Under the pieces are notes generated by a model. It was not told where the DNA came from and ran no database searches. It saw nothing but the letters and a program-made list of their open reading frames with translations. A stretch of 53,639 nucleotides of DNA from Bacilli bacterium (GTDB taxonomy: Bacteria; Bacillota_I; Bacilli_A; RF39; UBA660): NCBI GenBank assembly GCA_017964405.1, contig JAGCSA010000018.1, forward strand, positions 1 to 53,639. The letters run 5' to 3'. Within the stretch, counting starts at the first letter, position 1, and the number at the start of each line of letters is the position of its first letter. The position numbers and the translations under genes are program-made. This document shows positions 1-53,639 of this stretch, piece after piece.

Positions 1-2
1 CA

Positions 3-140
3 CAAGCAAAGAAACTACTAACAAACGACAATGATGATACACCAATAAAAAAGACACCTGTCAAAAAACAAAAGATAGGTAGAAATGATCCATGTCCATG
101 TGGCAGTGGAAAGAAATACAAACAATGTCACGGTAAATAA
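3..140 (+). CDS. secA: Preprotein translocase SecA, C-terminal fragment (partial, not in ORF track)
   Basis: Frame from nt 3 reads ...[25 protein letters not shown], the SEC-C zinc motif; prfB-ftsEX synteny further downstream. Confidence 0.9.
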
Positions 141-164
141 AAAGACTAGTAATAGTCTTTTTTT
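141..164 (+). terminator. Intrinsic terminator after secA
   Basis: AAAGACTA-gtaa-TAGTCTTT hairpin plus T-tract. Confidence 0.8.
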
Positions 165-223
165 ATATAATATGATAAAATCAAAATAAGATAAGTTATT
201 GTACACAAATAAGAAAGGAAATA

Positions 224-835
224 TTGTATATGAATGAATCAGACAATAATATGAGTCAGTTATTATCCAATAATAATCAAAACAATAAAAGTAAGAATCT
301 ATTAATAATATGTATAACATTGATTATAGTAACTTTGATTATTGGAATCGTAATCATTATAGTTGTAGTGAATAATTCTTCCACAAATAAAGAATCAGAT
401 AAGCATCAAGATATAAAAGAAGAAGTAGAGAAAACACCATTAGAGTTAGCAGAAGAAGAAAAAGAAAAATTAAAAAAAGCTCTTATGAATGAAGGATTTA
501 CCGCTTCAGATGATAGAATGGTTTTTGAAAAAAATGCAGGTATAATTTATGTGTTTTCATTTAGAAATTATTCATATAGTTCTAGTGGAAATGAGCTAAC
601 AGATTATTATTATTTATTAACTGATAGTGGTACCGGAAATTGGTTACCAGCAGATTCACAGGCTGTTGCAAATTATACCTATGATTTTAAAACAAATACG
701 GGAACATGCTTTTTAACTACTGCATATGGAACAACACCATGTACTTCCTATACATCTTTAATATCATTAAAAAGCAACTTTTTAACAATCATAAATAAAT
801 ATGGTATTGATTTAGATATTATGCTAAATAAATAG
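224..835 (+). CDS. Hypothetical single-pass membrane protein
   Basis: AAAGGA RBS; one long hydrophobic helix (LLIICITLII...VVV) then a Y/T/S-rich domain. Confidence 0.7.
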   Translation: MYMNESDNNMSQLLSNNNQNNKSKNLLIICITLIIVTLIIGIVIIIVVVNNSSTNKESDKHQDIKEEVEKTPLELAEEEKEKLKKALMNEGFTASDDRMVFEKNAGIIYVFSFRNYSYSSSGNELTDYYYLLTDSGTGNWLPADSQAVANYTYDFKTNTGTCFLTTAYGTTPCTSYTSLISLKSNFLTIINKYGIDLDIMLNK

Positions 836-858
836 GCTAGAGAAATCTAGTCTTTTTT
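834..858 (+). terminator. Intrinsic terminator
   Basis: AGGCTAGA-gaaa-TCTAGTCT plus T-tract. Confidence 0.7.
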
Positions 859-931
859 ATGAAATAATTAATGCAAATAGAATACAAATGTGATATTATG
901 AATATAGATAATAGAAGATAGGAGAATCGAT

Positions 932-2344
932 ATGAAGAAAAATGTAACTTTGTTATTTTTATTTTTAATGATTTTAACAGTTTTATCTCCCGTAATGAAA
1001 GTATTCGCATTAGAAGATGGGCAAACAGAATTAGAAGAAATTGTGATTACAGGAGAGATTTTAACAGAATCATTAGTACCAGGACCACTACCATCATATG
1101 AAGTAGAAACATCAACTCCACATGTTTCTATAGAAGCTTATGGAGATAATACAAATTGGTCATACTTAGATAATGGTGTTTGGCATGGATTTGGAGATGA
1201 AACTCCAACTGCTGAAGAAGGTGGACCATTCTATGCAATGAAATTATGTGTAAATTTATCAGATGGATATGTATTCACAGAAAACACTAAAATCATTTAT
1301 AACACAAGAAATATGTCAGAAGATACCTATTCAAGTATTACTGCCTATGATTGGGGAGGATATGTATACATTGATTTAGGACAAATCAATGCACCTGGAC
1401 CAGATATAGAGGGTAATGTCATTAAAAGAGTGGATATTACTGTAGATATGCCAAGAATTGGTGATAATATTACCATGACAGATGGATTCCAAACACAATA
1501 TGGAGTAAATATTCGGGAAGAAAATCTAGATATCTATGGACCAGATGGTGATGATACTCATAACTATATGTACATCGTTGATACCAACGGAGACTTCTTT
1601 GAAGGAAAATTACAAGCAAACACCGACTATGATATGATCATTTGGTTAGTATCATTTGAAGATTATGTTTTTGATGATAATTTAGAAATCTATGTGAATG
1701 GTGACTTTGTTGATCAATATAATTTAGAATCTGATCAAAGATTAGGAATCGATTATGTATTCCAACCAGAAGCTCCTGATGTAACCTATACCATTACAGC
1801 AGAAGGTGGAAAATATATTGCTGTATTTAGTTTACCAGAAGGATATGATTTTGAATTAGATGTTGTTGATATCTTATCTTATACACCAGAACAAATTGAG
1901 GCAATGTTTGATGTCCCTGCAGAAACGATTGAAGAAATCATTGCAACAATCAAAGAAAATGTTAAAGAATATGGAGAACTATTAAACCTATATGCAATTG
2001 ATATTTCAGGACCTGGAATTGGTTATTCAGATGCAGTAACCATTAAGATTTTATTGACAGATGAAATGAAAAAATATGATACATTAAAGTTCATCTTTGT
2101 AGATGAAAATAACAACTTTGTAATCCAAGAAATCCATGATAGTATTGGAACAGAAACAATTGATGGAAAAGAGTATGTTGTATTTGAATTAAACCACTTA
2201 AGTGCCTATGCATTAGTAGGATCTAATACCAATAACCCAGGAACAGCCGATAAAGTAATTTATTATGCAATTATGTTAGGTCTATGTACTTTAGGTCTTG
2301 CAGGATTAGGTATTTATACGAAGAAAAAATATTTTATAAAATAA
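932..2344 (+). CDS. Acidic cell-surface protein, probable sortase B substrate
   Basis: Signal peptide ending VFA; two similar beta-rich repeats (DGYVFTENTKIIYN / EDYVFDDNLEIYVN); C-terminal NPGTAD, TM helix and KKKYFIK tail. Confidence 0.8.
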   Translation: MKKNVTLLFLFLMILTVLSPVMKVFALEDGQTELEEIVITGEILTESLVPGPLPSYEVETSTPHVSIEAYGDNTNWSYLDNGVWHGFGDETPTAEEGGPFYAMKLCVNLSDGYVFTENTKIIYNTRNMSEDTYSSITAYDWGGYVYIDLGQINAPGPDIEGNVIKRVDITVDMPRIGDNITMTDGFQTQYGVNIREENLDIYGPDGDDTHNYMYIVDTNGDFFEGKLQANTDYDMIIWLVSFEDYVFDDNLEIYVNGDFVDQYNLESDQRLGIDYVFQPEAPDVTYTITAEGGKYIAVFSLPEGYDFELDVVDILSYTPEQIEAMFDVPAETIEEIIATIKENVKEYGELLNLYAIDISGPGIGYSDAVTIKILLTDEMKKYDTLKFIFVDENNNFVIQEIHDSIGTETIDGKEYVVFELNHLSAYALVGSNTNNPGTADKVIYYAIMLGLCTLGLAGLGIYTKKKYFIK

Positions 2345-2370
2345 AACAGGATGAATAATCCTGTTTTTTT
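2343..2370 (+). terminator. Intrinsic terminator
   Basis: AAAACAGGAT-gaata-ATCCTGTTTT plus T-tract. Confidence 0.8.
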
Positions 2371-2400
2371 ATTGTATAATGAGATAGAGAAGGTGAGTAT

Positions 2401-3135
2401 ATGAGAGTAGTTCGATTAAGACTATGGGTCATTATTGTATTAGCACTCCTATTTCTATCTGGTATCATATATTATGCCTCTAAAGTAATCATTTGGTATC
2501 AACACGTAAATGAGAATCAAGAAGTAATCAAAGAGATCAAAAAGAATATAAAAGTAAAAGAAGAAAAAGTAGAAATAGATTTTGATGCCTTAAAGGCTAT
2601 CAATCCAGATACCGTTGGTTATATTAAAGTCAATCATACCAATATCGATTATATTGTAGTAAAAGGAAATAATAATAATTATTATTTAAATCATAACTTC
2701 GAAAAGAAATGGAATGTAGCAGGATGGGTATTTGGAGATTATCGAAATCATTTTGATGAAACAGATAAGAATCTAATTATCTATGGTCATAATACAAAAG
2801 ATGGAAGTATGTTTGATAGTTTAATCAATGTATTAGAAAAAGATTGGTATAAGAATCCAGAGAATCATATCATTACTCTTATAACAGAAATGGGTACTTA
2901 TCAATATCAAGTCTTTTCAACCTATTCTATTATTCCAGAAGAATACTATATAACAACCTATTTTTCATCGGATGATCAATTTGAAAAGTTTGTAAAAGAA
3001 TTAAAAACAAGATCCATCTATGACTATGAAGTAGAAGTATCAGGAGAAGATCAAATCCTAACACTATCTAGTTGTATTGGAGAGGGCTATAAAAGAGTAG
3101 TACTTCATGCAAAATTAATAGAGAAAGAGGAATAA
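2401..3135 (+). CDS. srtB: Class B sortase
   Basis: N-terminal TM; LKAINPDTVGYI, NNYYLNHNF, IIYGHN, TLSSC and RVVLHA motifs. Confidence 0.92.
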   Translation: MRVVRLRLWVIIVLALLFLSGIIYYASKVIIWYQHVNENQEVIKEIKKNIKVKEEKVEIDFDALKAINPDTVGYIKVNHTNIDYIVVKGNNNNYYLNHNFEKKWNVAGWVFGDYRNHFDETDKNLIIYGHNTKDGSMFDSLINVLEKDWYKNPENHIITLITEMGTYQYQVFSTYSIIPEEYYITTYFSSDDQFEKFVKELKTRSIYDYEVEVSGEDQILTLSSCIGEGYKRVVLHAKLIEKEE

Positions 3136-3179
3136 AGGATTCATAATTCTAATATGATATAATAAGAAGGGTGAATAAA

Positions 3180-3767
3180 ATGGAAGAAAATACAAATAAA
3201 GAAAAAAAGAAAAATGGAGAAAAAATCCTGATAGCAATCATCATGGTATTAGCATGTATATCTATTGTGGGAGGAATTCTATTAAATAGTAAGCAAAAAG
3301 AAACAGAACCAGTAGAACAAGCGGAAGCAAGTAGTAATCAAAATATAAGTGAGGAAGAAGCTATCCAAATAGGAACAGAATTATGGGAATTTGCATTTGA
3401 CCAATACTGGGATGGAAAATGTGATTTATCACGAGAAGAAGTAAGAAGTAAGTTTGCAAAAGATACCATGATTTTAGCACCAGAACCTGTTTCGATTTTG
3501 AATTTTGATGATTTTATACATGATAATCAGGAAGAATGCAAAGGAGCAGGAAGAGAAAAACTTCATCATTATAAGAAGACAACTCTTCAATTTTCAAGAC
3601 AATCTGAAACAGAAATTGATTTCATTGCGGTAACAGAGTTATGTGGAGAAGATACTTGTAGTGAATCATCTGAGACAGTGGAAACCATTGATATGGATTT
3701 CTATATTGCAAAAGAAAATGGAGAATATGTAATATTCCATTACTATCTACCTGTTCTTCCAGAATAA
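3180..3767 (+). CDS. Hypothetical membrane-anchored protein
   Basis: N-terminal TM, acidic domain with 4 Cys; ATG 3180 chosen from the AAGGGTGA RBS (ORF track 3171). Confidence 0.65.
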   Translation: MEENTNKEKKKNGEKILIAIIMVLACISIVGGILLNSKQKETEPVEQAEASSNQNISEEEAIQIGTELWEFAFDQYWDGKCDLSREEVRSKFAKDTMILAPEPVSILNFDDFIHDNQEECKGAGREKLHHYKKTTLQFSRQSETEIDFIAVTELCGEDTCSESSETVETIDMDFYIAKENGEYVIFHYYLPVLPE

Positions 3768-3800
3768 AAAAGTAGTATAATAAAAATATCGGGAGGGTTT

Positions 3801-4424
3801 ATGAAAAAAGATAGTTTTAAGGTCGAATTAGATAAATTCGAAAATGATAACATCCGAGTTAGTGCAGAAACAATGCTAGAGATGCTTCCAGATTACTTTT
3901 TTGAAATACCAGCATCATCATCTGGAAGATTTCATCCTGCTTTCTCATTAGGAGAAGGAGGACTGGTAAGACATGTAAAAGTAGCAATGAGGCTACTCGA
4001 AGAAATCTTTAGAGATGAAGTTTTTGGAACCTATGATTCTCATACAAAAGATTTAATGAGAATGGCTCTATTATTACATGATGGATTTAAATCAGGAGTT
4101 GTCTATTCAGGACATACGAATCCAGATCATCCAGTCATCATGCATGATTTTATTTTGAAGAATAAAGAGAAACTATTAATCAATGAAAAAGATGCAGAGT
4201 TTGTAGCAAATTTAATTCTTTCTCATATGGGTCCATGGAATAAAGACAAAGATGGACATGAAATTATGCCAGTTCCTAAAACAAGAGAAGAAAGAATTAT
4301 TCATGAATGCGATTACTTTGCTTCTAGAAACTTCCTAAATGTTCATTTTATTGATAATGAAATAGCAGATAGTGCAGAGAGAGGAAAAGTATTTCAAAAG
4401 AAAGAGAATGAAGTGACAAATTAA
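3801..4424 (+). CDS. HD-domain metal-dependent phosphohydrolase
   Basis: PASSSGRFHP...GGLVRH...LLHDG...SHMG...HECD motif order. Confidence 0.85.
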   Translation: MKKDSFKVELDKFENDNIRVSAETMLEMLPDYFFEIPASSSGRFHPAFSLGEGGLVRHVKVAMRLLEEIFRDEVFGTYDSHTKDLMRMALLLHDGFKSGVVYSGHTNPDHPVIMHDFILKNKEKLLINEKDAEFVANLILSHMGPWNKDKDGHEIMPVPKTREERIIHECDYFASRNFLNVHFIDNEIADSAERGKVFQKKENEVTN

Positions 4425-4445
4425 GACTAGTGATAGTCTTTTTTT
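4423..4445 (+). terminator. Intrinsic terminator, near-identical to the secA terminator
   Basis: AAGACTA-gtga-TAGTCTT plus T-tract. Confidence 0.8.
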
Positions 4446-4505
4446 GATAAAAACAACAGGAATAAAACAAATTATGTTATGATGAAAATAGAGGGAAGTG
4501 AAAAT

Positions 4506-5243
4506 ATGAATCGATTAAAAGATAAGATATGTATCATTACAGGAGCAAATTCAGGTTTCGGTGCTGAAATGACAAAGTTATTTACCGAAGAGGGAGCAAA
4601 AGTAGTAGCAGCAGATTATAATCCTGCTATTATGGAAAAATATGCAGGAAATGAGAATGTAACACCAGTTATCTGTGATGTTACAAAAGAAGATCAAGTA
4701 CAAAACATGGTAAATGTTGCTAGAGAAAAATATGGAAGACTAGATGTATTGTGCAATAATGCAGGAATCAATAATAAGACACCTTATAGAGTACATGAAT
4801 ATCCTGTAGAAGAATGGGATCAATTATATAATGTCTTAGTAAGAGGAGCATTCCTTGTCATGAAAGAAAGCTTAAAATTAATGCTTGAAAGTGGTGGAGG
4901 AAGTGTTATCAATACAGGATCTATTGGTGGATTTAGAGCAACTCCCGGAAGTACAGCCTATTGTTCTGCAAAAGGAGCTATTCGGATGATGACTACGAAT
5001 GCTGCATTAGAATATGTAAAAGATAATATTAGAATTAATTCCGTATGTCCAGGTATCTTTAATACCGCAATCTTAGATGGACTAAAACCAGATGTATTAG
5101 ACTTCTTAGCACAACAAGTACCAATGGGTTATATTGGAGAACCAATTGATATGGCATATCTTGCTTTATTCTTAGCAAGTGATGAATCTAAATATATTAC
5201 AGGACAAAGTATCCTAATCGATGGTGGAAGAAGCTGTCAATAG
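4506..5243 (+). CDS. Short-chain dehydrogenase/reductase
   Basis: TGANSGFG, NNAG, YCSAK catalytic motif, ITGQSILIDGG; ATG 4506 preferred over 4479. Confidence 0.95.
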   Translation: MNRLKDKICIITGANSGFGAEMTKLFTEEGAKVVAADYNPAIMEKYAGNENVTPVICDVTKEDQVQNMVNVAREKYGRLDVLCNNAGINNKTPYRVHEYPVEEWDQLYNVLVRGAFLVMKESLKLMLESGGGSVINTGSIGGFRATPGSTAYCSAKGAIRMMTTNAALEYVKDNIRINSVCPGIFNTAILDGLKPDVLDFLAQQVPMGYIGEPIDMAYLALFLASDESKYITGQSILIDGGRSCQ

Positions 5244-5245
5244 TG

Positions 5246-5270
5246 AAAAAGACTCAAAGAGTCTTTTTTT
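5246..5270 (+). terminator. Intrinsic terminator
   Basis: AAAAAGACTC-aaa-GAGTCTTTTT. Confidence 0.8.
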
Positions 5271-5314
5271 AATAGAAAGAAGTATATGATATAATAAAAT
5301 AGGGAGTGATTCTT

Positions 5315-6169
5315 ATGTATGATATAAATGTATTAGAGACACTAGTTCGTTCCAATTTATCAGAGGAAGAAGTCTGCAAACAAGTATTGGAAATGAATCC
5401 AATTGCAACAAAACAAAAATATGCAAATGATGAAGAACAACCAATTGGAATCTATGTAGGAGGATTAGGAGAACAAGATTTAGTAACCGTGAATGCTTGG
5501 ATGTATCCACTTACAATGAAGTTTGATGATCGATCTATCTACGTTGATTTGATTCATCTAATTCGAAAAAAACTAGCAGAGGGAGAAGAATCCTTCGAAA
5601 AAGCAGTCATGAAATCTATTCGTATTCTATCAAAAAAATGGTTTCACGAAGTAAAAGATGAAGAATCTAAAAAGAATGCAGAGCTAGCAAAATACTACAT
5701 GGATAACTATAAAAACCCTGCTCATCAAAGAGATGGTTATGCTGGAGACCTACGAGTATCCTATGAAGATGAAGAATCACAAAGAACTATCTATGGAATA
5801 TCGAAAATGAAAGGGGTAGGAGATTTAGCAAAATGTGTAGAAGTAAATGCACTTGCCTGCAATCTACTCGCATTCTGTGGCCTAGAACCAGTATTAATTC
5901 AAGGATATTATGTAAATTATAATGGAACAAGAGAAGCACATACATTCCCTGTTTATAAAAACAAAGAAGGAAATTATACATTACTGGATTGTATCTTAAA
6001 GATACAAAAGAAAAATGTTCTACCAGGAGATACCAATTTTGAATTAGGAGTTTCATTTGAAATACCAATGTTACTACAATATCCAGATGGAAGAGAAAAA
6101 GAAGTAGTTGTCATGTATACATGTCCTCCTCAAAAGAAAGTAGAAAAAAAAGAAAATCAAATGAGTTAA
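5315..6169 (+). CDS. Hypothetical protein, possible transglutaminase/papain-like Cys-His-Asp fold
   Basis: AKCVEVNALACNLL...EAHTFPVY...YTLLD; TGaTATAAT promoter and GGGAG RBS upstream. Confidence 0.55.
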   Translation: MYDINVLETLVRSNLSEEEVCKQVLEMNPIATKQKYANDEEQPIGIYVGGLGEQDLVTVNAWMYPLTMKFDDRSIYVDLIHLIRKKLAEGEESFEKAVMKSIRILSKKWFHEVKDEESKKNAELAKYYMDNYKNPAHQRDGYAGDLRVSYEDEESQRTIYGISKMKGVGDLAKCVEVNALACNLLAFCGLEPVLIQGYYVNYNGTREAHTFPVYKNKEGNYTLLDCILKIQKKNVLPGDTNFELGVSFEIPMLLQYPDGREKEVVVMYTCPPQKKVEKKENQMS

Positions 6170-6246
6170 AACACAACTCAACCATTGGTATGTGTAATAA
6201 AACCAATAATAGTACTATACTGAAGTCATGAAAGGAGAGAAAGTTC

Positions 6247-6300
6247 ATGGATTTAGTAAAAATAGGAAAACAGATCGCTGATTGTAGAAAAAAGAAATGA
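6247..6300 (+). pseudogene. Remnant 5' end of an XRE-family HTH regulator
   Basis: AAGGAG RBS then MDLVKIGKQIADCRKKK*, a typical XRE N-terminus that stops before the HTH; terminator at 6310-6334. Confidence 0.7.
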
Positions 6301-6372
6301 CAAAAGAATAGTTGAGCAAATGCTCAACTTTTTTGATGAATCATGTTATACTTTTCTTAGGAGGGTTCAGTT

Positions 6373-7056
6373 ATGTTAAGATATACCAATTATGATCATC
6401 TAGATATGAATGAAGAATTAAATAAAATAGAAAATAGTAAGAAAGCAGTACTTGCACTAGAACCAAGAAATAAGAAATGTTTGTTTATTTTAGGAATGTT
6501 ATTTGTACAAGGAGTTCCCATCAAATTATTGAATGAACAAGATTTGAATTTTGAAGGAGCAAAATCCTTCCCTAAAATGGCACATGTATGGAGTACTATC
6601 GAAGATTATAAAGAGGATGGATTCACGTTAGAAAAAATAGAAAATCATCCAATCAATAAAAAAATATTTTTAATTTGCCCTGTCAGAAATGCAACAGAAG
6701 AACAAAGAAAGTGGATAGAAGATTTTGTAGAAGAAAAACAAGAAAATGGCTATATCGTACATGCACCTCATCTTCATACCAATCAAAATGATCCGATTGG
6801 AGGAGGCTATTCGATCTGCAAACAAAATGCTAAAGCAGTAGCATCTTCAGAGGAAATAGATGTCTATTATGATCAAACGAGTACCGGAAGTGTATTTGAT
6901 TTAGGAGTAGCATATGCTCTTCATAAGCCATTAAGAATCTTAAATCCAGAAGAGATTCTATTTGAGGAAGAAGATCAAATTGATCAAATCGTACAAAACT
7001 GGCCTTACAATGAAATCGCAAAACAAAAAATTAAACAAGAACAACCAAAAGACTAA
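6373..7056 (+). CDS. Nucleoside 2-deoxyribosyltransferase (NDT)-like protein
   Basis: KIFLICP...GYIVHAPH...STGSVFDLGVAYALHKP resembles the NDT SxGtxxElGxAxAlxKP motif. Confidence 0.6.
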   Translation: MLRYTNYDHLDMNEELNKIENSKKAVLALEPRNKKCLFILGMLFVQGVPIKLLNEQDLNFEGAKSFPKMAHVWSTIEDYKEDGFTLEKIENHPINKKIFLICPVRNATEEQRKWIEDFVEEKQENGYIVHAPHLHTNQNDPIGGGYSICKQNAKAVASSEEIDVYYDQTSTGSVFDLGVAYALHKPLRILNPEEILFEEEDQIDQIVQNWPYNEIAKQKIKQEQPKD

Positions 7057-7077
7057 AAAAGTCTTTTTTGTTATAAT
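7047..7077 (+). promoter_or_regulatory. Terminator overlapping an extended -10 promoter
   Basis: AAAAGACT-aaaaa-AGTCTTTT whose T-tract runs into TGtTATAAT (7069-7077). Confidence 0.7.
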
Positions 7078-7096
7078 AAATGTAGGAGGAATCCAT

Positions 7097-7624
7097 ATGT
7101 TAAAACTAATAGATGCAGAAGAAAAATATTTAGAAGAATATAAAGAAGCTTATGAACTATCTCTAGAAAAAATAAGAGAAGGTTTGATTAAGAAACATGA
7201 TTTGATGTTTCTAAATCCAGAAGAAGATATTATTACAAGAATGATAGATAATCGAGATAAAACAAAACTACCACCAACTTATGTGCCTTCTTATGACTAT
7301 TTCGAAGTAGATGAATATCAATTCATTGGAGTAATCCATATCAGGGAAGAACTAACGCCTGCTTTATTAAATTATGGAGGTCATATTGGGTATGGAGTAA
7401 ATCCCAAATATTGGAGAAAGGGATATGGAACAAAAATTTTAAGATTAGGATTAGAAAAAGGGAAAACCATCATTAAGGAAGATAATATATTAATAACATG
7501 TGATGATGATAATATAGGATCTTATAAAATCATAGAAAAAAATGGTGGTATATTAGAAAATAAAGTAGAAAATGAAGATTGTGGAGAAAAATTCTTAACA
7601 AGAAGATACTGGATCCATAAATAA
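7097..7624 (+). CDS. GNAT-family N-acetyltransferase
   Basis: GGHIGYGVNPKYWRKGYGT and ITCDDDNIGSYKIIEKNGG; ATG 7097 after AGGAGG (ORF-track start 6962 overlaps the upstream gene). Confidence 0.92.
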   Translation: MLKLIDAEEKYLEEYKEAYELSLEKIREGLIKKHDLMFLNPEEDIITRMIDNRDKTKLPPTYVPSYDYFEVDEYQFIGVIHIREELTPALLNYGGHIGYGVNPKYWRKGYGTKILRLGLEKGKTIIKEDNILITCDDDNIGSYKIIEKNGGILENKVENEDCGEKFLTRRYWIHK

Positions 7625-7678
7625 TACTTGATATTTGAAGCAAGAAATGGTAGGATAAAAACCATTGGAAGTGAAACA

Positions 7679-8467
7679 ATGAAATTATTTATCGGATGTT
7701 CATCCAGTGATCAAATCCCTCAAAAATATTTAAAAGATTGTGAAGAATATTTAAAGAAAGTATTAAAAAATCAAGAACTAGTATTTGGGGCATGTCCAAC
7801 AGGATTAATGGGAATATCTTATCGAATTGCAAAAGAATATCAAGAACCAGTAACAGGAATATGTCCAGAAGCTTATAAAGAAGACTTACAATATCTAGAC
7901 TGTGAAACGGAAGTATTAACAACATCTATTTCAGATAGAACAGATAAAGCAGTGGAATACTCGGATGCTTTAATCTTTCTACCAGGGGGAATAGGAACCA
8001 TCTATGAATTTATGACAGCCGTTGAGTCAAAAAGAAATCATGAATTTGATAAACCAATTATTCTTTATAATTCCCATCATTTCTTTGATAAACAATTGGA
8101 ATGTTTAGAAAAAATTTATCAAGAAGGATTTACAGGAGAAAAAGTAAAAAAATGTTATCATGTATCAGATTCAGCTGAAGATACATTAGAATATTTAGGA
8201 ATTAAGAAAAGAACATATCATTTAATGACTGCAGAAGGAAAAATAATAGAAAGCATGATTCCAGGAACCATTGGTGGTAATAAGAAATTAAAAATCTATG
8301 GAAAATTAGATTGCCCATCTGCTAAGAGATGGATTGAAAAAGGATATTACAAAAAGAATAGAGTATTCTTCCCAGATGAAGAAACGGCAAAACAAGCAGG
8401 ATACCGACCTTGTGCTTGTTGTATGAGAGAGGAATACCAAGAATGGAAAAGTCAAAAAACAAAGTGA
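7679..8467 (+). CDS. LOG-family nucleotide phosphoribohydrolase fused to an Ada-type metal-binding domain
   Basis: LPGGIGTIYE LOG motif; C-terminal GGNKKLKIYGKLDCPS...RVFF...AGYRPCACC. Confidence 0.85.
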   Translation: MKLFIGCSSSDQIPQKYLKDCEEYLKKVLKNQELVFGACPTGLMGISYRIAKEYQEPVTGICPEAYKEDLQYLDCETEVLTTSISDRTDKAVEYSDALIFLPGGIGTIYEFMTAVESKRNHEFDKPIILYNSHHFFDKQLECLEKIYQEGFTGEKVKKCYHVSDSAEDTLEYLGIKKRTYHLMTAEGKIIESMIPGTIGGNKKLKIYGKLDCPSAKRWIEKGYYKKNRVFFPDEETAKQAGYRPCACCMREEYQEWKSQKTK

Positions 8468-8486
8468 TGGATACATCACTTTTTTT
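8461..8486 (+). terminator. Intrinsic terminator
   Basis: AAAGTGATG-gata-CATCACTTT plus T-tract. Confidence 0.8.
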
Positions 8487-8614
8487 CATGATTTCCCATA
8501 TTATTCTCATTTTTATCCCACATTCTTTGTATAAAATTATCATTAGGAGGAGGGAAATTTGCAAAACAATGATATAATAAAAGAAAGATAAAGTAGGAAA
8601 GAAAGGTGATTCAA

Positions 8615-8845
8615 ATGAAAGATAAAATTATTATATTTATAGTAGGATTATTATTAGGCTCTATTATTTCAACAGCATCTATCTATGTTTATACAATTGC
8701 GAATAATAATAACAATAATAATGGACCTATGATGGAAATGCCAAATGGACAACCACCAGAGATGCCTAATGGAGGGCAAGGAGGTACTCCACCACAAATG
8801 CCAAACAATAACAACAATCAACAAAATACAAATCAAGAAGCATAG
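8615..8845 (+). CDS. Small membrane protein with N/Q/P/G-rich tail
   Basis: TM helix then PPEMPNGGQGGTPPQMPNNN; AAAGGTGA RBS. Confidence 0.75.
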   Translation: MKDKIIIFIVGLLLGSIISTASIYVYTIANNNNNNNGPMMEMPNGQPPEMPNGGQGGTPPQMPNNNNNQQNTNQEA

Positions 8846-8856
8846 AGAGGGATAGT

Positions 8857-10440
8857 ATGAAGAAAGTTTTAAAAGGAATCTTGGTCCTATTGGTAGGAAT
8901 TCTATCCTTGAATATCAATACAAAAGCAGCAACAAATAGCTATTATATAAAATTAGATAGCTTAGAGATTTCTACTGATCAAAAGAATTATGAAAGTATC
9001 AAAGAGTATCAAACATTAGAAGAATTTTTAGAGGATTACAATGCCAATAAACTACCAAGTATCTATATAACAGATTTCTTATTTGATGGAGTATCTAGTG
9101 TAAAAACACCAGATCTAGATGATTTTATAGAAAATGATTCGAATGATACCAAGATTAAGACATTAGAAATCAAAGTAATCAATATCAATACACTAGGAAA
9201 TATAGAATTCACAGGAGAAATCAAAGGTGCCATGATTGGTGTGGATACAAACAATCAAAAAGGAAATATTAATATTATTTTAAATAATGCATCGATTGAT
9301 ACAGATTCTAAGAAAGCACCAGCAATCTTTATTTATAATCAAGATAAAAATGATACAGATTGTAAGGTTACCATTCAGACAAAAAAAGGAACAAAAAACT
9401 ACTTAGAAGGTGGAAAACTAAAGAAAGTCAGTTTAATTGGATCGGATGAATTAGAAAAATATAGTAGTTACTATACAGGAGATAGTCTCACAAATTATAC
9501 AAAGTATTCTGCTTATTATGGAATTTATACAAGTGAAGAAATTAAGAAAATCTTGTTCGCTACCGTTCAAGCAGATAATGAAGATTTACAAGATGGGGAT
9601 CCTTATTACTCCTATAAAGGAAGTGGAGCAATCAGTTCCGATATCGATCTATATTTTGAAGGAGAAGGATACTTAAAAGTAACCAGTAAAAATAAAGAAG
9701 GAATTGAAGGAAAAGGAAATATCACTTTTAGTGGAGGAACAGGAGATTACGAAATTATTTCACAAGATGATTGTATTAATACAACAACGGCATCTAGAAA
9801 TGGAACAACAGTAAGAAATGATTTAACAATCAATGTTCATTCTCTACTTGCCTCTGTTTCAACAGAAGCAGATGAAGGAGATGCTATCGATTCCAATGGA
9901 AAATTAATCATCAATGGAGGAACCATCTATGCATTTGCACATCCAACAAGTCAAGATGCAGGATTAGACTCTGGAAATGGAACATATATTAATGGAGGAA
10001 CCATTATCGCAACAGGAAATATGGCAGATCCAATCCAAAATGATTCCAAACAAAAATATATTTATGCAAGATTCAATCAACAAATAGCAGAGAATACACT
10101 CATTGTAATCAAAGATCAAAAAGAGAATATTGTTGCAGCCTTCCAAACATCTAGAACGATTCAAAATTTATTATTCAGTAGTTCTGATTTAAAAAATAAT
10201 ACCTATAAGATCTATACTGGAGGAACCATTGATGGAGAAGAAACAAATGGTTACTATACAAAGATCAATAGCTATACGGGAGGAGAAGAAATCTCTTATA
10301 GCACAATCAGTGGAAATCAAAATCAAATGAAATCAAGCAACAACGTGATACGAAATGCATTGTTCATAGAAATAGGAGCTCTAGTGATTGTATTAGTAGG
10401 AGCAATGATTCTTAAAAAACACGATAAGAAAAAGAGATAA
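8857..10440 (+). CDS. Cthe_2159-like (DUF4353) carbohydrate-binding beta-helix protein with C-terminal TM
   Basis: Signal peptide; repeats GDAIDSNGKLIINGGTI, DAGLDSGNGTYINGGTIIATG, DDCIN. Confidence 0.8.
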   Translation: MKKVLKGILVLLVGILSLNINTKAATNSYYIKLDSLEISTDQKNYESIKEYQTLEEFLEDYNANKLPSIYITDFLFDGVSSVKTPDLDDFIENDSNDTKIKTLEIKVININTLGNIEFTGEIKGAMIGVDTNNQKGNINIILNNASIDTDSKKAPAIFIYNQDKNDTDCKVTIQTKKGTKNYLEGGKLKKVSLIGSDELEKYSSYYTGDSLTNYTKYSAYYGIYTSEEIKKILFATVQADNEDLQDGDPYYSYKGSGAISSDIDLYFEGEGYLKVTSKNKEGIEGKGNITFSGGTGDYEIISQDDCINTTTASRNGTTVRNDLTINVHSLLASVSTEADEGDAIDSNGKLIINGGTIYAFAHPTSQDAGLDSGNGTYINGGTIIATGNMADPIQNDSKQKYIYARFNQQIAENTLIVIKDQKENIVAAFQTSRTIQNLLFSSSDLKNNTYKIYTGGTIDGEETNGYYTKINSYTGGEEISYSTISGNQNQMKSSNNVIRNALFIEIGALVIVLVGAMILKKHDKKKR

Positions 10441-10502
10441 ATTCCTTTGAATTTATCTTTTTTAGTGTATAATAAAACTATTGAATTAAGAGGAGGAATC
10501 AT

Positions 10503-11732
10503 ATGAAGAATTTAATCGTAGGACAATCGGGAGGACCAACATCTGTTATTAATGGTTCTTTAGCAGGAGTCTATGAAGAAGCAAAAAAACAAGGATTCGA
10601 TAAAGTATATGGAATGCTAAATGGAATAGAAGGATTATTACAAGATAGAATCATAGATCTAGATGAATATTTCCAAGATAAAAAGAATCTAGAATTATTA
10701 AAAAGAACTCCATCTAGCTTTTTAGGAAGTTGTCGTTTTAAACTTGGTAAAGTAGAAGAGCATGAAGAGAATTATAAAAAGGTATTTGAAGTATTAGAAA
10801 AACATTCGATTGATTCTATGATCTATATTGGAGGAAATGACTCCATGGATACGGTAGAATCTTTATCAGATTATGCCATTGCAAAGAAGAAAAAACAAAA
10901 CTTTATTGGAGTTCCTAAAACAATTGATAATGATTTACCAATTACCGATCATTGCCCTGGTTTTGGAAGTGCTTGTAAATATATTGCAACGACTTTAAAA
11001 GAAGTTATTTGTGATAATGCTGTTTATGGAGATACGAAAAAAACTGTAGCAATCGTAGAAATCATGGGAAGACATGCAGGATGGTTAACAGCATCAGCAG
11101 CCTTAGTAAAAGATGATACTTGTTGTGGAGTAGATGCTATCTACCTACCAGAAGTAGCATTCAATATCGATAACTTTGTAAAAGAAGTAGAAGAACTATT
11201 AAAGAAAAAATCCAATATTGTCATTGCTGTGTCAGAAGGAATTCGTACAGAAGATAGAGGATTTGTCTGTGAACTATTAGATACAAACTTACAAACAGAC
11301 TCTTTTGGTCATAAAGAATTAGTAGGATGTGCGGATGCTTTAGGTAGAATTCTAAGAGATAAATTAGGAGTAAAAGCAAGACCGATTACATTATCCACTC
11401 TACAAAGAGCAGCTGCTCATTTAGCATCAAAAACAGATTTAGAAGAAGCTATTGAATGTGGAAAAATGGGAGCAGCATTAGCCTATAAAGGAGAATCTGG
11501 TAAGATGGTCATTATGACAAGAGAACCAGGAAAGAAATATAAAATTAAATATGAAGTATTTGATGATATTCATAAGATTGCTAATGTAGAGAAAAAGATT
11601 CCATTAGAATGGATCGATGTAGAAAACAATAATGTAAAACAAGAATTAGTAGATTATTTAAAACCATTAATTCAAGGAGAAGTACAACCTATCTATAAAG
11701 ATGGTATTCCTCAACATATTACTCTAAAATAA
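10503..11732 (+). CDS. pfp: 6-phosphofructokinase, probably pyrophosphate-dependent
   Basis: GQSGGPT, GGNDSMD (Asp at the PPi-specificity position), PKTIDND, EIMGR. Confidence 0.9.
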   Translation: MKNLIVGQSGGPTSVINGSLAGVYEEAKKQGFDKVYGMLNGIEGLLQDRIIDLDEYFQDKKNLELLKRTPSSFLGSCRFKLGKVEEHEENYKKVFEVLEKHSIDSMIYIGGNDSMDTVESLSDYAIAKKKKQNFIGVPKTIDNDLPITDHCPGFGSACKYIATTLKEVICDNAVYGDTKKTVAIVEIMGRHAGWLTASAALVKDDTCCGVDAIYLPEVAFNIDNFVKEVEELLKKKSNIVIAVSEGIRTEDRGFVCELLDTNLQTDSFGHKELVGCADALGRILRDKLGVKARPITLSTLQRAAAHLASKTDLEEAIECGKMGAALAYKGESGKMVIMTREPGKKYKIKYEVFDDIHKIANVEKKIPLEWIDVENNNVKQELVDYLKPLIQGEVQPIYKDGIPQHITLK

Positions 11733-11733
11733 G

Positions 11734-11765
11734 AAAAAGCCAATTGGCTTTTTTTATGTTATAAT
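11734..11765 (+). promoter_or_regulatory. Terminator followed directly by an extended -10
   Basis: AAAAAGCC-aatt-GGCTTTTT then TGtTATAAT (11757-11765). Confidence 0.7.
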
Positions 11766-11780
11766 GAATAAGGTGATACT

Positions 11781-12743
11781 ATGGATAAGAAAGTATGGAG
11801 ATTTTTAAAATATTATGGATTATTTTTCCTATTCTTTGGAATTTTATTTACTTTGATGATGGTTACCGATATATTAAATGATTGGATTGCCATGATTATT
11901 TATTTTATTGCTATCATAGGATCTATCTATGTAGGATCTGGATTAAAAGATTTATATGAAGAAGATCCAAGAATGACGTTAATTGTATCGACCTTTGTCG
12001 CTGTTTTAACAGTTCTAAGTACGATTATTTTATTTTTAATCGATATAAAAGATCCCATGTTCATAGTAATGGTAATTGTCATGGTCATGATTCTCCTATC
12101 TCCTTATATTAACTTTTTCTCAGATAAACACACACTAAAGAAGGGAATTCCGGAAGGAGAAAAAGAAATAGAAGCAAAAGAGGTAGAAGTTAAACCAGTA
12201 CGTGTTCCACCAACAAAACCTCCTAAGATAGAACCAGTCTATGATCAAAAAATGACATTATTTTTAAAAACATCATTAAATGAGGAATACTCAAAAGAAA
12301 TTCTTTATACCACGAATATGGAAAGTGTAAGAGAATTAACAGTTAAAGAATCTCATAGTCTATTAAAATTAATTCATTTCACAGGAGATTCAATCGATGA
12401 ACTAACAGAATTATATGAAAATAGTGCTATCTATGGAGATACGGATTCTGACATGGGACCATACATTGTCATCAACAACAATCACATCTTTATTTTAGAA
12501 TTTGATGAAGAAGAATGTATCTATTTTGAACCAGAAGATATGAAAGAAGCACATGTAGTAGTGGAAGTAGAAGGAGAAGAAGAAGATGCCTTTCGAATGG
12601 GTATCGCAGAAATCACCTTAAAAGATGATTCAAAAGTGAGTGTTAATTGTTTCTCAGAAGGACAAGCAGATGAGGAAGTCGAGCTATTGAAGGACTTAAA
12701 TCCAGACATAGAAGTAGGAGAAAAAATAATAACAGAATTTTAA
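11781..12743 (+). CDS. Hypothetical protein, about 4 N-terminal TM helices plus acidic soluble domain
   Basis: Hydropathy pattern; AAGGTGA RBS. Confidence 0.7.
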   Translation: MDKKVWRFLKYYGLFFLFFGILFTLMMVTDILNDWIAMIIYFIAIIGSIYVGSGLKDLYEEDPRMTLIVSTFVAVLTVLSTIILFLIDIKDPMFIVMVIVMVMILLSPYINFFSDKHTLKKGIPEGEKEIEAKEVEVKPVRVPPTKPPKIEPVYDQKMTLFLKTSLNEEYSKEILYTTNMESVRELTVKESHSLLKLIHFTGDSIDELTELYENSAIYGDTDSDMGPYIVINNNHIFILEFDEEECIYFEPEDMKEAHVVVEVEGEEEDAFRMGIAEITLKDDSKVSVNCFSEGQADEEVELLKDLNPDIEVGEKIITEF

Positions 12744-12761
12744 AAATAGGAGGGTTCTCAT

Positions 12762-13418
12762 ATGGAAATGATTGAAATCGATGGATTATCAATTGATCAA
12801 AATACATTTTCTTTTTCTACGTTAAGTCATGCAATTGATATTGAAGTAGAAGGAAGGAAAAGAAAAATTCATAGTACAGTATCTGTACAAGACAATCATT
12901 TAAAGAAAGAATCCTTTTCATTTGATTCTCTAGAAGATGCTTTAGAGTTTGCACAAAAGAGAATTCCAAGGAATACAACGAATGAAGAAATTGTGAATCA
13001 ATATATAAAATGGTTAGAAGAAAGAAAACCAGTCACAATAGAACCAGAAGAAATGATCTTATCAAAACAAGAAATATGTGAAGAGATTGCGAACTTCTTC
13101 GGGCAATATAGAAAAGATAAAATAGAAGCCATCGCAAAAGTAAGTTTAGAAATGGGAGAAGCCGTTGTTCGATTCTATATGGTAGAGCACTTACGATATG
13201 ATGGTATTCATAAAGATATCAAAAGTATGTTAACAAATTCAGATATAGAAAGAGTTCTCAAGTTCTATGCAGAAACAGAAGACTGTGATTTATTGGATTA
13301 TGAATATATAAAAGGAGTAAAAGAGACTCTCAAAAGAAAAAGACCTTATTTTGAAGGAATGAAATTACTAGTAAAATCAAATAATAAAGTATTTGAAAAA
13401 CAAAGAGAATCCGAATAG
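12762..13418 (+). CDS. Hypothetical soluble protein
   Basis: GGAGG RBS; no recognised motif. Confidence 0.65.
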   Translation: MEMIEIDGLSIDQNTFSFSTLSHAIDIEVEGRKRKIHSTVSVQDNHLKKESFSFDSLEDALEFAQKRIPRNTTNEEIVNQYIKWLEERKPVTIEPEEMILSKQEICEEIANFFGQYRKDKIEAIAKVSLEMGEAVVRFYMVEHLRYDGIHKDIKSMLTNSDIERVLKFYAETEDCDLLDYEYIKGVKETLKRKRPYFEGMKLLVKSNNKVFEKQRESE

Positions 13419-13456
13419 ATTCTCTTTTCTATGCTATAATAAACCCAGGTGATATT

Positions 13457-14008
13457 ATGAGAAAAAAAGAAATAGAAAAAAGAACAAAATTCACAACCAA
13501 CACTTATATGAAAGAAGCAATGGATTATGATATTGTGATTGTGAAAGAGAATGAACTTTTTATCACAATCAAAAAATATAAGAAAATGAATGGAAAATTT
13601 ACCCTACCAGGTCCAAATAACTCTACACTTGATTATATTGATGAAGGTTTCTTTGTAGTAGAATATACTCCATTGAAAGAACACTATAATATTCGTTTCT
13701 ATGTAGATAAAAATAGAAAATTATTAGATTACTATATCGATATTACTTATCAAAATGGAGAAAAGTATAAATTACCATATTATGTAGATTTATACTTAGA
13801 TATTGTCCATAATCCAAGAACAGATGAAATTACTTTCTGTGATGAAGACGAATTAGAAGAAGCCTATCGATCTCATAAGATTAGTAAAAAAGATTATGAA
13901 ATGGCCTATCGTATAGGTAACAAACTATTAAAGAAAGTAACAGAAAAGAAAAATACTTATGTAAATAGAAATGTATTAGAAGATATTAACAAGTATTTTT
14001 CAAAATAA
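13457..14008 (+). CDS. DUF402-family protein
   Basis: YYIDIT...YVDLYLDIV...DEDELEEA motif. Confidence 0.85.
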   Translation: MRKKEIEKRTKFTTNTYMKEAMDYDIVIVKENELFITIKKYKKMNGKFTLPGPNNSTLDYIDEGFFVVEYTPLKEHYNIRFYVDKNRKLLDYYIDITYQNGEKYKLPYYVDLYLDIVHNPRTDEITFCDEDELEEAYRSHKISKKDYEMAYRIGNKLLKKVTEKKNTYVNRNVLEDINKYFSK

Positions 14009-14064
14009 AAAGAGCTCCCATGGGGAGCTTTTATCATAAAAGAAATAGAAAGTATTTCTACTTT

Positions 14065-14571
14065 CTATTTTTTAATTGAAAAAATTCCGTTTTCATCTAC
14101 TTTAGCATCTTTGTCATATTTGGCACTACCAAATGCTAAAATAGGTAAACCAATAACTGGGAAAATGGTATTGAATACTGCAAAGCCATTTGTTTTTCCA
14201 AACTTCTTAGCTAAGTTGAAGTTATAGTTAAATGAAGTTAAAACTAATGCCATATATACAACAAAGTTTGTTTCTTCCATATAACTAAATAAACCAGTAA
14301 TGATGATGAAGATTAGGAACCACCACCATCCTAAACCAGTGATCTTTGTTTCAACCCAAGAATTGTATAGTGGAATAAGACCCTTCCACCAAGCTTCTCC
14401 TGCTTTCTTAAAGATTTTGCAGTTAGCAATAAGAACTAAGATAACTAGTCCTAAAGCAATTAGTGCTAAAAATGCAACTAAAATAATAACCGCAACACTA
14501 GCTCCACTTAACCAACTTTCCGTTACTTCTGGTTCACTAATAAGATAGTTATTGTAAGTATCTAATAACAT
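14065..14571 (-). CDS. DUF5684-like membrane protein
   Basis: KIFKKAGEAWWKGLIPLYN...LAKKFGKTNGF...ILAFG; ATG 14571 after AGGAGGAG. Confidence 0.8.
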   Translation of the reverse strand: MLLDTYNNYLISEPEVTESWLSGASVAVIILVAFLALIALGLVILVLIANCKIFKKAGEAWWKGLIPLYNSWVETKITGLGWWWFLIFIIITGLFSYMEETNFVVYMALVLTSFNYNFNLAKKFGKTNGFAVFNTIFPVIGLPILAFGSAKYDKDAKVDENGIFSIKK

Positions 14572-14701
14572 AGTACTCCTCCTTCTGATTATAGTATGCC
14601 ACTTTTTGGACAAAAAATCAATTTCAAATGACAATTTCATTGAGAAAATGTTTCATTCATTCATCGATATGATATAATGGGTACAGATAATAGAGGAGCG
14701 A

Positions 14702-15769
14702 GTGTCTGTGGGAAAAGAAAATCAAAGAGAAGGGTTCATCGTAAAGGAACCACAATGCTTATATGGACCTCCTCAAATGCTGGGAATCAAAGAACCAGAA
14801 AAAAAGGAAAAAGAGAGGAATGATCAAATGAAATGCGTGAATTGTGGAGCAGAAATTGAAAAAGATTCCACATTCTGTACGAATTGTGGAGCACAATTAA
14901 AACCAGGAGAACCAGTAGTGGTAGAAGAAAAACCAGAAGAGACAACCCCAGCAACGCAACCACCAACGATTGTACCAGCTACTCCTGTTGTACCAGCACA
15001 ACCACAAAAATCAAGTAATGCAGCCTTAATCATTGTATTAGTAGTAATTGGTGTATTATTTTTTGTGGTAATTGGAGGAATTGTTGTTACAACGAAAGTC
15101 ATCATTCCTGCTATCAACAATATAGACGTTGATAAAGAATTCGAAGAAGAAGTTATTAAAACCGTTACAACTCCAAATGGAAAGGAATCGGTTATTAAAA
15201 CAGATAAGTATAATGTAGTAACGGTTGATACACAATATTTATATGAAGAAGCATCTGCTATGGAAGAAGATGCCAAAGTCATTTCTGCAACAGAGATTGA
15301 AGAATTAGAGGCAACCAATGCTCAAAAAGAAGCACTAAGAAAAGTAAGAACCGTAATTAGTTATGGGGCTTATAGTGAAAAAGGATTAAGAGAAAGATTA
15401 AAAGATGATTTTGCAAAAAAAGATATTGATTATGCCATAGAACATTGCCAAGTAGATTGGGATGAACAAGCTTTGATTGAAGCCTATATTACAATGAGTA
15501 TTGGAGGATCATCGAAAAAAGAAGCCATTGATTTCTTAGTATATGAAGGATTTGATGAGAAGATGGCAACAGCAGCAGTAGAAAAAGGAGACTTTGATTA
15601 TTATGAACAAGCTCTTTATGAAGCATGCTTCTACCGTTATGCTATGAGTAAATACAGTGAATATGACAAAGAAAAAGTAAAAGACAGACTAGAAGAACAA
15701 GGATTCACTCCAGAAGAAATTGATTATGCTGTAACAGAAATCTATGACAAATTAGATTATAAGAAATAA
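14702..15769 (+). CDS. Zinc-ribbon, TM and Ltp-like repeat membrane protein
   Basis: CVNCG...FCTNCG; TM; three repeats of the form S.K.L...L..(EG)F....IDYA....DW.EQA; second RBS and ATG at 14828. Confidence 0.7.
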   Translation: MSVGKENQREGFIVKEPQCLYGPPQMLGIKEPEKKEKERNDQMKCVNCGAEIEKDSTFCTNCGAQLKPGEPVVVEEKPEETTPATQPPTIVPATPVVPAQPQKSSNAALIIVLVVIGVLFFVVIGGIVVTTKVIIPAINNIDVDKEFEEEVIKTVTTPNGKESVIKTDKYNVVTVDTQYLYEEASAMEEDAKVISATEIEELEATNAQKEALRKVRTVISYGAYSEKGLRERLKDDFAKKDIDYAIEHCQVDWDEQALIEAYITMSIGGSSKKEAIDFLVYEGFDEKMATAAVEKGDFDYYEQALYEACFYRYAMSKYSEYDKEKVKDRLEEQGFTPEEIDYAVTEIYDKLDYKK

Positions 15770-15783
15770 AAAGAGGTGTCAGA

Positions 15784-16623
15784 ATGTATAAAATACTAAA
15801 AAATGAAAAAATTAGTCCGAATTCCTATTTAATGGAAGTAGTTGCACCCGAAGCAATCCGGAATGCATTACCAGGACAATTTGTAATTGTAATGGGAAAA
15901 GAAGATAGTGAAAGAATTCCTCTTACCATTTATGATTATGATACAAACAAAGGAATTCTATCCTTAATCTATCAAGTAATTGGAGCATCTACAGAAGAAT
16001 TATCTACCTTAACTGATGAAATATTCGCAGTAGTAGGACCGTTAGGAAAACCAAATGAAATCTGTGCCAATCCTAATGAGTTTAAAGGAAAAAGAATTAT
16101 ATATGTAGCAGGAGGAGTAGGAATTGCACCTGTATATCCACAAGTAAAATATCTAAAATCAAAAGGATTTGATATTGATATTATCTATGGATCAAGAGAA
16201 AAAGATTTATTATTAATTCGAGATAAAGCAGAAGATGTTGCTAGAAAAGTATTCTATACAACAGATGATGGTTCCTTCGGAGAACAAGGTTTTGTAACAA
16301 CTGTTCTAGAAAGAGAAATTCATAATTATGACATCTGTGTTGCAATAGGACCTGTTATCATGATGAAAAATGTGGCAGATGTTACCAGAAAATATAATAT
16401 GAAAACCATCGTCAGTATGAATCCATTAATGGTAGACGGAAGTGGAATGTGCGGAGCTTGCAGATGTGAAATAGAAGGAAAACCAAAATTTGCTTGTATT
16501 GATGGACCAGAGTTTGATGGACATCAAGTAAATTATGAATTAGCAATGAAAAGAATGAACATCTATAAAGAAGAAGAAAAAGAAAAATGGGAACAAATGA
16601 AGAAGTCCCTTGGAAAGCATTAG
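15784..16623 (+). CDS. nfnA: NfnA/SudB-type ferredoxin-NADP+ reductase subunit
   Basis: PGQFVI, ERIPLTI, AGGVGIAP, MVDGSGMCGACRC...ACIDGPEF. Confidence 0.88.
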   Translation: MYKILKNEKISPNSYLMEVVAPEAIRNALPGQFVIVMGKEDSERIPLTIYDYDTNKGILSLIYQVIGASTEELSTLTDEIFAVVGPLGKPNEICANPNEFKGKRIIYVAGGVGIAPVYPQVKYLKSKGFDIDIIYGSREKDLLLIRDKAEDVARKVFYTTDDGSFGEQGFVTTVLEREIHNYDICVAIGPVIMMKNVADVTRKYNMKTIVSMNPLMVDGSGMCGACRCEIEGKPKFACIDGPEFDGHQVNYELAMKRMNIYKEEEKEKWEQMKKSLGKH

Positions 16624-16634
16624 GAGGTGTTATC

Positions 16635-18005
16635 ATGAATGAAGAAAGAGTAAAAATGAAAGCACAAGATCCGAATGTAAGAAATAAGAATTTTGAAGAA
16701 GTAGAATTAGGATTTACCAAAGAAGAAGCATTAAAAGAAGCTTCTCGTTGCTTACATTGTAAGATTCCAAAATGTGTAGAGGGATGTCCTGTTAATATTA
16801 TGATTCCAGAATTTATCGCTGCTTTAAAAGAAGATGATGTAAAAAAAGCATACGATGTCATCAGTGAAACATCTTCTCTGCCAGCTATCTGTGGAAGAGT
16901 TTGTCCACAAGAAAAACAGTGTGAATCAAAATGTGTAAGAGGATTAAAAGGAGAAGCCGTTGCAATTGGATCCTTAGAGAGATATGTAGCAGATGAAGCT
17001 ATTAAAAATAACTTCACAACGATTATTAAAGTTCCAAAAAATAAAGTAACGGTTGCGATTGTAGGAAGTGGACCAGCAGGTCTTACTTGTGCAGGAGATC
17101 TTGCAAAAGCAGGATTTGAAGTAACGATCTTTGAAGTACTTCATAAAGCAGGAGGAGTTCTAACCTATGGAATTCCAGAATTTAGACTTCCAAAATCCAT
17201 TGTAGAAAACCAAGTAAAAAGCCTAAAGAAACTAGGGGTAAGAATTAGAACCAATATTCCTGTTGGAAATGCCATTACCCTAGATAATTTACAACAAGAA
17301 TTTGATGCAGTCTTTGTAGGAACAGGAGCAGGTCTTCCAAAATTCATGGGAATTGAAGGAGAAGATGCAGATGGTGTATTCTCTGCGAATGAAATCCTAA
17401 CAAGAATCAATTTGATGGGTGGATTTAGAGAAGATGCAAAAACTCCGATTAAACATGCAAAAAAGGCCTATGTTATCGGTGGTGGAAATGTCGCAATGGA
17501 TGCCGTTCGATGCCTAAAAAGATTAGGAGTAGATGCCCATATCATGTATCGTAGAGGAGAAGATGAATTACCTGCTAGACAAATGGAAGTTCATCATGCA
17601 AAAGAAGAAGGAGTTCAATTTGATCTTCTACAAAATCCAGTTAGAATACTAGTCGATGAACAAAATAATGTAACTGGTATGGAAGTAGTAAACATGGAAT
17701 TAACAGAACCAGGAGAAGATGGAAGAAGAAGTGTGAGAGAAGTAGAAGGTTCTAACCATGTAGTAGAATGTGATATGGTAGTTATGGCATTAGGTACAGG
17801 ACCAAACCATGAAGCCTTAAAAGGAAGCAATATTGTTCTAACAGAAAAGAATTTAATTCAAGTAGATGAAAATGGTACCAAAACTTCTCTTGATAATGTG
17901 TATGCAGGAGGAGATGCCGTAACAGGAGCTGCTACCGTAATTCTAGCAATGGAAGCAGGTAAAAAAGCAGCAAAAGAAATCATTGAACGTTTTAAAACAG
18001 TATAA
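16635..18005 (+). CDS. nfnB: NfnB/SudA (GltD-like) NADPH-dependent subunit
   Basis: EASRCLHC..PKCVEGCPV, ICGRVCPQEKQCE, GSGPAGL, GGGNVAMD; directly follows nfnA; ATG 16635 after GGAGG. Confidence 0.88.
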   Translation: MNEERVKMKAQDPNVRNKNFEEVELGFTKEEALKEASRCLHCKIPKCVEGCPVNIMIPEFIAALKEDDVKKAYDVISETSSLPAICGRVCPQEKQCESKCVRGLKGEAVAIGSLERYVADEAIKNNFTTIIKVPKNKVTVAIVGSGPAGLTCAGDLAKAGFEVTIFEVLHKAGGVLTYGIPEFRLPKSIVENQVKSLKKLGVRIRTNIPVGNAITLDNLQQEFDAVFVGTGAGLPKFMGIEGEDADGVFSANEILTRINLMGGFREDAKTPIKHAKKAYVIGGGNVAMDAVRCLKRLGVDAHIMYRRGEDELPARQMEVHHAKEEGVQFDLLQNPVRILVDEQNNVTGMEVVNMELTEPGEDGRRSVREVEGSNHVVECDMVVMALGTGPNHEALKGSNIVLTEKNLIQVDENGTKTSLDNVYAGGDAVTGAATVILAMEAGKKAAKEIIERFKTV

Positions 18006-18034
18006 TTATTGTAAAGAATTGTAAAACACTAGAG

Positions 18035-18070
18035 AAGCATCCCCAAAGGATGTTTTTTTAATGATATAAT
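18035..18070 (+). promoter_or_regulatory. Terminator followed by the extended -10 of the WXG100-like locus
   Basis: AAGCATCC-ccaaa-GGATGTTT plus T-tract, then TGaTATAAT (18062-18070). Confidence 0.7.
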
Positions 18071-18131
18071 GATGATAAGCAAGGATTGTCTTGCACGAGA
18101 GAAAAGGAAAAAATGAAAGGTGGTGAAGATA

Positions 18132-18425
18132 ATGCCAGCAGGAGTTAGTGTTAACGGACCAGAATTATTAAACACAGTTTCAAAAACAAGAGAAAATAAA
18201 GATGAATTCGAAAAATTATATGAAGAGATTTATGCTTTAGTAGAAAAAGAATTAGATGTAGACTTTTCTCAAGAAGGAAAAGCATGGACAGGAGTAAAAG
18301 CAGGTCAATTCAAAACAAACTTTAATAATATTAAAGGAGACTTCATTTTAGCAAGAGATACCATTGAGAAAGAGGCAACTCACTTAGAGGATGAAGTTAA
18401 AACATGGACTGCATTTGATGCATAA
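18132..18425 (+). CDS. WXG100-like protein
   Basis: 97 aa, helical, central AWTGVKAGQF turn, C-terminal WTAFD. Confidence 0.72.
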   Translation: MPAGVSVNGPELLNTVSKTRENKDEFEKLYEEIYALVEKELDVDFSQEGKAWTGVKAGQFKTNFNNIKGDFILARDTIEKEATHLEDEVKTWTAFDA

Positions 18426-18451
18426 AAATAAATATATAAAGGAGTGATAAT

Positions 18452-18739
18452 ATGGCAGTTGAAGCTTATATTGATTATGAAAGAATGATCGATTTAGTTG
18501 ATACCGTTCAAGAAAAAGCGGATAGAATTAATATCATTTTTGATACAGAAATCTTACAAAATAGAGTAAAAGAAATCAGAGAATTCTATTCAGGTGAAGC
18601 TGCAACATCATACGAAACAGAAATTAAGACGGTTACAAAGAAAGTACAAGAAGATATTCAAAAATTAGTAACGGATTTAAGAACAGAAGCAACAAGACAA
18701 AAAGAAGCTTGGGAAAGTCAAGATTCTAAATTGGCATAA
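18452..18739 (+). CDS. WXG100-like protein (YxG variant)
   Basis: 95 aa, helical, central FYSGEAATSY, C-terminal WESQD. Confidence 0.7.
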   Translation: MAVEAYIDYERMIDLVDTVQEKADRINIIFDTEILQNRVKEIREFYSGEAATSYETEIKTVTKKVQEDIQKLVTDLRTEATRQKEAWESQDSKLA

Positions 18740-18820
18740 AAGAAATTACATATCGTAATTTCTTATTAGTGTGGATTAATCTTTAATCCCTACTAATAAG
18801 AGATTAAGAGGGGAATTTAT

Positions 18821-19414
18821 ATGGGAAAAGAATATAGCCTGGAAGCAGGAATAAGGGGACAATTTATCGACGAAATCCTTACAATAACAGAGGACTGGAT
18901 CTATATTTCTCCCAATGCAGAGAAACTACATAATTTAATCTACAAAGATGAAGAATATGGAGAAACAATCAAAAATATTACTACCAATCTAATGAATATT
19001 CGGGGAGTCGTAACCAATACTTTGGGACCAGAAAAAGATCAAGAAATGGCAAGTATGATATCGGAAATGGAATCGATAGGATCTCTAAAAGAAAAACTAT
19101 CGGAAATCGATTGGGTATCAGTCATGAAACAATTCAATGATCAATTAGAAGCAGCCAAAGTAAAAATCGTTCGCAAGTTATTAAAAAAAGCAAGTGAAAG
19201 ATTTAATGCGATGAAAATCATGAAAGAAAGTCCAGATGGAATAAGTGCCCCAGAATATGATGTCATAATTTATGACTTTGGAGTAGAAAAAACATTTTTA
19301 GATTTGAAAGCAAGTTCTTTATACACGGAATTAATTAATCGAGAAGTACAATATGGGATTGAATTAGTTCCTCAAAGTTTAAAGGATATAATGGTTAGAC
19401 CAGCAGATACATAG
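18821..19414 (+). CDS. Hypothetical alpha-helical protein
   Basis: GAGGGG RBS; no signal peptide; no recognised family. Confidence 0.65.
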   Translation: MGKEYSLEAGIRGQFIDEILTITEDWIYISPNAEKLHNLIYKDEEYGETIKNITTNLMNIRGVVTNTLGPEKDQEMASMISEMESIGSLKEKLSEIDWVSVMKQFNDQLEAAKVKIVRKLLKKASERFNAMKIMKESPDGISAPEYDVIIYDFGVEKTFLDLKASSLYTELINREVQYGIELVPQSLKDIMVRPADT

Positions 19415-19433
19415 AAGAAAGGAGTTGTCGAGT

Positions 19434-20684
19434 ATGTCAGAAGAAACCACATTAGGACTAGCTTCTGAACAATTAGAAAAAGATGCAACCTCTTTGAGTC
19501 TTATGAGTTTATATACATCCAACAACTTAGAAGGAATGGACGAAAGAATTACAGACTATTTAAAATCCAATTATAAAATGGATCAATTAGTGATTGCACT
19601 TAACGACTTATCTTCTAGAACAAAATCCTATAAAGATTGGATTCAAAATATGCAAATCGAACCACCAACAACAGAAGAACCAGCAGATGATATAGAGTTT
19701 TTAGAACCATGGGAAGAAGAAAAAACAACGATACAACCAGATGAATTAGACAATTTATCGGATTCTACAAGAATATCTCTACAAAACTTATTGGAATATT
19801 TAGGTTATTCGGATGCAGAGATTCAAAAGATCTTAAAGGGAGAAAAAGCTTTAACAAAAGAAAAAATGGATCAAGTAAAAGAATTGTTATATCAAATTGA
19901 TGAAATTGATCCAGAACAAGCCAATCAAATGAGAGAATTACTAGGAATCAAAGAAGAACAGAAAGAAGAGACGGTTCCACAAGAAGAGCCTAGTGTTTAT
20001 GCAAAACATAAGAAAAAAATAGAAGCCGAAATGGCAAACAGCAAAGATTCTCCTTATATTGGAAGAGGAAAAGATGTTCATATTATTGAATCCAGTGCCG
20101 TTGTTGTTACAGCAGCAGCATTAGCTGCCACAGGAGCTGCTGCAACAGGAGGAGTCATTGCAGGAAAAGGATTAATGTATACAAGATTTACTCCAAAAGA
20201 CTGGAGAGCATTAGGACCTACTTATCAAAAGAGAATTGCTAAAATCATGAAACGTTCTGGTTTAACAGAAACAGAAATTCATACGTTCCAAACAGCCAGC
20301 TTCAAGATTTTAACAAGTGAATTAAAAGAACATATTAAAAAGATTAAAAAAGCAATGAAGATTAATCCTCATTGCGATGAAGACATTGAAAATTTATATA
20401 ATTACTCAATGTTTGATGAAGAAGACGAAATTATTCCTTATCTATTATTTATCACCATGGTAATTGATGGTAAAAATGTAGTAGATGAGTATAATATGTA
20501 TAATGTAATTAATCCAAACTTTGATGAGGAAGATGAAGTAAACGGTTCTTATGCAGGAATTGATATGGATGATTATATAGATGATGATATTATCATAGAA
20601 GATTATGAAGAAGAAAAATCTTCAAAAGAAGAAAAGAAATATACACCAAGAAAAACAGAATCCGACAATGGAATTATTTCTTAG
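19434..20684 (+). CDS. Hypothetical acidic protein with internal Ala/Gly-rich hydrophobic segment
   Basis: AAAGGAG RBS favours ATG 19434; segment SSAVVVTAAALAATGAAATGGVIAG; no signal peptide. Confidence 0.65.
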   Translation: MSEETTLGLASEQLEKDATSLSLMSLYTSNNLEGMDERITDYLKSNYKMDQLVIALNDLSSRTKSYKDWIQNMQIEPPTTEEPADDIEFLEPWEEEKTTIQPDELDNLSDSTRISLQNLLEYLGYSDAEIQKILKGEKALTKEKMDQVKELLYQIDEIDPEQANQMRELLGIKEEQKEETVPQEEPSVYAKHKKKIEAEMANSKDSPYIGRGKDVHIIESSAVVVTAAALAATGAAATGGVIAGKGLMYTRFTPKDWRALGPTYQKRIAKIMKRSGLTETEIHTFQTASFKILTSELKEHIKKIKKAMKINPHCDEDIENLYNYSMFDEEDEIIPYLLFITMVIDGKNVVDEYNMYNVINPNFDEEDEVNGSYAGIDMDDYIDDDIIIEDYEEEKSSKEEKKYTPRKTESDNGIIS

Positions 20685-20772
20685 AAATAAAAAGAGATGA
20701 TCAATCTCTTTTTTGGTAAAATGAAGAAAATATGATACACTAGATATGAAATTAGGAATAGAGGATGATGGT

Positions 20773-21871
20773 ATGGAAACAAGAGAACAAAAAAATGTAT
20801 TAAACAGTAACCTAGAAATAATCAATAATTTATGGAGGTCACTTTGACATTCCATCTAAAAAAGAAGAATTACAGGAATTAACCAAAATATCAGAACAAC
20901 CAGACTTCTGGAATGATCAAAAGAAAGCAGAAGAAACGTTAAAGGAAATCAATGAGAGAAAAGAAGTCATTGAAAGAATTGAATCTGTTAAGAAGAAAAT
21001 CGAAAGTAATCTAGAAGTGTTATCTCTTCTAGAACAAGAAGAAGATGAAGATTTATTCCAAGAAGTAACCAAGAATATAGAAGAATTAACAAAAGAGACA
21101 GAAGAATTAAATATTTTGTTATTATTAAATGGGCCTTATGATAAGAATGATTGTATCTTAGAAATCCATCCAGGAGCAGGAGGAACAGAATCTTGTGATT
21201 GGGCAAATATGTTATACCGAATGTATTTGAGATGGTGTGAAAAAAAGAATTATAAAGTAACTCTTTTAGATTATCAAGCAGGAGAAGAAGCCGGTATTAA
21301 AAGTGTATCCATCTTAATCAAAGGATTGAATGCCTATGGATATCTAAAGAATGAAAAAGGAGTCCATCGACTAGTCAGATTATCTCCTTTTGATGCGAAT
21401 AATAGAAGACATACTTCTTTCGCATCTGTAGATGTAACACCGGATATCGATAGAGATATCGACATTGAAATTGATGAGAAAGACTTAAAAATCGATGTTT
21501 ATCATTCATCAGGAGCAGGAGGACAAGGAGTCAATACAACAGATTCTGCTGTTAGAATTACTCATTTACCTACTAAAATAGTAGTAACTTGTCAAAATGA
21601 AAGAAGTCAAATTCAAAATAAAGAACAAGCCCTAAGAGTTTTAAAAAATAAATTATTAGTCAAAAAACTAGAAGAACAAGAACAAGAATTAAAAGGAATT
21701 AAAGGAGAACAATCTAATATCGATTTTGGATCTCAAATCAGAAGTTATGTCTTACATCCTTATTCCTTAATAAAAGATCATCGTACGAATGTAGAAACAA
21801 GTAATGTAGGAAAGGTATTAGATGGAGAGATAGATCTCTTTATAGAAAGTAATTTAAAAAAGGGGATTTAA
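20773..21871 (+). CDS. prfB: Peptide chain release factor 2 with programmed +1 frameshift
   Basis: ATG 20773, 24 codons to CTT-TGA-C (20842-20848), continues in the +1 frame into the 21017 ORF; SPF and GGQ motifs. Confidence 0.97.
20834..20848 (+). promoter_or_regulatory. RF2 autoregulatory frameshift site
   Basis: GGAGG-tca-CTTTGAC. Confidence 0.95.
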
Positions 21872-21872
21872 C

Positions 21873-22754
21873 ATGAATTTTTTCTCAAAGACAAAAAACT
21901 TAGAAGTCTTACAGACCGAGAAAAAGAAAAAAAATTGGATTCGATACTGCCAATTCTTTTTAGGCTGCTTTATTGTAGCGTTTTCCTATAATATGTTTAT
22001 TGCATCGAATGATTTAGTCCCAGGAGGAGTAGGAGGAATTGCTGTTATTACCAATAACTTATTTGGATTTGATAATTCACTAACCATCTTCGTTGTAAAT
22101 ATCTTCTTATTAATTCTAAGTTATATCTTATTAGGATGGGAAAAAACAAGATCTACAATCTTTGGATCCATTCTATTCCCGATCTTTGTTAAATTAACAG
22201 AACATGCCAATGTATGGATTCAATTTGATACATCAAAGATTTTATTGATGGCTATTATTGGAGGATTCTTCTTTGGACTAGGAGCAGGACTCATCTTTAA
22301 AGCAGGATTCACAACAGGAGGAACCGATATTATTAATCAAATTATTTCCAAGTATGGAAAAATGAGTATGGGAAAAAGTATGTTATTAAGTGATGGATTA
22401 ATTGTCATTTTATCCGGAGTATTCTTTGGAGTAACCAGTATGTTATATTCCATCTTAATCCTATACATGATTAGTATTATATCCGACAGAATTGTATTAG
22501 GAATTTCGAATAATAAAATGTTCTATATTATTACAGATCAAGAAAAAGAAATAAAAGATTATATTTTAAACGATCTACATCATGGAGCCACTATTTTTAA
22601 AGCAAAAGGTGGAAGAGATACACAATATAAGAAAGTCATTATGACAGCATTACCAACAAAAGACTTTTATGATATCAAAGAAGGAATTGAACAGATTGAT
22701 CATAATGCATTCTTTATCGTAACAGATGCATATGAATTGTTTGGAGGGGAATAA
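21873..22754 (+). CDS. YitT-family membrane protein
   Basis: LVPGGVGGIA, GFTTGGTDII, IDHNAFFIV. Confidence 0.9.
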   Translation: MNFFSKTKNLEVLQTEKKKKNWIRYCQFFLGCFIVAFSYNMFIASNDLVPGGVGGIAVITNNLFGFDNSLTIFVVNIFLLILSYILLGWEKTRSTIFGSILFPIFVKLTEHANVWIQFDTSKILLMAIIGGFFFGLGAGLIFKAGFTTGGTDIINQIISKYGKMSMGKSMLLSDGLIVILSGVFFGVTSMLYSILILYMISIISDRIVLGISNNKMFYIITDQEKEIKDYILNDLHHGATIFKAKGGRDTQYKKVIMTALPTKDFYDIKEGIEQIDHNAFFIVTDAYELFGGE

Positions 22755-22755
22755 T

Positions 22756-23610
22756 ATGGATGAAGTTGTAGAAACCATTAACAGAAAAAAACAAATCCAG
22801 AGAATGGTAATCTTATTTATATCATTATTACTAAGTGCCGTATTATATAATTTGTTATTATTACCTTTGAACTTAGTAGTAGGAGGAACCGGTGGTGTAG
22901 CAACGATTACAAAAGCTATATATGGAATTAATCCAGCACTCATGATCTTTTTATTATCAGCAGCATGTGTTTTAATTAGTTTCCTATATCTAGGAGTAGA
23001 AAAGACTATGACAACGATAGCAGCAAGTATTCTATACCCTGTATTAGTACAATTAACATCTCCGATTACCCAGTTCTTTCCCAAAGATGCCGATACCCTA
23101 TTAATTGTTATCTTTGCAGGAGTACTCGGAGGAATATCAGCAGGATTAATCTATAAAACAGGTTATAACAGTGGAGGATTTAATGCTCTTACCCATATAT
23201 TATTTGAACAAAAAAAGATTTCTTTAGCAAAATCTAATTTAGTAATCAATGGATTAATTGTCATATTAGGAGCCTTCTTCTTTGGAGCAAACAATGCATT
23301 ATATGCGATTATCTATTTATACATTTGTAATATTGTAATGGATAAAGTCCTATTAGGAATCTCTAATAATAAAGCATTCTATATCATTACCGATCAAGAA
23401 GAAAGAGTAAATGATTATATTATGAGAATACTAGGTCATACCGTAACCATCTTTGATGTAAAAGGTGGATTCATGGAACAAAAGAGAAGAGTTTTATTAA
23501 CAGTAATTCCTTCTCGTGAATACTACAAAGTAACAGAAGGAATCAAAGAGATAGATCCACATGTCTTCTTTGTTGTAACAGATTCTTATCAAGTAAAAGG
23601 AGCAAAATAG
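22756..23610 (+). CDS. YitT-family membrane protein (tandem paralog)
   Basis: LVVGGTGGVA, GYNSGG, IDPHVFFVV; ATG 22756 after GGAGG. Confidence 0.9.
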   Translation: MDEVVETINRKKQIQRMVILFISLLLSAVLYNLLLLPLNLVVGGTGGVATITKAIYGINPALMIFLLSAACVLISFLYLGVEKTMTTIAASILYPVLVQLTSPITQFFPKDADTLLIVIFAGVLGGISAGLIYKTGYNSGGFNALTHILFEQKKISLAKSNLVINGLIVILGAFFFGANNALYAIIYLYICNIVMDKVLLGISNNKAFYIITDQEERVNDYIMRILGHTVTIFDVKGGFMEQKRRVLLTVIPSREYYKVTEGIKEIDPHVFFVVTDSYQVKGAK

Positions 23611-23718
23611 TAAAAAATAGTGCAAAATAGTGCAAACTAAAAGGAAAGACTTGACACTTTCCTTTTTTTGTTAGGGAAAGAATGATATAATAAATATACT
23701 AAGGTGGTGATAAAATAG

Positions 23719-24417
23719 ATGGATTTTATTAGATTAATAAACGTAGAAAAAAGATACAAAAATGGAGTAACAGCCATCTATGATTTAAACTTAGCAATAG
23801 AAAAAGGATCCTTTGTCTTTATAGTCGGTGGTTCTGGTAGTGGAAAATCCACCTTGATTAAAATGTTATATCGAGAAGAAAAGCCAACAAAAGGACAAGT
23901 TATCGTAGGTGGATTAGATGTTGCAAAATTAAAAAATAAAAAAGTGTATCGATTAAGAAGAAAATTAGGAATTGTATTCCAAGATTATAAATTATTACCA
24001 AAATTAACGGTATATGAAAATGTAGCATTCGCATTAGAATGCTTAGGAGAAAAGAAAAGTATTATCCGACAGAAAGTATTAAAATCACTAGAAGATGTAG
24101 GATTGAAGAATAAGGTTCATAGTTATCCAGATCAGTTATCTGGAGGAGAACAACAGAGAGTAGCAATTGCAAGAGCGATTGTCAATGACCCTAAATTGTT
24201 ATTATGTGATGAACCAACAGGAAACTTAGATCCAGCAAAAAGTATGGAAATTATGCAAGTATTAGAGGAGATTAATAAAAATAGAGGAACAACAATTATT
24301 ATGGCTACACACGATAAAGAAATCGTAAACAAAATGAAAAAACAAGTAATCACTTTAAAAGAGGGTCACTTAGTTACAAACAAGAAGAAAGGAAAATACG
24401 AAGATGAAGCTATTTAG
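23719..24417 (+). CDS. ftsE: Cell division ATP-binding protein FtsE
   Basis: GGSGSGKST, VFQDYKLL, LSGGEQQRVAIARA, DEPTGNLD; upstream of ftsX. Confidence 0.95.
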   Translation: MDFIRLINVEKRYKNGVTAIYDLNLAIEKGSFVFIVGGSGSGKSTLIKMLYREEKPTKGQVIVGGLDVAKLKNKKVYRLRRKLGIVFQDYKLLPKLTVYENVAFALECLGEKKSIIRQKVLKSLEDVGLKNKVHSYPDQLSGGEQQRVAIARAIVNDPKLLLCDEPTGNLDPAKSMEIMQVLEEINKNRGTTIIMATHDKEIVNKMKKQVITLKEGHLVTNKKKGKYEDEAI

Positions 24418-25303
24418 AATGTTAGGAAGAAGCATTAGAGATGCTTTCAAAAGTGTAATCAGAAACTTCAGTTTATCATTAGCCTCTATCTCTTGTATTA
24501 CGATTACCTTAATTATTGTAGCCATAGCGGTAATCGCATCCTTCAATGTACAAAACTTCACAACAGAAATTGAAAAAGATCTAACAATCGTCATATTCTT
24601 AGATGGCGAAACAACAGAAGAAGAAGCAAAACAAGTAGAAAAAACAATTAAAAAGATTAGTAATGTAAGTGAATATACATTCCAAACTAAACAAGAAGTA
24701 AAAGAAAAGATGCAAGAAGAATCAGAAGTCTTTAAAACTGTATTAGATAATTTTGAAGGAGAAGATAGCCCTTTAAAAGATACATTTCAAGTAAAAGTAA
24801 AAGATGTAGAAAAGATCAAACAAACAGCGGAAAAGATTGAAAAGATTGATCATGTATCCGTTGTAAGATATGGAGAAGGAATGGTTGATAAATTAGTATC
24901 TGCCTTTACTTCGATTGAAAAAGTAACCTATGGTATTGTATTTGCTTTAATATTAGTAACCATTTTCTTAATCGTAAATACGATTAAATTAACAATCTCT
25001 GCCAGAAGAAAAGAAATTGGAATCATGCGTCTAGTAGGAGCAAGTAACTTTACCATTAAAACACCATTCATTATTGAAGGAATGGTATTGGGTTTATTTG
25101 GTTCTATTATTCCTATTATTTTATCAACTTATGGATATATTGCTTTCTATAATCACTTTGATGGTTATTTGTATTCAGAATTAATTCAATTAATTGTTCC
25201 AGAACCATTCATCTATCAAGTATCCCTTATCGTATTAGGAACAGGTATTATCGTAGGTATGATTGGTAGTTCCGGAGCCGTAAGAAAGTACTTAAAAGTA
25301 TGA
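24404..25303 (+). CDS. ftsX: Cell division permease FtsX
   Basis: NTIKLTISARRKEIGIMRLVGASNFTIKTPFIIEG. Confidence 0.95.
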   Translation: MKLFRMLGRSIRDAFKSVIRNFSLSLASISCITITLIIVAIAVIASFNVQNFTTEIEKDLTIVIFLDGETTEEEAKQVEKTIKKISNVSEYTFQTKQEVKEKMQEESEVFKTVLDNFEGEDSPLKDTFQVKVKDVEKIKQTAEKIEKIDHVSVVRYGEGMVDKLVSAFTSIEKVTYGIVFALILVTIFLIVNTIKLTISARRKEIGIMRLVGASNFTIKTPFIIEGMVLGLFGSIIPIILSTYGYIAFYNHFDGYLYSELIQLIVPEPFIYQVSLIVLGTGIIVGMIGSSGAVRKYLKV

Positions 25304-26436
25304 GAAAGAAAATAATACCCATCTTATTAATATTAGTATTAGTAGGAAATATCATAGTTCCCACATCAGTAGAAGCAACCACCTTAAGAGAATATGAAGA
25401 ACTATTAGAAAAATATAAAAATGATTTGAATACTACCAATAACCAAATATATATGAGTAGACAAGAATTAGCAGAAATCCAATCCAAAATAGCAGATACC
25501 GAAAAACAAATTAAGGATGCGGAAGATGAAATTGCTCGTCTAGAAGAAGAGATTAAAAAGAATAATGAAGAAATAGCCAAGAAAAAAGAAGAATCCAAAG
25601 CATTAATCGAGTATTATCAAATTTCCAATGGAGAAAATATATACTTAGAATATGCTTTTGGAGCAAGTGATATAACCGATATGATCTATCGTTTATCCAT
25701 TGTAGAACAATTAACAGATTATAATGATAGAGTCATGAAAGAATTAAAAGAATTAATTCGTCAGAATGAATTAAGACAACAAGAATTAGCACAAAAAGAA
25801 GAAGAATTAAAAGAATTAAAGAAACAACTACAAGACCAAGCTAGTAGAGTAAGAGGTAATATTTCCAGTATGGAAGGATCTATTCCAGACTTACAAAACC
25901 AATTAACAAACTATGAAAACAGAGTAGCATACTATCGTAGAATAGGATGTGAACCAGATGATGTCATTGGAGTAGATTGTGATAGAGGAAATAATGCTTA
26001 TGGCTTTGTATTCCCATTAAATGGAAGTTATTGGACTTCTACAGGATTCTATTGGGATGGATACAGTGGTCATAAAGGATTAGACTTTGCACAAGGATGT
26101 GGAAATCCAGTAAAAGCAGTTGCTAATGGACGTGTATACTACGTAGGAAGTAACAAAGATATCTATGGAGCAAAGATGATATTAATTGTTCATAACTACA
26201 ATGGAAGAAAAGTATTCTCTCAATATACACACTTATCTGGATATGCCGTATCTGAAAACCAAGATGTTGCTGCAGGACAAGTCATTGGATATGTTGGAAC
26301 AACAGGATGGTCTACAGGATGTCACTTACACTTAGAGATGTCTGTCGATATGGGTTGGGATTATAACTGGCCAGGTAACTACTGGACTTATACCCAATAT
26401 ATTGTTAACCCATATGAATATATTCCAAGAGGATAA
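25300..26436 (+). CDS. Coiled-coil M23 peptidoglycan hydrolase (FtsEX partner)
   Basis: Signal peptide, PcsB/CwlO-like coiled coil, HKGLD, YTHL, STGCHLH. Confidence 0.9.
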   Translation: MRKKIIPILLILVLVGNIIVPTSVEATTLREYEELLEKYKNDLNTTNNQIYMSRQELAEIQSKIADTEKQIKDAEDEIARLEEEIKKNNEEIAKKKEESKALIEYYQISNGENIYLEYAFGASDITDMIYRLSIVEQLTDYNDRVMKELKELIRQNELRQQELAQKEEELKELKKQLQDQASRVRGNISSMEGSIPDLQNQLTNYENRVAYYRRIGCEPDDVIGVDCDRGNNAYGFVFPLNGSYWTSTGFYWDGYSGHKGLDFAQGCGNPVKAVANGRVYYVGSNKDIYGAKMILIVHNYNGRKVFSQYTHLSGYAVSENQDVAAGQVIGYVGTTGWSTGCHLHLEMSVDMGWDYNWPGNYWTYTQYIVNPYEYIPRG

Positions 26437-26462
26437 AAAGCAAGGATATCTTGCTTTTTTTT
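26437..26462 (+). terminator. Intrinsic terminator
   Basis: AAAGCAAGGA-ta-TCTTGCTTT plus T-tract. Confidence 0.75.
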
Positions 26463-26524
26463 GTTTGTTGTAGAAAGAATAAAACTATGATAGAATGATT
26501 GTAGAAATAATAGGAGGAAACCCT

Positions 26525-28702
26525 ATGAAAAAAGAAAAAGAAAACATATTTAAAAAATATAATGTTTTATTAACTATTATCTTAATCGCAACCTTCTTCT
26601 TAAGTATTGGATATGCTCAAATATCAGCCAGTAACTTGCAAGTAGAAGGTATTGCAAAAGCCTATGAAAAAGATGGTGTATTTGTATCAAACGTTACATA
26701 TAGTAGTAGTAATAATGCCAATGTAGATGCATGCTCTACGAAACAAAGAGTAGGAGCAACGGTAGCTAGTAGAATTGTACTAGGAAATTCTCAAAGTGCC
26801 TCTATTACTTACCAAGTAACTGCAACCAATGGTACCACTAAGAAATATATGTATATTGGACCATCTGTATCCGAAAACTTCTATAGTAATAATGATATTG
26901 ATTATACAATTTCTGGAATTAATGTAGGAGATACAGTTGATCCAAGTGACTCTGTCACATTTAATTTAACCTATGCTTATGCAAATGGAGTATCGATTGG
27001 AACGAACACTTCAGAATTAGATGCTTATATCAATTTTGGATTTAGAGAATTATTCCCAGTTACTTATACTTATATTAATGGAACAGGATATCCAGAATAT
27101 GTTGTCAATTATAAAGCATCTGATGCTCAACCCAATGCATTAAATGTTGATTTTGGAAGCAATGCCCCTACAGAATTAACGATAACAGGAGTGGATACAG
27201 GAACAACCTATACGTTAGGAACCGATTATACGTATACAAATGGTGTATTAAACTTTCCTAATGTAACAGAAGGATTAAATGTATCAGGACCAATTCCAAA
27301 TGATCCACCAATCATTACCAACTTATCAGAACAACAACAAACAACAGAAGGAGAAGTCAAAATTACCTTCTCTGCAACAGATGATTTAGGAATTGATCAC
27401 TTTGAATTAGAAACGATTGAAGTAGTATCCGGAGTAGAAACAGTAATTTCTACAACAACACTAGCTTCTAATGCAACAGAGACAACAATTACAAACTTAG
27501 CAGAAGGAACTTACTATTTCAAATTAAAAGTAGTAGATATTTATAACTTAGATGCGACAGCAACCACAACTACAAAATCTTATCGTTGGAATTTAAATGT
27601 AACGATCAATATTACAAATGGTGGTCCAAATGGAACAACACCAATCTCTTATGGAGACCCATTCTCAACAACCTTAACGGTAAATAATGGATACAGTAGT
27701 ATTAGTAATTTATCCGTAACAATGGGAGGACAAACACTATCAGCAAATGATTATACATTCAATCAAAATAATGGAGCCTTCAGTATCGCAACCGTAACAG
27801 GAGATGTTAATATTTCTGGACAAGCTTCTACTAACTTCTGCTTAATAGAAGGAACTGAAATTAAATTAGCAGATGGAAAAGAAAAGAAAATAGAAGACAT
27901 TGACTATGATGATTTACTACAAGTATGGAGTTATGAAGAAGGAAGAGTCGTAGAAGAATATCCTCTATGGATTGAAAAAGCAAAGAAGACCAATGTTTAT
28001 ACAAAAATAACATTCAGTGATTCTTCTGAAATCAATATCTTCTATGATCATGCATTCTTCTCTACAGAAGAAAAACAATTTGTAAGTGTTCAAGATAAAG
28101 AAAAATTCCATGTAGGAACCAAAGTATTAAAACTAACAAAAGACAATATATTAAAAGAAGTATCCGTAGAGAAAATAGAAGATATCTATGAAGAAAAGAT
28201 GTATTACTTTGTAGCATCCACAAGATATTACAATATTATCAGTGATGACTTTATCACAACAGATGCTTATACAGATATTACGAATCTATACCCATTTGAT
28301 GAAAAAGCTACTTGGACAACTCCGTTAGTAGAGCCAATTGATTATCAATACCTAGAAGATGTATTACCATATTATCTTTATAAAGGTTTTCGAGCAGGAG
28401 AAGTAGCAGTCCTATTAAATAGTAATAAAACAACAATGGAAGAATTTAAGTATTATATTTCGAATATCGTACTCGCAGAAGAAATGATGCAAAAACCAAT
28501 CGAAAAGAATGGTGCTAGATACTGGCCAATCTCAGTAGGAAGTAAATGGAGTCAAAAACAAAAACTCGTAAAAGAAGGAACATACTATCAATTACCATTC
28601 AATGGAAAAACAAAGAAATGGTATAGTACTTCCGAGAATAAGACCTATCAACCAGGAGAAGTAGTCCAAGTATGGACAGGAATGCATTTCGAAAGTAAAT
28701 AA
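26525..28702 (+). CDS. Exported beta-rich surface protein with internal Hint domain
   Basis: Leader ending FLSIGYA; T/N/S-rich Ig/FN3-like modules (NLAEGTYYFKLKVVD); CLIEGTEIKLADG Hint N-terminus; ATG 26525 after GGAGG. Confidence 0.85.
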   Translation: MKKEKENIFKKYNVLLTIILIATFFLSIGYAQISASNLQVEGIAKAYEKDGVFVSNVTYSSSNNANVDACSTKQRVGATVASRIVLGNSQSASITYQVTATNGTTKKYMYIGPSVSENFYSNNDIDYTISGINVGDTVDPSDSVTFNLTYAYANGVSIGTNTSELDAYINFGFRELFPVTYTYINGTGYPEYVVNYKASDAQPNALNVDFGSNAPTELTITGVDTGTTYTLGTDYTYTNGVLNFPNVTEGLNVSGPIPNDPPIITNLSEQQQTTEGEVKITFSATDDLGIDHFELETIEVVSGVETVISTTTLASNATETTITNLAEGTYYFKLKVVDIYNLDATATTTTKSYRWNLNVTINITNGGPNGTTPISYGDPFSTTLTVNNGYSSISNLSVTMGGQTLSANDYTFNQNNGAFSIATVTGDVNISGQASTNFCLIEGTEIKLADGKEKKIEDIDYDDLLQVWSYEEGRVVEEYPLWIEKAKKTNVYTKITFSDSSEINIFYDHAFFSTEEKQFVSVQDKEKFHVGTKVLKLTKDNILKEVSVEKIEDIYEEKMYYFVASTRYYNIISDDFITTDAYTDITNLYPFDEKATWTTPLVEPIDYQYLEDVLPYYLYKGFRAGEVAVLLNSNKTTMEEFKYYISNIVLAEEMMQKPIEKNGARYWPISVGSKWSQKQKLVKEGTYYQLPFNGKTKKWYSTSENKTYQPGEVVQVWTGMHFESK
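27839..28264 (+). other. Hint (Hedgehog/intein) domain, about 142 aa
   Basis: Block A CLIEGTEIKLADGKEKKIEDI; block B IFYDHAFF; C-terminal block MYYFVASTRYYNIISDDFITTD. Confidence 0.8.
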
Positions 28703-28725
28703 TAAAAAGAAAAGAAGGGGTTTAT

Positions 28726-29838
28726 ATGAATCCAGGAAAAGACAATGTGACACAAATGATAGATATGATTAAGACAAAATATAGAAAGAATGAAAAATCT
28801 TCTTATCTATTAATAGGATTCTTCGCAATTCTAATAGGAATAGCCATTCTTCTCTATGCTAAAGAAAGGCAATCAGGAGAACTATGGATCATAGGAATCT
28901 TTGTTTTGATCATCGCAGGAATCTTGGTAAAAATCATATTGAAACAAAAGAAGTTCAAAGAAATGATAGAATGGATTCATGGGAACCAAGAAGAAATCAA
29001 TCAAGATTGTGAATTCATGGAAGACAATTGTTATGCAACAAAATATAGAGTCATTAAAATATACCCAGAAGCATGTAAATTAGAACAAGTAGAATTCAAT
29101 CAAATTCAAAAGATAGAAGATAGTAGATTTGTAAATACAGATAATATGCAAGATATACCAGCTCTTACGATTACAACCATGGATCAAAAGAAATATAAAT
29201 GGAGAAAAACAGATCGACTAGATTGTATTTTGCATGATGATAAAAGAGAAGAAGAAGAGTCAGAAGGAGTAAAAATGGCATCCAGTGATATCAAAGACTA
29301 TTATCAATATGATGATTATCAACAAGGATTCATCGATGTCGATTTGTTAAATGCAAAAGATGTATCGATGTGGATGGATACCGATATAGAAGAAAGTTAT
29401 GCAAATCAAGTAGCTCATACGATTAAAACTCTTACAAGAGAAGAAATAGAAGAGGCTTTAGAAAGTACCGTTTGGTTCTATAATGACAATTTAAAAGAAG
29501 ATGGATATTTCAATAAAGAACTTCCTTTAAGAATGACAAAAGAAGAAGTATTAAACTATATCACATTAAATGAAATCTATCCAAGAAAAGAAGAAAATCA
29601 AAGAATTTGCTATACGTTATTCTTCCATACAGAAATGGAACCAGAACATGGTATTTCTTGGGGATTTGAAGACAAAGAATTAATCTATGTAGGAGCAGGA
29701 GCAGATTATGCAGAAGAAAATCTAAAAGATGATTATAATTATGCTAAGAAATATCATGATCCTGTAACCTTAACAGAAGAAGAATATAAAGAATTAGAAG
29801 AAACAGGAAAAATAACAAAAAAGAAAACAGGAGAATAA
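28726..29838 (+). CDS. Hypothetical two-TM protein with acidic C-terminal EHG-motif domain
   Basis: Two TM helices; FHTEMEPEHGISWGFEDKELIYVG. Confidence 0.65.
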   Translation: MNPGKDNVTQMIDMIKTKYRKNEKSSYLLIGFFAILIGIAILLYAKERQSGELWIIGIFVLIIAGILVKIILKQKKFKEMIEWIHGNQEEINQDCEFMEDNCYATKYRVIKIYPEACKLEQVEFNQIQKIEDSRFVNTDNMQDIPALTITTMDQKKYKWRKTDRLDCILHDDKREEEESEGVKMASSDIKDYYQYDDYQQGFIDVDLLNAKDVSMWMDTDIEESYANQVAHTIKTLTREEIEEALESTVWFYNDNLKEDGYFNKELPLRMTKEEVLNYITLNEIYPRKEENQRICYTLFFHTEMEPEHGISWGFEDKELIYVGAGADYAEENLKDDYNYAKKYHDPVTLTEEEYKELEETGKITKKKTGE

Positions 29839-29910
29839 ATAGATTCTCTTGTTTTTCAATGGGATAAATGATAGAATCAATACCGTGACAAGGAAGAAGG
29901 TGGAAAGGAT

Positions 29911-31860
29911 ATGTTTGAATTAGAATCAAAGTTTCAACCATCAGGAGATCAACCAGAAGCAATTCAAGAATTAGTAAAAGGAATTCAAGAAGGAAAGAAA
30001 GAACAAGTTCTTTTAGGAGCTACTGGTACCGGAAAAACATTTACCATTGCGAATGTAATAAAAGAAGTGAATAAACCAACCTTAGTACTAGCACATAATA
30101 AAACATTAGCAGGACAATTATATTCCGAATTAAAAGAATTATTTCCCAAAAATAAAGTAGAATACTTTGTATCTTATTATGATTATTATCAACCAGAAGC
30201 CTATGTACCTTCCACTGATACGTATATTGAAAAAGACTCTTCCATTAATGATGAAATAGATGAATTACGACATGCCGCAACATCAGCTCTTATCTCTAGA
30301 AGAGATACCATCGTAGTCGCATCTGTCTCTTGTATCTATGGAATTGGAGAAGTAGAAGAATATAAAAATAAAATGTTAACACTATCAGTAGGAGAACAAA
30401 TAGAAAGAAATGAAGTATTAACAAAACTAATTGATATGTTATATGAAAGAAATGATATGGATTTTAAAAGAGGTACTTTTCGAGTAAGAGGAGATACTTT
30501 AGAAATCATACCAGCCAATCAAAATACACAAGGATATCGAGTAGAATTCTTTGGAGATGAAATTGATAGAATCTCTGAGATTGATACTTTAACAGGTAAT
30601 ATTATAAATAATGTTAAAAATGTATCCATCTTTCCAGCAAGTCACTTTGTAGTAAGTGATGAAAGATTACAAGAAGCCATTATTCGTATAAGACAAGAAT
30701 TAAAAGACCGATTGGAAGAATTGAAGTCTAATAATAAATTACTAGCTGCCGAACGTCTAGAACAGAGAACAAATTATGATTTAGAGATGTTAGAAGAAAC
30801 AGGATTCTGTTCCGGAATAGAAAACTATTCAGCTCCAATGAGTGGAAGGTCTCCCGGAGAAACTCCTACGACATTAATGGACTTCTTCCCAGAAGATTAT
30901 CTATTAGTAGTAGATGAATCTCATGTAACATTACCACAAGTAAGAGGAATGTATAATGGAGACCGTTCTAGAAAATTAAATCTAGTTGAATATGGATTTA
31001 GACTTCCAAGTGCTTTAGACAATCGACCATTAAAGTTTGAAGAATTTGAAAAGAAAATTAATCAAGCAATCTATGTATCCGCAACACCAGGAGATTATGA
31101 ATTAGAACACACCCATAATCAGTTTGTAGAACAAATCATAAGGCCAACAGGTTTATTAGATCCAGAAATAGAAGTAAGAAAAACAGAAGGACAAATTGAT
31201 GATTTAGTAGGAGAAATCCATAATCGAATCGAACAAAATGAAAGAGTACTAGTTACAACGCTAACCATTCGTATGGCAGAAGAATTAACAAACTATCTAA
31301 AAGAATTAGATATCAAAGTAGCTTATCTTCATAGTGAAGTAAAAACACTAGAAAGAATGCAGATTATTCATGATATCAGAACCGGTAAATATGATGTATT
31401 AGTAGGAATCAATCTTCTAAGAGAAGGATTAGATATCCCAGAAGTCAGTTTAATTGCAATTTTAGATGCCGATAAAGAAGGATTCTTACGTAGTACCAGA
31501 AGTTTAATTCAAACTGTTGGACGATGTGCTAGAAATGAACATGGTCACGTTATTATGTATGGAGATCATATAACAGAATCTATGCAAGAAGCTATAGAAG
31601 AAACAGAAAGACGTCGTAAGATTCAACAAAAATATAATCAAGAACATGGTATTACACCAAAGACTATTATCAAAGAAATTCGAGAAGTCATTTCCAATAC
31701 AGATGAGAAAGCATCTAAGAAAGATAAAAAGATGACAAAGAAAGAATTAGCATTCACAATCGATCGGATTGAACAAGAAATGAGAGAAGCTGCTAAGAAC
31801 TTAGACTTTGAAAGAGCGATGGAATTACGAGATATCTTATTTGAAATGAAGAGTAACTAA
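29911..31860 (+). CDS. uvrB: Excinuclease ABC subunit B
   Basis: [33 protein letters not shown]-terminal UVR domain. Confidence 0.98.
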
Positions 31861-31861
31861 T

Positions 31862-32701
31862 ATGAAACAGTATAAAAAGATATATATAGAAATAACTAAT
31901 ATCTGTAATTTGAATTGTTCTTTCTGTTCCAAAACATCTAAGAAAAAGAAAAATATGACCTTAGAAGAATTTCAAGTCATATTAGAAAAAATAAAAGATT
32001 ATACAAATTATATTTATCTTCATATAAAAGGAGAACCTCTTCTTCATCCACAAGTAATTGACTTTATGAAAGAAGCAGAAAAATATCATATCAAAGTAAA
32101 TCTCACAACCAATGGAACTCTTCTAAAAGAGAAAGCAAAATGCTTAGGTTCTTGTCAGAATCTCAATAAAATCAATGTATCACTTCATTGTGAACAAGAA
32201 GATCCCAATTACTTTAAAGATATCTTTGATAGTATACAATCTCTTTCTCCTAAGACAACCGTGATCTATCGGTTATGGACCTTGAAGAATAATCAATTAG
32301 ATAAGAAGTCAACAGAAATAGTGGATAAAATAAAAGAGTATTATCATTTATCAACAGAAACAGTGGATAAAATAAAAAAAGAAAATAATATCAAAATAAA
32401 TCCACAGATTTATGTGGATAAAGATAATGAATTTGAATGGCCTCATATTACCACTCATCAAAGTAGAGGATACTGTTATGCCTTAAAGACACAGATAGGA
32501 ATCCTAGTAGACGGAACAGTAGTACCTTGTTGTTTAGATGCAGAAGGTATTATCAATTTAGGAAATATATTCCAAGAAGATCTAGAAGATATTATAAATA
32601 GTACACGGTATCAAACCCTACAAAAATCATTTCAAGATAGAAACCCATCAGAAGCATTATGTAGATCATGTATGTTTAAAGAAAAAAGAAAAGAGTCATA
32701 A
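31862..32701 (+). CDS. Radical SAM protein with SPASM/twitch domain
   Basis: CNLNCSFC, KGEPLLHP, TTNG, YCYAL...DGTVVPCC...CRSC. Confidence 0.9.
   Translation: MKQYKKIYIEITNICNLNCSFCSKTSKKKKNMTLEEFQVILEKIKDYTNYIYLHIKGEPLLHPQVIDFMKEAEKYHIKVNLTTNGTLLKEKAKCLGSCQNLNKINVSLHCEQEDPNYFKDIFDSIQSLSPKTTVIYRLWTLKNNQLDKKSTEIVDKIKEYYHLSTETVDKIKKENNIKINPQIYVDKDNEFEWPHITTHQSRGYCYALKTQIGILVDGTVVPCCLDAEGIINLGNIFQEDLEDIINSTRYQTLQKSFQDRNPSEALCRSCMFKEKRKES
32320..32421. promoter_or_regulatory. Putative intragenic DnaA-box cluster
   Basis: TGTGGATAA 32413-32421 (9/9), TTATCAACA 32348-32356, AGTGGATAA 32320-32328 and 32362-32370 (8/9), AAATCCACA 32398-32406 (7/9). Confidence 0.55.
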
Positions 32702-32721
32702 GACTCTGTTTATTGTGACTA

Positions 32722-33069
32722 TTACTTAGTATCTAAGCAGTAGAATACTAAAAGAACGATTCCACCAAATGGAACTAGACCTAATAGAATCCACCAACCA
32801 GATTTTCCGATGTCGTGTAATCTTCTTACTTGAATAGCTAAACTTGGAATAACTAAAGCTAATTCAAGAATAATTACAAGAATTCCTGTAATACTTGTAG
32901 CAGTATCTCCTAGTAATCCACCAATGAATCCTAGAACGAAGGAAAGCACAAACATGGCAATCCATACTCCTAAAATTGCAAACCAGAAAGTTTTTCTATT
33001 CGTACGTCCTGAAAAATCAGCATACTTCCCAAAAAACTCATTTTTTACAGCATCTATCAAATTCGTCAC
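32722..33069 (-). CDS. DUF805 membrane protein
   Basis: KYADFSGRTNRKTFW...VRRLHDIGKSGWW. Confidence 0.92.
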   Translation of the reverse strand: MTNLIDAVKNEFFGKYADFSGRTNRKTFWFAILGVWIAMFVLSFVLGFIGGLLGDTATSITGILVIILELALVIPSLAIQVRRLHDIGKSGWWILLGLVPFGGIVLLVFYCLDTK

Positions 33070-33143
33070 TCCTCTCTAGATTAATCATATCATAATTAAT
33101 AAAAAAAAGAATTTGTGTTATAATATGCGAAGGAGGTGTTACT

Positions 33144-35957
33144 ATGGATAAGATTATTATTAAAGGTGCAAGAGAAAATAACTTAAAAAATCTAGATATA
33201 GAACTACCAAAAAATAAACTAATTGTCATGACAGGATTATCTGGATCAGGAAAATCTTCTTTAGCATTTGATACCATTTATGCAGAAGGACAACGTAGAT
33301 ATGTAGAGAGCTTATCTGCTTATGCAAGACAATTCTTAGGAAATACAGAAAAGCCAGATGTTGATTCCATTGAAGGATTATCTCCTGCTATTTCGATTGA
33401 TCAAAAGACAACCAATAATAATCCAAGATCTACAGTAGGAACGGTAACAGAAATCTATGATTATTTAAGATTAGTTTTTGCGAGAGTAGGAGTACCATAC
33501 TGTCCTAATCATCATATTCCAATTACTTCTCAAAGTATAGAAGAAATGACTAACAAAGTAATGGAATATCCAGAAGGTACCAAATTAATTATTTTATCCC
33601 CAGTAGCACATGGAGAAAAAGGAACTCATAAAGAGTTATTAGAAGATTTAAGAAAAGAAGGATATGTCAGAGTTAGAATCAATGGAGAAATGATTGATCT
33701 ATCAGAAGACATTAATCTAGAAAAAAATAAAAAAGATGATATTGCTGTTGTAATAGATAGATTGATCTTAAAACAAGAATCTCGTTCTCGTTTATTTGAA
33801 GCTTTAGAAGCAGCAACCAAACTATCTCATGGAAAAGTAGTAATTGAAATCTTAGGAGAAGATCACAAAGAACTAGTATTCTCTGAATCTTTCGCATGTC
33901 CTCATTGTGAATTTTCTCTTCCAGAATTAGAACCAAGATTATTTAGTTTTAATGCCCCTTATGGAGCATGCCCTGATTGTAAAGGATTAGGAGTCAATCT
34001 CCAAATGGATGAAGATTTAGTAATACCAGATGACTCTAAATCAATTGCAGAAGGATGTATTAAAACATTAACAGATGATCCAGAAGCCATTGAATATATG
34101 GAATTAGAATGCTTATGTAATCACTATAAGATTGATATGAATAAAAAATGGTCTAAATTAAAGAGAAGAGAACAAGAACTAATTCTATATGGTAGTGATG
34201 AACCAATTCGTATTAAATTAACGACAAAAGGTGGAATGCAAAAAGATAAATTAGATTACTATGAAGGAATTATTAATCGATTAGAAAGAAGATATATGGA
34301 TACTTCTTCTACCTGGATTAGAGAATGGTTAGAAAACTACATGGTAGAACATGTATGTGATACCTGTCATGGAGCTAGATTAAATGATAATGTTTTATCC
34401 GTAAAACTAGGAAATAAAAATATCTATGAAGTAACATGTATGTCGATTAAAGATTTAATCCCATTCTTCCAGAATTTAAAGTTATCAGAAGAAAAGAAAG
34501 AGATTGCGAAATTAGTAATCAAAGAGATTTTAGATCGATTAACCTTCTTATCAAATGTAGGATTAGAGTATCTAACATTAAGTAGAAGTGCAGGAACCTT
34601 GTCAGGAGGAGAAGCACAAAGAATTCGTCTAGCGACCCAAATCGGATCTCACTTAACAGGAGTATTATATGTATTAGATGAACCAAGTATTGGTCTTCAT
34701 CAAAGAGATAATCAAAGATTAATTAATTCTCTATTAGAAATGAGAGATTTAGGAAACACCTTAATCGTAGTAGAACATGATCAAGATACGATGTTACAAA
34801 GTGATTATTTAGTAGATATTGGACCAGGAGCAGGAGATGCAGGAGGAAAAGTGGTAGCAGCAGGAACTCCAAAAGAAGTCATGAAAAATCCAAATAGTAT
34901 TACCGGTCAATATCTAAGTGGAAAGAAAAAAATAGAAGTACCAAAAACAAGAAGAAAAGGAAATGGATTATTTCTTAAGATTAAAGGAGCAAAACAAAAT
35001 AATTTAAAGAATATTGATGTAGATATTCCTTTAGGAAAACTAGTAGCGGTAACAGGAGTATCCGGATCTGGTAAATCTTCTTTAATCAATGAAATCTTAG
35101 TAAAAGCAGTTCAACAAAAAATAAATGGTTCCAAAGAAAAACCAGGAGCATTTGATAAACTATTAGGAATTGAAAACATTGATAAGATAGTAGCCATCTC
35201 TCAAAACCCAATTGGAAGAACACCACGTTCCAATCCAGCAACCTATACAGGAGTCTTTGATGATATTAGAGAACTCTTCACAACCACAAAAGAAGCCAAG
35301 ATGTTTGGATTTGAAAAGAACAGATTCTCCTTTAATGTCAAAGGAGGAAGATGTGAAGCTTGTCGAGGAGATGGAGTGAAAAAAATAGAGATGCATTTCC
35401 TACCAGATGTATATGTACCTTGTGAAGTCTGTCATGGAACACGTTATAATACAGAAACATTAAATATCAAATATAAAGGAAAGAATATTGCAGAAGTACT
35501 TGATATGAGAGTAACTGAAGCATTAAAGTTCTTTGAAAATGTTCCAAAAATTAAAAGAAAATTACAAGTATTAGAAGATGTAGGATTAGGATATATTCAG
35601 TTAGGGCAAAGTGCTCCTACCTTATCAGGAGGAGAAGCAGAACGAGTAAAATTAGCCAAAGAATTACAGAAAACAGCAACCGGAAAAACCTTATTTGTAC
35701 TCGATGAACCAACGACTGGATTACATACCGATGACATCAAGCGTTTACTTGCAATTTTAGAGAAAATAGTGGATAATAAAGATACTGTAGTAGTGATTGA
35801 GCATAATTTAGATGTCATCAAAGTAGCCGATTATATCATCGATTTAGGACCAGAAGGAGGAGACGGCGGAGGAGAAGTCATTGCAACAGGAACACCAGAA
35901 GAAGTATCCAAAGTAAAAGGATCCTACACAGGAGAGTTTTTAAAGAAAATAGTATAG
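33144..35957 (+). CDS. uvrA: Excinuclease ABC subunit A
   Basis: Two ABC modules (GLSGSGKSS, GVSGSGKSS, LSGGEAQR) and zinc fingers. Confidence 0.98.
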   Translation: MDKIIIKGARENNLKNLDIELPKNKLIVMTGLSGSGKSSLAFDTIYAEGQRRYVESLSAYARQFLGNTEKPDVDSIEGLSPAISIDQKTTNNNPRSTVGTVTEIYDYLRLVFARVGVPYCPNHHIPITSQSIEEMTNKVMEYPEGTKLIILSPVAHGEKGTHKELLEDLRKEGYVRVRINGEMIDLSEDINLEKNKKDDIAVVIDRLILKQESRSRLFEALEAATKLSHGKVVIEILGEDHKELVFSESFACPHCEFSLPELEPRLFSFNAPYGACPDCKGLGVNLQMDEDLVIPDDSKSIAEGCIKTLTDDPEAIEYMELECLCNHYKIDMNKKWSKLKRREQELILYGSDEPIRIKLTTKGGMQKDKLDYYEGIINRLERRYMDTSSTWIREWLENYMVEHVCDTCHGARLNDNVLSVKLGNKNIYEVTCMSIKDLIPFFQNLKLSEEKKEIAKLVIKEILDRLTFLSNVGLEYLTLSRSAGTLSGGEAQRIRLATQIGSHLTGVLYVLDEPSIGLHQRDNQRLINSLLEMRDLGNTLIVVEHDQDTMLQSDYLVDIGPGAGDAGGKVVAAGTPKEVMKNPNSITGQYLSGKKKIEVPKTRRKGNGLFLKIKGAKQNNLKNIDVDIPLGKLVAVTGVSGSGKSSLINEILVKAVQQKINGSKEKPGAFDKLLGIENIDKIVAISQNPIGRTPRSNPATYTGVFDDIRELFTTTKEAKMFGFEKNRFSFNVKGGRCEACRGDGVKKIEMHFLPDVYVPCEVCHGTRYNTETLNIKYKGKNIAEVLDMRVTEALKFFENVPKIKRKLQVLEDVGLGYIQLGQSAPTLSGGEAERVKLAKELQKTATGKTLFVLDEPTTGLHTDDIKRLLAILEKIVDNKDTVVVIEHNLDVIKVADYIIDLGPEGGDGGGEVIATGTPEEVSKVKGSYTGEFLKKIV

Positions 35958-35967
35958 GGGCGATGCT

Positions 35968-36420
35968 ATGCAGCTAATTATAAAAGAAAAAAATATTACA
36001 AGGATTAATCACTTAGTCGATTGGTTAATTCATATGGCTGGTTATACCATTGTATTCATCTTAGTAACAAGTCTATTTCATACCATCCATATTGATGAGA
36101 ATCATATTATTTTATGGTCTATTATCATAGAATTATTAATCTATGCATTAAATAAAACCGTAAAACCAATCTTAGTAACCTTAACAATTCCCATTACAGG
36201 ATTAACATTAGGTCTATTTTATCCTTTTATTAATGTATTTATTTTAAAATTAGCAGATTGGTTATTAGGAAAACACTTTGAAGTAACCAATATCTATATT
36301 GCATTTATCGCAGCTATCCTATTATCCATCATGAATTTCATCATGGAAGAAATTATTAAAAAGATTATTAGAACCGTCAAAAAGAAAGAAGCAAAGCGAC
36401 ATGAAAAGCACAATCATTGA
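35968..36420 (+). CDS. YvlD-like 4-TM membrane protein ('phage holin family')
   Basis: LNKTVKPILVTLTIPITGLTLGLF...IN; located before lgt. Confidence 0.8.
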   Translation: MQLIIKEKNITRINHLVDWLIHMAGYTIVFILVTSLFHTIHIDENHIILWSIIIELLIYALNKTVKPILVTLTIPITGLTLGLFYPFINVFILKLADWLLGKHFEVTNIYIAFIAAILLSIMNFIMEEIIKKIIRTVKKKEAKRHEKHNH

Positions 36421-37198
36421 TTTTGGATGGTTAGAAATAAAATGGTATTCTCTTTTTCTATTAATCGCTTTCACATCAGCATCGATTGTATTTTATTTAG
36501 AAGCTAAGAAAAAAGGATTAGAGAAAGATCAGATTATTGACCTATTATTCTATGGATTATTAATAGGAATCTTAGGAGCAAGAATCTACTATATTCTATT
36601 TAATTTAAAATATTATTTAGAAGATCCGATAGAAATGTTTTGTATCTGGCATGGAGGATTAGCAATCCATGGAGGAATTATCGCAACATTCCTTTATCTA
36701 ATCATTCGTACAAAGAAGAAAAAAGAAAATATCATTCTTTTATTAGATATGATTGCAGTAGGATTATTATTAGGACAAGCAATAGGAAGATGGGGAAACT
36801 TCTTTAACCAAGAAGCCTTTGGAAGAATTGTTTCTAAAGAATTTTTAATGAATCTTCCTCTACCAAATTTTATTATACAAGGGATGTATATTAATGGATC
36901 TTACCGGGAACCAACCTTTCTCTATGAATCTATTTGTTCCATCATTGGATTTGGAATCATCCTATTATTAAGAAGAATAAAAAAAATCAAAACGGGGAAT
37001 CTAACAAGTTTCTATCTAATTTGGTATGGATTCACTCGTTTTATCATAGAATCATTTCGATCTGATTCCTTAATGTTCATGGATATCAAAGTAGCACAAC
37101 TAGTATCCATCCTAGGAATCATTATAGGAATCATTCTATTTATCAAAAGTAAGAATTATCAATATTATCAAAAAGATACAATTATACAAGAAAAGTAG
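36401..37198 (+). CDS. lgt: Prolipoprotein diacylglyceryl transferase
   Basis: GARIYY, GGLAIHGG, QAIGRWGNFFNQEAFG, PTFLYES. Confidence 0.97.
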   Translation: MKSTIIDFGWLEIKWYSLFLLIAFTSASIVFYLEAKKKGLEKDQIIDLLFYGLLIGILGARIYYILFNLKYYLEDPIEMFCIWHGGLAIHGGIIATFLYLIIRTKKKKENIILLLDMIAVGLLLGQAIGRWGNFFNQEAFGRIVSKEFLMNLPLPNFIIQGMYINGSYREPTFLYESICSIIGFGIILLLRRIKKIKTGNLTSFYLIWYGFTRFIIESFRSDSLMFMDIKVAQLVSILGIIIGIILFIKSKNYQYYQKDTIIQEK

Positions 37199-37210
37199 GG
37201 AGGATGAAGT

Positions 37211-38167
37211 ATGTATAAAAAAGTAGTCGTATTAGGAGGAGGAACTGGTATCTCCTATTTATTAAGAGGATTAAAAGATTTCCCAGTAGATATTACCGCT
37301 GTTATTACTGTATCAGATAATGGAAGATCAACAGGAAAATTAAGAGAAGAATTCCATACACCAGCAGTAGGAGATATTCGTCAAGTAATTACGAATCTAT
37401 CACAAACAGATGAACCCATTAAAGAAATGATGGCCTATCGTTTTAATACCTCTAGTGATTTAGATGGACATGCATTAGGAAACTTAATTCTAACTGCTAT
37501 GTTAGATATATCTGGATCCTTAAAAGATTCCATTGTATATCTATCTAAATTATTAGATGTAAGACATAGAGTATTACCAATCTCAGAAGATTCTGATCTA
37601 ACATTAATGGGATTAGATAAAGAGGGAAATGTCATTGAAGGAGAAGAACAAATTACACAAGCTCATCGTCAATTAGAAAAAATCTATTACAAACATGAAC
37701 CAAAAGTACTAAAAGATGTCATTGAAGAAATTCATAAAGCAGATTTAATTATCTTTAGTATGGGAAGCCTATATACAAGTATCCTTCCAAATATTATTTG
37801 TAAACAAGTACAAGAAGCATTAGATAATTCAGATGCTCCTATTATGTATTTATGTAATATTGTAACGCAACCAGGTGAAACTGATAACTTCACAGTAGGA
37901 GACCATATTAAATTATTAAATAAATATCTAAATCATAGAAAAGTAGATGTAGTCATTGCAAACAGTACACAAGTAGATAAAGAAATGGCAAAGAAATATG
38001 AAAGTAAAGAACAAAAAGACCCAGTTCTAATTGATAAAGAAGAATTAGACAAAGTGGGAGTAGAATTAATTGCAGAAGACTTACTAACGATCGCAGAAGA
38101 CAATACATTAAAACATGATAGTCTAAAACTAAGTTCTGTAATCTTCTCTTATTTAATGAGGAAATAA
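37211..38167 (+). CDS. yvcK: YvcK/GlmR UDP-GlcNAc-binding protein
   Basis: GGGTG, DNGRSTG, GHALGNL, GSLYTSILPN, TQPGET. Confidence 0.95.
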   Translation: MYKKVVVLGGGTGISYLLRGLKDFPVDITAVITVSDNGRSTGKLREEFHTPAVGDIRQVITNLSQTDEPIKEMMAYRFNTSSDLDGHALGNLILTAMLDISGSLKDSIVYLSKLLDVRHRVLPISEDSDLTLMGLDKEGNVIEGEEQITQAHRQLEKIYYKHEPKVLKDVIEEIHKADLIIFSMGSLYTSILPNIICKQVQEALDNSDAPIMYLCNIVTQPGETDNFTVGDHIKLLNKYLNHRKVDVVIANSTQVDKEMAKKYESKEQKDPVLIDKEELDKVGVELIAEDLLTIAEDNTLKHDSLKLSSVIFSYLMRK

Positions 38168-39114
38168 TGTCATTCACAGTTACGATTAAAGAAGAAATTG
38201 CAAAACAAACAAGTACTCGTTCAGAAATCATTGCTGAATTATCTGCTTATATTAGAAATAATGGAACCATCGGAAAAAAGAAAATTACCCTTTCAACAGA
38301 AAACCATTTTATTGTAGAGAGAGTAACCAATCAGATCAAAGAATTATTTAATATTCTTCCCAAAGAAGAAACGATTGAAAACTTAAATTTTAGTAAAAAA
38401 GATCTTTATCAATTAACCATCGATGAGAAAGCAGAAGAGATAGAAAAAGAACTTGGTATAATAGATGAAAAAGGAATCTATTATGATACTGTTCCAGAAT
38501 ACATAGTAGGTTCTGAAGAAGAAATAAAAGCTTATTTAAAGGGTACCTTTTTAGCATCTGGTAGTATTAATGACCCTAAAAAATCAAGATATCATATGGA
38601 GATATTAATTTCTCTACCAGAAGAAGCAGTCTATGTACAAAAATTATTAAATGGATTTGATTTAAATGCAAAGATCTTAAACCGAGAAAAAGGATATATG
38701 ATCTATATCAAAGAAGCAGAAAAAATCAGTGATTTTATGAAACTTCTAGGAGCCGTAAATGCCGTTCTATACTATGAAAATGTAAGAATCTACAGAGATC
38801 AAAAAAATATGACCAATCGTTTGAATAATTGTGAACAAGCGAATATGGATAAAGTATTTGAAACAGCAGCAGAACAATTAAAACAGATAGAAATTATTGA
38901 GAAAAATGATGGAGTCATGTTATTAGATGATCGTACCAAAGTAGCATTAGAATACAGAAAAAAATATCCAGAAGTATCTCTAAAAGAACTAGCAGAAATC
39001 ATCTCGATTGAAACAGGGAAAACACTGACAAAATCGGGATTAAATCATAGAATGAGAAAAATAAAGGAATTAGCAATCCGTTTTGAAAAAAGAGAAACTA
39101 CGACAGAATCGTAG
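38167..39114 (+). CDS. whiA: DNA-binding protein WhiA
   Basis: FLASGSINDP, NRLNNCEQAN, TKSGLNHR; follows yvcK. Confidence 0.95.
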   Translation: MSFTVTIKEEIAKQTSTRSEIIAELSAYIRNNGTIGKKKITLSTENHFIVERVTNQIKELFNILPKEETIENLNFSKKDLYQLTIDEKAEEIEKELGIIDEKGIYYDTVPEYIVGSEEEIKAYLKGTFLASGSINDPKKSRYHMEILISLPEEAVYVQKLLNGFDLNAKILNREKGYMIYIKEAEKISDFMKLLGAVNAVLYYENVRIYRDQKNMTNRLNNCEQANMDKVFETAAEQLKQIEIIEKNDGVMLLDDRTKVALEYRKKYPEVSLKELAEIISIETGKTLTKSGLNHRMRKIKELAIRFEKRETTTES

Positions 39115-39176
39115 TTTTTTCATATAGCAAAAATAGAAGAATTATGATATACTGATTATACTTAAGGGGTGATCAT

Positions 39177-40832
39177 ATGATTGAGACAATCGAAGTCACA
39201 ATAGAAGGAAAAAAATATAAATATAATAAAGGGATTACACTAGAAGAAGTATTAACAGAACACCAAGTTGATCGAAAATATCCAGTATTAATTGCGAGAA
39301 TTAATAATCGTCTAAAAGAACTATCAGCAGAATTAAAAGAAGATTCAAAAGTAGAATTCCTAGATTTAACTTCTCATGAAGGAAATAGAGTTCATATTAA
39401 TGGATTAATTTTAGTATTTTATTATGCAGTAAATTCTTTATATGGAAAAGATGCAAAATTCAGAGTAGAGTACTCTCTAGATAAAGGAATTTATATTAAG
39501 ACAAAATTCAAATTAACAGATGAAAAACTAAGTACCATCAAATCTACCATGAAAGATATCATTAAAAAAGATATGCCAATTACGAGAATGAATATTGACC
39601 GTTTAGAAGCAATCAAATACTTCCAAGAAATCGGAGAAGACAGTAAAGCAGGAGTCATGAAATATAATACAGATAATTATATTACCCTATATCGTTTAGG
39701 AAATGTATATGATTATTACTATAGTTTAATGCCTACTTCTACAGCAAAAGTAAAAGACTTTGATTTAACATTCTTAAATGAACATAGTTTTGTATTAAGA
39801 TTCCCAACAGTTTATATTAATGACAAGATTAAAAAATATGAACATCATCCATTAATGTTTGATGTATTTGAACAATATAAAGCATGGGCTGATCTAATCG
39901 GAGTAAGAACATCAGTTGATTTAAATAAGATTGTTTCAACCGGAACCATCAGTGATCTAATTAAAATGGATGAAACGATTCAAACCCATCGTCTATTGTC
40001 GTTAGGAAAAGAAATCTGGGATAACAGAAAGAAAATTAAAGTGATTTTACTAGCAGGACCATCTTCTTCTGGAAAAACAACCACGTCTAGAAAACTAAAG
40101 ATCTATTTAAATTGTGCAGGATTCCAACCAATCACAGTTGGAATGGATGATTTCTTTGTCGATCGAAAAGATAATCCAAAAGATGAAAATGGAGAATATG
40201 ATTATGAATGCCTAGAAGCAATTGATTTAAAATTATTTGATGAAACTATCAAAAAATTAATTGCAGGAGAAAAAGTAATCATGCCTAGTTATAATTTCTA
40301 TACAGGAAAAAAGGAATTTAAGAATGAATTACAGTTAGGAGAAAATGAAATCATTATTATTGAAGGAATTCATGCCCTAGATTCTAGAATCCTAACTAGT
40401 ATTCCAAGAGAAAATAAATATAAGATTTATATTTCTCCATTAACAGAATTAAGAATGGATGATCATAACAGAATTCCTACTTCAGATAATCGAATCTTAA
40501 GAAGAATTGTAAGAGATAATCGTACGAGAAATTATAGAGTAGAAGATACGTTATCTCAATGGCATAAAGTACGAGAGGGAGAAGAAAAATATATTTTCCC
40601 ATACCAAGATGAAGCAGATATCATGATTAATTCCGCAGCCATCTATGAGATGGGAGTATTAAAAACATATGTAGAACCATTATTGTATTCCGTAGAAAGC
40701 GATTCTCCTTATTATGAAGAAGCCACAAGATTAATCAATTAATTAAGATTATTCCTACCAATCCCTTCAGAATCCATTCCAGAAGATGCAGTTATAAGAG
40801 AATTCATTGGAGGAAGTTATTTCCATGAATAA
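39177..40832 (+). pseudogene. Uridine/nucleoside kinase with ThrRS-like N-terminus, interrupted by an in-frame TAA
   Basis: AGPSSSGKTT, IIEGIHAL; after TAA 40740-40742 the frame continues LRLFLPIPSESIPEDAVIREFIGGSYFHE*. Confidence 0.75.
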
Positions 40833-40928
40833 GAAAAGCACTGATACTAGGGCTTTTTTTTGCATATCATCAAAATAATATGCTAGAAAAAAATGATATA
40901 ATATGCTATTCTTAAATTAGAAAGGAGC

Positions 40929-42020
40929 ATGATTATGAGTACAAAAGATAGTCCAAAGAAGAAAGAGAGTGTTGAAAAGAAAAAAGCATTTTGCCCTAAA
41001 TGTGGAAATGAAGTAAAAGAAAATGAGGTGTTCTGTCCTTCTTGCGGTAACCAATTAAAAGAAAATCAAAATGGAATACAAAAACAAAATATGGTAAATA
41101 ATAACCAACAAAAAGGAAAGAGCAATGGGTTGTCTACAGCTGGATTCATATGTGCTTTATTTGGATTTATAACATGTGGTTTAACATCAATTATAGGATT
41201 AATTCTAAGCTGTATCGGATTGTCAAATAGCAAAAAAAATAATCAAAAAGATGGATTAGCAATAGCAGGGATTATTATATCTAGTATAATGTTTATTCCA
41301 TTTTTTATAGGAATTGTGAATGGAATTGTAGAAGGAATCAATGCTAAAGATATAATAGTTCCGGATTTTTCTTCCATGACAAGATTAGAAGCGGAAAAAT
41401 GGTGCGAAGAAAATGAAATGAAATGTGATTTTTCAGAAGAGTATTCAGATGTTGTTTCAGAAGGAGAATTTATTAGTCAAGAATATGCAACTGGTGAAAA
41501 AGTAAAATCAAATATATATGTTGATATTATTTATTCAAAAGGAGAAAGACCTACAACAAAAAAAGAAAAATCAAAACAAGAAAAAAACAATTCTGAATCA
41601 AAACAAGAAACAAAAAATTCCGAACCTAAACAAGAAACGCCAAAGAAGACTGAAGAAGAGAAAAAAGCTGAATATATAGCATCTTGTGAATACTATGGTT
41701 ATAAAGATATTGGCCGTCAACCAGAAGAATTTAAAGGGAAAAAAGCAAGATTTAGAGGAAGGGTTTTACAAATCAAAGAGGATACTTGGAACAATAACAA
41801 AGTTGTTTTATTAGTACAAGTAACCGAAAATGAATATGGTTGGTGGGATGATTCTGTATATGTGACATATAAATATAAAGATGGAGAAAGCAGAATACTT
41901 GAAGAAGATATAATTAATATGTATGGAACAATTGAAGGAACAACATCATATTATTCAGTTCTTGGAGCAAAGATTACTGTTCCAGCATTTACAGCAAAAT
42001 ACATAGATATAGAACAATAA
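40929..42020 (+). CDS. Zinc-ribbon, DUF4190-like TM, PASTA-like and OB-fold-like membrane protein
   Basis: FCPKCG...FCPSCG; GLAIAGIIIS; VPDFSSM...EEYSDVVSEGEFISQ; YKDIGRQPEEFKGKKARFRGRVLQI. Confidence 0.75.
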   Translation: MIMSTKDSPKKKESVEKKKAFCPKCGNEVKENEVFCPSCGNQLKENQNGIQKQNMVNNNQQKGKSNGLSTAGFICALFGFITCGLTSIIGLILSCIGLSNSKKNNQKDGLAIAGIIISSIMFIPFFIGIVNGIVEGINAKDIIVPDFSSMTRLEAEKWCEENEMKCDFSEEYSDVVSEGEFISQEYATGEKVKSNIYVDIIYSKGERPTTKKEKSKQEKNNSESKQETKNSEPKQETPKKTEEEKKAEYIASCEYYGYKDIGRQPEEFKGKKARFRGRVLQIKEDTWNNNKVVLLVQVTENEYGWWDDSVYVTYKYKDGESRILEEDIINMYGTIEGTTSYYSVLGAKITVPAFTAKYIDIEQ

Positions 42021-42139
42021 AATATTAAAAACCTTCGCTGCAGAAGGTTTTTATTTTTTCCAAAAAAACTGAATACTTCTATTGAAACAATACCCCAAAA
42101 AGTTATATAATATAACTTAGATAATAAGGAGGAAAAGTT

Positions 42140-43144
42140 ATGATTAGAGTAGCAATCAATGGATTCGGAAGAATCGGAAGATTATGTTTCAGATTAATGG
42201 AAGAAAATCCAGAATTTGAGGTAGTTGCCATCAATGATTTAACAGATGCAGATCAATTAGCTTACTTATTAAAATACGATACCAATCATAGAAACTATCG
42301 TATTGATGAAATAAGAGCAGAAGGAGAATACATTATAGTAGGAGAAAGACGCGTAAAAGTATATGCAGAAAAAGATCCTGCTATGTTACCATGGAAAGAT
42401 CTAGATGTAGATGTTGTATTTGAATGTACAGGATTATTCACATCCGATGAAAAAGCAATGGCACATATTAATGCCGGAGCAAAACACGTTATTATTTCAG
42501 CACCTGCTAAAGGAGATTTAAAGACAGTTGTTTATAATGTTAACCATGAAATCTTAACAGGAGAGGAACAAATCATTTCAGCTGCAAGTTGTACAACAAA
42601 CTGTTTAGCACCAGTAGTAGATGTATTAGATAAAGAGTTTGGTATCGTAAAAGGATACATGACAACCGTTCATGCTTATACGAATGATCAAGCTTCTTTA
42701 GATATTGCTCATAAGAAAGGACATTTAGCAAGACGTGGACGTGCTTGTGCAGCAAACATTGTACCAGCATCAACAGGAGCAGCAAGTGCCATTGGTCTAG
42801 TATGCCCTAACTTAGCAGGGAAATTAGATGGAACGGCTATGCGTGTACCAGTTCCAACAGGATCTGTAGTAGACTTAACACTAGAACTTGGAAGAAATAC
42901 AACAGCAGAAGAAATTAATAATGTATTAAAAGCTCATACCAATGAGACATTAGAATATACGGATGATCCAATTGTATCTTCAGACGTTATTGGAAGACGT
43001 TGTGGATCTCTAGTAGATGGATTATCAACCAGTGTACTAGATGTAGATGGAAAACAATTAGTAAAAGTAGTATCTTGGTATGATAATGAAATGAGTTATA
43101 CAGCTCAAATGGTTAGAACAGCAAAATATTTAATGACAAGATAG
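42140..43144 (+). CDS. gap: Glyceraldehyde-3-phosphate dehydrogenase type I
   Basis: INGFGRIGR, ASCTTNCLAP, WYDNE. Confidence 0.98.
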   Translation: MIRVAINGFGRIGRLCFRLMEENPEFEVVAINDLTDADQLAYLLKYDTNHRNYRIDEIRAEGEYIIVGERRVKVYAEKDPAMLPWKDLDVDVVFECTGLFTSDEKAMAHINAGAKHVIISAPAKGDLKTVVYNVNHEILTGEEQIISAASCTTNCLAPVVDVLDKEFGIVKGYMTTVHAYTNDQASLDIAHKKGHLARRGRACAANIVPASTGAASAIGLVCPNLAGKLDGTAMRVPVPTGSVVDLTLELGRNTTAEEINNVLKAHTNETLEYTDDPIVSSDVIGRRCGSLVDGLSTSVLDVDGKQLVKVVSWYDNEMSYTAQMVRTAKYLMTR

Positions 43145-43154
43145 GAGGAATACT

Positions 43155-43916
43155 ATGCCATTCTTAGTAATTGTAATTATCGTTGTAGGAATTATTTTGT
43201 TAAATTCCATTAAACAAATTAATGAATATGAAAGAGGGATCTTATTTACTTGTGGTAAATTTACCAAAGTATTAACACCAGGATGGAAAATTATATTACC
43301 AATCTTTCAATCATTCAAAAAAGTAGATATCAGAACTGTTGCAGTAGACGTTCCAGAACAAGAAGCGATTACCAAAGATAATGTTTCGATTCGAATCAAT
43401 GCTGTTATTTACTACAAAATCTTTGATGCTGGAAAAGCGATCTGTGAAGTACAAAACTATTACTTCGCTGTTAGCCAATTAGCACAAACAACCATGAGAA
43501 ATGTAGTAGGTGCTGCCACTTTAAATGAACTATTAAGTGAAAGAGAAAAAATTTCCAATGAGATTTGCCAAGTAATTGATCAAGCAACCGATCCTTGGGG
43601 AGTAAAAGTAGAAAATGTTGAATTAAAAGACGTAAGTCTTCCAGAGGAAATGAAGAGAGTAATTGCTAAAGGAGCAGAAGCAGAAAGAGAAAAAGTTGCA
43701 ATCCTTACAAAAGCACAAGGAGAAGTAGAAGCGGCTAACAGTCTAGCACAAGCAGCTACTGTCATGGGTAATACTCCAGGAGCCCTTCATTTAAGAACAT
43801 TATCTACCTTAAATGATTTAAGTTCTGATCAATCCAATACCATCATCTTTGCAGTACCGATTGAAGTATTAAAAGCAGTAGAAGGATTATCAAACAAATT
43901 TAATAATAAACAATAA
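43155..43916 (+). CDS. SPFH/stomatin (slipin) protein
   Basis: ITKDNVSI, LAQTTMRNVVG, DPWGVKVENVELKD. Confidence 0.93.
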   Translation: MPFLVIVIIVVGIILLNSIKQINEYERGILFTCGKFTKVLTPGWKIILPIFQSFKKVDIRTVAVDVPEQEAITKDNVSIRINAVIYYKIFDAGKAICEVQNYYFAVSQLAQTTMRNVVGAATLNELLSEREKISNEICQVIDQATDPWGVKVENVELKDVSLPEEMKRVIAKGAEAEREKVAILTKAQGEVEAANSLAQAATVMGNTPGALHLRTLSTLNDLSSDQSNTIIFAVPIEVLKAVEGLSNKFNNKQ

Positions 43917-43986
43917 GAAAAGGAGTTTACTCCTTTTTTTTATAGAAGAAAAATGGTATAATTTGGAATAGATAGGAGAATAAGAT

Positions 43987-45159
43987 ATGAAGACAATAAA
44001 AGATATAAATATTGATAATAAGAAGGTTATCATTAGATGTGATTTTAATGTCCCAATGAAAGATGGGGAAATAGTGGATGATACGAGAATTAGAGGAGCA
44101 TTACCAACCATACAATACTGCTTAGATCATAATGCAAAGATCATTTTACTATCTCATTTGGGAAGAGTAAAAGAAAGAGAAGATTTAGTTAAGAACGATT
44201 TAGCTCCCGTAGCAGAGCATTTAGCAAAACTTTTAAACCAAGACATTTTATTTAGTGAAAAGACAAGAGGAGAAGAATTAGAAGCAATTGTTGCCTCTTT
44301 AGAACCAGGAGATATTGTATTAGTACAAAATACAAGATATGAAGATTTAGATGGTAAAAAGGAAAGCAGTAATGATCCTGAATTAGGAGAATATTGGGCT
44401 TCTTTAGGAGATGTATTTATTAATGATGCTTTTGGTACCATCCATAGAGCACATGCATCTAACGTAGGAATTGCCTCTCACTTAGAATCAGGAGTAGGAT
44501 TCTTAATTGAAAAAGAATTGAATGCACTAAGTGTATTAGAAAATCCAGAAAGACCATTTATTGTCGTACTAGGAGGAGCAAAAGTAGCAGATAAAGTCGG
44601 AGTGATTGAAAACCTAGTAACGAAAGCAGATAAGATTTTAATTGGTGGTGGAATGGCTTTCACATTCTTAAAAGCAGAAGGAGTAGAAATTGGAAAATCT
44701 CTATTAGATGAAGAAAACTTAGATTTCTGCAGAAGAATGTTAGAAGAATATCCTGATAAGATTGAATTACCACTTGATTTTGCCGTAACCAATGAATATA
44801 CAGATGATGAAGAGTATCGTATCAAGAAAGCAAACCAAATCGGTCCAGATGAAATGGGATTAGATATTGGAGACGATACAAGAAGCTATTTTGAGGGAAT
44901 CTTAAAAGATGCTAAAACCGTTATTTGGAATGGACCATTAGGAGTATATGAATTCTCAAAATATAAAAAGAATACCGATGAAATTCTACAATTTTTAGTA
45001 GATAACAATATTAAGACAATCCTAGGAGGAGGAGACATCGTAGCAGCTGCAACAACCGCAGGATTAGATCAACAAGTATATCATGCATCAACAGGAGGAG
45101 GAGCAACCTTAGAATACTTAGAAGGAAAGAAATTACCAGGATTAGAAGCTATAAAGTAG
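43987..45159 (+). CDS. pgk: Phosphoglycerate kinase
   Basis: DFNVP, SHLGR, DAFGTIHRAHAS, GGAKVADK, STGGGA. Confidence 0.98.
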   Translation: MKTIKDINIDNKKVIIRCDFNVPMKDGEIVDDTRIRGALPTIQYCLDHNAKIILLSHLGRVKEREDLVKNDLAPVAEHLAKLLNQDILFSEKTRGEELEAIVASLEPGDIVLVQNTRYEDLDGKKESSNDPELGEYWASLGDVFINDAFGTIHRAHASNVGIASHLESGVGFLIEKELNALSVLENPERPFIVVLGGAKVADKVGVIENLVTKADKILIGGGMAFTFLKAEGVEIGKSLLDEENLDFCRRMLEEYPDKIELPLDFAVTNEYTDDEEYRIKKANQIGPDEMGLDIGDDTRSYFEGILKDAKTVIWNGPLGVYEFSKYKKNTDEILQFLVDNNIKTILGGGDIVAAATTAGLDQQVYHASTGGGATLEYLEGKKLPGLEAIK

Positions 45160-45516
45160 GTGAGCAAATTGAGTACTACAAAACTGATTCCAAAAGAAAA
45201 AAGTGAGAGTACAGATAATAATGATATTCTTCTAGAATTAGTACTAGAAGAACAATCAAAAACACAAGATATTTGCGAACTAAAAGGATATAGAGATCTG
45301 AAAAGTTGTACTCTGTCTTTTTCCGATAAAACAAAAAAAAGAAAGATTGCTGATATGGCAACCGATTATGCTTTAACAACCCTAGGAATGGAAGAAGTAT
45401 TTTTAAGAATCAATCCAGAAGATAAAGACCTTTTAGAATATTTAGATTCCCATGAATTTGAATGTTTAGGAGATGAAAAAGGTAGTATAATATATCTGAA
45501 AGAGAAAGAGTACTAG
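45160..45516 (+). CDS. Hypothetical protein (possibly degenerate GNAT-like)
   Basis: Fills the gap between pgk and the next gene; LGMEEVFLRINPED...EFECLG loosely GNAT-like. Confidence 0.55.
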   Translation: MSKLSTTKLIPKEKSESTDNNDILLELVLEEQSKTQDICELKGYRDLKSCTLSFSDKTKKRKIADMATDYALTTLGMEEVFLRINPEDKDLLEYLDSHEFECLGDEKGSIIYLKEKEY

Positions 45517-45531
45517 AAAAAGGATGATATC

Positions 45532-46530
45532 ATGACAATTGTAAACAATATAAAGAAGAATACAATACTATTAGTAATCATTACAATGATAGTATTGTAT
45601 TTTGTATTAAAAGACGATGCACAGGGAATTATAGATACCATTAAGAATATGGATGTTAAATACATCCTTCTTGCATTCTGCTGTTACTTAACATCCGTTA
45701 CTTTAAAAGGATATATCAATTATAAAATTGTAAATGATAAAGAAAAATTTAGTAAAACAGAGGCGATTCGACAGAATTTTATTGCACAATTCTTTAATGG
45801 AATTACTCCTTTTCAAACAGGAGGAGAACCAATGGCTATCTATATGTTAAGAGAACAAGGAATCCCTGTATCGAAAGCAACAAACTATATGGTACAAAGT
45901 TTTATCTTTTATCAAATTGCTTTAGTAATATGTGGAATTATTGCCGTAGGATATAATTCTATCTTTCACATATTCCCAAAAGTAGAATTATTACAAAAAT
46001 TAGTATTACTAGGATTTGCTATTAATACGATCGTTGTCATTCTATTACTAGCATCTTATTCGAAACAAGCAACAACTAAATTAAGTAAAGTTACTTATAA
46101 GTTTGTTAAAAAAATCAAAAAGAATTTAACAGAAGAAGAATGGTTACAAAAATTTGAAGATTATCATAATGGTTTCCAAGAATTAAAACAAAGAAAGAAA
46201 TTATTTGTAGGAGGAATCTCCTTAAATATGATCAGTTTAATCTGTTTATATATTGTTCCCTTCTTTGTATTAAAAGGATTACAAAATACAGAAACATTAA
46301 CCATTATGGAAACATTAGTATCTTCTGCTTATGTCTATTTAATAGGAGCTTTTGTTCCCATACCAGGAGCTAGTGGAGGAATTGAGTATGGATTTACCCA
46401 ATTCTTTGGAAACTTCTTAGAAGGAAGTATTGTATCAGCCATGGTAATTGTTTGGAGATTCTTAACATATTATTTAGGAATTATGATAGGAGCTATCTTA
46501 TTTAATATTCGCGAAAGGGTGAGAAAATGA
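45532..46530 (+). CDS. Lysylphosphatidylglycerol synthase TM (flippase-like) protein
   Basis: FFNGITPFQTGGEP, PIPGASGGIE, WRFLTYY. Confidence 0.9.
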   Translation: MTIVNNIKKNTILLVIITMIVLYFVLKDDAQGIIDTIKNMDVKYILLAFCCYLTSVTLKGYINYKIVNDKEKFSKTEAIRQNFIAQFFNGITPFQTGGEPMAIYMLREQGIPVSKATNYMVQSFIFYQIALVICGIIAVGYNSIFHIFPKVELLQKLVLLGFAINTIVVILLLASYSKQATTKLSKVTYKFVKKIKKNLTEEEWLQKFEDYHNGFQELKQRKKLFVGGISLNMISLICLYIVPFFVLKGLQNTETLTIMETLVSSAYVYLIGAFVPIPGASGGIEYGFTQFFGNFLEGSIVSAMVIVWRFLTYYLGIMIGAILFNIRERVRK

Positions 46531-47762
46531 GAATTGGAATCTTTACAGAAACATATACCCCTTATATCAGTGGATTAGTAACCAGCGAAGTGATGTTAAA
46601 GCATGCGTTAGAAAAACAAGGACATGAAGTCTATGTCGTAACAGCAAACTTAGAGAGTTTTAAATATGAGTATGATGAAAAAGAAAGAGTATTAAAGATA
46701 CCTGGATTACCAACAGGAATCTATGATTCTAGATTAACGAGTGTGTATCCGATTAGAGCCGTTAATAAAATCAAAAGTTGGAACTTAGACGTGATTCATT
46801 CTCAAACAGAATTTGCAGTAGGAACCTTCGCAAGACTTTTTGCCAAACAATTTAATATTCCGTTAGTCCATACCTATCATACGTTGTATGAAGACTATGT
46901 ACACTATATTACGAAAGGATACTTCAATCGTTCTAGTAAGAAGATTGTAGAGTACCTATCAAAGTTCTATTGTGAGACAACCGCAACAGAATTAATAGTT
47001 CCAACCAATAAAATCTATAAATTATTTAGAGAAAAATATAACTTTGAAAAGAATATTCATATTATTCCAACCGGAATAGAAGTAGAAAGATTCTACCAAG
47101 AAAATCAAGATGAAAAAGAAATAGAGAATTTAAGAAAACTACTAAATATTAGTAAAAAAGATTTTGTTATTCTATTCGTAGGAAGATTAGCAGAAGAAAA
47201 GAATGTAAAATTCTTAATTCACTCTCAAAAAATACTAGCAGACAAGTATAAAAATATGAAGTTGATTATTGTAGGAGATGGACCAGATAAAGAAGAATAT
47301 GAAGAATATTCAAAAAAACTAGGATTAGAAAAGAATGTCATCTTCACAGGAAAAGTAGCATGGAAAGATATGCCATATTACTATCATATTTCGGATATCT
47401 TTGCGACAGCTTCTAAAACAGAGACACAAGGATTAACAGTCATAGAAGCAATGGCTGCGAATACCGTTCCTGTTTGTATGAGAGATGAAGCATTTCAATC
47501 TATGGTAACAGAAGATTTAAATGGATTATTCTTTGAAACAGAAGAAGAGTATCAAAAGAAGATTCTTTATTTATATGAAAATAGAAAAGAATTAGAAAAA
47601 ATTGATAAACAAGCTCGGATTCAAGCAGAACACTATAGTTCCAAAAACTATGCAGATCGTGTACTAGAAGTCTATCAAAGAGCAATCAAAGAAAAAGAAA
47701 TGGAAAATCGATTTGGAATCTTATCGAAATTATATAAAAAGATTAAGGAGAGGTTTTTATGA
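46527..47762 (+). CDS. GT4 glycosyltransferase, diacylglycerol glucosyltransferase-like
   Basis: MRIGIFTETYTP, VHTYHTLYEDY, GRLAEEKN, SKTETQGLTVIEAMA. Confidence 0.9.
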   Translation: MRIGIFTETYTPYISGLVTSEVMLKHALEKQGHEVYVVTANLESFKYEYDEKERVLKIPGLPTGIYDSRLTSVYPIRAVNKIKSWNLDVIHSQTEFAVGTFARLFAKQFNIPLVHTYHTLYEDYVHYITKGYFNRSSKKIVEYLSKFYCETTATELIVPTNKIYKLFREKYNFEKNIHIIPTGIEVERFYQENQDEKEIENLRKLLNISKKDFVILFVGRLAEEKNVKFLIHSQKILADKYKNMKLIIVGDGPDKEEYEEYSKKLGLEKNVIFTGKVAWKDMPYYYHISDIFATASKTETQGLTVIEAMAANTVPVCMRDEAFQSMVTEDLNGLFFETEEEYQKKILYLYENRKELEKIDKQARIQAEHYSSKNYADRVLEVYQRAIKEKEMENRFGILSKLYKKIKERFL

Positions 47763-48463
47763 TTATCGCATTAAATAATAAAAGTAATTTAGGAAAAGAA
47801 GACTTCTATGTCTATCAAGAAAGAATAGGAGATATAGAGAAGAACTCACAAATCATCTTATGTCCTACTCTTTTAAACATTAATCTATTTGATTTAGAAA
47901 ATGTTTCTTTAGGAGCTCAAAATGTGAGTACACAGGATCCAGGAGCTTATACAGGAGAAGTATCTGCCAAAGACTTAAAAGCATCCGAGGTATCTTATTG
48001 TATTGTAGGTCATAGTGAAAGAAGAACATATCAAAGAGAAACCCTAGAAGAAGTTCATGATAAAGTAAAGAAATTATTCGAATATGATATCACTCCAATC
48101 CTATGTATTGGAGAGACAAAAGAAGAAAGAGAACAAGGATTAGTAGGACAAGTCTTAAAAGAAGAGATTGAAACAGCAACCTATGATTTAACAGAAGAAC
48201 AAAAGAGTCGATTAATCATTGCTTATGAGCCAATCTGGTCAATAGGAACTGGTATTATTCCAACCTTAGAACAAATTGATGAAGTATTACGTTTTATTAA
48301 AACATTCTTACCAAATACCACTCTATTATATGGAGGAAGTGCGAATGAAAAGAATATTGATATGTTAAAACAATCTCCTTTAATAGAAGGATATCTTTTA
48401 GGAGGATTAAGTCTAAAACCAGAAGAATTACAAATCTTTATCAATAAATTAGAAAACAAATAA
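47759..48463 (+). CDS. tpiA: Triosephosphate isomerase
   Basis: GAYTGEVS, GHSERR, AYEPIWSIGTG, YGGS. Confidence 0.96.
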   Translation: MIIALNNKSNLGKEDFYVYQERIGDIEKNSQIILCPTLLNINLFDLENVSLGAQNVSTQDPGAYTGEVSAKDLKASEVSYCIVGHSERRTYQRETLEEVHDKVKKLFEYDITPILCIGETKEEREQGLVGQVLKEEIETATYDLTEEQKSRLIIAYEPIWSIGTGIIPTLEQIDEVLRFIKTFLPNTTLLYGGSANEKNIDMLKQSPLIEGYLLGGLSLKPEELQIFINKLENK

Positions 48464-48539
48464 AGACATCAATGATGTCTTTTTTCTTTTCCAATCCTAT
48501 TATATAATGATAATTGCGTGGTAAATGATAGGAGAGGAT

Positions 48540-49301
48540 ATGAATGAAATAAAATTATTCATCATAGAAGATAACCCCATACAGAGAAGTATTATTAAAG
48601 AATACTTTCAAAAAAGATCAAATATGAAAATAGTACGAGAAGCCAATAATGGAGAGGAAGGCATGAAATGGTTAGAAGAAGATTATGATGTTCTTCTACT
48701 AGATATCGTAATGCCAAAGAAAGACGGAATAGAAGTACTAAAGTATATGAGAGATCATCAACTAGAAAAAAGAGTGATTGTGATGACAGCTTGTAATTCC
48801 CAAGAATTCATTCAAAAAGCAACAGAGTTAGGAGCGAGTTATTACTTATTAAAGCCATTTGACTTAAACAAACTAGAAGAAATGATAAAAGAAGTCATTT
48901 TAGAAAAAACAAATAGAAGGATTCATCTCTATCAAAATGAATTGCAAGCATCCATTACAAAAGTATTACATGAATTGGGAATCCCTTCTCATATGAAAGG
49001 ATATCTATATCTAAAAGAAGGAATAGAGAAAATCTATGAGAATCCAGAATTAGCAAAAGAGATAACAAAGAAACTATATCCAATGATTGCAAAGAAGTAT
49101 CATTCTTCTACGATCAGAGTAGAACGATCTATTAGACATGCGATTGAAGTAGGATGGAACCGAGCAAACTGGGATTTTACAGAAGAAGTATTTGGATATA
49201 GTATTGATAGTGAGAAGGCTAAACCAACCAATCGAGAGTACATGACAACCATAGCAGAAAAGATTAAAATGGATTATCATAAACCATTATTAAGCACATA
49301 A
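48540..49301 (+). CDS. spo0A: Spo0A-family response regulator
   Basis: Receiver domain (LLLDIVMP, KPFD) plus Spo0A C-domain (LGIPSHMKGYLYL, ITKKLYP, RVERSIRHAIEVGW, KPTN). Confidence 0.88.
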   Translation: MNEIKLFIIEDNPIQRSIIKEYFQKRSNMKIVREANNGEEGMKWLEEDYDVLLLDIVMPKKDGIEVLKYMRDHQLEKRVIVMTACNSQEFIQKATELGASYYLLKPFDLNKLEEMIKEVILEKTNRRIHLYQNELQASITKVLHELGIPSHMKGYLYLKEGIEKIYENPELAKEITKKLYPMIAKKYHSSTIRVERSIRHAIEVGWNRANWDFTEEVFGYSIDSEKAKPTNREYMTTIAEKIKMDYHKPLLST

Positions 49302-49322
49302 GACTTGAAAAAGTCTTTTTTG

Positions 49323-49351
49323 TTGACAAAAAAGAAATATAAAAGTATACT
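49323..49351 (+). promoter_or_regulatory. Sigma-A promoter directly after the spo0A terminator (49300-49321)
   Basis: TTGACA-17 nt-TATACT. Confidence 0.8.
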
Positions 49352-49384
49352 TAATATAGGAAATATGTTAGGAGGATACAATTT

Positions 49385-50662
49385 ATGGAACGAAAAATAG
49401 AAGAATTTTTTCAAAAATGGAAAAGCGATATTATTAGGAAACCCATGGTATTGTATGGACCAAAACAAATTGGAAAGACTTTTTCAGCATTAGCGTTTGG
49501 AGAAAAAGAATATAAGAATGTTGTTTACTTCAATACAGAGAATAATAAAGAATTATTAGATTTATTCACAAAAGAAAAATCAACAGAAAAGATTATCTTA
49601 AATCTTTCATTAGATAGTGGAGAAACCATTCTAAAAGAAGATACTTTAATTATCTTAGATAATGTTAATCATATAGAGATTATCAAAGGATTAAAATTAT
49701 TTGGTAGTGAACATAGTGCATATCATATAATCGCAATTACTTCTCGTAGGGAAAACCTAAATGATTTTAAAGGAGAAGAATTACAGTTCAAAGGAATGAG
49801 TGCTATGGACTTTGAAGAATATCTATGGGCTCATAACGAGAAGAACCTTACGGATTTAATTCGAGAATCCTTCCAAAAGAGAAAGACGTGTCCATTCCAC
49901 AAAGTAGCTTTAGAGTATTTTCAAAACTATTTAACGGTAGGTGGAATGCCAGAAGTCATTCAAGCAGAATTAGATGGAAAGAGTTCTTTTGAATTAGAAG
50001 CGATTAAACAAAAGATCATGGATATCTATAAAAAGGAAGTTGCCATGAATACAACCTTAATCGATATTCCAAGAGGATTAGAAGTACTAGATTCTCTTCC
50101 AGAACAATTGAAGAAAGATAATAAGAAGTTTCAATATGGAACGATGGGTACTGGAAAAAGAGCAAAAGAATATGATAGTGCCATTAATTATCTAGTAAAC
50201 AATCAATTGGTATATAGAAGTTATAAAATTAAGAATGTAAAATCACCTCTATCTAGTTGCAAAGATACCGATAGTTTCAAACTATATGCTGTAGATACCG
50301 GTATTTTATATACGATGCTTCATTTGAATTATAAGAAAGTACAAACAGATGAGAATATGAAAGAGACCTTATATGAAAATATGATTGCCAAATCATTAGT
50401 AGAAAATGGATACTCTCTCTTCTATTATCAATCAGAAGGAAAAGCAGAAGTCAACTTTGTTGTACAAAATAGAATGGGTCAAATTCTACCAATTGAAATT
50501 ACAACGAAGACAAATTCGAAAGCAAAATCTCTATCTGTCTTTATGAAGAAATATACTTCTTCCCAAGCATTTAGAGTAACAGAGAATAATTTCTCAACCA
50601 AGAAAGACATTCGGTATATTCCAATCTATGCAGTATTCTGCCTAGATTATAATAAACTATAA
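49385..50662 (+). CDS. AAA-family ATPase with DUF4143 (degenerate motifs)
   Basis: LYGPKQIGKT, MDFEEYL, YLTVGGMPE, FKLYAVDTG, AEVNFV. Confidence 0.85.
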   Translation: MERKIEEFFQKWKSDIIRKPMVLYGPKQIGKTFSALAFGEKEYKNVVYFNTENNKELLDLFTKEKSTEKIILNLSLDSGETILKEDTLIILDNVNHIEIIKGLKLFGSEHSAYHIIAITSRRENLNDFKGEELQFKGMSAMDFEEYLWAHNEKNLTDLIRESFQKRKTCPFHKVALEYFQNYLTVGGMPEVIQAELDGKSSFELEAIKQKIMDIYKKEVAMNTTLIDIPRGLEVLDSLPEQLKKDNKKFQYGTMGTGKRAKEYDSAINYLVNNQLVYRSYKIKNVKSPLSSCKDTDSFKLYAVDTGILYTMLHLNYKKVQTDENMKETLYENMIAKSLVENGYSLFYYQSEGKAEVNFVVQNRMGQILPIEITTKTNSKAKSLSVFMKKYTSSQAFRVTENNFSTKKDIRYIPIYAVFCLDYNKL

Positions 50663-50674
50663 TAGGAGGTTCCC

Positions 50675-51004
50675 ATGAATACAGAAGAATATAATCGACT
50701 ATTAAGAAAGTATCAAGATTTAAAACTAGCAGGAGATATCCTACTAGGAATTGGTGGTACAGGATTCATTGGAAGTGTACTATCTCCTTTTGATTTTGAA
50801 GGACCTGTTATTGAAATCTTAACGGGAATCATTGCCATTATTGGTATCATCTTAAAGAAAGTAGGAGAAAACAAATTAGCAGATCTTCATGGAGTAGAGA
50901 CAACAGGCTTTAAAGCAGATGATAAAAAACAATTAGAAGATATACAAAAAAATATCGTAGAAACAACCAAACAAAGAAGAGAAAGAAAACAAAATAAGAA
51001 ATAA
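50675..51004 (+). CDS. Small hypothetical membrane protein
   Basis: GGAGG RBS; two hydrophobic stretches around PFDFEGP. Confidence 0.65.
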   Translation: MNTEEYNRLLRKYQDLKLAGDILLGIGGTGFIGSVLSPFDFEGPVIEILTGIIAIIGIILKKVGENKLADLHGVETTGFKADDKKQLEDIQKNIVETTKQRRERKQNKK

Positions 51005-51082
51005 ATCTATTAGGACAACTAATAGATTTTTTTTTACAAATTTTACAAGAAAAACCATAAAAAAAATTTATGTAAAAAGTTG

Positions 51083-51111
51083 TTGATTTATTGATATACC
51101 TATGTTAAAAT
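51083..51111 (+). promoter_or_regulatory. S10 operon promoter
   Basis: TTGATT-17 nt-TAAAAT with extended TG. Confidence 0.7.
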
Positions 51112-51119
51112 TAAATACG

Positions 51120-51250
51120 TGTGACTGCTTAGATGTGCGAGGTTGTCGATACACCAGGATAAGTTGATAATTATTTTCAAAGAAAATGTTAAAAACTTAC
51201 TCTTAAGAGTCGGGTTATTCGTACGGAGCAAGTCTATACTAGATATAGGC
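51120..51250 (+). ncRNA. Firmicute rpsJ (S10 operon) leader RNA
   Basis: GC-richer 5' UTR with GAGGTTGTCGATACACC...CGGG...CGGAGCAAGTCT, similar to Bacilli S10 leaders as I recall them. Confidence 0.65.
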
Positions 51251-51266
51251 GAAGGGAGGATTTCAA

Positions 51267-51578
51267 ATGTCAACAGAAAAGATTCGTATCAGAATTAAAG
51301 CTTATGATCATAGAATCTTAGATAATGCAGCAAAGAAAATTGTTGAAACTGTCAAGAGATCTGGTGGTAACATTTCTGGCCCAGTACCACTACCAACAGA
51401 AATTGAAAAGTTCACAATTCTAAGAGCTGTACACAAGTACAAAGATTCACGTGAGCAATTCGAAATGCGTACACACAAAAGATTGATTGATGTTAAGAAT
51501 CCAAGCAAGGAAACTATTGATGCATTAGCACATTTAGATTTACCAAGCGGAGTAGACATCGAAATAAAAACAAAATAA
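51267..51578 (+). CDS. rpsJ: 30S ribosomal protein S10
   Basis: [33 protein letters not shown]. Confidence 0.98.
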
Positions 51579-51592
51579 TGGAGGAAAAATAA

Positions 51593-52378
51593 ATGAAAGG
51601 AATCTTAGGTAAAAAAGTCGGAATGACTCAAGTTTTCACAAAAGATGGAAAACTTATCCCAGTTACTGTTGTTGAAGTAGAACCAAATGTGGTTACTCAA
51701 ATCAAAACAGTAGAAAAAGATGGTTATGATGCCATTCAACTTGCTACAGAATCTATTAGAGAGAAATCAAGTAACAAAGCTGAAATGGGTCATACGAAAA
51801 AAGCTAACACAACACCTAAGCGCTTCTTAAGAGAAATTAGAGGAGTTAATGTTAATGATTACACGTTAGGTCAAACAATCGGTGTAGACATTTTCGAAGC
51901 TGGAGAAATTGTTGATGTTACAGGAACCTCTAAAGGTAAAGGGTTCCAAGGTGTTATTAAACGCCACAACCAAAAAATTGGTCCAAAAGGACACGGTTCA
52001 CAATACCACAGAGGTGTTGGTTCTCTAGGTACATTACTTCCAATGCATGTACTTAAGGGAAAGAAAATGCCTGGACAAATGGGTAATGTTCAAAGAACTG
52101 TACAAAATCTTGAAATTGTATCAATCGATACAGAAAATAGTGTAATTTTAGTTAAAGGTAATGTTCCTGGTGCAAAGAAATCATTAGTAATGATTCGTAC
52201 CGCAGTAAAGAAACCAAATGAAAAGAATAATGCAGCTGATTTAATTACTTACGATCAAGCAGCAGAAGCAGTAGCAGAAGTAGAAGCTAGTGCAGATGCT
52301 CCTGAAGAAGTAGAAGAAGTAGTAGTTGAAGAAGCAGTTGCAGAAGAAACACCTGCTGAAGAAACAACAGAAGAATAA
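51593..52378 (+). CDS. rplC: 50S ribosomal protein L3 with acidic C-terminal extension
   Basis: [26 protein letters not shown]. Confidence 0.98.
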
Positions 52379-52439
52379 TCATCACAGAGTAGTAAAAAGA
52401 ATAAAAAATAATACAAAGTGATGAAAGGAGGAATCATAG

Positions 52440-53066
52440 ATGAAAAAAGTAGAACTTTTAAATCTAAAAGGTGAAAAAGTAAAGGACATTAATTTAAACG
52501 AAGAAATATTTGGAATTACACCAAACAATGCAGTTTTAAATGATGCAATCATTTTATCAATGGCATCATTAAGACAAGGAACACATAAAACTAAAAATCG
52601 TTCAGAAGTTTCTGGTGGCGGAAGAAAACCATGGAGACAAAAAGGAACTGGACATGCACGTCAAGGTTCAATTAGAGCCGTTCAATGGGTAGGAGGAGGA
52701 CGTTATGGAACTCCAGTACCTAGAGACTATAGTAAAAAACAAAATAGAAAAGAAAGACAATTAGCAATTCGTACTGCTTTAACAGAAAAAGTAGATGCAA
52801 AAGAATTATTAGTAGTTGAAACATTAAAAGTAGAAACTCCTAAGACTTCAGAAATGAAGAAACTTCTTGAATCATTAAAAATAGCAGACAAGAAAGTATT
52901 ACTAGTTGTTAAAGAATTTGATGATAACATCATCTTAGCATCAAGAAATATTCAAAATCTTGTTCTTATCTTAGCAGATGAAATCAACGTATTAGATATC
53001 GTTGGTACAGATGTAATGGTAATGACAGAAGATGCATTAAAATATGTTGAGGAGGTGCTTAAATAA
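52440..53066 (+). CDS. rplD: 50S ribosomal protein L4
   Basis: [26 protein letters not shown]. Confidence 0.98.
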
Positions 53067-53350
53067 TGAAAGACACAAAGTATTTAGAAATTATCAAAGC
53101 ACCAGTTGTAACTGAAAAATCAGAAACAGCAAAACAAGAAGGAAAATATACTTTTAAAGTTGATCCAAAAGCAAACAAACTTCAAATCAAAGAAGCAATT
53201 GAAAAATGCTTCAATGTAAAGGTTACTTCTATTAGAACAATCAATGTAAAACCTAAGAAGAGAAGAGTAGGACGCTATACTGGATTAACAAATCGTACAA
53301 AGAAAGCAATTGTTACTCTAGCAGATGGACAAACAATTGATCTTGGTTAG
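53066..53350 (+). CDS. rplW: 50S ribosomal protein L23
   Basis: [25 protein letters not shown]. Confidence 0.98.
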
Positions 53351-53364
53351 AAGGAGGAAATAGT

Positions 53365-53639
53365 ATGGCAATTAGAAATTTTAAACCTACTACACCAGGA
53401 CGTAGAAAAATGAGTACTTTAGTCAATGAAGAATTAACAACAAGTACTCCTGAAAAATCTCTTACAGTTACTATGAAGAAAAGTAGTGGCCGTAATAATC
53501 AAGGTAAGATTACAGTTCGTCATCAAGGTGGCGGAGTAAAAAGAAAATATCGTATCATTGATTTCAAAAGAAATAAACGAAACGTACCTGGATCAGTAGC
53601 AAGTATTGAATATGATCCAAACAGAACTGCAAACATTGC
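53365..53639 (+). CDS. rplB: 50S ribosomal protein L2 (partial)
   Basis: [14 protein letters not shown]...[16 protein letters not shown]...[12 protein letters not shown]; runs off the window. Confidence 0.97.

Follow-up and report, generated by a model that had tools for sequence, protein, structure and literature searches.

Bacterial Hint domains that do not splice were recognised two decades ago, with few roles on surface proteins established so far. A-type BIL domains end in His-Asn, and the thioester formed by a Hint domain is chemically parallel to the acyl-enzyme of a sortase; an amine could resolve both. As described in PMC7664689, BIL domains lack a +1 nucleophile and mainly cleave, and an account of BIL2 (PMC8616854) reports isopeptide formation with a lysine and conjugation of an N-terminal ubiquitin-like domain to substrates. 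The Hog domain is defined as Hint plus ARR (PMC2362128), PT-HINT is an autoproteolytic Hint placed directly before the C-terminal domain of a secreted toxin (PMC3482391), and internal Cys-Gln thioester domains represent a known form of thioester-based covalent adhesion (PMC4450167). A further point of reference is provided by AbpX loci, for which a recent preprint describes a ten-helix SPase I, DUF5305 and both minor and tip subunits, joined in bacteria by SLH or LPXTG anchors (bioRxiv 10.64898/2026.01.04.697558). The main text of this preprint, as searched, contains 0 occurrences of 'Hint' or 'intein'; its supplements, with the tip/anchor proteins of Fig. S16, fall outside that search and might show a Hint-bearing subunit. 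Literature queries combining Hint domain with cell wall, thioester, anchoring and Firmicutes returned no Hint domain paper among the matches listed.

The window analysed here, a 53,639-nt stretch of a Bacilli genome, encodes a 725-residue Hint protein at 26525..28702 (+ strand, stop included). An ORF at 26495..28702 (+) encloses this gene, and the start is likely 26525 rather than 26495, since a Shine-Dalgarno sequence AGGAGG (26512..26517, +) lies 7 nt 5′ of the ATG at 26525 and homologues start at the equivalent Met. The upstream gene encodes an M23 (PcsB-like) peptidase and is closed by a terminator-like hairpin with an 11-pair stem followed by a T run (26435..26459, +); the Hint gene therefore opens its own transcription unit. 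Twenty-four nucleotides 3′ of it lies a small gene for a DUF6985 membrane protein, which has no tblastn match in any of 80 related loci, no PDB match and a best PADLOC match at only E 0.0068; a literature search on the term DUF6985 found no mention. No gene family downstream of the family genes is common to the 80 loci. A functional tie to ftsEX-pcsB or uvrB was considered and rejected, as such neighbours occur only in loci L001, L044 and L048 of the 80. Searched as a whole, the Hint protein gave nothing below E 0.6 by phmmer against PDB sequences and no match in PADLOC.

The export leader recorded in a preliminary description of this DNA (FFLSIGYAQISASNLQVEG) is present in the translation. 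Homologue comparison and hydropathy delimit it to residues 1-31 (26525..26617, +), with a basic stretch, one hydrophobic span and the family motif [SG][IV]G[YF]A, here SIGYA; a crude hydropathy scan places the protein's sole hydrophobic span at the N-terminus. The leader is probably cleaved, at a putative site, by a dedicated archaeal-type signal peptidase I. The same description followed the leader with about 400 residues of Ig/FN3-like modules, a reading that holds only in part. Rather than generic Ig modules, the ~160 residues that come directly after the leader form an AbpX-like fibre domain, for which hhalign detects homology to a small AbpX-like subunit (99% probability, E 2e-18). A predicted donor strand (residues ~33-50) and an AbpX-like beta-sandwich extending to about residue 190 occupy 26618..27094 (+), with approximate limits drawn from hhalign and a complex model. 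Residues ~191-438 (27095..27838, +) form a middle stalk, probably of Ig-like, FN3 or PKD-like modules, for which the Pfam matches fall below cut-off (K319L-like_PKD, E 3.4e-4; fn3, E 0.33); several homologues carry a precomputed fn3 annotation.

The preliminary description had overlooked the genomic setting of the family. A signal peptidase I gene lies beside the Hint family gene in 63 of 80 related loci, and the usual cassette order is small subunit, multi-pass archaeal-type signal peptidase I, DUF5305 and Hint protein, the last typically closing the cassette. The peptidase (TIGR02228, 90.9 bits, cut-off 51.85) has 7-10 hydrophobic spans and the DUF5305 protein (PF17231, 80.8 bits) has 2, as counted by a crude hydropathy scan. 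A small-subunit profile gave a modest match to AbpX 9sj2 (E 4.2e-4, 23.6 bits, positions 39-178 of 183), and Pfam searches of 30 small subunits returned only weak DUF11, CBM_2 and DUF4352 matches. The cassette does not adjoin the Hint gene in the window or in locus L001, and the window's genome carries an orthologous cassette on another contig, with peptidase and DUF5305 proteins 44-47% identical. Complex modelling of the small subunit from that contig with residues 28-200 of the Hint protein gave a median score of 0.85, the best of 3 controls reaching 0.00; individual runs scored 0.85, 0.91 and 0.00, with partner pLDDT of at least 68 and contact agreement between runs of at least 0%. Of 157 solved complexes 116 reach the mark for such scores, as do 2 of 215 mismatched pairs; these counts are a rough guide here because our own alignments were used. 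At the modelled interface, residues 33-50 of the Hint protein lie in the sheet/groove of the small subunit, which supports binding of the N-terminal strand by donor-strand complementation.

Downstream of the stalk, AlphaFold2, Foldseek and alignments place a BIL-like Hint domain at residues 439-580 (27839..28264, +), with Cys439 as residue 1, His509 as the block-B His and Thr578-Thr579-Asp580 at its end. The features previously read from the letters recur in the translation, namely Cys1 at 27839, a block B of FYDH (residues 506-509) and a terminal ITTD (residues 577-580). From Cys439 to Asp580 the domain is only 142 residues long and is therefore without an endonuclease insert, as had been proposed. 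The AlphaFold2 model of residues 425-725, comprising Hint and tail, has a mean pLDDT of 91.6 and a pTM of 0.88, and a Foldseek search returned 63 PDB chains at E ≤ 0.001 with best TM-scores to target of 0.7-0.85, bearing out the Hint fold. The matches listed include BIL domains, inteins and Hedgehog, with BIL2 6y75 (E 1.9e-9), the C. thermocellum BIL 2lwy (5.1e-8) and Hedgehog 1at0 (4.1e-7) at the top. A Hint-only profile matched BIL2 6y75 across the entire domain (E 7.1e-7; profile positions 6-147, chain residues 5-147). The Hint models that match stay below their cut-offs: for the window protein, Pfam Hint PF01079 gave E 0.008 and 16.2 bits (16.2-19.2 bits in the family, cut-off 29.7), NCBIfam intein_Nterm gave E 0.0012, and TIGR01445 scored 19.8 bits against a cut-off of 24.5. 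No Pfam Hint-type model reached cut-off on any of 40 members (best E 1.3e-6), with sub-threshold matches to Hom_end_hint in 36, Intein_splicing in 27, Hint in 23 and Hint_2 in 9; PT-HINT PF07591 matched a single member of the 40 (E 0.0069).

Cys1 and the block-B His are both retained in 215 of 215 relatives at identities down to ~36-40%, an invariance that is hard to explain without catalysis. The Thr position of block-B TxxH holds Thr in 9 of 215 sequences and Val in 118, and the position of the intein penultimate His is Thr in the window protein; given the loss of both residues, activity may be slow or conditional. The Phe|Cys junction of the preliminary description exists in the window protein, but Phe438 is not a fixed feature, the residue before Cys1 being G in 56, T in 49, S in 33, V in 23, I in 13 and F in only 9 of 215. 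The +1 residue is similarly varied (G 103, A 22, R 16, S 14, Y 10, D 9 and H 7 of 215), with no conserved nucleophile, and the last Hint residue is Asp in 182 of 215 sequences (Glu in 4, alignment gaps in 29) and D in 75 and N in 2 of a separate 79-sequence set. As no +1 nucleophile is conserved and Asp takes the place of a terminal Asn, splicing is excluded on sequence grounds, in agreement with the earlier non-splicing assignment. A tail-profile search and a survey of family architectures found no uninterrupted host-protein form without Hint.

The 145-residue tail reported earlier was confirmed as residues 581-725 and consists of two parts. Conservation and the model define the first (residues 581-660; 28265..28504, +) as an aromatic-rich linker (N587, Y589, F591, W597, Y607) followed by three helices, in which G621 and R623 are invariant and E626 is a further marked position. 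The second (residues ~661-725; 28505..28699, +) is a predicted beta-grasp subdomain, probably related to Flg_new/InlB B-repeats, from VIA-align and profile search. Modelled alone, the tail has mean pLDDT values of 72 and 86 in its first two 10-residue blocks, and the overlapping linker blocks rise to 91, 91 and 84 when Hint is present. Foldseek with the isolated tail gave no match at E ≤ 0.001, an ESM Atlas search returned scores of 0.81-0.84, under the 0.9 lead level, and a wide VIA-align search reached a best Z of 4.8 over tail residues 81-145 only, with tied beta-grasp matches at Z 4.5-4.8. As the structural match is limited to these last 65 residues, the helical first half is without a recognised fold. 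On the InlB-B/Flg_new-like character ascribed to the tail end, the last ~45-60 positions of the tail profile match proteins with 8-9 Flg_new repeats and InlB B-repeat 2y5p aligns at Z 4.5 (rmsd 2.9, 59 residues), level with other beta-grasp folds; a direct Pfam search at E ≤ 1 gave no Flg_new/InlB B-repeat match (PF09479/PF18998). The only Pfam match to the tail alone was MbnP (E 0.0045, below cut-off). The SRR of Hog is about half the length of this tail, and Pfam, Foldseek and VIA-align revealed neither homology to SRR/ARR nor a toxin-like match. No Lys is conserved at ≥ 90% in the tail, and thus an internal lysine attack of the BIL2 type is not indicated.

Hint and tail travel together. Both are present in all 213 proteins long enough to judge, that is, with a near-full tail and at least 160 residues upstream; the family Hint ends no more than 15 residues from the tail in 209 of these, and in the remaining 4 Hint is either incomplete or set slightly further away. 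In 230 of 233 proteins the tail stops no more than 30 residues short of the C-terminus, and at E ≤ 0.001 its profile retrieves just 271 proteins from 1.84 billion representatives. Identity to the query per 25-residue window is 0.32-0.64 over Hint and tail versus 0.13-0.40 upstream, and the N-termini of the 213 proteins are of fibre type in 168, prepilin leaders in 9 and lipoprotein-like or other signal peptides in up to 3. Conservation of Hint plus tail beneath varying N-termini thus came out as the preliminary description had predicted. Hint and tail being the conserved unit, the layout resembles that of Hedgehog/Hog, a Hint with an adduct-recognition-like tail, and the suggested Hedgehog-like arrangement stands as an architecture of exported N-terminal part, Hint and obligate tail. 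The module is patchy, occurring in 5 of 399 sampled genomes of the class: 4 of the 49 further genomes from its family carry it, and the class's other families gave none among 349 genomes scored. The carriers are small-genome gut bacteria, in which the gene is accessory. Sequencing runs listed as containing this DNA are animal-gut and bovine-gut metagenomes, several of which may be its source, and no RNA run is among them.

Overall, the computed architecture, Hint fold, catalytic-residue conservation, obligate Hint-tail pairing, cassette context and a model favouring donor-strand binding make it somewhat probable that the Hint protein is an accessory subunit of a fibre and carries out its own processing at X|Cys439. 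It would form a large accessory subunit of an AbpX/TasA-superfamily surface fibre built by donor-strand complementation. Export would proceed via the family-specific leader, which the dedicated multi-pass archaeal-type signal peptidase I probably cleaves; the freed N-terminal strand would enter the groove of the small major subunit, leaving the Ig-like stalk with Hint and tail at its far C-terminal end. There the non-splicing BIL-type Hint, through Cys439 aided by His509, would turn the Phe438-Cys439 peptide bond into a thioester, the resolution of which would part the fibre-bound N-terminal portion from Hint-tail. Leader cleavage, acyl shift, cleavage and, above all, acceptor transfer are the steps that we infer. 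By analogy, we think that the tail most likely works as the adduct-recognition region of Hog does, by binding an acceptor or positioning a nucleophile, and the N-terminal portion would then end in a covalent adduct instead of a free carboxylate. Resolution of the thioester by transfer to an acceptor is plausible, though we hold it at less than even confidence. More tentatively, Hint-tail may be a portable self-ligating C-terminal module of bacterial surface filaments and a prokaryotic counterpart of Hedgehog autoprocessing. The tail would bind a specific acceptor, either a polymer of its own envelope or a partner or host surface molecule, and direct its nucleophile onto the thioester at the stalk end, such that AbpX/TasA-type fibres, or type IV pili where members are prepilin-led, would be coupled covalently with no need of sortase, ATP or another enzyme.

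Plain hydrolysis of the thioester is also possible, if doubtful. Hint-tail would then be a C-terminal pro-domain shed by water with nothing ligated, and might beforehand hold the subunit at the surface or in an assembly-incompetent state. Invariance of the catalytic Cys and His is as expected for such maturation, the beta-grasp, Flg_new-like tail end could be a mere binding module, and BIL domains as described in PMC7664689 mostly give cleaved products. However, a BIL can cleave without a partner domain, yet the tail is paired with Hint in 213 of 213 proteins, and model confidence for the conserved aromatic linker rises only when Hint is present; this strict pairing and context-dependent confidence suggest a role for the tail in the reaction.

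If an amine or lipid from the envelope of the cell itself attacks the thioester instead, the N-terminal part, and with it the fibre base, would be covalently anchored independently of sortase, a fate we regard as rather unlikely. The Hint thioester parallels the sortase acyl-enzyme; the Hint protein has no LPXTG-like motif in its last 60 residues and no C-terminal membrane span, nor is such an anchor present in any of 30 proteins with the same leader in the genome; and the AbpX clusters of other bacteria, as described in the preprint, encode SLH or LPXTG anchors at the equivalent place (bioRxiv 10.64898/2026.01.04.697558). Sortase-independent anchoring had been proposed in the preliminary description, but no specific support for it emerged. 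The genome encodes 7 sortases together with a small number of substrates bearing LPxTA- or NPxT-like signals, the protein already begins with a pilin-like domain that joins fibres, the members with prepilin leaders (9) or lipoprotein-like or other signal peptides (up to 3) are already tethered N-terminally, and the module is as patchy within the family and class as noted above. For these reasons own-wall anchoring is only one of several possible fates of the thioester.

A covalent adhesin is improbable on present evidence. Here the stalk would display Hint-tail distally on a fibre or pilus, and the tail would bind a foreign surface (host, prey, partner cell or glycan) whose nucleophile resolves the thioester into a covalent bond. 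A fibre, pilin or lipid tether at the N-terminus (168 + 9 + up to 3 of 213) would leave Hint-tail distal, adhesins are known to contain beta-grasp folds of the Flg_new/InlB-B and MucBP-like kinds, the gene is an accessory one, scattered patchily among gut bacteria with small genomes, and a precedent is described for internal Cys-Gln thioester domains (PMC4450167). Nevertheless, the tail is conserved and not diversified, which is unusual for adhesin tips.

That Hint persists purely as a structural or binding domain, its self-processing lost, is very unlikely: the missing block-B Thr and penultimate His and the uniformly sub-threshold Hint-model matches would fit such decay, but Cys1 and the block-B His persist in every one of the 215 relatives, down to ~36-40% identity. 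A polymorphic toxin, in which a pre-toxin Hint frees a toxin tail and the DUF6985 membrane protein confers immunity, recalls the Hint placement described for PT-HINT toxins (PMC3482391) and the small gene 24 nt downstream, but is rejected as scarcely credible on the opposite polarity of a constant tail beneath variable N-termini, a DUF6985 neighbour unconserved across 80 loci that share no downstream family, the lone PT-HINT match in 40 members, the absence of toxin-like matches to the tail and the blank PADLOC result for the Hint protein.

This family offers a clean and tractable case, with an invariant catalytic Cys/His pair and an obligatory, compact tail of confidently predicted fold. Its setting is defined, its members being probable subunits of biofilm fibres of the AbpX/TasA class, which was recognised only recently. 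Should the tail direct transfer, it would represent the first bacterial Hedgehog-like autoprocessing with an adduct and a new means of fixing or directing surface filaments; should only cleavage occur, it would be a maturation step for fibres of poorly known small-genome gut and rumen Bacilli. A possible use is as a compact tag for extracellular self-cleavage or self-ligation.

By both structure and sequence, the nearest solved relatives are BIL domains, namely BIL2 of the Tetrahymena BUBL1 locus (6y75/6tmm) and that of Clostridium thermocellum (2lwy). The window Hint shares with them a fold of ~140 residues, the lack of an endonuclease, Cys1 and the block-B His, and the lack of a +1 nucleophile, as well as, with BIL2, a beta-grasp domain after Hint. 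In contrast to BIL domains, it ends in Thr-Asp rather than His-Asn, lacks the block-B Thr and is always fused to one specific 145-residue tail on AbpX-type fibre subunits; BIL2 is only 15-16% identical, and the tail has no conserved Lys. Residence in non-conserved secreted or surface proteins agrees with the definition of BIL given in PMC7664689.

The order of secreted N-terminal part, Hint and family-specific C-terminal region follows that described for Hog (PMC2362128). As for Hog, only the first step, the acyl shift, is expected, and 1at0 is a structural match (E 4.1e-7), whereas PF01079 remains below cut-off (16-19 versus 29.7 bits). Unlike the SRR of Hog, the tail is a predicted folded unit of helices and beta-grasp with twice the SRR length, and a sterol acceptor is implausible in this bacterium. 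PT-HINT proteins likewise place Hint directly before the C-terminal domain of a secreted protein, but in this family that domain is constant, no immunity gene is conserved and PF07591 matches weakly in 1 of 40. Class 1 inteins differ in having a conserved Cys/Ser/Thr at +1 and a C-terminal Asn, and in lying inside a conserved host protein rather than between variable stalks and one fixed tail. By chemical analogy, the system resembles sortase/LPXTG anchoring in the amine-resolvable thioester that it would form at the C-terminus of a surface protein; unlike in that pathway, the thioester would form in cis without an enzyme and without an LPXTG signal, in a genome where sortases coexist. Finally, the small AbpX-like subunit, dedicated multi-pass SPase I, DUF5305 and larger subunit with a pilin-like N-domain are those of AbpX/TasA/Tafi loci, and the cassette fits the locus descriptions given in the AbpX preprint (bioRxiv 10.64898/2026.01.04.697558) and the Tafi papers. 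Where SLH or LPXTG anchors are reported for AbpX loci, however, the large subunit here ends in Hint and tail.

The 725-residue Hint protein of the window ends in a module that we describe here as new: a Hint clade resembling bacterial intein-like (BIL) domains, with an obligate tail, forms a portable C-terminal module on AbpX/TasA-type fibre subunits and, in fewer cases, on exported proteins of pilin-like or other kinds. The gene (26525..28702, +) lies within a single long plus-strand frame (26495..28702), and 26525 is its likely start because AGGAGG lies 7 nt upstream and a strong terminator-like hairpin (26435-26459) ends the preceding ftsE-ftsX-M23 block. Every sequence detail of the preliminary description reappeared on translation: a leader ending in SIGYA, Cys439 encoded at 27839, FYDH at residues 506-509, ITTD at residues 577-580 and a tail of 145 residues. 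One flank holds the ftsE-ftsX pair and then an M23 peptidase whose coiled coil matches that of PcsB (23719-26436, +), a cell-division hydrolase arrangement, and the other holds a small DUF6985 gene followed by uvrB. The DUF6985 gene (28726-29838, +) starts 24 nt downstream of the Hint gene; its product, 370 aa long, has two hydrophobic spans near the N-terminus and a domain recognised as DUF6985 (44.2 bits). This protein had no PDB match, and the term DUF6985 was absent from the literature searched.

Taken singly, the protein gave a weak, below-cut-off Pfam Hint match (E 0.008, 16.2 bits) and an NCBIfam intein_Nterm match at E 0.0012; none of 40 Hint members reached the cut-off of the Pfam Hint-type models, and one matched PT-HINT. 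Residues 425-725, used as a query, retrieved 146 proteins, and among the matches listed (120 of the 146) 94-100% of this segment was covered at 38-75% identity. An AlphaFold2 model of the same residues, built from an alignment of 66 sequences, had a mean pLDDT of 91.6 and a pTM of 0.88, and matched 63 PDB chains in Foldseek at E ≤ 0.001. The best was BIL2, the domain of the Tetrahymena BUBL1 locus (6y75, 1.9e-9), followed by a C. thermocellum BIL domain (2lwy, 5.1e-8) and then by mini-inteins and the autoprocessing domain of Hedgehog (1at0, 4.1e-7). A Hint-only profile of the 40 members also matched BIL2 end to end (E 7.1e-7). Family searches, structure model and profile match thus identify a divergent, unnamed Hint clade that is closest to BIL domains.

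Catalytic residues were counted over 215 full-length Hint domains. Cys1 and the block-B His are present in all 215, and the position three residues before this His, where Thr is expected, is Thr in 9 and Val in 118. The last Hint residue is Asp in 182 and Glu in 4, with alignment gaps in 29 (D in 75 and N in 2 of a separate 79-sequence set), and the end motif YYN[IV]IAN[DN]xLTTD aligns to the BIL2 end HNFFANGVLAH(N). The +1 residue is most often G (103), followed by A (22), R (16), S (14) and others. At the level of sequence, these counts at the domain end and +1 exclude splicing by this family, in agreement with the non-splicing Hint proposed initially; a canonical intein is rejected, as a +1 nucleophile, a terminal Asn and a host protein that could be rejoined are all lacking. 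Conservation points to the first step, an N-S acyl shift at X-Cys, and an inactive relic is unlikely given Cys and His in 215/215.

The tail, modelled alone (pLDDT 90.7), comprises an ordered linker, three helices and an end rich in beta structure. Foldseek returned no matches to the tail at E ≤ 0.001. Alignment of its structure against a set of representatives gave Z scores of 4.8 or less, confined to tail residues 81-145, and the matches there are beta-grasp folds, namely ubiquitin-like proteins, the InlB B-repeat 2y5p (Z 4.5) and MucBP. Run against 1.84 billion representatives, a profile of the tail found 271 proteins at E ≤ 0.001; a few giant Flg_new repeat proteins matched many-fold, restricted to the last ~45-60 profile positions, which indirectly favours an earlier remark that the tail is Flg_new-like. 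Pairing with Hint is strict: among the 213 proteins whose tail is nearly complete and preceded by at least 160 residues, the family Hint ends within 15 residues of the tail in 209 and is partial or slightly farther away in the remaining 4. In 230 of 233 proteins, no more than 30 residues separate the end of the tail from the C-terminus. Its invariant or near-invariant residues are mostly aromatics, plus Gly, Arg and two Glu, with Lys conserved at ≥ 90% at none of the tail positions. The first two 10-residue blocks had mean pLDDT values of 72 and 86 when the tail was modelled alone, and the overlapping blocks 91, 91 and 84 in the longer model with Hint; the higher values beside Hint suggest, tentatively, that the linker packs against this domain.

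Upstream of Hint, identity to the query per 25-residue window falls to 0.13-0.40, compared with 0.32-0.64 in Hint and tail. The leader is like that of the window's protein in 168 of the 213 tail proteins, while 9 carry a prepilin-type, GFTLVELL-like leader (P0123, P0140, P0149, P0176 and P0212 among them), 2 a camelysin/TasA-like AYF[ST]D signal and 3 other signal peptides, one of them lipoprotein-like; the N-terminus is partial or otherwise in 31. The nine prepilin-type leaders, which replace the AbpX-type one, therefore show grafting of the Hint-tail module onto type IV pilin-like proteins. The preliminary description had proposed to test whether Hint and tail are conserved behind varying N-termini, as was found, and its Hedgehog-like layout is upheld by the obligate tail and variable N-termini. 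As judged from these sequences, the polarity of variation is the opposite of that of a polymorphic toxin. A toxin with an immunity partner is rejected: the tail does not vary, tblastn matched the DUF6985 neighbour to none of 80 related loci, the syntenic L001 included, and these loci have no downstream family in common.

These 80 loci derive from uncultured Bacilli with small genomes and from bins with similar labels, and ORF clustering revealed one conserved neighbour family, present in 63. The usual order is a small protein (~185 aa), a membrane protein (~377 aa), a ~350-aa protein and the Hint protein. Matches to TIGR02228 (90.9 bits) and Peptidase_S26 (29.9 bits) identify the membrane protein as an archaeal-type signal peptidase I whose peptidase domain follows a multi-span N-terminal half, and the ~350-aa protein is a DUF5305 protein (80.8 bits). 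A profile of the small-protein family hits AbpX, a fibre subunit of solved structure (9sj2, E 4.2e-4), and the first ~160 residues of the Hint proteins, leader included, are homologous to the small subunit (hhalign probability 99%, E 2.1e-18). The window and L001 each have a solitary Hint gene between the M23 gene and uvrB; locus L044 has an entire cassette between uvrB and M23/ftsX, with flanking genes alike in L048, and the solitary position therefore looks secondary. Some loci (L003, L004, L012 and L035) have two adjacent cassettes and extra large subunits (485-576 aa) with the same leader and without Hint. A full cassette with a Hint gene also occurs in eight loci from bins labelled Candidatus Saccharibacteria (L049, L054, L057, L060, L063, L064, L066, L068), and the bins of other loci bear the names Muribaculaceae, Bacteroides helcogenes, Paludibacteraceae or Acidaminococcus. 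Either binning went wrong for these contigs or the cassette moved between very different lineages.

The window's own genome (1.28 Mb, 93.5% complete) encodes one Hint protein and two cassettes elsewhere, each with small subunit, multi-pass signal peptidase I and DUF5305 (contig C36:14417-18544 and contig C42:9119-13258), one of them 44-47% identical to cassettes flanking Hint genes in other genomes. We co-folded the small subunit of this latter cassette with residues 28-200 of the Hint protein in three runs with three controls. The runs scored 0.85, 0.91 and 0.00 (median 0.85; best control 0.00), with a partner pLDDT of at least 68 and contact agreement between runs of at least 0%. Of 157 solved complexes, 116 reach the score mark, as do 2 of 215 mismatched pairs; these counts are rough since custom alignments were used, and the pass may partly reflect likeness to already solved TasA-like complexes. 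Residues 33-50, the strand right after the leader, lie within the partner's sheet; this modelled geometry is that of donor-strand complementation and supports binding between small subunit and Hint protein.

Architecture, fold, conserved catalytic residues, obligate tail and cassette were all obtained by computation. In the mechanism we propose, a dedicated peptidase would remove the leader, the freed N-terminal strand would join the Hint protein to the fibre, and Cys439 and His509 at the far end would turn the 438-439 bond into a thioester, whose resolution would separate the stalk from Hint-tail. In Hedgehog-related (Hog) proteins, the adduct is chosen by the region that follows Hint (PMC2362128). 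Tail-directed transfer of the N-terminal part is a tentative reading here, slightly favoured over plain hydrolysis because Hint alone can cleave, yet its coupling to one conserved tail is strict. Plain hydrolysis is nearly as likely as transfer. As a rule, BIL domains simply cleave (PMC7664689).

If transfer occurs, it may serve distal, target-directed covalent adhesion, which fits N-terminal tethers better than anchoring to the cell's own wall. The latter, proposed in the preliminary description, may also apply: the Hint protein is without any other anchor, and bacterial AbpX loci elsewhere include SLH or LPXTG anchor subunits, as a 2026 preprint describes (bioRxiv 10.64898/2026.01.04.697558). 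Against it, the genome has seven sortase gene matches, one of which (2623-3117, +) adjoins a gene for a 470-aa signal-peptide protein (932-2344, +) ending in an NPGTA-type sorting signal, hydrophobic span and basic tail; other candidate substrates carry VPDTA, LPDTA or NPKTN signals. In some members of the protein family a prepilin or lipoprotein N-terminus already provides a tether, and distribution is patchy, with the protein in 5 of 399 scored genomes of the class (two were unscorable), all in one taxonomic family, and in 4 of 49 other genomes of the window's family. Thirty own-genome ORFs, often arrayed in tandem, share the Hint protein's leader (a hydrophobic span, then [LI]G[YF][AS]) and form a repertoire of surface proteins that is large for a 1.28-Mb genome; LPXTG and C-terminal membrane anchors are absent from all 30, and several end in a common ...PAFRIG motif.

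The Hint-family loci resemble those of the AbpX preprint in their AbpX-like subunit, multi-span signal peptidase I and DUF5305. That preprint lists major and minor subunits of AbpX-like type, tip proteins, an SPase I with ten helices and DUF5305, and neither 'Hint' nor 'intein' occurs in its available text. The peptidase is likewise paired with DUF5305 in archaeal Tafi loci, as the Tafi papers report. The nearest relative of the window's Hint is BIL2, in which an amine attacks the thioester and an isopeptide forms (PMC8616854, section 2.4).
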